Shown: positions 1 to 64,000 of the stretch, in pieces
Layout of the letters: the number at the start of each line of letters is the position of its first letter
Position numbering within the stretch: position 1 is the stretch's first letter
Assembly (NCBI RefSeq): GCF_006345805.1
Contig: NC_043010.1
Location: 19,158,001 to 19,222,000 of the forward strand
Source: Octopus sinensis
Taxonomy: Eukaryota
Direction: 5' to 3'
Length of the DNA: 64,000 nucleotides
Notes under the pieces: generated by a model
Database searches by the model: none
Told to the model about the DNA's origin: nothing
The model's input: only the letters and a program-made list of their open reading frames with translations
Translations under genes and position numbers: made by a program

Positions 1-151
1 CCTTGCAACATTGTTCTTGTTCAGATTGTAAGTTCCCCCGCCTTTTATTCTTCTACATTTAATAAAATAAAGTACCAGTCATATAATTGGGATAAACATA
101 AGTGATCTTTTCCACTCACCTAATTTCTGGCCTTGAGCATTATTATAATTA

Positions 152-612
152 CGGGTGGCAAGCTGGCAGAATTGTTGGCACACTGGGCAGAGCGCTTAGC
201 TGCATTTCGCCCATAACCATGTTCTGAGTTCAAATTCTGCCAAGGTCGACTTTGCCTTTCATCATTTTGGGTCAATAAAATAAGTCCCAGTTGAACACTG
301 GCGATCGATGTAATTGATTCATCCCCTCCCCCAAAGTTGGTGTCCTTGTGGAAACATTTGAAACCATCATCATCATCATTATTATTATTATTGTTGTTGT
401 TTTTGAAGGCAGCGTGCAGAATCGTTAGTATGTCAGGCGAAATGCTTAGTGGTATTTCGTCTTCACATTCTGAGTTCAAATGCCACCAGGGTTAACTTTG
501 TCTTTCATCCTTTTGAAGTCAATAAATTAAGTACCAGTTACGCACTGGGGTCAATCTAATCGACTTAATCCCTTCCCCCAAATTTGAGGCCTTGTGCTTC
601 CAGTAAAAAGGA
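152..612 (+). mobile_element. Two head-to-tail tRNA-derived SINEs (family with GTCGACTTTGCCTTTCATCC...AAGTACCAG core, Meta-domain-like)
   Basis: Copies ~152-365 and ~406-612; head GGCGGCGAGCTGGCAGAA, B-box-like GAGTTCAAAT, (ATT/ATC)n tails; family recurs at ~2355, 6590(-), 12890, 20128, 27549, 28274, 49515, 51585, 61198(-). Confidence 0.85.
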
Positions 613-639
613 TTATTTTATTGCCTTTGCACAGCTTCT

Positions 640-895
640 AACGATGGAGATGTACTACAGTGCCAGCTGTTCACTACCAGTGAACTAAGATAACACCTAT
701 TATTTTTCGAGCACCTTCTGGAGTATTCGAGCGGTTCCAAGTAGTGCTGTTTTCTGCAAGTGCTCCACCCTTATTGCAGCCCCTATTTCTTCCATGTACT
801 TCTCAAGATTTTTACTCACTGTTCCCAGGGTTCCGACAATTATTGGTACTGCTGCCACCTTTTTTCATCGACCACAACTGCTTAACCTCCCATGC
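640..895 (-). mobile_element. C-terminal remnant of an RLE-type (R4/HERO/NeSL-like) non-LTR retrotransposon
   Basis: Minus strand reads ...VPIIVGTLGTVSKNLEKYMEEIGAAIRVEHLQKTALLGTARIL... Confidence 0.75.
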
Positions 896-954
896 TAACC
901 TGTCTATTATTATTATTATTTCCAATTATTGAAATTTTTTCTTATTTTTTCTAG

Positions 955-19314
<18,360 letters not shown>

Positions 19315-19366
19315 ACAGCCCCACATTCATTTTTACATTCTTCATTTTAGCTTTTCATTTTTTTTT

Positions 19367-19372
19367 ATTAAA
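19367..19372 (+). terminator. Candidate SMU1 poly(A) signal ATTAAA
   Basis: ATTAAA 53 nt after the stop, followed by U-rich sequence; not unique evidence. Confidence 0.3.
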
Positions 19373-20524
19373 ATTATGAGGAAATTATTTTTGTTGTTAT
19401 TGTTATTTTCTTCTTTTTCTTCTTCTCCTTATCATTATGGTGAGTTGGGGGAATGATTAAAGCTTCAAATGAAATACTTTGCGATGTATGTTTTACAAGT
19501 AACTGAGACCTTTGGTAATACACCGTGCTTGAGAAGACCTGTCAAGCCAAGTGAGATTGTAGTCGTGGCTGATGCTGGTATTTTGTGCCAGTGACATGTA
19601 CAAAGCACCCACTCCACTCTCGGAGTGGTTGCTATTAGGAAGGGCATCCAGCTGTAGAAACATTGCCAGATCAGATTGGAGCCTGGTGCAGCTCCCCAGC
19701 TCACCAGTTTTTGGTGAAACCATCCAATCCATGCCAGCACGGAAAACAAATATTAAATGATGATGTTGATTATTATTGAAAAGGAATTTGAGGGTGGAGA
19801 GGGACGTGTTGCCTTCTAGTAAGTTTGTTGAAAGGTGGGTGAATGTTGGCAAAAAGGTCAGTGTGAAAGGACCCATTTTGAGCATGCGCTTGTGAAAAAT
19901 AAAAGGAGCAGGGTTTTTAACCAGTTGGTCAGGCACCCGTGGCTTTGGGCTTTTAAAGCACATCCCGCTATTGGTAGGTTTATTTGTTTAATTGTAATTG
20001 TTATTTTTGTTTACATGTTTTTAAAACCCTTTTGCATCGTTTTGTTATGTCCTATGTTGTTCTATGTAAGCCCTTGTGGCCATGGTTGCCCTTGTGGAAA
20101 AATTTGAAACCATTATTATTATTATTAGGGTGGTGAGGTGGCAGAATTGTTAGCATTGCCGGGCAAAATGCCTACAACATTTCACCCATCTTTACATCCT
20201 GAGTTCAAATTCTGTTGAAGTCGACTTTGTCTTTCAGGTTTGATAAAATAAGTACCAGTTGTACACTGGGGTTGATTTAATCAACAAAATTTGCTCGCCT
20301 TGCCCTTAATTTTGAAACCAATGTTTGTTATGTCACTGTACACTGTTCAGATCCTGGCAAAGTCAACTTTGCCTTTCATCTTTTCAGAGTCAGCGAAATA
20401 AATGTGTGTTTGTGTATGTATGTATAATATATATATATATATAAAAGCAAATACTGGACAATACCAGACTGACTTGGTGCCTGAACTTAAGTACAGTACC
20501 TAATTCAACTGAATCTTGGAGTTA

Positions 20525-22437
20525 CTGTATGGCAAGTAGCTTGCTTCCCAACCACATGGTTCTGGGTTCAGTCCCACTGCATGGCACCTTGGGCCGACCA
20601 GTGTCTTGTGAGTGAATTTGGTAGACGGAAACTGTAAGAAGCATGTCATATATCTCTTATTATAAAAGGCAGATTTTATCTGCCTCCCTTTGGGAGTTAT
20701 AAAAATCTACAATATAGGATTTCTTCAATTACAATTTACCTAGCATTTTTAAGAGTACAATGCATCGCGTCATGCCAGGTCCAGTTTTTAAAATTTAAAC
20801 TCCAATTAAGCAAAATTTACAGAAAACTCACATTCTGGTGTGTGTGTCACATGCTTTTCTTAGTCTGGTTTACACCACACGCAAACGCACACACACAGTG
20901 GGCAACGAATAAAATGAAAGTAAATAGCGACAGTGATTTGAGGAAGACTAAACTGAAAGTATTTTAACCACTACTCAAAAAATAAAAAAACACAGCAAAC
21001 AGAAACAAATAAATACATAACCATTTACTCCTCACACAATTTCTTCAATTAGAATTTACTAAGATTTTTCAGAGTACTTCAGTGGGTGATGCCATAAAAA
21101 ATTTCTTTCAATTTTACCACCAATAAGACAAAATTCGAGAAAACTCAATATTTTAACCTATCACTCCGAAAGCATTGATGTACATGTGTGCGTGCGTGAG
21201 TGTGTGTGTCATTCCTCACACACACGCATACACATACATATACACTACATACACATACAACTACATACAAACACGTGTGTGTTTGTTATTAGTAAAAAAG
21301 GCGCCAAAACTCAACTCACTTATCATTCCAACACATTTGCAAAGACACACGGACGGACAGAAAAGGTAAATTGGTTTTTATTTTACTCTGTATATATTTT
21401 ATTATATAATATTATATATAGATATATGTATATATAATTGCAGTATGAAACAGTGTTTATGTATAAACAGACGACACTTATATTAGTTACCAAGCCGCCC
21501 GAATTTACCTATTCATATTTAAATGAGAATATCAGAGCAAATCTCTTTAGTACATTCGTGAAAACACGTATTATACTTCGTAAACACTTCAACTACAGTT
21601 TTGTACAAAAATCGAAGTGTAATTTTAATTCCGTGATTATGGGAGATTTTTTTCCGAAATTTGTTCCTATTGTGTTTTCAAAATTTGTAATTCTGACAAA
21701 AAAATGGATACGAATTTCATTATATCAAGCAGCGAGTCAGAATTCGAAGGATTTTCTACTGAAGACCTTCATAAATCTAACTCTATGACTGAAAAAAAAA
21801 AAGCATCTTTATATAAGAGTGAAGTGTGTGTCTGTCTCCTACGATTTAGATTCCTAACTACTCCCACATTTTGCGCTGCAGTTTAACCAAAAGCGGGTCT
21901 TATAGTCGTGATTCATATCGAGCCCTTCTGGGTATTAGCGTGCGTCTACGATGAGTCTACGATTTAAAAAAATTTACCATCATATTTTTCCATTTTAATG
22001 CATTTTTTTCGCTTTTATATAAGGGAAGTAACTCTCTAAAAATATCTACGATGTGTCAACGATTTAAAAAAAAAATTACCTTAATTTTTTTTCAATTTTT
22101 AATGCATTTTTTTGCTATTTTTTGGCTATAACTCTCTAAAAATGCTTATATAGTTATTTCCCTTACAAACCCGAGCAACGCCGGGCGATACTGCTAGTAT
22201 ATATATATATATATATGTATATGTATGTATATATATGTTTGTGTCTCCGTGTTTGTTCCCCTCCCAACATCGCTTGACAACTGATGCTGGTGGGTTTACG
22301 TCCTTGTAACTTAGCGGTTCGGCAGAAGAGACTGATAGAATAAGTACAAGGCTTACAAAGTATAAGTCCCGGTGTTCATTTGCTTGACTAGAGGCGGCGT
22401 TCCAGCATAGCCGCAGTCAAATGACTGAAACAAAAGA
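20525..22437 (+). mobile_element. CORE-type SINE split in two (20525-20652 and 22198-22437)
   Basis: 5' half stops at its internal (AT)n; 3' half resumes after the Helitron CTAG. Confidence 0.85.
20653..22197 (+). mobile_element. Composite 1.5-kb Helitron insertion
   Basis: A|TCTCTTATTATAAAA start, second Helitron head at 21806, hairpin + CTAG|T end at 22197. Confidence 0.75.
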
Positions 22438-22522
22438 TATATATATAGATACATATAATATATATAAAGATATATAGATATATATATATAAAGATATATG
22501 TAAAGATATATATATATATATA

Positions 22523-25500
22523 TTAAGGTATGTAGAAAAATACAACATGGACAAGAACGTATAACTCATAGAAGACGATACAATAAACATGGATAGGACA
22601 TTCGAACCCCTCAGTCTTCAGTCAAGAACCGGATCATCGTAGTAATTTCGGCTGATTAATCTTGAGATTACTAGATCACGGCCAGCCCTCCAAGAAAAAC
22701 TAAGCTGGAAGCGTAGATTTCCTGGAAGAAGGATCGAATGCATACGAACACCAGGACAGCAAAAGGGACAGATATAAAAAAAACGGTTAATATAGGGCGT
22801 AACAAATATCAGAAAATCAAAAAAAAAATGTGTGTAATAGGTGTAAAACAACTTCCTATGAACGAATATGAAAAAAAAAATTCGCGCACGCGAAAGGGGG
22901 GTGGGGGAGAGGCCTCGGAAAATTCACATCGGGAAGTTCCGAAAGCGTCTGAGGGGCTGACCCGGGCACCAAAACAAAAAAAAAATAGTGTAATATGTGT
23001 AAAACAACTTGCTCTAAACGAATATGAAATAAAAAATGCGCTCTCGAGAAAGAGGGGTGGGGGAGAGGCCTCGGAAAATTCACATCGGGAAGTTCCGAAA
23101 GCGTCTGAGGGGCTGACCCGGGCACCAAAACAAAAAAAAAATAGTGTAATATGTGTAAAACAACTTGCTCTAAACGAATATGAAATAAAAAATGCGCTCT
23201 CGAGAAAGAGGGGTGGGGGAGAGGCCTCGGAATATTTATATCGGGAATTTCCGAAAGCGTCTGAACCGGGCACAAAAACAAAAACAAAAACAGCGTAATA
23301 GGTGTAAAACAACTTGCTCTAAACGACTATCATGAAAAAAATGCGCGCTCGCGAAAGGGGGGTGGGGGAGAGGCTTCGGAAATTTCACATCTTCAGTCCA
23401 CGGCCTTTAAACTAAGAAAAAATAGTGTAATTGGTGTAAAACTACTTGTTCTAAACGAGTATCAAGAACACACACTCACACATGAATCATAAAATCATAT
23501 TTCGCAAAAAAAAAAAATAAAGAGAAGAAATTCTGGAAAAAGTGAAGAAATATTGGATCTCCGCCATGTGAATCAAAATACGTGTCAGAAACATCTTGAA
23601 ATACTACAGAAATTATGTTACGAAAATGATAATGTATACATACCTCTTTGAGTGGTCCATCGATAATGATGATTAAGAAATGAGTTGGATTTGAACTCAG
23701 AATATTGACTAACACAACTACATACTACAAGACTCAAAATATTCAGCCAAGTCACCACCCTTTAACTAGCAATAATAATAACATCAATAACATAACAGCC
23801 AAAAGATTTATTTGTTCTGAAAATAACAATCATAGTAAATAAATATGTTCTTTAATATTCACATTCATGTGCACAGTTAAACACACTTACATACAAACAG
23901 TCACGCATGCATAATACAGAACGGAACACATAAATGAAGGATGCATTACTTAGTATATATTACATCTAGAGAATTTTGATTAATAAGTCAAATATGCAAA
24001 TTATAAAGATAATTAATTGCTTTACTAAACAGTGTTGTAAAGGTGAAAAAATAAATTTGGGAAAAAAATACACGCCAAAACTAATTAATAAAGGATAATT
24101 AGGGAAGGATTGACACAAAATAATAATTTTTTCTGTCTCTTTTTTTCTGATAAATGCATCTTAATAAGTGAGAAGAATTGCATATATCTGAACTATTTCA
24201 AAGAAAAGCATAAATTTAATGTTTAAAATAGCTTTAACCAAGGAATGAGATCCAACATTTCTTCACTTTTTCCAGAATTTCTTCTCTTCTCTTTATTTAT
24301 TTTTTTTTGCGAAATACGGAGTTTATGATTCATGTGTGAGTGTGTGTTCTTGATACTCGTTTAGAACAAGTAGTTTTACACCAATTACACTATTTTTTCT
24401 TAGTTTAAAGGCCGTGGACTGAAGATGTGAAATTTCCGAAGCCTCTCCCCCACCCCCCTTTCGCGAGCGCGCATTTTTTTCATGATAGTCGTTTAGAGCA
24501 AGTTGTTTTACACCTATTACGCTGTTTTTGTTTTTGTTTTTGTGCCCGGTTCAGACGCTTTCGGAAATTCCCGATATAAATATTCCGAGGCCTCTCCCCC
24601 ACCCCTCTTTCTCGAGAGCGCATTTTTTATTTCATATTCGTTTAGAGCAAGTTGTTTTACACATATTACACTATTTTTTTTTTGTTTTGGTGCCCGGGTC
24701 AGCCCCTCAGACGCTTTCGGAACTTCCCGATGTGAATTTTCCGAGGCCTCTCCCCCACCCCCCTTTCGCGAGCGCGCATTTTTTTCATGATAGTCGTTTA
24801 GAGCAAGTTGTTTTACACCTATTACGCTGTTTTTGTTTTTGTTTTTGTGCCCGGTTCAGACGCTTTCGGAAATTCCCGATATAAATATTCCGAGGCCTCT
24901 CCCCCACCCCTCTTTCTCGAGAGCGCATTTTTTTTTCATATTCGTTTAGAGCAAGTTGTTTTACACATATTACACTATTTTTTTTTTGTTTTGGTGCCCG
25001 GGTCAGCCCCTCAGACGCTTTCGGAACTTCCCGATGTGAATTTTCCGAGGCCTCTCCCCCACCCCCCTTTCGCGTGCGCGAATTTTTTTTTTCATATTCG
25101 TTCATAGGAAGTTGTTTTACACCTATTACACACATTTTTTTTTTGATTTTCTGATATTTGTTACGCCCTATATTAACCAAAAAAACAAAAAACAATAATG
25201 GAATACAGAAACATGAAATACAGAAGCATTAACGGTGAAAACAACAAGTGTCTTACGACTGATAACAAGCAAACAAATTTTTTCTCTGGCGCATTGGAAA
25301 AAGCCTTTATAGCGGCGGACGAAGAACAACGATGTTAACACGACGAGGGTCAGGAGCTGAAAGGCAGATTTCGGCCAACAGTCACGTGACAGAGAAGAGG
25401 GAAAAGAAAAGAAGAGAGAGAGAGAAAAGGGGGACAAAACGCAACAAAGAGAGAGAAGAGAAAGAAGGAATCAGAGAGGAGAAGGGATGGGTGTCGAAGA

Positions 25501-26380
25501 ATGACCTGTGAGTGCAGAGCGAGACAAAGAAATAGGAGGGTAGTGGAAGACTAGACCAAAGGATCAGAGGAAAGAGAAGATGAATAGAGAGAAAGTAAAA
25601 ATGAGAGAGAGAGAGAGACAAACAGAGAGTCGTACCAATTATTAAGAATATGTGTTCACATTAATGATAAAGGGGGTACGGGGCGCCTGGAATATATGTT
25701 AAGGTATGTAGAAAAATACAACATGGACAAGAACGTATAACTCATAGAAGACGATACAATAAACATGGACAGGACATTCGAACCCCTCAGTCTTCAGTCA
25801 AGAACCGGATCATCGTAGTAATTTCGGCTGATTAATCTTGAGATTACTAGATCACGGCCAGCCCTCCAAGAAAAACTAAGCTGGAAGCGTAGATTTCCTG
25901 GAAGAAGGATCGAATGCATACGAACACCAGGACAGCAAAAGGGACAGATATAAAAAAAACAAAAAACAATAATGGAATACAGAAACATGAAATACAGAAG
26001 CATTAACGGTGAAAACAACAAGTGTCTTACGACTGATAACAAGCAAACAAATTTTTTCTCTGGCGCATTGGAAAAAGCCTTTATAGCGGCGGACGAAGAA
26101 CAACGATGTTAACGCGACGAGGGTCAGGAGCTGAAAGGCAGATTTCGGCCAACAGTCACGTGACAGAGAAGAGGGAAAAGAAAAGAAAGAGAGAGAGAGA
26201 AAAGGGGGACAAAACGCAACAAAGAGAGAGAAGAGAAAGAAGGAATCAGAGAGGAGAAGGGATGGGTGTCGAAGAATGACCTGTGAGTGCAGAGCGAGAC
26301 AAAGAAATAGGAGGGTAGTGGAAGACTAGACCAAAGGATCAGAGGAAAGAGAAGATGAATAGAGAGAAAGTAAAAATGAG
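22523..26380 (-). mobile_element. Tandemly duplicated ~0.7-0.8 kb element, Penelope pseudo-LTR-like, between (TA)n tracts
   Basis: Copy 1 = 22523-22784 + 25179-25697; copy 2 = 25698-26380; only ~3 differences seen. Penelope identity is an inference from tandem layout and (TA)n flanks. Confidence 0.6.
22785..25178. mobile_element. Non-autonomous foldback-type DNA transposon (Merlin- or MULE/Foldback-like)
   Basis: GGTTAATATAGGGCGTAAC...GTTACGCCCTATATTAACC; arms 22785-23561 and 24247-25178 built of 149-156 bp subrepeats; 8-bp TSD AAAAAAAC. Confidence 0.93.
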
Positions 26381-26683
26381 ATATATATATATATACATTG
26401 CTGCTTTGGTGACCCAGTAGGAATGGGTGTTAAAAAGTACTAATACAACACATAGGTGGTGGTTTCCAATCGCTTCCAGAAATTACAAGAGACCTAGTTA
26501 AAAATTTTAATGGCGGTGCCCCAGCATGGCTGCAGCTCTGAGCTTCAACTACATATATATATATGTTAAGAAGAGCATCCAGCCGTAGAAACCATGCCAA
26601 ATCAGACGAGTCTGGTGCAGCTTGCCAGCTCTGGTCCAACCCATGCCAGCATGTACAACAGACGTTAAATGATGATATATATA

Positions 26684-27085
26684 CTAGCACTATGACCCGG
26701 CAACGCTGGGTCATAGTGCTGGTATATATATCATAGTGCTAGTGCATGCATATACAGCTGCGTGTGCGCGCACACACACGCGAGTACTGTCCAAATCTCC
26801 GACCAATCACATACAGCTAGCTGGCATTCAATTGGCGTATCAAGTTTTGGGCATTTTGATTGGGTTTTGGATAGAAAATTCACAAAAAAGTCACTTCTAT
26901 TGACCTTTTAATGGCTTTGCGGGGTGACTGGGGAAATGTAAAGATGTGCACGACCACCCTTGGACGGTTTTGAATGACCATAGAAAGTGCGAGCCCTCTA
27001 ACTGAAAAATTGTGGATTTGTATAAAGGACACACACACAGACAGACATTTTGCCGTTTACTCAGAGTATATATATATATATATAT
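26684..27085 (-). mobile_element. Non-autonomous Helitron-like element (homologue of 11867-12225)
   Basis: Reverse-complement homology over ~350 bp; A|CTAG-anchored palindrome at 26684. Confidence 0.8.
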
Positions 27086-27299
27086 ACTGCATTCTGGGAG
27101 TGCTATGTATTATGTATCCAACTTTATTTTATCTTGTTAAGCCTAACGTCACGCGGGCAAAATATTTTGGGTGGGAGGTGACGCTACCCTTCCTGCGTAC
27201 GCATGGACATTTTTGCACCGGTTGGCCGCGTCAGTTCCCGGCTGTTACGCCTAGAGTACAGATGTGTAGCGCGCGCCCATAGGATTCCCATTTTCACGC

Positions 27300-27870
27300 A
27301 AGATCACCAAATACAACGAGCAGAGACCATAAACGCCTGTCTTATCACTCCGCATGCACAAATCCTCCGTTAAAGTGGAACGTACTGATCCTCTAATAAT
27401 TCGTCAGCAATTTCATGCATTGTTACATGATGGGTTCCCATAATTATTCGCTGAACCTTCCCAATCAGTTCCTCGTTTCGGTTCCTCGATGGCCTACTTC
27501 ACTCTCCACAAAGGCGCAGTCATGTTTGAAGCGGTTGTGTCACTCCTTAAGGCGGCAAGCTGGCAGAAACGTTAGCACGCCGGGCGAAATGCGTAGCCGT
27601 ATTTCGTCTGCCGCTACGTTCTGAGTTCAAATTCCGCCGAGGTCGACTTTGCCTTTCCTCCTTTCGGGGTCGATAAATTAAGTACCAGTTGCACACTGGG
27701 TTCGATATAATCGACTTAATCTGTTTGTCTGTCCTTGTTTGTCCTCTCTGTGTTTGGCCCCTTGTGGGTTGTAAAGAAATAGGTTGTGTCACTCCTTGAT
27801 CTGAGTTTTACCCGTGGCATCATCGCAGAAGGCCTGCTGAATCTTCTGGATTGTGAGTAAAGAATGGTCC
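27300..27870 (-). mobile_element. Mariner transposase N-terminal remnant, interrupted by a SINE
   Basis: After removing the SINE: KIQQAFCDDATGKTQIKE*HNRFKHDCAFVESE..., the mariner HTH region. Confidence 0.75.
27549..27781 (+). mobile_element. Full-length tRNA-derived SINE with 16-bp TSD
   Basis: GGTTGTGTCACTCCTT at 27533-27548 and 27782-27797. Confidence 0.92.
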
Positions 27871-28574
27871 GAGGGAATAGTCCTACTCTAAGCACGTGTC
27901 CACGGGCTGGAAGGTATGGATGGCATAGGGGCCATTGCTATGATACTTCTGGTGAGCAGGGTGACTGAGGATATGTGGGGTTCCGTGGATTTCTTTAGGT
28001 GGCGTTTCTCTGTGGAGAAATTTTGTTAGAATTTTCATGTTGTTATTGTTATATTGTTTATATATGTTTACACGGGATCGGAACGTTCTGAGTTCAAATC
28101 CCGCTAAGGTCAACTTTGCTTTCCATCCTCTCGGTGTCGATACAATAAATTGCCGGTCATGTACTTGGGCCAATGGTTTCAACTGACCTCTCCTCTGAAA
28201 ATTACTGGCCTTCTGCCATAATTAGAAACAACATCAACGACAACTACTACTACTACTACTACAACAACAACAAAGACGGCGAGCTGGCTGACTCGTTAGC
28301 ACACCGGGCAAAATACTTCGCGGCATTTCGCCCGTCTTCACGTTCTGGGTTCAAATTCCGCCGAGGTCGACTTTGCCTGTCATCCTGTCATAAATTAAGT
28401 ACCAGCGAAACACTGGGGTCCTTGTAATCGACTCATCTCCACCTCCTCCAAAACTACTGCCCCTGCTGCAAAATTTGAAAACCATTATTATTATTAGTAA
28501 GAGTTATTGTTGTTGTTGTTGTTATCGCAACAACCAATCCACCACATTGCATTAATCAAATGGTTTATTAAAAA

Positions 28575-28975
28575 ATGGTATTATTACAACCTTCATCCTC
28601 ACCTCCACCACCACTGCCATCGCCGTCATCGCCACGACCACTGCCACCACAGTCACCACCACCATCACGACCGTCACCACCACTAACATCACCACCACCT
28701 CCACCACTGTCACCATCGTCACCGCTACCATCACGACCGTCACCTTCACCACCACCACCATCACCGCCACCATCACCACCACCACCACAAACATCACCAC
28801 CACCACCACCACCACCACCACCACCAACATCACCACCACCACCACCACCACCACAACCACCACCACCACCATCACCACCACCAACAACAACAACATCACC
28901 ACCACCACCACCACCACCACCACCAACATCACCACCACCACCACAACCACCACCACCACCACCACCACCAGCGTC
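28575..28975. repeat. Imperfect (CAC)n microsatellite, ~400 bp
   Basis: CAC/CAT/CAA triplets; source of the poly-Pro and poly-Val ORFs. Confidence 0.95.
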
Positions 28976-29471
28976 ACTGTCACAGTTTAATAATCATCAT
29001 ATTTCAACCACATCTGATGGTGGCGGATGTTATCAACTCACTTCTGGGTGAGTCTGTGTGTCCCCGTTTGTCTGTCAGTCTGTCTTCTGTCTGTATGCAT
29101 GCATGTATGTATGTTTGTTTGTATGTCTGTATGTATGTGTATATGTATGCATGCATGTGTGTGTGTATGTATGTATGTGTGTGTGTATGTATGCGCGTAT
29201 AAGTGTATGTGTGTCTTGTATGAGTGTGTGTTTGTCATTCTGCACCGCACTGCTGCGTGTGTGTTCCCATCACCTGGTTTGTGGGATAATATTAATACAT
29301 ACATACTTACGTACGTACATATACATACATACATAACATATATACATATACTCACAAACACGCACATATACGTATGTACATACATGTAAATATATATGTG
29401 TATATATATATATGTGTGTGTGTGTGTATTTATATATGTAAATATGTCTATGTATGTATGTATTTATGTGA

Positions 29472-29502
<31 letters not shown>

Positions 29503-29978
29503 GTTAAAAAAAACTAAAATATTCAGCGTGTGTGTGTGTGTGTGCCTCTATCCATGTATGTGGCTACTTCACTCCAAGACCCTTCTCCGGTTGACTGGTC
29601 CTGGGCAAATGTGTGTAAATGTGATAAACGAGACAACCTCTGCTGCCAGACATTCTCACTGGCCATTTTTTAGCGACAATACATCGAAACTCATTCTTGC
29701 AATAACAGAATTCTGTAGATGTTGTTGTTGTTGTTGTTGTTGTTGTTGAGCACGTGGGTGGCAGTATTTGTGTTACAGTATAGACGTGGGTGTATATGTA
29801 TATGAGTTGGAGTGACGAATACATGTATGTGTATGCGTGTGCGTGTGTGTGATGAAGTCGCTAATCTAACGTTTATGACACACGAAGCTTTCTATTTCAT
29901 ACCTTTATTAACACCATTTATCAATTCTCAACATTATAGTGTGTGCGTTCATGTGTATATCTTTGTGCGCACGTGTTC

Positions 29979-30013
<35 letters not shown>

Positions 30014-30048
30014 TGTATGTATGTATGTATGTATGTATGTATGTATGT

Positions 30049-30565
30049 CAGGTCACTTTCGAGTGCCACTGGTAACATGTAATCCAGTACAACTTGTTGC
30101 ATGGTCGGGTCGTCGGCGACTAAACCGGAAACCCCACCAAGCTTACTTGGTGAGGAGGGTTTTTATTGGACACCCTGCGGGATAAAAAACAAAACCCATT
30201 CAATAAATGTCTTAAGGCTGTATCATGAGCGGGGACATACAAATAATCGGACTGAATACCCGATCACGCGTTTAAACCATTGGGAGTGAAGGACTGCTAG
30301 CCTTTGTTAGGGCATCCTTCTAGGAGAAGGTAACTCAGGTAACAGGGATAACTCCGACATAAAACCTGCGGCTCAGTGGTTACCGATGATGTTGACTTGT
30401 TCTTCTTTTCGGATTATGGCTGCGGTGGCTTAGTGAGTGGGATTGACTCAGTGCACAGCCTTTCCTCACTTTAAAAAAAATCTTCTTGCACAGACATTGC
30501 ACGATAACAGCATTGATTAAGCTTCGTGCAATGGCCATACTCGATAACGAGAGGGCAGCCACCAT
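30049..30565 (+). mobile_element. Short non-coding RTE-derived element inside (TATG)n
   Basis: CTAGGAGAAGGTAACTC resembles the RTE 5' UTR motif; truncated 335-bp second copy at 32170-32504. Confidence 0.6.
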
Positions 30566-31043
30566 GTATGTATGTATGTATGTATGTATGTATGTATGTA
30601 TGTATGTATGTATGTATGTATGTATGTATGTATGAGTTAAAAACGTATAGTAAGTGCACAATCGAAAAACAAGCACAGAATGGCAAGTTAAAAAACAGTA
30701 AATGCACAGACGAGCGGAAAACAGACAGAGAAGGTCCCCAACTCCTGATCAGTTATCAGCCAGAGAGTCAAACGCAATTTCGTGCCTTTAACGATAATAT
30801 TCTGGTGGCACCAGAATATGGGACCGAGAACAGACAAACAATAAATGGATAAACAAGCAATACAAAAATGGATATACGATAATGGGAGGTGTTTACCATT
30901 TCCACTACAACAATTCATATACGTCACATATATTTCTGCCTTTAGGTTGTAAAATTTCGAATTAGCCATCCATATTATATATATATAAATATAAGCATAA
31001 TTAAATCTCAGAATGAGATTGAAACAGTAATCGCTCGATAATG

Positions 31044-31283
31044 TAAAGTATAGAAGCCATCTTATCATGGCTAACCACATAGGGGAGGGGGTGTTACTGT
31101 AGCTTTATAGCCCCAAGAGATCGTCGTCTCTAGCTGGCTTTAGACACCATATCAGTGCCCTTGAAGTATTTGCAAAGGGAGGCCATCCCTTAGCTAGAGA
31201 CGACGATCTCTTGGGGCTATAAAGCTACAGTAACACCCCCTCCCCTATGTGGTTAACCATGATAAGATGGCTTCTATACTTTA
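31044..31283. mobile_element. Young MITE: ~92-bp TIRs, 56-bp spacer
   Basis: 31044-31135 is the reverse complement of 31192-31283 with one mismatch. Confidence 0.92.
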
Positions 31284-31990
31284 TATATATACATATAGGA
31301 TTAAGGTAAAAGTTTTTATTTTTCAATCACTTTCGGAATTACAACAACTGGTGGCTTGGAGTTTTAACTGCTCTTTCTAGCGAGTCAGATATCCTATTCT
31401 TCGGGAATCTCTTTTGTGTTTGAACGTACACTGTATTCTTATATATATATATATATTATACTATATTGTACTTTCTGAGAGTCTACCAGTAATAAAAAGT
31501 AAACAGTGATCATTTAGATTTTTAATTAGTCAATAATTTAAATACTGATTAGTTTTTAAATCCTTCTCCAGATAATTAAGGAAGCCAAAGTTGCGTGACG
31601 AATCATTAATTAAGTGATTAATTAATTAATTAATTCAACAGAATTAAACTATAATCATTAAAGAATGCCTCTTCCAAGTTACGTTAGTAGTTGTTTCAAT
31701 AAACGCTTTGACATCAAGAATTTTGCAAAGCAAATTGAAAACATTCGCACACACATAAATGTCATACATACGCATGTGTCTGTACATACACACACACGCA
31801 CATACATACATACATACATTCACACATACATACAAACATATGTATATATATTTCAAAAATTTAACAAAAAAACAACAAACGGAAAATTTTTACAAAACAG
31901 CACGATAGCGATTTCACTGAGCCGACCTTGGTGTTTTACTCGTTAAGAATCGGAATTGCTTGAATCTTAAAATTTAAACACACGCATACG

Positions 31991-32089
<99 letters not shown>

Positions 32090-32656
32090 ACACGCACACA
32101 CACATGTATGTATGTATGTACGTACGTATGTATGTATGTATGTATGTATGTATGTATGTATGTATGTATGGGGACATAGAAATAATCGGACTGAATACCC
32201 GATCGCGCGGTTAAAGCATTGGGAGTGAAGGACTCCTAGCCTTTGTTAGGGCATCCTTCTAGGAGAAGGTAACTCAGGTAACTGGGATAACTCCGACATA
32301 AAACCTGCGGCTCAGCGGTTAACGATGATGTTGACTTGTTCTTCTTTTCGGATTATGGCTGCTGTTGCTTAGTGAGTGGGATTGACTCAGTGCACCGCCT
32401 TTCCTCACTTTAAAAAAAATCTTCTTGCACAAGCATTGCACGATAACAACATTGATTAAGCTTCGTGCAATGACCATACTCGATAACGAGGGGGCAGCCA
32501 CCATGTACGTATACATACTTTTTATACGCCCAGGCCTATTCCTCATTTTTTTAGGAAGATGTAACCACAACAAGACACACCAGGAATTCCATTCATTTCC
32601 CAGCTCAAAGAGGTGAGCCCCGTTCTATGCTCGGGTCAAAGCATAGAACGCAACCA

Positions 32657-32730
<74 letters not shown>

Positions 32731-32942
32731 TATAGTTGGAATTTACAAAAACCAAAACAAAAGACAAAGACGGGTGTGTAAACAACAAACAGATGTATTT
32801 GTTTAGCGCTCGGGAAGTGAAAAAGTCTTTTACATTTCGAGCCTACGCTTTTCGACAGAAAGGAACACAGAAATAAGCAGAGAGAGAGAAAGAGAAAATA
32901 AAAAAAGGTTTTCGTTCGCGATCAATCATGGTGATCAATCTG

Positions 32943-32985
<43 letters not shown>

Positions 32986-32999
32986 ATATATATGCATAT

Positions 33000-33800
33000 A
33001 TGGGACGTCACCAACTGTGTAAACAACATGAAGTACGAAAGCAAATAAGTTAAATACGCAGACAACGAGAGAAAGAAATGGAAGACAGGACAAGTAACAC
33101 AAAGAACGACCTTTCATCAGTTGTCGGCTGTCTGTCTACTCCTCATTTCGAGCATTCAATGACAATATGTATCTTCGAAGACAGTTGCTCCCATAAATTC
33201 CCAAATAAAATTTTGGATTTATGGGAGAGGGGGTCAAAGTTGGGAACAAAAACACGACAGTGGAGACATACAAAGAAACTGAACGAAAACAAACATGGAT
33301 GTTTGTTAGACCAGAACGAGAGGAGAATAGTGAACGCTGGGAGAAATATTTTCTTTGGAAAGAGAAAAGATAGAAGAGAGACATAGAAGACATCCAGTCC
33401 TTACAACGTCGTGCAAGAAAAGAAAGATGGTCACGTGAGGAAACGAAAGATGGTCGAGGGTCACGTGTGAGCAACGAGAGAGAAAAAGAGAAAGAGGGAG
33501 AGAGAGACAGGTAGAAAACAGTGAAGGGGAGAAAATGGGAAAGATGGGGGAGAAAACAGTATAGAGTAGAGTCACATCAAAAAGGTTAAGGTAAACTTAC
33601 TTGGAAATGGATGCGTGGCGTTATGGAAGCGATTGTCTTCCGAGACCCATATCGTCGTTGAATGCTCGAAATGAAGAGTAGGTAGACAGCCGACAACTGA
33701 TGAAGGGTCGTTCTTTGTGTTACTTGTCCTGTTTTCATTTTTCTCTCGTTTGTTTTCATACTTCATGATGTTTATACAGCCGGTGACGTCCTGTATCCAT
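33000..33800. mobile_element. Two inverted ~190-bp copies of a Penelope-like fragment
   Basis: The same peptide RTSNTKND.SSVVGCL appears on opposite strands (ORFs 33078+ and 33572-). Confidence 0.7.
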
Positions 33801-33823
33801 ATATGCATATATATATATATTCA

Positions 33824-33868
<45 letters not shown>

Positions 33869-33945
33869 AATTTATACACACACACACACATATATATATA
33901 TAAATATATATATACATATATATGCATATATATATATATAATATA

Positions 33946-33998
<53 letters not shown>

Positions 33999-34039
33999 GT
34001 ATGTATGTAAGTATGTATGTATATATATATACACACACA

Positions 34040-34659
34040 CACGTCAGCCATTTGGTGCATAATATCATTGGAAACATGGTCGTTACAGGATATCGGATAT
34101 ATTTTCCTCGGGTTTCTTGTGTGAAAAGCTGCAAAGTCCAACCCTCACTTCAACGAGATCCAGCAGCAGACCTGATATAATGATTTAGGATAGAGAAAAG
34201 AAACTGTGCACAGTTGTGGAAATTAGCTGCCCAGCGGATGTCAGCATAAAGCTGAAGACCAGTGAAAAAGCGAACACCTGAACTTTGAGAAAGCTGCAGA
34301 TAATCTAACCAGATTACAAGTTCAGGTTTATACCTGTAATTATTGGGGCACTGGAATGCCTAAATACCAATCTTGAAAGTTTAGGTTTCTTAAAACCAGA
34401 AAGGAGAAAGCTAATTCGAAGACTACAGATCTAAGCCGTCACTGGAACTGTAAAAATCTGTAAAACTTTCTAGAAGTTTATCATTTAAGTATATATGAGG
34501 ATGTCTAGATATGCAACTATATGCACGAGAGTACAAACATAAAGCAAAACATACAAATCTGCACATCTACATACATACATACATACATACATACATACAT
34601 ACATACGTGCATACATGCATGCATGCATGCATGCATGCATACATACATACATACATAAA

Positions 34660-34692
<33 letters not shown>

Positions 34693-35065
34693 GCATACAT
34701 ACATGCATGCATGCACACATACATAGAAGTTGCACAACTTTACTGCAGCATATCAGATGAAAGGATGAGTATATATCAGCAGGAACCCATGCATGGATAT
34801 GTTAACAGAAAGCTCCAAGATGGTAAAAACATTGATGGTCAAAGCAGTCTATTGTGGATCAACAATTGGATCACTATCTCTCACTTTGAAGTGATTGCGT
34901 TTGCGATGCACGAACCAGAAATAGCTACCAAATTCCTGATGCACAAAAGGCTTTGACATGCAGAGAAAACATCAAAACCGATGCAGACTTTGTGGAGTCA
35001 ACACTGAAGATATCACCCATATTATAAGCAGTTGTCCGAAAATGCCATCACGATATTATCTTATT
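34040..35065 (+). mobile_element. Scrambled RLE-type LINE remnants (endonuclease ~34140-34490; CCHC knuckle ~34740-35065)
   Basis: PDI...VVEISCPAD...RFIPVIIGAL and CRLCGVNTEDITHIISSCPKM. Confidence 0.8.
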
Positions 35066-35364
35066 TCTTTATTAACCCAGAAGGAGCTAAACATAGAGGG
35101 GACAAACAAGGACAAATGGAGTAAGTCGATTACATCGACCCCAGTGCATAACTGGTACTTAATTTATCGACTCCGAATGGATAAAAGGCAAAGTCGACCT
35201 CGATTATCTACTGACTGAACATGTTGTGGACTAGACCCTGTAAAATAAGATTCGTGGGAAGGATAATCCTGGGACGAAAGGATACAAGAACCCACTGTGC
35301 GTAGAGTCTATAACCATCCATGAAATGAAAGAGCTCTGATTGCGAAAACCTAATTAAGATTCTT

Positions 35365-36356
35365 TTATTCTTTTATTTGTTTCAGTCATTTGACTGCGTC
35401 CATGCTGGAGTACCGCCTTTAGTCGAACAAATCGATACCAGGACTTATCTTTTTAAAGCCAAGTATTTATTCTATCGGCCTCTTTTGCCGAACTACCAAG
35501 TTACGGGGACGTAAACAAACTAACATCGGTTATCAAACGATGGTGAGGGGACAAACACAGACACACATATACGACGGGCTTCTTTCAGTTTCCGTCTACC
35601 AAATCCACTCACAAGGTTTTGGTTGGTCCGAGGCTATAGTAGAAGACACTTGCCCAAGGCGCCATACAGTAGGACTGAACCCGGAACCATGTGGTTGGTA
35701 TGCAAGCTACTTACCACACAGCCACTCCTGCTAATATGCTGATATTTGTTATCGTTTAATCAGCTATTCCGCTTCTGGTTCTCAGAACCCCAATTTCTCA
35801 AGATTGATACTGAGACAGTTTGTTACAAAACCCAGTACCCCAATAACCACGGGTATAAATCTGAATTTGTAGTCCGGGTGACGTCGTATGCTAATATGAC
35901 AGAGCAGATATAGTGATTTGGGACGGAGAAGAGAAACTACGAACAGTAGTGGGAACCAGTTGCTCGGCAGATGTCAGCAGAAAGCTAAAGATCTGAGTGA
36001 AAAAGAAAACACGAGTAATGTGCAACGACGTCACACGGACGTCAAGTTTAGATTTATACCCGTGGTTATTGGGGCACTGGGTTTTGTAAAGAACTGTCCC
36101 AGGATCAATCTTGAGAAATTAGGGTTCCCTGAACCAGAAGCAAAATGGATAATTAAACGATAATAAATACAAGCCATCAATGAAACTATCTAGGCGTAGG
36201 AGTGGGTGTGTGGTGAGTAGCTTGCTTACCAACCACATGGTTCCAGGTTCAGTCCCACTGCGTGGCACCTTGGGCAAGTCTCTTCCACTATAGCCTCGGA
36301 CCGACCAAAGCCTTGTGAGTGGATTTGGTAGACGGAAACTGAAAGAAGGTCGTCGA

Positions 36357-36399
<43 letters not shown>

Positions 36400-36630
36400 C
36401 ATGTGTGTGTGTGTATGTTTGTGTGTCTGTGTTTGTTCCCCCCCACCACCAACATCGCTTGACAACCGATGCTGGTGTGTTTACGTCCCCGTAACTTAAC
36501 GGTTCGGCAAAAAGGGACTGATAGAATAAGTACTAGGCTTACAAAGAATAAGTCCTGGGGGTAGATTTGCTCGACTAAAGGCGGTGCTCCAGCATGGCCA
36601 CGGTCAACTGATTGAAACAAGTAAAAGAGG
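35365..36630. repeat. Inverted composite: SINE(-)+LINE(-) | spacer | LINE(+)+SINE(+)
   Basis: 35745-35888 is the reverse complement (~80% by eye) of 36023-36170, each joined outward to a CORE SINE. Confidence 0.75.
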
Positions 36631-36734
36631 GTAAAGAGATATGTAAAACTTTCGAAAAGTCTAGCATATAAGCAGAAATGCACATGTCTGGTCATGAAAC
36701 TATAGGTATGGGTAATCATACACCAAATGAAAAA

Positions 36735-37230
36735 AATACTTATCTGAACATACCCTGAATTCAAATAAAACATACATATCAGAATTCTGTTATAATATAA
36801 CACACTCGCCGGTAAAATTTCCACTTTTTTCTTATTTTTATTTTCCTAAAATTTTCGTTGCGTAGACAAAACTATTGAAAAGGCTGCTAGACGCAATGAA
36901 ATTTTTAGGAAAATAAAAATAACAAATAAGTGGAAATTTTACCGGTGAGTGTGTTACATTGTAAGGCACAAAAAGAAAATGACTCTCCCCAGACACAACA
37001 GAATATGCTTCAACACACGAAATCATATAAAAAATCTTGCAAACCAAATCCCAAAACGAAATATATATCAGAACATACCCTGAATTCAGACACTGCACAC
37101 ATACACCGAAACATGCAAATACCCTGTTGATAATGAAATTCCGATGAAGGAAACCAACTGTTTTGATCATTGGCCAGAAATTTAGAAATAAAAACGAATA
37201 ATGACATAGATACATTCATACATAGTACGT
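36735..37230. mobile_element. Rearranged repeat with central palindrome 36793-36960 (Penelope-like)
   Basis: ~70-bp inverted arms; homologous inverted copy at 40431-40680; CCGATGAAGG...GAAA at 37141. Confidence 0.6.
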
Positions 37231-37984
37231 TCTCACATGGTACACACATACATTCATACAAACATACGTACATACATACGTGCGTACGTACGTAGTACAT
37301 ACATACATCTGCTTCGGTAGGTGGACAGACGCTGTATAAACTCTAAAATGACGCCCTGAACCATTAAATACTCCCCACACATCAACAGACTTCGCCTACG
37401 ACACATAAAAGAATATTTCATGACATTAAAAATAATAACAGCAATAACAATGAAAACCATAAGAAATTTAGAAATAATATGCAACAATGTTACTCAGAGA
37501 CAGTGCAGAAACGAACTTTGGTACTCTCTCTTCGTTCTTACTTTATTATTCCACTTGTCAGGACTTCGTGATTTTCTAAATTTAAAACGCAAAACACTTT
37601 TTTTTTAAAGTTTTGTCTTTTGGCGGGCTCAGAGATCGTTTTCAAACAGAACAATAATTTATATCTCTGGGTTCTTTTCTTTTCTTCTTTGTTGCAGTCA
37701 ATACGTGAATGAATTTCATGGCATGAAGTGGCTTTATGCATTTCTTTTCCTTTTCGTTTCTTTTCTTTTTCTTTTTTTTTTTTAAATATAATTCCATAAT
37801 TCCTACACGACAGATTCCTTAAGGCAATTTCTGTTCAACAGTCGATGCGATGAAAAAGAAAATAAGACAAAACAATACAAGTGATATTGTTTTTTACATG
37901 TCTGCGCGCGCGAGTGTGTATGCATACATACATACGTACAGGCACACACACATACACACACATACATACATATGTGTATATGTG

Positions 37985-38029
<45 letters not shown>

Positions 38030-38404
38030 GCGTATACATATATATATGTATGTATGTATAAATACACACATATATACGTATGTGTGTATTTATTTATTTA
38101 TGCTAGTGAAAATGGTTAACTTTGAACACCATTGATTTTTCTTTCCAATTTCAGAAGTTATTGATTTTATTTTCGTATATTTAAGACCTAAAAAATACTA
38201 TTGATAAAATATTTAATGACAAGAGTAGTAGGGATTTATGTATGCACGTACGTACGTGTATATATATATATATATAGGGAAAAGTAAAAAAAATAAACGA
38301 AAATGCACATTGTAAATAAAAAAGTGAAGACTTTTTATGAAAAATAACGAAACTGTGGAACATGCCCCCACCTTTTGGAAGGTTCAGAATTCCATTTTAA
38401 ATAA

Positions 38405-38725
38405 GGTGAACTATTTAAGATCAAATCAAATTTCACCTGTGCCTCGGAAAATCTAATCTATGCCATGACATGCTTAGGATGTGGTAACAACTATATTGGG
38501 CAAACAGGAATATCACTCCGTCGAAGAACCACTATCCACAAAGAACAAATCCGCCACCTACAATACAGACTGTTACAGGTTAGTGAACACATAGAAAGGT
38601 GTGCTAGGAATCTTAATCCTAATTTCCAAATTTTCAAATTCTATCAATGTTCACAGAACATCTCAATGCAACAAAGAATGAATAAAGAGGCAACTTTCAT
38701 CAATAAATATCTTGAATCTCTTTAA
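38405..38725 (+). mobile_element. GIY-YIG endonuclease of a Penelope-like element (3' fragment)
   Basis: FKIKSNFTCASENLIYAMTCLGCGNNYIGQTGISLRRRTTIHKEQIRH... Confidence 0.88.
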
Positions 38726-38914
38726 TAATCTCACAATGACTTTTATTACTTTTATTCCTACCTCAGTTCATCTAATTGTATATATCTTTCGGTATTTTTC
38801 ATAAAAAGCCTTTGCATTTTTATTTACAATGTGCATTTTCGTTTATTTTTCTTACTTTCCCCTTACATTACCATGTGTAGTTTCTATTTTCTTTTTGTAA
38901 CATATTTCTATTAT

Positions 38915-38965
<51 letters not shown>

Positions 38966-38966
<1 letters not shown>

Positions 38967-39302
38967 TAACTATTACGATATAGAATATGAAGACTTGTCC
39001 ATCCTCAAACTTTATATTCTCTTATAATTTCATACGGCATATTTTTATGCCGTATTTCCATTGAACAATGCACAGGCAGCTTCACATGCAACCGCGCATG
39101 ACTTTCTGTGCAACTTCTTCAGGGTCTGTAGAATCTACACGCAAAATCATGCCCAGTTACATATGTAACTGTCCGTACTTTGGCAATGGAAACACGTGTA
39201 GGTCGTAACAACCATAAAAAGTATGCTGTATGAAATTATGAAATCAGGGAAAATAAATTTTGAGGATGAATAAGTCTCCATATTCTATATCGTTATAATT
39301 AT
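38966..39302. mobile_element. Older MITE with ~80-bp imperfect TIRs
   Basis: ACGATATAGAATATG...CATATTCTATATCGT arms. Confidence 0.75.
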
Positions 39303-39544
39303 TGCTAATTTACATTTCAGATTGTATTACCGTCCAGAGAAGCGAACACGGAATTACACATCGGAGGAACTTACTGCATGAGTGTAATGGTAGTCATAGA
39401 CGTTAAATCAATGCGGTTAGCCGTAACGTGGAACATAACTGAGAGCCACCACGGTATCCACCCGGATGATATATCCCTCCATGCTTACACACACATACAT
39501 GCATGCATACATACTTACATACACACACATACTGTGTGTGTATG

Positions 39545-39576
<32 letters not shown>

Positions 39577-40204
39577 TGTATGTATGTATGTATGTATGTA
39601 TGTATGTATGTATGTATGTATGTATGTATTATAGGAGTGAGACAATACCCATGACCCTTTCACTCCCTCCCAGACTCGGGAGATTGAACTGACAGGTGAC
39701 AAGGTGAATGCCTTGAGGAATTCATGCAACAAAGTGAATGCTGCAAAATGCATCTCCAAATACAATTGCTGCTGTTGTTGTTGCTGTTGTTGCTGTTGCT
39801 GCAGCTGCTGTTGTCGTTTGGCTCCAGCTCTGATCTGATTGAGCAGTCCTACGTCACACGGTTACTTGGCTGGACAAATACGTGTGACCCACCGTTGCAC
39901 CTTTCTAATTATGCTAATTACCGCCTTAGCGAGGGCCATACTGCACACTCCGACACCCAGTCATTAAACGTATGAGGTGGGGGCGTGTCTGGGTGGATAT
40001 GTTACTCTGTCTCCGCCACCCACAATCAGGAAAAAGAAATAGAAAAAAGAGAGACAAAAGATGTTTTGCCGAAAGTAGCAAGTGTATGGGGTCATCAGGA
40101 GAGAATGCGCGCCATTTCGGGGCCTACCCCTCGACAGCACCATTACGCACTGGCCCACCTCTCTGATATGAGGCCCCGCTTGCTAGATCAACTGGTTATC
40201 AAAT

Positions 40205-40410
40205 AAAGCTCAATATTCTTCTAGCCATCGCTCATCGTCTCTTTTTAACCAAATCCAGTGGTTAGGCTTTTTCACTGTAGTTTGGATATTGGTCATGGTG
40301 GTATTGACTTTACGATGAGTAAGGCCTAACGATAACAACAGTCGTCTCACACTGTGTCCAACAAACCCTGCAGCAAAGAAGAAGGATTCCATCAACCGAA
40401 AGAAAATAAG
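40205..40410 (-). mobile_element. HERO-like RLE LINE C-terminal remnant
   Basis: GFVGHSVRRLLLSLGL...HWIWLKRDDERWLEEY*. Confidence 0.65.
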
Positions 40411-41699
40411 TGACAAACATTGAGAACGTATTTCGTTTCTGGAGTTGGTTTGCAAGATTCTTTATATGAGTTCGTGTGTTGAAGCATATTCTGTTGTGTC
40501 TGGGGAGAGTCATTTTCTATTTGTGCCTTATAATGTAACACACTCACCGGTAAAATTTCCACTTATTTGTTATTTTAATTTTCCTAAAATGTTCGTTGCG
40601 TCTTGCAACCTTTTCAATAGTCTTGAATGTGTTACATTATAAGGCACAAAAAGAAAATGACTCTCCCCAGACACAACAGAATTGAGAACGTAAACAACAG
40701 AGATTGACCGAACACAGGCAAATATAAGAAGGTCATGCTTGTCATAGAATCACTTCTGTGAAGAAACGAAACCGTCCTGCGGCTTTCAGTTGTAGTGATG
40801 TCTTGTTGTATACACTCCACCGCCCAATACAATAATCAGATTATTTTTTTATCTATTGACAAAGTTTTTATATATTGACAAAGTTAATTTACATAAAATC
40901 TCTAAATTCATTCACTCCCGCGCATATACACTTACATCTACATCTACACACACACACACACACACACACATGAATACACTTATATCCACCTCTACAAAGA
41001 CACACACACACACACATTTATGAATGTGTGTGAATGGAAATGTAGAGTTGATTGATGTGAATAATATTAATGGAAACATACGTGTGTTTAGCAATGGAAT
41101 GATGTACAGACTTTTTTGCGCGCGCACGCGAGAAAGAGAGAGAACGGGCGAAGCCTTAGACGCACACAAAGGCAGAATAGGTACGTGTGTATGTCCGTGT
41201 GCGCACGTTTGTGTGCGTGTAGGTGTGTGAGTGGTAGTGTCTCTGAGTGCATGCCTGTATGTGTGCTTGGATACATGGCTAGGTACACGTGTGAATGCTT
41301 CTTTTAAGACACACACACACACACACAGCTCACGATATATTCTTTTATTCTTTTATTCTTTTAAAAAAGAATAATTCTTTCAGTCATTTGACTACGGCCA
41401 TGCTGGAGCACTGCCTTTGGTCGAAAAAATCGACCCCAAGACTTATTTTTAAGTCCATCGTTTTTTTACTGAACCGCTAAGTTACGGGGACGTAACCACA
41501 CCAACATCGATTGCTAAGTGATGGTGGGTGGGACAAACACAAACACAAATACATACATCCACACACACACACACACATACATATATGTGCTTGCCCTAAG
41601 TGTCACGCAGTGGGACCTGAACCCAGAACCGTGTAGTTGGGAGGCAAGCTTCTACCACATAGCCACGCCTGCGCCTGTACATAATTTTAGTGGATGTGT

Positions 41700-41723
41700 A
41701 CTTGTAAGCAAAAAGTGCATGTA

Positions 41724-41766
<43 letters not shown>

Positions 41767-42150
41767 ACACGCATACACATATACACATGTAGGCATGGTC
41801 GCAAGTGATTACTCATGTGAAGGGAAAATTGATTGCAACATGCCAACGCACTTGCTGCGTGTGAGCGAGGTTTTAATAATTCAGAGTGCGTCTGCCTTTC
41901 ATAATTTCTTCTGTCTAAGCAGAGTAAAGAATGGCAGAAATATTCATACACAAACGCCGCCCTCCCCCCTTCTCCCCCACATACATACATACATATATAT
42001 ACATATACATATATATATATATATACATACATATAAATATACACACATATATATATACATTCATATATATATATATATACCTACATATACATACACACAG
42101 TCATACATATACACATACATATATATATATATGTGCATATATATACATAT

Positions 42151-42205
<55 letters not shown>

Positions 42206-42250
42206 CAGATACACATATACATATATATATATATATGTATATATATATAT

Positions 42251-42282
<32 letters not shown>

Positions 42283-42298
42283 CATATTTATATGTGTA

Positions 42299-42385
<87 letters not shown>

Positions 42386-42694
42386 ATGTATTATGTATAT
42401 ATTATATATATGTATGTATACGTATTATATATGTATATATGTGTGTGTATGCATGTTTATACACACATATATATTATATTGCATACACACACACACAAAC
42501 ACGTGTGTGTGTGTAATAGTTGAATGTATGCGTGTGAGGGAGAACGTGACTGTATGCGTACCTCGGCTTATGGCTGAAGCATCATTTCAAGAGGTCCTCC
42601 ACTCTGACTGTCGCGAGGAGATGATTGCAGGGACTAATAAGCGATCGAGCGCGTCAAGATATAATGTCCACGTAGACACTCACACGCACACTCA

Positions 42695-42772
<78 letters not shown>

Positions 42773-42919
42773 GACACATACACACACATGTACGTACGCA
42801 CGCACGCACGCATGCATGCATACTCAAACACACGCACGCACACAGACAGACACACACACTCAAATATACATATTCGTAGATTTAAACATACATTATACAT
42901 TTGTCTGTCTGTCTATCTG

Positions 42920-42988
<69 letters not shown>

Positions 42989-42990
42989 TG
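41700..42990. repeat. Compound microsatellite field (CA, TA, TATG, CTAT)
   Basis: Direct reading; similar fields at 29050-30050, 33800-34040, 52570-53160, 55050-55500, 59380-59720, 62160-62250. Confidence 0.95.
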
Positions 42991-43673
42991 TTTCAGTCAT
43001 TAGACTGCGGCCATGCTGGGGCACCGCCTTGAAAAATTTCTTAGTCGACCAGAGTACTTTTTTAAAAACTTAGTACGTATTCTATCGGTTTTTTTTGCCG
43101 AACCGCTAGGCTACGGGGACCTGAACACTCCGATACTGGTTGTCAAGTGGGGAACAACCACAGACCCTCCCCACACACACACATGTATGCTGTCATTTAC
43201 CGAAGATTACAAATTCGACCTTTATGATGTTCTCTTCATGGAAATGTTGGTCTTTTCGTCAGAAACAATTGTCTGGGAATATGAAATACAAGCATAATCC
43301 ATTTTAGCATCCAATCTGATTCATTTCATTTATTTGATGAAAATTTATTGAACTTTGTTTAATAAATTAGCTTTTATATATATATATATGACGAGGCAAA
43401 GCATTCCTAAATGCAAAGTCAGAAATCCGGGATCTAGAATTATCCAGTAATCTTTTACTAGTTTTATCTTGTCTCTTTGTTTTCTCTCCGTGTTGATATA
43501 TGGACAATTAAAGTGGTTTTAAAGTCAGATCATGGCTGCTATTTTCAGCATGGGGGTATCTCGTAGATTCCCTAATTTATAATTTTAATAATTATTACCT
43601 CTGAAGGTTATTTTTCCATGCTGGCCACTTGATAAAATCGTTATTTTATTTTAAATTAACGATCTTATCCTTA

Positions 43674-43709
<36 letters not shown>

Positions 43710-43747
43710 TGTATGTATGTATGTATGTATGTATGTATGTATGTATG

Positions 43748-43800
<53 letters not shown>

Positions 43801-44517
43801 CTTAATAGAATTAAAGGATAAAATCGCGTTAATGATTATATCAGGTAGTCAGCATGCAATAAAAGTTTATAGGTAATATATATATATTAAGTTAGTAATT
43901 TAAGATCTAGTTGTGTTTCCTCAGGCGATATATGAATATTGTCTATGGGTTTCGAACTTATAAAATACTTCCATCATACCATCATTTCTAACTTTTCAGT
44001 GGCCACACGTAGACAATATTCTGTGAATTCTTCGTTTGATCTCAGAAATCTGAGAAGTTAAGTCATAATTTATTTGAGAAAATAACAGTTTGGAAAGAAT
44101 TCAGCTCTTTCCTAGACACAGTTACTAAAAAGTTCAAATTTTTACCGAGTTTTGGTATAAACTCAATTGAAGTTCCAGAATTTTTCAGGAATCTTGTAAT
44201 GGCGATACATTTCCCCCATTTCTTGCAAAATTCTTTAATAAGGACGTAAGAAGGCTTCCAAAATCTCAAGACAAATCCTATCTTTCTGAGACCCAGTTTC
44301 TCTGCTTGGTGACCCTCTTTCTTCATTCGTCATTTCTTTCAGATCTAATATTTTTCATTCGCAAAACGAGCCCCCTTTAATTTTGCTCAGATTGCTTTCA
44401 GTTTTGGTGTATCGATTCAAAACTGAATTTTAATTACGGTCAACCAATTACTTTATCCCGTAAATTAAAGAATTCGATGTTATTTAGAATTAAAGTTGGG
44501 GAAATTTGGGTAATTTT

Positions 44518-44565
44518 AGCCAATCAACAGACAGCGAAGCATTAACAGCTTGTTACCATGACAAC
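44518..44565. promoter_or_regulatory. Candidate promoter: CCAAT box plus RFX X-box
   Basis: AGCCAATCA at 44518-44526 and GTTACCATGACAAC at 44552-44565 in unique sequence. Confidence 0.45.
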
Positions 44566-44946
44566 CGCACATTGTGTTGTGTTCCAACCGCATGTTATGT
44601 TGATTCTTCACACCACGAGATTTACTTCACCCGCGAGTTTTGTTTTAATAAAAATTTATATTTATCAATTAGAATTTTGTTATAGATATTTTTCGCCAAT
44701 TTTACATATTTTTCATTTATAGCAAAAGTTGTTTGCGATGTTTATACAGTTTCTTGGCATCATGAAGGTGAATGGAATATGGGAACTTAGTACAGGTAAT
44801 TTGACATTCATTTTGAATCCTGCAAGAAAAACATATAAGATACAGGTATTCTTTTACTTGGGACAAATTTTTTGTTGACCATTGTTAATCTTATCGTAAG
44901 TCACAAATCCAAGCATGAAAACGTTACTCAAGTTGGAAGTTTTGGA

Positions 44947-45014
<68 letters not shown>

Positions 45015-46099
45015 AACACACACACACACACACACACAAACAAACACACACATACATACACACATATTAGTGATGTACACAAATACATGACAGGTATACG
45101 TGATACTGAAATACGCATAAAGTAAACATATGCAGACAAATATATTAATATTACAAATTAAAAAAATTTTAAATACACAATGAAGAGACAAAAGAAACAG
45201 TAAGATGATACATGTTGATTTTATTAGGTATTTCTATTAGAAACCTACAATGAAGATGTCATTTCATAGATGCTAAACTATAAATTTCACAGGGTACAAC
45301 CTTAAAGTCGACACCGCTCCGCTAAACGCAGAAAATTTGTCTCGCTATTGACTATAAATACACAGTTTTTTCGATTTTGAAACCTCTGTAACTTTTCCTT
45401 CCAATTTTTTTCTCCATAACATCATACCTTCATAGCAATTAGACTGGAAAACTTTATTATTATAGCCGATTTTCAGATTTGTAATTGTCTTTTTAAAAAT
45501 GCATGTTTTGCGAATGAGAAAAAAACTAGATCCTTTCTTTCGAATATTTTCAAAACACTCCCACCACTATGAAGTAATTCTTCCACTTTTGGAAGCTGAG
45601 AAATGCTGGCATCTTCTGGAGCAGAGGTTTCTTAATTTTTTTTTACGAATTTCGGCTGCAAAGGAGGATAACCCAATATGTTCCCTCATCAACTGAGCCA
45701 GGCTATGAAAATGCTCATCAACTGTTATATTGCTGTTGTTGTTGTTGTTGTTGTTGTTCTTCTTCTTCTTCTTCTTCTTCTTCTTCTTCTTCTTCTTCTT
45801 CTTCTTCTTCTTCTTCTTCTTCTTCCAATCAGGACTCACGCCATTACCCACAAAGAATAATCTCTAATTCGAGCCTACTCTAAGCTACTAAGAATGCGTG
45901 TGGCAACTTGAAGATCCACCCATCACACGCAATAGACTGGCGGTTGCACGGGCGCGAAAGCTACGTTGTTATCTTCATTCTGTAAACGATGGTTTTTTAA
46001 CGGGTGGAGAGCTGAAGCATCCTGGGTTACAGAGGATTCGCAATCTAGACTAGGGTCTGAAAGTTTACCACACCATAGTGGGTTACACCATGGTTCCTC

Positions 46100-46305
46100 T
46101 GCTTTGTGACAGAAGTAGGACGAAAGAGTGAGAGAAAGTTGTGGTGAAAGAGTACTGCGGGGTTCACCACCATCCCCGCCGGAGCCACGTGGAGCTTAGG
46201 TATTTTTGCTCAATGAACACTCACAATGCCCGATCTGGGAATCGAAACCGCGTTCTTACGACCGCGAGTCCGATGTCCTAACCACTGGGCCAATGCGCCT
46301 CCACT
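46100..46305 (-). mobile_element. tRNA-derived SINE, further family
   Basis: Minus head GGAGGCGCATTGGCCCAGTGGTTAGG...GGTTTCGATTCC (A and B boxes). Confidence 0.75.
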
Positions 46306-47989
46306 GTTGTTGTTGTTGCTATTGTTGATGATAGTGATGATGATGATGATTTTGAGGTAGATTTGGCTGCCGTTTGTAGCAGATCGTGCGACTACTTAAA
46401 GGTTTCTCTCCCGCTGATCCGCCATCGCTGTTCAATGTCTCAAAAAGAAGCAGTTTATGGATGTCTGCAGATAGTGCCGACATGAATTTGTAAAGACTAT
46501 GTGAATGAGGTTAAATATAACAGGTTGAAAGAAATAAAAGATGGAGAAAGCCAAAGGGAGAAAGAAGAAGGGAAGATGTTATTACAAGGAAGACGGAAGC
46601 GAAGATGAAAAGGATGTTGGGTGTTCAAAAAGGTAAAAAAAAAAGTTAGTGATAAGAAAGTAGAAGAAAAAGTGTGAAATTTTTGAAAGAAGAAACACGA
46701 AGAGAAAAAGTAAAATTAAGAATAATATAAAACACACAGAGACATAAACACACACATATGTAAGTAATATGAGTACATGTATAAATATGTTTCCCAATCT
46801 CTGTCTCTCTCTTTGTCTCTCCACCATCCCTTTCTCTTTCTGTCGCGCTCTTTCTGTCTTTATACACATACACACGTGCGCGCACACGCACGCACACACG
46901 CATATATATGACAAACAATTGAAGAATAAGAAAAGAAAAAATTGAGACAAAGAAATATAAAAAAAAAGCACGCAAGAATAATTCGAACAGAAATCTCTAA
47001 TGGAAAGAGAAAGCCAAAGAAATGAACAATTTAAATCATATAAGTGTCTCTTTTAGAAAAAAAAAATTTTAATAAAATTTTAAAAAAATGTTGAGTAAAG
47101 AAAACAAAATGGCGGGTTTCATAGCTACGAAAATAGCGACGGTCTCACAATATGGTGTGGGTTGGTTAATTCTTACGTTTCAAATGTTCTGTGAAATATA
47201 TCTTTTATTTCAATCAAATTCACACATCTTTCAGTCATTTTGATTTACAAATTTCTCTTTTTTTTTTCTTTTCATTTGTTTTCCTTCATTCTTCTTTAAT
47301 ATCTGCCTCTATTGTCTTGTTACTATATTTCTGCTTTTATATTGCCTTTTTCACGCGTTCTTTCACTATTTTGCCTGTCTATCTGTCTTGTTTATATGTT
47401 TGTCTGTCTTTCAGTCTGTCCGTCCTGTTAGTTTTTCTTTAATTTCTTTCTTGTCCACTTTCTGTCTTTCCTTCTTTCTTTCTATCCATTTTCTATCTAT
47501 CCGCCTAGTTTTCTTCGCTGTGTCTATGGTGTATATATGTGTATGTATGTTTGTCGATTTTACCAGGTCTGCAGAATATAGCTAATAAACCGGATGACAA
47601 ACCATATCTAACACAAAAGATATATTATAAATGATTGAAATAGATTCCAAACTTTTCAATATTAAATAAGACACGACCAATGAGAAAACGAAAACTATAA
47701 AAAGGAGAAAATATAAGGACAAAAGAACTAAAAGAAAGATAAAGACGCGGACAAATATATAGGTAGAAATATTTTTATATTTTGAGTGTAAGGAAAAGTA
47801 TACCTTTGTAAATAATACGTGTTTTAGGTATGTCTGTTATGTACAACTGAAAAGTGGACAAATCTATTTTAATCTCTGGATGGAGAGATTAAAGGGGATT
47901 AATGAGACATGGTTTTGTTCCGAGTATTTCCTCAGCAGCGATCATGCATCCACTTTTATCGCTTCACGGGGATATTTATAGCTCATAAG

Positions 47990-48640
47990 ACCATGTGACT
48001 TGGAACGACTAAATCAATCACATATGTTGACGAATTTAAACTATCTGGGCACGAAAATAACAATAGACGGAGATTGCATTCATGAAATAAATACAAGAAT
48101 CAGCAAAGCCAATCAATCATTCGTTATGTTAAACTCAATATGGAAATCACCAATACTCAGCAAGAGCACCAAAATACGATTTTACAAAAGCAACATACTT
48201 AGCATCCTCCTCTACGGATCTGAATTTTGGAAAACAACCAAAAGTATTGAAAAAAGAAATTGGTGGTGTTTCAAAAGAAATGTTTACGAAACATGTTGAA
48301 GGTCTAATGGCCGAATATGATCTCGAATAGCCAAGTGCGCACCAAGACTAACGTGAAACTAATAAAGAAAACTGTTGAAGCAAGGGGATGGAAATGGCTG
48401 GGTAGAGTTTGTTGCTATAAACCGGGCTTAATTGTTGGGATCGCATTGCACTGGGTTCCACAAGGCAAAAGAAGACGTGACCGACCAAAGGAAACATGGC
48501 GGAGAACAATAACAAAAGAGCTTAAAAGCAGAAGGTTAACAATGGAACAAGTTGTCAAGGATGGTCTCAGTGTTAGAAGGCGGAATGAACATGCTGTCGC
48601 CTCAAGTGCCACAAGGTTCAATGTGAACCGAATGAATGAA
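47990..48640 (+). pseudogene. RTE-clade LINE ORF C-terminal remnant
   Basis: YLGTKIT..EINTRISKANQSF..LLYGSEFW..WKWLGRV..QGKRRRDRPKETWRRTI, frameshifted. Confidence 0.9.
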
Positions 48641-48789
48641 CGAACTATTTACAGATATTAACTATCATGACTTTACTGAATCGATTATGTCTAATTTGCA
48701 TAAAGTGTTTTTTTTTTTCGTTAACTAAATAGTCAATTATTACTTGACACACAAACAAGTTGATAGACTGGAAATAGAGGAACATCTCA

Positions 48790-49389
48790 CGTAATGAATG
48801 AGTCAATACAAAAACGGTTCTCTTTCCAGCCGAGAAATCAACATGGGACACACTGTAAGGCATTCTCATTGAGTGGATGGGCAACACATCTATCCATCCT
48901 TTTACTTTTTCCAATTTTCTTCAAGTGTTGAGAAGCAGTTGCGAGAGATGTCTGGAGCTCTGATCTGATTTTTCGGACCATTGTTCTCAGATTTCATTTT
49001 ACCAAAGCATTCCATTCATCATACCGAATAACTGATGTTGGTCTCCCTCTTGGTACATTTTCGAGGCTTTAATTTCCCGAACAAAATATTTGGAGCAATC
49101 TCCGAACAGTTCTAATGTCAACAGAATCGTTACCAAAAGCCCGCTTGATGTTTCGTAGAGCTTCGGTGGGAGAGTGACCCAACTTGTATTCGTACAAGAA
49201 AATCACTCGGTATTGTTCAGTTGTCACCATTGTCATAAGAGCTGTGTGTAGCAATTTCGAATAATAGTATTGTCTAGAAAGAAAAAAGAGTAAACACAAG
49301 CATAGACCTAGAAACTCATTAAAAATCCCATTTATAGATGACACATAAGAAACCTATTTAAAATACATTTCATGTGAGACAACCTAATA
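48790..49389 (-). mobile_element. Mariner remnant with left ITR
   Basis: TA-TTAGGTTGTCTCACATGAAATG ITR (minus, ~49365-49389); YRVIFLYEYKLGHSPTEALRNIKRAFG...RGRPTS...QHLKKIGK. Confidence 0.85.
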
Positions 49390-49949
49390 TTTTGTCGTTC
49401 ATTTATCATAATACGTAAACATTCTTGCAAATATCTTTCAGATAAATAGTTTTTATTTTTATAGCAAAACATATTTAGAAAAATTATCAAATTTCAGGTT
49501 TTGATTAGAAGCGGAAGTATGGAGGCGAGCTGACAGAATCGTTTGTACGCCGGATGAAATGCTTAGCGGCTTTTTGTCCGTCTTTACGTTCTGAGTTCAA
49601 ATTCCATCGAGATCATCTTTGCCTGTCATCCTTTCGAGGTCAATGTAAAAAGTAGCCTTTGAACTCTGAGCTCGATGTAATCAACTAAACTCCTCCCTAA
49701 AAATTGTTGGCCTTGTACCAAACTTTGAAACAATTAGAAGTGGAGGCGAGGGTCGTTTGTAGTGATGAAGTAAAATTTACCAGGAGTTGAACTAGTTCTG
49801 AGAAGAAGAGGCCCCTATTTTTAGTTGTAACCAAACAAACCTTGTAGTCGTTGTAGTTGTTTAATATTGCTTAGTGTTATATAATCAACGAGGGTTCTCG
49901 ATTTTTCTGGGCCAGGATGCTGGAGTTTATTTTCCACTTTTGTATTCCA

Positions 49950-50340
49950 TGTAACACATTGATGAGTTAACGACGACATTTGTCATTGTTCAATGTGATG
50001 CTGGGTGCCATTCTTCGTGCCTGAAATAAACGAAGCCTCGCCTCCATCTTACTCCGCAATATTTTTGTCAAGATGGCGTGAACTCCTTCAATAATGGCAC
50101 CGGTAACTATACTATCCTCAATCTTTGAAAAGAACTTACGGCATTAGTTACATCAAAGGATTATCTTGCAAGCTAGCGTAAGCATTGATCACATTGAAAT
50201 GCAAAGTATCTCTTATCGTTATTATGGAGTGGAATCTGAAGGCCTGCTGCTTTCTTCTCCAGTTTATTGTAGAATTCATTTCCGACGGAAATAGAACACA
50301 CGTGATCTTCAATATTATGAAATAGGTTGCCATTTAGAAA
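49950..50340 (-). pseudogene. Ty3/Gypsy reverse transcriptase remnant
   Basis: QIPLHNNDKRYFAF...SFDVTNAVSSFQR...ITLNNDKC, with stops and frameshifts. Confidence 0.75.
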
Positions 50341-50520
50341 TTAGCAGCAGCAGCAGTATATCAATCCTTTGTGAGTTTAACCACTGTTACTCATTTTGCC
50401 TCGTTTGCTCAATGATACCACCGTCAAGACGCTGTTTAGTTTTATTTTTTGTAAACTTTTCATAAAGTGGAGAAATGCAGCGAGATTTATTAAAAATTCA
50501 CTCCAAATTACTGTAAAGGT

Positions 50521-51564
50521 GATGGGAAATACGAGGAGAGTTCCCCAACAGAGGATGGGAAATCCGAGAAGGGTTCCGCAACAGAGGATGGGAAATCCGA
50601 GGAGGGTTCACCAACAGAGGATGGGAAATCCGAGGAGGGTTCACCAACAGAGGATGGGAAATACGAGAAGGACTCCGCAACAGAGGATGGGAAATACGAG
50701 GAGGGTTCACCAACAGAGGATGGGAAATACGAGGAGGGTTCACCAACAGAGGATGGGAAATACGAGGAGGGTTCCCCAACAGAGGATGGGAAATCCGAGG
50801 AGGGTTCCCCAACTGAGGATGGAAAATCCGAGGAGGGTTCACCAACAGAGGATGGGAAATACGAGGAGGGTTCACCAACAGAGGATGGGAAATACGAGGA
50901 GGGTTCACCAACAGAGGGGGAAATCCGAGGAGGGTTTCCCACAGAGGATGGGAAATCCGAGGAGGGTTCCCAACAAGGATGGGAAATACGAGGAGGGTTC
51001 ACCAATGGATGGGAAATCCGAGGAGGGTTCCCCAACAGAGGATGGGAAATACGAGAGGGTTCCCCAACAGAGGATGGGAAATACGAGGAGGGTTCCCCAA
51101 CTGAGGATGGAAATCCGAGAGGGGTTCACCAACAGAGGATGGGAAATACGAGAAGGGTTCCCCAACTGAGGATGGGAAATACGAGGAGGTTTCACAACAG
51201 AGGATGGGAAATACAGGAGGGTTCACCAACAGGAGGGAAATACGAGAGTTCACCAACAGAGGATGGGAAATACGAGGATGGTTCCCAACAGAATATAGGA
51301 AATACGAGGAGGGTTCCCAAACTGAGGATGGGAAATACGAGGAGGGTTCATCAACAGAGGATGGGAAATCCGAGGAGAGTTCACCAACAGAGGATGGGAA
51401 ATACGAGGAGGGTTCACCAACAGAGGATGGGAAATACGAGGAGGGTTCCCCAACAGAGGATGGGAAATACGAGGAGGGTTCACCAACAGAGGATGGGAAA
51501 TACGAGGAGGGTTCACCAACAGAGGATGGGAAATACGAGGAGGGTTCCCCAACAGAGGATGGGG
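50521..51564 (+). repeat. 33-bp minisatellite, ~32 units (possibly a coding exon)
   Basis: Unit GATGGGAAATACGAGGAGGGTTCACCAACAGAG = DGKYEEGSPTE; middle third has 1-3 nt deletions. Confidence 0.95.
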
Positions 51565-52608
51565 AACTGATAACGCGTGAATGTAAGGCGTCGAGCTGGC
51601 AGAATCGTTAGCGCGTCAGGCAAAACGCATGGCAGCATTTCATCTGTCTTTAATTTCTTCCGTCTTTACGCTCTGAGTTAAAATTCCGCCCAGGTTGACT
51701 CATCCATTCATCATTTTGGGATCAATGAAATAATTAGCAGTCAAGTCCTGGGGTCGGTGTAATAAACTTACCCACTTCCTCGAAATTGCTGGTCTCGCGC
51801 CGAAACTTGAAACCAAAGTATGAATACGTGTTGACATACGTACATACACACATACACAGAACTGTACAAAAACACACAGAAGCCTACTCCCATGTATACA
51901 TATATCTGACCAACTATCATTTCATACCCGATTTAATTATGCTGAGTTTTATATATTTTTTTAACGTATTCCTTTTAGTAAAACTCTCCATGTTATGTTC
52001 GGTGTGAAACAGACCCTCGTTGAAAATGTTGACAATTTGTGTGGCCATAGTTCTTTTGGCGCTGTGGACATACATATTTATTGCTACAGTTACACACACA
52101 CTCATTTATACATTTCTGTATTTTATGCATATGTGTACGAACATGTCTTAATTTTTACTTTGGAATGAAATACCGGGGTACGTAACCTATTGATTCACGT
52201 GGAAGTTACAAATGTGGCAGTGGTGTTGGTGGTGTTTATAGTAATGATAGTGTTCATGGTGGTGACGGTGGAGGGGTTAGTGCTAGTTGCCTTTCCTGGA
52301 GAAGGTAGTGGTGGTGGTGATGGTATTGTTGACGAAGAAGAGAAGCAGAGGTTCTTGGTGTTAGACAAAGACGAGCCTGCAATATTATTTATAACATCTT
52401 CTTTATAACATCACCACCATCACCACTACCTCTACCACAATCACCACTCCACTATCGCTCCCGCCAACACCGCATAACATCAATTAACAATCTATTAAAT
52501 CATATCACACACTTTAAGCACGTTTCTCTCTTCTCTTGACACATTTCTTACACTAACACCTAACACCATTCTACAACAATACACACACACGTATATATAT
52601 CTTATATA

Positions 52609-52672
<64 letters not shown>

Positions 52673-53087
52673 TAAGTACACATATATTTGTATGTATATG
52701 TATATATATACATACACACACACATATATATTTATGCATGTATATAGGTACACACACACATATATATTTATGCATGTATATAGGTACACACACACATATA
52801 TACTTGTAGGTTTGGTGATGCAAACACTTTGATAAGTGCTAACGACGAAGTTCTCGGCCCTTGAGTCACTCTGTTATTTCTGCTAAATATTAATATGTAT
52901 GTGTGTGTGGGTATTTATGTACGTATATAGGTATATACATATATACATACGCATATATATATATATATATACATATATATATGCATACATATATATAATT
53001 GTGTATATATATACGTAATATGTTTACATACATGCATATATATATATATATACATACATACATACATATATATATATATAATATATA

Positions 53088-53147
<60 letters not shown>

Positions 53148-54066
53148 AATTCATACATATCGTCAGCAACACTTCTCTTTCTCGTCTTTCGTATCATCGC
53201 GATCAACACTTGAACATCATTACCACCATCATAATGCCGCTGCTGCTGCTGCTATAAATAATGATGACGAGGACGACGACGACGATGATGATTAAGACAA
53301 AAGAAAGAAGGAAAGAAGGAAGTGAACCGTAATTACGCAGCGCAGTATGTGGAAGGAGTAGTTGGACGTTGGTATGTGCGTGTCATGCGAAGATATGTCG
53401 GGAAGGTGTGAATGAAATAAGTAGCAATATGGCTAAATATAAAGAAATATTAAAAGCTGTGGGTGGTGGTGGTAACGGCGGCGGCGAGGGGCGGGGGTTT
53501 GTCTTTGGCACAATGAACTGCGAGGTGTTTTAGTTCTTTAAAATCTAACATCTTTATCTTGAATGCTTTCAATCATATCTCTACTTCCCACTCTCCCATT
53601 TAACCCCCACCACCACCGTTACCTATTGTTCACGTTCTAACCCCTCACCTCCCACCACTTGCCACTAATTTTCCTATTCTGATTATGTTCAACATTGAAC
53701 ACGAAATATGATAGAAACCTGACCAATTCCTGACCAAGATGTCCTCCTCTTCCCCCTTAGTCACTCTTACTTATCAACGATCATGAGAATTAATACAACA
53801 ATAGATCTTGTGATTGGTCTGTTAATGATACGATGTTTATCTCATGGAGACTCAGGGCAGAAAGAGTTCTGTGTCACTTACAGCTTTCTCATTCAACAAC
53901 TGTTTCTGCTGTTTCTCCGATTCTACGGAGCTTATGCTCCCCTCTCACTGCATTCCACAGCATCGCGGTTTAGCCATTCGATCTACAAGGAACAACAGTT
54001 AAATCATTTTCAATGGCATCCTACTGTCATAAACAGGGAAGAATGTTTAAGGTATATATATATATA

Positions 54067-54235
54067 TATATGTAAATGTAATATGTGACAATTATTCGGT
54101 AGCCATGGTAAAACTCCGAGTTTTACCATGGCCAGATAACTGGAGAGATGGCTGCGTGGATTTCCACCTCGGCATCCGAAACTCGGTGTTTTACCATGGC
54201 CACCGAATAATTATCACATATTACATTTACAGATA
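54067..54235. mobile_element. MITE with ~55-bp TIRs
   Basis: TGTAAATGTAATATGTGACAATTATTCGGT...ACCGAATAATTATCACATATTACATTTACA. Confidence 0.85.
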
Positions 54236-54616
54236 AATTCCTCTATTTACATAATATCGAGGTCTATTTCTTTTTTTTGTCTTACCGTTTTTATCAATAT
54301 ATATATATACTGTTGGATTCTACTCATAAAGTATTGGAATGTTATATATATATATATATATATATATATCATTCTGCTATAAAAAAATGGATCTACAAAT
54401 GCAATATCCCTACACATCTCACATCTATTTTCATTCCTCTACCCCACTCTCTATTTTGTATCTTATCTAAATTAACTATTATTTAACCACCCTCCTCTCA
54501 CACCGTCTCCAATGAAGGGATATAATAAATATCCTGGAAACAGCTGTAAGACCTTCTGTCTATAAATGTTCTAAAATCTACACACTCTTGGTTTTTTTTT
54601 TATCTCATTACGAAAA

Positions 54617-54672
<56 letters not shown>

Positions 54673-55053
54673 CTCCAAGAAAGTTAGGGGTTGTGGATCC
54701 AACCCATTAAGGGATAATATCTATCCAATATACTGTTGGTATAATACCCAATTATTAATACATAAGTATTTTTAGTGCATTGCAATTAACTTACCTAGTG
54801 TATTAAATGGGTGAAGGTAAAGAGATATTTTGCCATTAATTTATATTGCAAATAAGAAAACGGAGGAGCACAATAGTTGGTTCATCAACCTTAAGACATT
54901 AATAACTGTATGGTATATTGATATACTGATATTGATTGTAAAATTAATATACTTATATCTTTCATAAACATCTGTTTATATATTATATTATATTCTATAT
55001 TCTATATTTCATATACTATGTATTGTTAAAAAGCATAATACACATAATCTAAT

Positions 55054-55140
<87 letters not shown>

Positions 55141-55283
55141 TGAATATTGTATATGTACCTGTGGATGTGGATGTGTACGTATATTTCAGCATATATAATT
55201 AATTATGTATAACCATATATGTATGTATATCTATACATATATATCTATATATATCTATATCTATATCTATATCTATATCTATA

Positions 55284-55366
<83 letters not shown>

Positions 55367-55449
55367 ATATATATTCAAATGTGTGTATTTTGTTTTATAT
55401 TATATTTTATGATTGTACTTTATAGTCTCTGACGAGGCCTATATATATA

Positions 55450-55500
<51 letters not shown>

Positions 55501-55779
55501 AGTAGCTCATTTTCAACTGCCTATTACCTCAATTCACTTGTCTAATATAGGCAGAATGAGATGCTTTTATCTATTGGCTGAAACAGCTGTAAGTTATTTT
55601 AATAATTTATATTCATGTATTTTAATAATTACTTGTATCCTTATTTTATATGCATAGAATAAAATGCTATATGCATGTATGTTATTATAATTATCAGTTA
55701 ATAAATAAATAAGTTAATATTTTTAATGTACTAAAGTTGATGAACCAACTATTCTGCTCCATTTTCTTATTAGCAATCT

Positions 55780-55826
<47 letters not shown>

Positions 55827-55833
55827 CTATTAA

Positions 55834-56021
55834 TTTGCCGACATAACGTGGCAGTCCTGACTAGGACTCTGCCACTACTTTTTAACTCCAGCTGGTATAT
55901 CGACAAGGTTTATGTCTAAGATACAAATCATGTGTCAATAAACCAACTGGAAAAAATGTTTTCCTGGGTTTAAAAAGTAGTGACATATTCCTAGTCAGGA
56001 CTGCCACGTTATGTTGGCAAA
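55834..56021. mobile_element. MITE with candidate TAA TSD (PIF/Harbinger-like)
   Basis: TAA|TTTGCCGACATAACGTGGCAGTCCTGACTAGGA...TCCTAGTCAGGACTGCCACGTTATGTTGGCAAA|TAA. Confidence 0.8.
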
Positions 56022-56092
56022 TAAACTTTACTGTTCAGTACAGTTATTATATAGATCTCTATCAGAGATTTAAAACTAGTTGTCTCTCGCTC

Positions 56093-56157
<65 letters not shown>

Positions 56158-56747
56158 ATGTATACTAGCAGAGATACTCTGCCTTGCTCGGGATTAAAAT
56201 GGCATAGATTTTTATTGTTTTACTTGTTTCATTCATGTGACTGCGGCCATGCTGGAGCACCGCCGTTGGTCGAAGAAATCAACCACAGGATTTATTCTTT
56301 GTAAGCCTAGTACTCATTTTGTCAGTGTCTTTTACCAAACCGCTTAGTTACAGGAATGTAAATACAGCAACATCAGTTGTCAAGCAATGGTGGGGGTACA
56401 AACACAAAACACACGCATACACATACACAAATATATACGTATATACGACAGTCTTCTTTCAGTTTCCGAGCACGAAATCCACTGACAGGGTTTTGGTTGG
56501 CCTGAGGCTATAATAAGCGTATATATGTATATAGGGAAAGTTTATGAAAAAAAACAGAAGATGAAGACAGATGGCGCACAAAACAAACAGATGTATTAGT
56601 ATAGCGCTCAGGAATAGAAAAAGTCTTTTACGTTTCGAGCCTACGCTCTTCTACAGAAAGGTACACAGAAAAACAAGGAGAAAACAGAGAAAAAAAGGAG
56701 AGAAAAAAAGAGAGAAAAAAGAAAAAAATATGTATTAATATAATATA

Positions 56748-56789
<42 letters not shown>

Positions 56790-56792
<3 letters not shown>

Positions 56793-57580
56793 GCTGGCAT
56801 ATACCTGGTAATTCCGGGGAAATCGGGCTTATCCCTCGGTTCCGTTCTCTTAATTGTTTCGCTAATCCAGTAATATCAATACAATGTATATTGCCATTGA
56901 AACGGTTTTTTGTGCATTTATTGAGAATACCGAACTGTCTTACAAAGGATCTTATTTTTAGGAATATCCCAGTAAGTTATGAACACCCAAATTCTGAAGT
57001 CAGTTATGTAATAACACATGAAATTAATTACCCGATAGTAAGAATTCAAATAAAGTATCCCCGAAAAGAGCTTTAATATGTATGTAGAACATAGGGGGAA
57101 ATACTATAAGGTATGTATACTAAAATCGTGAAACATGTTACGTAATAACAGGCTAATCAGATATGAGATAATAATAATTCAAAGTAATTAAGTGTGAAAA
57201 AATGCTTTTGTACGTTCCCAGAGAATATTACCCTCAGCAGCGCGAATAAGTCACTAACCGAAATAAGTGGATCTATTGTTTAGGAGAATACTATTTACTT
57301 GTTTAAGCGTTGTATTGGATAAATTGAAATATTAAGAAATAAGCATACTGAAAAGGAATGGGTTATTTTCCCTTGGTGGTTATTTCCAGGAGGGAAAGGT
57401 TTTTTCGAAATCAATTTATACTCAAAACCTCAGACACATAAACAATGTAACTGTGAAGTTTAAGAAAAATCGGTCGAGCCGTTTTGGCGCAAAACGAGAA
57501 CATACCGATACGCACACGCATACATACACACACATACATACACACACGCACACTGATATTTTCAGTTTTAATATGTATGA
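56790..57580 (-). mobile_element. Non-autonomous Helitron
   Basis: Minus A|TCATACATATTAAAACTG start, AAACGGCTCGACCGATT motif, degenerate CCCGG..CCAGG hairpin and CTAC end. Confidence 0.7.
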
Positions 57581-57834
57581 TATATATATGTATGCGCAAC
57601 GTGGCTGTGTGATAAGAAGCTTGCTTCCCAATCACATGGTTCCGGGTTCAGTCCCACTATGTGGCACCTTGCGTAAGTGTATTCTACTAAAGTTTCAAGC
57701 CGACCAAAATCTTGTGAGTGGATTTGGTGGACGGAAACTGAAAGAAGCCCGCTGTATATATGTATATAAGTATATATATATTTTTGTGTGTCTAGCACAT
57801 AAAAGACTGAGATTCAGTAAATATTATCGATACA

Positions 57835-57945
57835 CAAATATGAGAGAGAATCCACTATGTGGACGCTCTTACGCTAAAGATAGATCCGCAAGCGGATCTA
57901 TCTTTAGTGTAAGAGCGTCCACATACTGGATCTCTTCTCATATTT

Positions 57946-57946
<1 letters not shown>
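57835..57946. repeat. 112-bp palindrome with an extra third arm at 58013-58065
   Basis: ~55-bp stem around CCGC-AA-GCGG. Confidence 0.9.
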
Positions 57947-57995
<49 letters not shown>

Positions 57996-58289
57996 TATAT
58001 ATATATATATATATCTTTAGTGTAAGAGTGTCCCACATAGTGGATTCTCTCTCATATTTGTGTATATATATATATAATATATACACACACACACCACACA
58101 CACACACATAAACATACATACAGGCAGTGTGGTAAGACGCTTACTTCCCGACCACATGCTTCTGGGTTCAGTCCCACTGCGTGGAACCTTAGGCAAGTGT
58201 CTTCTACTATAGCCTCGGGCCGACCAAAGCCTAGTGTGTGGATTTGGTAGACAGAAACTGAAAGAAGCCCGTTACAACACACACACACA

Positions 58290-58580
58290 CACACGTGAAT
58301 GCGTAAGGCTTAGTGGTTAGAATTCACGATCTTACGATCATGAGTTCGATTTCCGGTTGCGTGTTGAGTCCTTGGGCGCGTTGCTCCAATTCACTCAGCT
58401 GGCAAATATGAGTTGTACCTGTAATTGGAAGGGGGCCAATCTTGTCACATTCTGTGTCACGCTCAATCTTGCTAAGAACTGCGTTAAGACTATGCATGTC
58501 TGTGGAGTACTCAGCCACTTGCACGTTAGTTTCACGGATCAACTGGAACCCTCGTCGTCGTAATCGACAGAGGGCCAATC
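58290..58580 (+). mobile_element. tRNA-derived SINE with Deu/Nin-like central domain
   Basis: TAGTGGTTAG...GAGTTCGATT head; GTCTGTGGAGTACTCAGCCACTTGCACGTTA segment. Confidence 0.6.
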
Positions 58581-58597
58581 AATCAATGAACCAATCA

Positions 58598-58628
<31 letters not shown>

Positions 58629-58706
58629 TGTATGTATGTATGTATGTATGTATGTATATATAGCCTGAACAGGATAAGCTACCCCTATTTTGCAGAAAAA
58701 AGTGTT

Positions 58707-58784
58707 GGCGGCCGGCTATGCGACTCGAACTAACACCTCCGTGATTACGCGTGGCGGTGCTCTGAACCATTAAGCTAAACCGCC
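58707..58784 (-). pseudogene. Degenerate tRNA-like sequence (Thr-CGT-like) or SINE head
   Basis: GGCGGTTTAGCTTAATGGTTCAGAGC...GTTCGAGTC; anticodon stem broken. Confidence 0.45.
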
Positions 58785-59386
58785 CACACCACAAATTCTT
58801 CCGCATTGATCCACTCCACTGAGTAGTAAATGGGTGACCCTTACGAACCACAAGCGTCCCGCTCAGCGCTTTTGCTGGCTCACCCACTGAAAGCTACAAC
58901 GATGCGAGGAAGCGCATTGTAACCAGCGGTGCATAGCAATATCCGACAGAGTAATATATGCATATATTTATTATATATATATTATAATATATATATATAT
59001 ATATATAATATATATATATATATATTTGTATAAAAATATCCATACATATATATGTGTGTGTGTGTGTGTGTGTGTATGTATATATGGATATATATATAAA
59101 TATATGAGAGAGAGGGGGAAGGACAAAGGGAGATAGAGAAGAAGAGAGAGGAGATACATACATCGATATAAACCCATCTAGCCATCAGTATCGCTAACCT
59201 ACCGTATATCATTATGTGTCTGTGTGTGTCTGTGTGTGTATGTGTGTGTTGTGTGGCTGGGTGGATGGATGTGTGTGTGTCTAATTCCAATTAATGAAAT
59301 CTGACAGCACAATTCAATGGTGTCTGTTTAATTATCAATATAGAAGAATGTATATGCTTCTATGCGTGGTAAGTAAAAGCCTGCCC

Positions 59387-59459
<73 letters not shown>

Positions 59460-59474
59460 CGTGCGTGTGTGTGC

Positions 59475-59513
<39 letters not shown>

Positions 59514-59522
59514 TGTGTCTGT

Positions 59523-59553
<31 letters not shown>

Positions 59554-59581
59554 CGTGCGTGCGTGTGTGTGCGTGCGTTGC

Positions 59582-59622
<41 letters not shown>

Positions 59623-59645
59623 CGTGCGTGTGTGTGCGTGCGTGC

Positions 59646-59688
<43 letters not shown>

Positions 59689-60164
59689 TGTGTGTGTGTG
59701 TGAGTATGTGTGTTTCTACATGTGTATGTAAGTGCAAGTGTTTATGTAAATATGGGTGGATGCGTGATCGTGTGTGGACGTGTGTGGGCATCTACTTGCG
59801 TAGGTTTGTATGTAACATGTGTGTGTGTGTGTGTGTTGGCATTACATCCTTCATTCATCTCTATGACAAACCTTTATCACATCTGCACGAGAAAAACTCT
59901 CTAGCTCCTACTATCCCCCCCCCACACAACAGAGTCGCCGCCGCTACAACCCTACCTCGACCCCTAATCCCCCATCCCAGCACCATTCTATCAGTGAAGA
60001 GAGGCAGCCATATGAAGAAGGAAAGTGGATAATGAGGAATTCTTCCCTACGAATTTGCATAATGGAGTGGATGAAGTGCTTCCGTAGAGGTGGCTCGCGG
60101 CGGAACGGTTGCAACTAATTTCCTGTTACGTCTTACACGTGGATATCCACACACACACACACAC

Positions 60165-60210
<46 letters not shown>

Positions 60211-60604
60211 GCACGCACACACACTCACATACACACACACACAGATATAATATGCATATACACATATGTATATCTGTGTGTGTGGTATATATATATATAT
60301 TATATATATATGTATATATAAGTGCGTGTATGTGAATATATAAGCATAGGACCACACATATGTACACCGTACATATATATATATATTTATATGTTTTATA
60401 TGTGCGTCTGCGTATGTCTGTGTTTGAATTTAGTCTTTTTAAATTAAATTTAAACCTACATTCACTAAAAATAAACGATTCTATACAAATGGAAGTCCAA
60501 TATATATTAGATTCATATACAAGGTGACTGTGGACAGTGACTTCGAATAATATGATATGTACGTATGTATGTGTTATATATATTATATATATATATATAT
60601 ATCG

Positions 60605-60636
<32 letters not shown>

Positions 60637-60879
60637 TATAATATATACGCTCACAACACACCACCACACACCATATATTATATATATAATATATATAATA
60701 TACAATATATATATACATATATTTCATACCTTCGAAGAGCGTATTATTAGATAATCGTCCGATTATCTAATATATCCGGTGGGAAACCCATGATAACGTG
60801 TCGTCTGTAATGGATCTGTAATACTGCATACTTTTGATATATATATTTATACACGTACACACAACCACACACCACACAC

Positions 60880-60979
60880 NNNNNNNNNNNNNNNNNNNNN
60901 NNNNNNNNNNNNNNNNNNNNNNNNNNNNNNNNNNNNNNNNNNNNNNNNNNNNNNNNNNNNNNNNNNNNNNNNNNNNNNN
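60880..60979. other. Assembly gap (100 N), followed by (GAA)n
   Basis: Run of N. Confidence 0.99.
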
Positions 60980-61067
60980 GAAGAAGAAGAAGACAGAAGA
61001 AGAAGAAGAGAAGAAGATAGAAAAGAAGAAGAAGAAAGAAGAAGAGAAGAGAAAGAAGAAGAAGAAG

Positions 61068-61100
<33 letters not shown>

Positions 61101-61435
61101 AGAAAGGAAGAAAAAAAAAAAAGAAGAAGAAGAAGAAAGAAGAAGAAGAAGAAGAAGAAGAAGAAGAAGAAGAAGAAGAAGAAGAAGAAGAAGAAGAATC
61201 CTTCTACTAAAGGCAAAAGGCCTGAAATTTTGGGACGAGAGGATTAGTCGATTACATCTACCCCAGTGTTTCACTGGAACTCAATTTATCGACCTCGAAA
61301 GGATGAAAGGCAAAGTCGAAATGGGCGGTATTTGAACTCAGAAACTAAAAACTGACGAAATACCGCTAAGCATTTTTTCCGGCGTGCTAACAATTCTGCC
61401 AACTCGCCGCCTTCTTAATAATAATAATAATAATG

Positions 61436-61490
<55 letters not shown>

Positions 61491-62168
61491 CCTGATATTA
61501 GTGGTTCTCATGACTTTTGATCTTAACTGATTGGAAGTGTTATCATACACATGTTTTATCTTGATATAAAAGATAGGCCACAGCAAATATTCTGTTTGTC
61601 AGCTGATCATGTCTTTTAGAGGCTGGCGATATGTGCATCTCTGATCACGAGCAGAACTAGTGGGGGAGCATCGTAGCCGTATGTTGAGAAGGATTCTTTG
61701 GAGTTTGAATAATTCACCTTTCGCAACATGGGTGTTTCGTTCATCATCCTTAAACAAACTCAATTCAGGGACCTTTTAAGCGGGATAGCTGCTCGACCTG
61801 AAGAAAATCCTAACTGGGCCCCCACCTGCAAGGTCATGCACTCTCTGTCTTGATATGAAATAACCATGTGGCACTCATATGGTCGTGATGCATGTGCTTG
61901 GCGTACCTTTATCAAACAGGTAGTTATGATGGGTATACCGGGCTTTGTATATTTGTACACCAGTGTCACATTGATGGCATGCGGTGCTCTCTCACTCAAC
62001 AACAACAGCAGCAGCAGCAGCAGCAACAACAACAACAGCAACAAAAACAGCAACAACAAGTAACTGTACTTATAGGTTCCCAATCACTAGTTCACAATAT
62101 GTGATGTTGGGGGAATGCATATGTGGGTGTGTATGGATGTATGTATACGCCATGTGTATGCGCCACGC

Positions 62169-62243
<75 letters not shown>

Positions 62244-62948
62244 ATATACAATTGTATGTGTATGTATATGCTATGTGTTTGTCTTCCCCGCATGTACTTC
62301 TAGGTGTACGTGTATATGTATGTATATATGAAAGCGTCTATATACGCATACAATGACAGAGAAGAACTTGGCTTTAGTTGTTAACTTCATAACAGTTGTA
62401 TTTTTTTTTCTAAACTCTTGTAATTCCATATTTGGCAGTGGTTGCCTAATAGACGGGGGACATGGCGAGACCAAGGTCGAGATGGAGAAAGATAAAGACA
62501 GAGAGAAAGAGAGAGACCGAGAGGGACAGAAAGAGATAGGTGGGAGACGGATATGTACAGACGGATAGACAGACAGACAGACAGACAAATACTAATAAAA
62601 CCAATCGCAGTCCAAAAACAGTGTATGATGAGCGAAACTATAAATTATCACTTGTCGCCATTCCAATATGGATGACATCTTTTCCTCTTTTTAACAATTT
62701 CATCGCTGATCAAAGAAAAACAGAAATACGTCTGTATTGTGTCTTTGTTGTCTACTGTTTGTGTGTGTGTATGTGTGTATGTATTTATGTATTATGTATG
62801 TATGTATGTATGTATGTATGTATGTATGATGTATGTATGTGTGTATGTGTGTAGTTAGGTAGGTAGGTTGGTAGGTAGGTAGGTTTACGTGTATGTTGTT
62901 GTGTATGTGTATATATTACAATTTCTTTATGTGTGTGAATATATGTAC

Positions 62949-62984
<36 letters not shown>

Positions 62985-63479
62985 ATTGGGTGTATATGTG
63001 TATATTGTGAGAATCTGTGTATATATTTACATACATATGCACCCTCGCATGCGCACACACGTATACACACACAATATATATATACACTCACATATATACA
63101 TGTGGTACATATGTATAGGTACATGCATACATACGTATTATGTATGTGTGTATGTACTATGATGTGTGCGTGTATGATTAGTTCTTTAGTTCTCTTCACC
63201 ATATAAACCAAACTAGTTACGGTCAAGCTGGAGCAATGCCCAATCATGGACATTTTCTGGAACACTTTCACTTTACGTTTTCAAGCAACGTTGTTGTTGT
63301 TGCTGTATATGTTTTGATGTTCTCATTATTGTTGTAGATGCTGTCCTATTTTTCACCATAGCTCTGTTACATCGTAATTTTACCGATCCTTTACACAGTA
63401 ACGGTGCCAGTGTAACGTGGTGTTAACACTGCGTTATGCTGAGGTAATGCGCAATGTAGCAACACTGCGTCATACTGTA

Positions 63480-64000
63480 CGTATTGAGGCGGGCTAAAGC
63501 GTGCCAATAGTGTGAGTCACGTGAGGAGGGAAACTCACAGAGAGGAAGAAAAACCCCGGTCCCAAATCTTTGCTGCTTTGCGGTCATACCCAGCCATGGG
63601 AAGGCTTCAGGAATAAACCTGAGGGAAAATCAGGAGTTGGAGCCCTTGAGGCAGTTCAACCCTCCTGTGCAACCTCGTTCTGACAACAGCTACGACGACA
63701 CTGCAACGACTGTGCTGTGCCTTTGGATTGATCGGTGATGTGGAGAGTGAGAAGGACCTGTCCTCCATACCATATTGCCCAGGCGCAGGTCCCTATCGGA
63801 CATCCTATATTGGAGAGATAGAATCGGGATCGGACTGGTCAGTCACAGACAACACAGTTTGTATGGGGCAGACAACTAGGACCATCATCCATTGTCGTTA
63901 ATAAGAGACAGAGGTGTCAGAGAACATTAAATACTCAGTCACTGACACTAGGAGACAATGAGTCGTTGTTTAAACAAGAAACAACAGCAGAAAGTAATCT
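63480..64000 (+). mobile_element. Probable 5' UTR of an RTE-type LINE, running off the window
   Basis: AAAACCCCGGTCCCAAA and CCCAGCCATGGGAAGGCTTCAGG resemble RTE 5' ends; no ORF yet visible. Confidence 0.4.

What the first reader, a model, noticed from the sequence alone, without database searches (positions are those of the whole stretch)
22785..25178. Very young foldback-type transposon with GG...CC ends, 8-bp TSD and its own empty site next door
Seen: 2394-bp insert with termini GGTTAATATAGGGCGTAAC / GTTACGCCCTATATTAACC; arms of ~777 and ~932 bp whose outer ~240 bp look identical; AT-rich 685-bp spacer with no transposase. The duplicate at 25951-25970 reads gatat-A8-c-A6-c-aataatgg, whereas the filled site has an extra AAAAAAAC, so the TSD is exactly 8 bp. 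Knowledge: GG...CC ends with 8-9 bp TSDs fit Merlin (IS1016-like); long arms of tandem subrepeats fit Foldback/MULE elements. Inference: a recently mobile, possibly undescribed non-autonomous family with an autonomous partner elsewhere in the genome.
Basis: partly seen in the sequence, partly recalled or inferred. Interest (0 to 1): 0.72.

Follow-up and report, generated by a model that had tools for sequence, protein, structure and literature searches.

The report
Young non-autonomous Merlin foldback transposon
This is a recently inserted 2.4-kb DNA transposon without its own transposase; a related copy carrying a transposase remnant places it in the known Merlin superfamily, so it is a clean but fairly ordinary example of a known kind of mobile element.

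Summary
Window 22785-25178 is a 2394-bp insert with ends GGTTAATATAGGGCGTAAC / GTTACGCCCTATATTAACC. It is flanked by a perfect 8-bp duplication (AAAAAAAC). A 99.4%-identical tandem copy of the flank, 0.8 kb downstream, carries the uninterrupted target.

In the right register 773 of 776 positions match, and the arms differ mainly by one 149-bp subrepeat. The 685-bp middle is 27.7% GC with no reading frame longer than 64 codons.

The new result settles Merlin versus Foldback/MULE. The only relative found in about 1.8 billion proteins lies on a 2-kb metagenome contig (L001). It has homologous arms (65% identity, E 3e-47) and the same kind of terminus (…ATTAACC, where homology stops exactly). Between its arms lies a remnant of a Merlin/IS1595 transposase, 71% identical to an Octopus bimaculoides Merlin protein.

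GG ends, an 8-bp duplication and this relative place the element in Merlin. Merlin families with about 1-kb arms of mirrored subrepeats are already in Repbase (for example Merlin-N5_DR), so the architecture is not new.

I could not test whether this family is catalogued, how many copies exist, or whether it is still mobile, because no host genome was available. Interest is modest.

The parts
22777..22784 (.). Left copy of the 8-bp target-site duplication, AAAAAAAC
   Evidence: Identical to 25179-25186 and present once at the empty site.
22785..22803 (+). Left terminus GGTTAATATAGGGCGTAAC (starts with 5'-GG)
   Evidence: only two matches in the window, at the two ends; homology to L001 stops exactly at this end.
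22785..23561 (+). Left arm, 777 bp: about 53 nt of unique terminal sequence, then units A'(156) A(156) B(149) C, then a unique inner part
22814..23391 (+). Left-arm array of 156/149-bp subrepeats, 3.7 copies, 90% matches
   Evidence: TRF; unit alignment. The units are homologous to the L001 units.
23562..24246 (.). Non-repeated middle, 685 bp, 27.7% GC, no coding capacity (longest stop-free stretch 64 codons), no transposase remnant
   Evidence: tblastn with Merlin proteins gave nothing; no similarity to the middle of L001.
24247..25178 (-). Right arm, 932 bp, units A' B A B C read from the terminus inward; 773/776 identical to the left arm
24424..25150 (-). Right-arm array of subrepeats, period 156 (4.8 copies) with a 305-bp higher-order period (2.4 copies, 95% matches)
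24762..24910 (-). 149 bp present only in the right arm: a one-unit register shift between neighbouring subrepeats (unequal exchange or slippage)
   Evidence: (global alignment of the arms).
25160..25178 (-). Right terminus GTTACGCCCTATATTAACC (reverse complement of the left terminus)
25179..25186 (.). Right copy of the 8-bp target-site duplication, AAAAAAAC
25953..25960 (.). Single, uninterrupted AAAAAAAC target in the neighbouring duplicate of the flank (the empty site)
   Evidence: Joining the two flanks minus one TSD copy reproduces this sequence.
25692..26381 (+). Tandem duplicate (unit B, empty) of the flanking DNA 22516-22784 + 25187-25606 (unit A, filled); 686/690 identical with 1 gap
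25607..25691 (+). 85-bp junction between the two duplicate units. About 60 bp are found nowhere else in the window; the first ~30 bp are (GA)n-like and match a simple repeat at ~56100

Best explanation
The insert at 22785-25178 is a non-autonomous, foldback-shaped DNA transposon of the Merlin (IS1595/IS1016-like DDE) superfamily. It carries no transposase.

Inferred mechanism: a Merlin transposase encoded elsewhere in the genome recognises the GG-initiated termini, and probably conserved blocks inside the ~150-bp subrepeats of the arms. It cuts the element out and pastes it into a target cut with an 8-bp stagger. Repair of that stagger produced the AAAAAAAC duplication.

Shown here:
- the exact ends;
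- the perfect 8-bp duplication;
- an intact copy of the target in a 99.4%-identical duplicate of the flank;
- near-identity of the arms;
- homology of arms and terminus to an element that still encloses part of a Merlin transposase gene.

Inferred: mobilisation in trans, the DDE cut-and-paste chemistry, binding of the transposase to the subrepeats, and the recent date. The recent date rests on the perfect duplication, 0.4% arm divergence, and insertion after a duplication whose copies differ by 0.6%.

The arms differ by one 149-bp unit, which shows that the subrepeat arrays change by unequal exchange or slippage.
For: (1) Defined ends found only at the two ends of the insert. The outer 251 bp are perfectly complementary and the arms are 773/776 identical.

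(2) The duplication is a perfect 8 bp. Joining the flanks minus one copy reproduces the neighbouring duplicate at 99.4% over 690 bp.

(3) A search with the 143-aa arm frame against 1.84 billion representative proteins gave one hit, P0121 (E 5.6e-7), on contig L001. Element positions 1-473 align to L001 1706-1210 at 65% identity, E 3e-47. Homology stops exactly at ...ATTAACC in both. The first 7 nt (GGTTAAT) are identical, and the first unit motif starts at position 56 from the end in both. The unit architecture is shared.

(4) Between the inverted arms of L001 lies an 87-aa frame. It matches the C-terminal end of Pfam DDE_Tnp_IS1595 (E 2.1e-5, profile 93-151/153) and NCBIfam IS1595 transposase (E 3.7e-7, 154-212/215). 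It is 71% identical (54/76, E 6e-39) to Octopus bimaculoides KOF97081.1, which PMC8101967 lists as a Merlin transposase.

(5) Merlin is defined by terminal 5'-GG and 8- or 9-bp duplications (PMC8101967). Both are met here.

(6) Repbase Merlin families with long arms of mirrored subrepeats exist: Merlin-N5_DR (TIR 1000 bp, 113-bp units x5.2 in each arm), Merlin-1_DR and MERLIN2/4/5_CB.
Against: - This copy has no transposase. No Merlin remnant is present in the element or anywhere in the 64-kb window.
- The link to Merlin runs through a single relative that is only 65% identical in the arms. That relative is cut off by the end of a 2-kb metagenome contig, so its left terminus and its duplication are unseen.
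- The transposase piece in L001 is a fragment, scoring just below Pfam's curated cut-off (25 versus 27 bits).
- Only one insertion was seen, so the 8-bp length has n = 1, in an A-run that could slip.
- No other copy of the family was found in any searchable collection.
- Arm identity is not a clean clock, because palindromic arms can be homogenised by conversion.
Confidence: 0.8

Rival explanations
1. It is a non-autonomous member of the Mutator/Foldback group (MULE, Phantom-like), as most foldback elements are thought to be, and is moved by a MULE transposase.
For: Long arms of tandem subrepeats around a non-coding middle are the classic foldback shape. Most foldback elements have been assigned to Mutator. 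Tetris of Drosophila virilis, with 8-10-bp duplications, was assigned there on duplication length alone (PMC4079207). Eight bp is at the lower edge of the MULE range (my own knowledge).
Against: The only relative found encloses a Merlin-type transposase remnant, not a MULE-type one. The foldback shape is known to arise in several superfamilies (PMC4079207 citing Marzo 2008) and occurs in Repbase Merlin families. Drosophila FB makes 9-bp duplications (my own knowledge).
Confidence: 0.07
2. It belongs to another superfamily that makes 8-bp duplications: hAT, P/Galileo, Zisupton or Novosib. The last two are also reported in cephalopods.
For: An 8-bp duplication alone does not discriminate. PMC10294476 reports that, among molluscs, Zisupton and Novosib as well as Merlin are almost restricted to cephalopods.
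Against: The termini start with GGTTAAT. hAT ends follow (C/T)A(A/G)NG and P-type ends start with CA... (my own knowledge). The relative L001 carries a Merlin remnant. I could not check the end motifs of Zisupton or Novosib.
Confidence: 0.05
3. The transposon is real, but the 'empty site next door' is not a paralogue. The two 690-bp units are the two alleles of a heterozygous individual, one filled and one empty, which the assembler laid down in tandem.
For: The units differ by only 0.6%, which is within the heterozygosity I would expect for a marine invertebrate (my own knowledge). The scaffold is a draft with a 100-N gap at 60880-60979. The unit borders fall in simple repeats, (AT)n on the left and GA/TA runs on the right, where assemblers often err.
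Against: Between the units lies an 85-bp junction of which about 60 bp are unique. The sequence after unit A differs from that after unit B. A simple unresolved bubble would not produce either feature.
Confidence: 0.25
4. The empty unit once carried the element and lost it precisely. Replication slippage or microhomology-mediated repair between the two 8-bp duplicates, favoured by hairpin formation of the palindrome, would do this. The insertion would then predate the flank duplication.
For: Long palindromes flanked by short direct repeats are prone to precise deletion. This is known for bacterial transposons with inverted ends (my own knowledge). The arms here are 99.6% identical.
Against: It needs two events, duplication of a 3.1-kb filled unit and then a precise loss, where one insertion suffices. 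There is no footprint, and no trace of the element in unit B.
Confidence: 0.04
5. It is not a mobile element at all but a local inverted duplication or a chimeric-read assembly artefact.
For: Near-perfect palindromes can be produced by long-read chimeras. There is only one copy in the window.
Against: The insert has sharp ends, a perfect 8-bp target duplication and an intact target in the duplicate. The arms differ in unit number. An independent data set holds a diverged relative whose homology ends at the same terminal nucleotides.
Confidence: 0.02

Closest known systems
Merlin superfamily of DNA transposons (Feschotte 2004; survey in PMC8101967)
   Same: Terminal 5'-GG, an 8-bp target duplication, and a relative carrying a DDE_Tnp_IS1595-type transposase remnant. 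Non-autonomous derivatives are common in this superfamily.
   Different: Arms of 777/932 bp exceed the 24-462 bp quoted in the original description. This copy has no transposase, so membership rests on its ends, its duplication and one relative.
Merlin-N5_DR (zebrafish, Repbase), with Merlin-1_DR, Merlin-2_DR and MERLIN2/4/5_CB
   Same: Merlin-N5_DR is a non-autonomous Merlin with about 1000-bp terminal inverted repeats, each holding a tandem array (113-bp units x5.2) mirrored in the other arm (PMC8101967 S1 Table). That is the same foldback-like build.
   Different: A different host phylum. I could not compare sequences because Repbase is not at hand. Unit length here is 149-156 bp.
Octopus bimaculoides Merlin transposase KOF97081.1 (and KOF76718.1)
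   Same: The transposase remnant in the related element L001 is 71% identical over 76 residues to KOF97081.1 and 56% over 64 residues to KOF76718.1. O. bimaculoides is reported to hold 191 Merlin sequences.
   Different: These are proteins of possible autonomous partners.
L001 element (ENA ERZ23499442, scaffold_18719), uncharacterised
   Same: Homologous arms (65% identity, E 3e-47), the same terminus type (GGTTAAT...), the same distance from the end to the first unit, and the same order of motifs inside 160-177-bp units.
   Different: Older: its own arms are about 87% alike. It keeps a transposase remnant and has a different middle. It is too diverged to be the same family by the usual 80% rule. 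Its left end is missing.
Foldback elements: Drosophila FB, Tetris (D. virilis), Galileo (P superfamily)
   Same: Long inverted arms built of tandem subrepeats, a short non-coding middle, dependence on a transposase in trans, and variable unit number between arms. Tetris has 8-10-bp duplications.
   Different: FB and Tetris are assigned to Mutator and Galileo to P. The relative here points to Merlin. No sequence similarity was tested or is expected.

Membership tests
Merlin superfamily | Terminal inverted repeats that begin with 5'-GG | tested here: met
   Both ends read GGTTAATATAGGGCGTAAC. The criterion is from PMC8101967.
Merlin superfamily | Target-site duplication of 8 or 9 bp | tested here: met
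   AAAAAAAC on both sides and single at the empty site. This is one insertion only, in an A-rich target.
Merlin superfamily | Transposase with the DDE_Tnp_IS1595 domain, in the element or in an autonomous partner that shares its ends | tested here: inconclusive
   Absent from this copy and from the window. A relative with homologous arms and terminus (L001) encloses a C-terminal fragment: Pfam PF12762 E 2.1e-5 at 25 bits against a cut-off of 27; NCBIfam IS1595 E 3.7e-7; 71% identical to an octopus Merlin protein. No full-length partner with these ends was seen.
Merlin superfamily | Multiple copies in the genome sharing the ends, each with its own 8-9-bp duplication | not testable with these tools
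   The host genome is not available. There is one copy in the 64-kb window and none in the public collections searched.
Foldback / Mutator-like (MULE) elements | Long inverted arms made of tandem subrepeats | tested here: met
   This shape is not exclusive to MULE.
Foldback / Mutator-like (MULE) elements | Target duplication of 9 bp for FB, typically 9-10 bp for MULE | tested here: not met
   The duplication is 8 bp. The typical lengths are from my own knowledge. Tetris shows 8-10 bp, so this is a weak exclusion.
Foldback / Mutator-like (MULE) elements | MULE-type (MuDR/IS256-like) transposase in autonomous relatives | tested here: not met
   The only relative carries an IS1595/Merlin-type remnant. 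Pfam and NCBIfam returned no other family at E up to 1.
hAT superfamily | 8-bp duplication together with termini of the form (C/T)A(A/G)NG | tested here: not met
   The duplication length fits but the termini begin GGTTA. The motif is from my own knowledge.
piggyBac superfamily | Insertion at TTAA, which is duplicated | tested here: not met
   The target is AAAAAAAC. The TTAA at positions 3-6 is inside the element and absent from the empty site.
MITE (miniature inverted-repeat element) | Small size, usually under about 0.8 kb, and high copy number | tested here: not met
   The element is 2394 bp. Copy number is not testable. It is non-autonomous like a MITE but not miniature.

The most novel reading that the evidence does not exclude
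This is an uncatalogued, currently active lineage of Merlin foldback elements, probably in cephalopods. Its ~150-bp arm subrepeats are conserved as arrays of transposase-binding sites across at least two diverged families (window element and L001). They gain and lose units by unequal exchange, so they could seed satellite DNA. The filled and empty pair would then be a segregating insertion polymorphism rather than a fixed paralogue difference.
Probability: 0.3. Interest if true: 0.4.

Novelty: new member of a known kind. Interest (0 to 1): 0.3.

Why it matters
It is a well-preserved single example: exact ends, a perfect target duplication and an internal control for the empty site. That makes it a good seed for annotating a Merlin family in this genome, and a candidate presence/absence marker.

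It also gives sequence evidence that a foldback shape, often read as a sign of Mutator, here belongs to Merlin. TE annotators should therefore not classify such elements on shape alone.

If the family is still active, its transposase could become a cut-and-paste tool for its host group, though that is speculative and rests on my memory-based guess that the host is a cephalopod. The long near-perfect palindrome is also a potential site of genome instability.

None of this changes current understanding of transposons.

Tried and rejected
Searches that found nothing:
- Other copies in the window. None, either with the terminal 19-mer at up to 3 mismatches, the unit core, or blastn of the whole element.
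- Public DNA collections. The exact terminus, the unit core and two degenerate patterns conserved between the window element and L001 gave nothing in viral contigs or JGI metagenome contigs.
- Protein route. The arm frame on the + strand gave nothing in 5.8 billion proteins. Exact look-ups of four arm ORFs gave nothing. The 87-aa Merlin fragment shared no words with anything in that collection. The 90% cluster of P0121 has a single member.
- Literature. No held paper links foldback with Merlin, shrimp or cephalopods in a useful way. The sample accession of L001 appears in no paper.

Ideas rejected:
- That the terminal 30 nt are repeated inside each subrepeat as extra copies of a terminal binding site. 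The local alignment score was no better than shuffles, for both the window element (1786 of 2000 shuffles reached it) and L001 (1966 of 2000).
- That the middle is a decayed transposase or is related to the middle of L001. There was no blastn or tblastx signal and no tblastn signal with octopus Merlin proteins.

Host identification:
- SMU1 exons gave at best 89-94% identical fragments on short contigs with no intron similarity, so the species is not in the collections.
- A 28-mer that I recalled from an octopus SINE occurs 12 times in the window, twice exactly. This is a lead from memory, not a test. The string is in no held paper.

Other:
- Rfam and tRNA scans of the window were empty.
Full report
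**What is in the sequence.** Window 22785-25178 is a 2394-bp insert. Its first 19 nt, GGTTAATATAGGGCGTAAC, recur as a reverse complement at its last 19 nt and nowhere else in the 64 kb, even with three mismatches allowed (0.02 expected by chance).

The outer 251 bp of the two arms are perfectly complementary. A gapped global alignment of the left arm (22785-23561, 777 bp) with the reverse complement of the right arm (24247-25178, 932 bp) gives 773 identities in 776 aligned positions. The right arm has one block of 149 bp that the left lacks (24762-24910), and there are a few 1-5-bp indels near the inner ends. The lower identities in the raw repeat list (93-95%) come from out-of-register pairings of subrepeats.

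Each arm has about 53 nt of unique terminal sequence, then units of 156 or 149 bp, then a unique inner part. Read from the terminus, the left arm is A' A B C and the right arm is A' B A B C. The extra 149 bp is what an unequal exchange or slippage between neighbouring units would give.

The middle (23562-24246) is 685 bp with 27.7% GC, against 38.3% for the window. Its longest stop-free stretch is 64 codons.

**Target and empty site.** The filled site reads GATAT-A8-C | element | A7-C-A6-C-AATAATGG. The DNA around the insert (22516-22784 plus 25187-25606) is repeated in tandem at 25692-26381 with 686/690 identities and one gap. There the site reads GATAT-A8-C-A6-C-AATAATGG. Joining the two flanks after removing one AAAAAAAC reproduces the second unit. 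So the duplicated target is 8 bp and the second unit shows the unoccupied state.

The two units are separated by an 85-bp junction of which about 60 bp are found nowhere else in the window; its first ~30 bp are (GA)n-like and match a simple repeat near 56100. The unit borders lie in simple repeats. I cannot tell from the sequence whether this is a real tandem duplication or two alleles placed in tandem by the assembler; the scaffold has a 100-N gap at 60880-60979. The junction and the different sequences following each unit favour a real duplication. Either way the comparison is valid. If the units are alleles, the insertion is heterozygous.

**No transposase here.** The element, and the whole window, contain nothing resembling a Merlin transposase (tblastn). 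Ten of the most protein-like reading frames of the window gave no transposon domain in Pfam.

The long frames that run through the arms exist because 156 is a multiple of three. They have no relatives except the one described next.

**A relative, and what it carries.** DNA scans of viral and metagenome collections were negative, as was the first protein search. A full scan of 1.84 billion representative proteins with the 143-aa arm frame gave one hit, P0121 (E 5.6e-7). It is encoded on a 2051-bp ENA metagenome contig, L001.

L001 is itself a foldback element. It has inverted arms of 160-177-bp units that are homologous to the units here, with the same order of conserved blocks. Element positions 1-473 align with L001 1706-1210 at 65% identity, E 3e-47. 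The homology ends at the same nucleotide...ATTAACC, in both. The first seven nucleotides (GGTTAAT) are identical, and the first unit motif begins at position 56 from the end in both. The left end of L001 is cut off by the contig end, so its duplication cannot be read.

Between the arms of L001, on the minus strand (895-1158), is an 87-codon frame...[31 protein letters not shown].... It matches the last third of Pfam DDE_Tnp_IS1595 (E 2.1e-5, profile 93-151 of 153; 25 bits against a cut-off of 27, as expected for a fragment). It also matches the NCBIfam IS1595 transposase model (E 3.7e-7, 154-212 of 215). No other family was returned.

In the alignments and sequence sets supplied with PMC8101967 the same block (VNHS.NFVDP....HT..IE..W...K) is the third conserved block of Merlin transposases. 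The most similar sequence there is Octopus bimaculoides KOF97081.1. BLASTP gives 54/76 identities, E 6e-39, including the tail VRPGIRAR.LKQYLSRF. tblastn extends this to 87 residues.

L001 is therefore best read as an internally deleted Merlin element that has lost the 5' part of its gene. No separate inverted repeats surround the remnant, which argues against a nested insertion.

**Classification.** PMC8101967, citing Feschotte 2004, describes Merlin as having inverted repeats with a conserved terminal 5'-GG and 8- or 9-bp duplications. Both are met here. The third criterion, the transposase, is met only through the relative.

The foldback shape does not point away from Merlin. The S1 Table of the same paper lists Repbase Merlin families with very long inverted repeats containing mirrored tandem arrays:
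- Merlin-N5_DR: non-autonomous, TIR 1000 bp, 113-bp units x5.2 at 531-1114 and 3193-3775.
- Merlin-1_DR and Merlin-2_DR.
- Several C. briggsae families.
- A non-autonomous shrimp family with 325-bp repeats.

That list has no cephalopod entry. Tetris of D. virilis, a similar-looking element with 8-10-bp duplications, was placed in Mutator on duplication length alone, for lack of a partner (PMC4079207). The present case shows why that is risky.

hAT, P and piggyBac are excluded by the termini or the target. Zisupton and Novosib, which also make 8-bp duplications and occur in cephalopods (PMC10294476), cannot be excluded on the ends alone. They are disfavoured by L001.

**How it most likely works.** A Merlin DDE transposase made elsewhere binds the ends, excises the element and inserts it at a target cut with an 8-bp stagger. 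Filling in the stagger gives the AAAAAAAC repeat. This step is inferred from the family. The products (ends, duplication, intact target) are what is shown.

Several blocks inside the units are conserved between the window element and L001 although the arms are only 65% alike. Examples are AAATGCGCG.TCGCGAAAG, GGAGAG..C.CGGAA and TTCAC.TC. This pattern would fit repeated protein-binding sites, but I did not test it. My specific idea that the units carry copies of the terminal motif failed a shuffle test.

The insertion is young by three signs: a perfect duplication, arms 0.4% diverged, and insertion into one of two units that differ by 0.6%. Arm identity can, however, be maintained by conversion in a palindrome.

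A less parsimonious alternative is that the empty unit lost the element precisely, by slippage between the 8-bp repeats.

**Context.** The window is a repeat-rich animal genome. It holds SMU1 exons on the + strand (976-1377, 12912-13391, 15918-16115, 19216-19311). The element therefore lies about 3.5 kb downstream of the SMU1 stop codon, outside the coding sequence.

A 28-mer I recalled from an octopus SINE occurs 12 times in the window. Together with the octopus-like Merlin remnant in L001, the report of 191 Merlin sequences in O. bimaculoides, and the near-restriction of Merlin to cephalopods among molluscs, this suggests a cephalopod host. That rests partly on memory and was not tested. The species itself is not in the searchable collections.

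**Limits.** There is one insertion and one relative, and no host genome, Repbase or Dfam. I could not count copies, tabulate duplications, find the autonomous partner, or check whether the family is catalogued.

**Verdict.** It is a new member, or an unverified known member, of a known kind. It is a useful seed for annotation and a neat case study, but not surprising to a transposon specialist.

Noticed in passing
window 976-1377, 12912-13391, 15918-16115, 19216-19311 (+): Exons of a SMU1 (WD40 spliceosome factor) gene. The last exon is 97% identical to the human C-terminus, and the coding sequence ends near 19311. The transposon lies about 3.5 kb downstream of it.
   Followed up: partly
window 4996, 5408, 8352, 9055, 10412, 10995, 12444, 14733(-), 15831(-), 16490, 19634, 26565: Twelve copies of a SINE-like repeat containing GTTAGGAAGGGCATCCAGCTGTAGAAAC, mostly within the SMU1 introns. 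I recall this motif from octopus SINEs, which would make the host a cephalopod. This is from memory and was not verified.
   Followed up: partly
window 22300-22436; also 36485-36620, 35376-35504(-), 56224-56355(-), 42914-43029(-), 17315-17433, 41375-41407(-): A second short interspersed repeat of about 135 bp, with copies 78-91% identical (the last only a 33-bp fragment). At 22300-22436 it is followed by an (AT)n run. The tandem duplication that holds the empty site starts right after that run.
   Followed up: no
window 22516-26381: Tandem duplication of about 690 bp (99.4% identical) with an 85-bp junction (about 60 bp unique) at 25607-25691 and simple repeats at the unit borders. It is either a true duplication or two alleles laid in tandem by the assembler.
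   Followed up: partly
window 50521-51563: A 33-bp minisatellite, 32 copies, 89% matches (consensus GATGGGAAATACGAGGAGGGTTCACCAACAGAG). It stays open in several reading frames and produces spurious long ORFs.
   Followed up: partly
window 28600-28970: A (CAC)n microsatellite of about 124 copies. More generally the window has very many AT, AC, AG and TATG/TACA runs.
   Followed up: no
window 60880-60979: A run of exactly 100 N: a scaffold gap, so the assembly is a draft and local structure should be checked against reads.
   Followed up: no
window 48317-48661 (+): A 114-aa frame (...GRVCCYKPGLIVGIALHWVPQGKRRRDRPKETWRRTI...) that looks to me like the C-terminal tail of an RTE-type LINE. Pfam gave no hit.
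   Followed up: partly
L001 1-2051: The related metagenome contig is itself an uncharacterised, internally deleted Merlin foldback element. Its arms are about 87% alike and it keeps a transposase remnant at 895-1182 (-). Its sample (ENA ERZ23499442, SAMN16869657) probably contains animal DNA, possibly from a cephalopod.
   Followed up: partly
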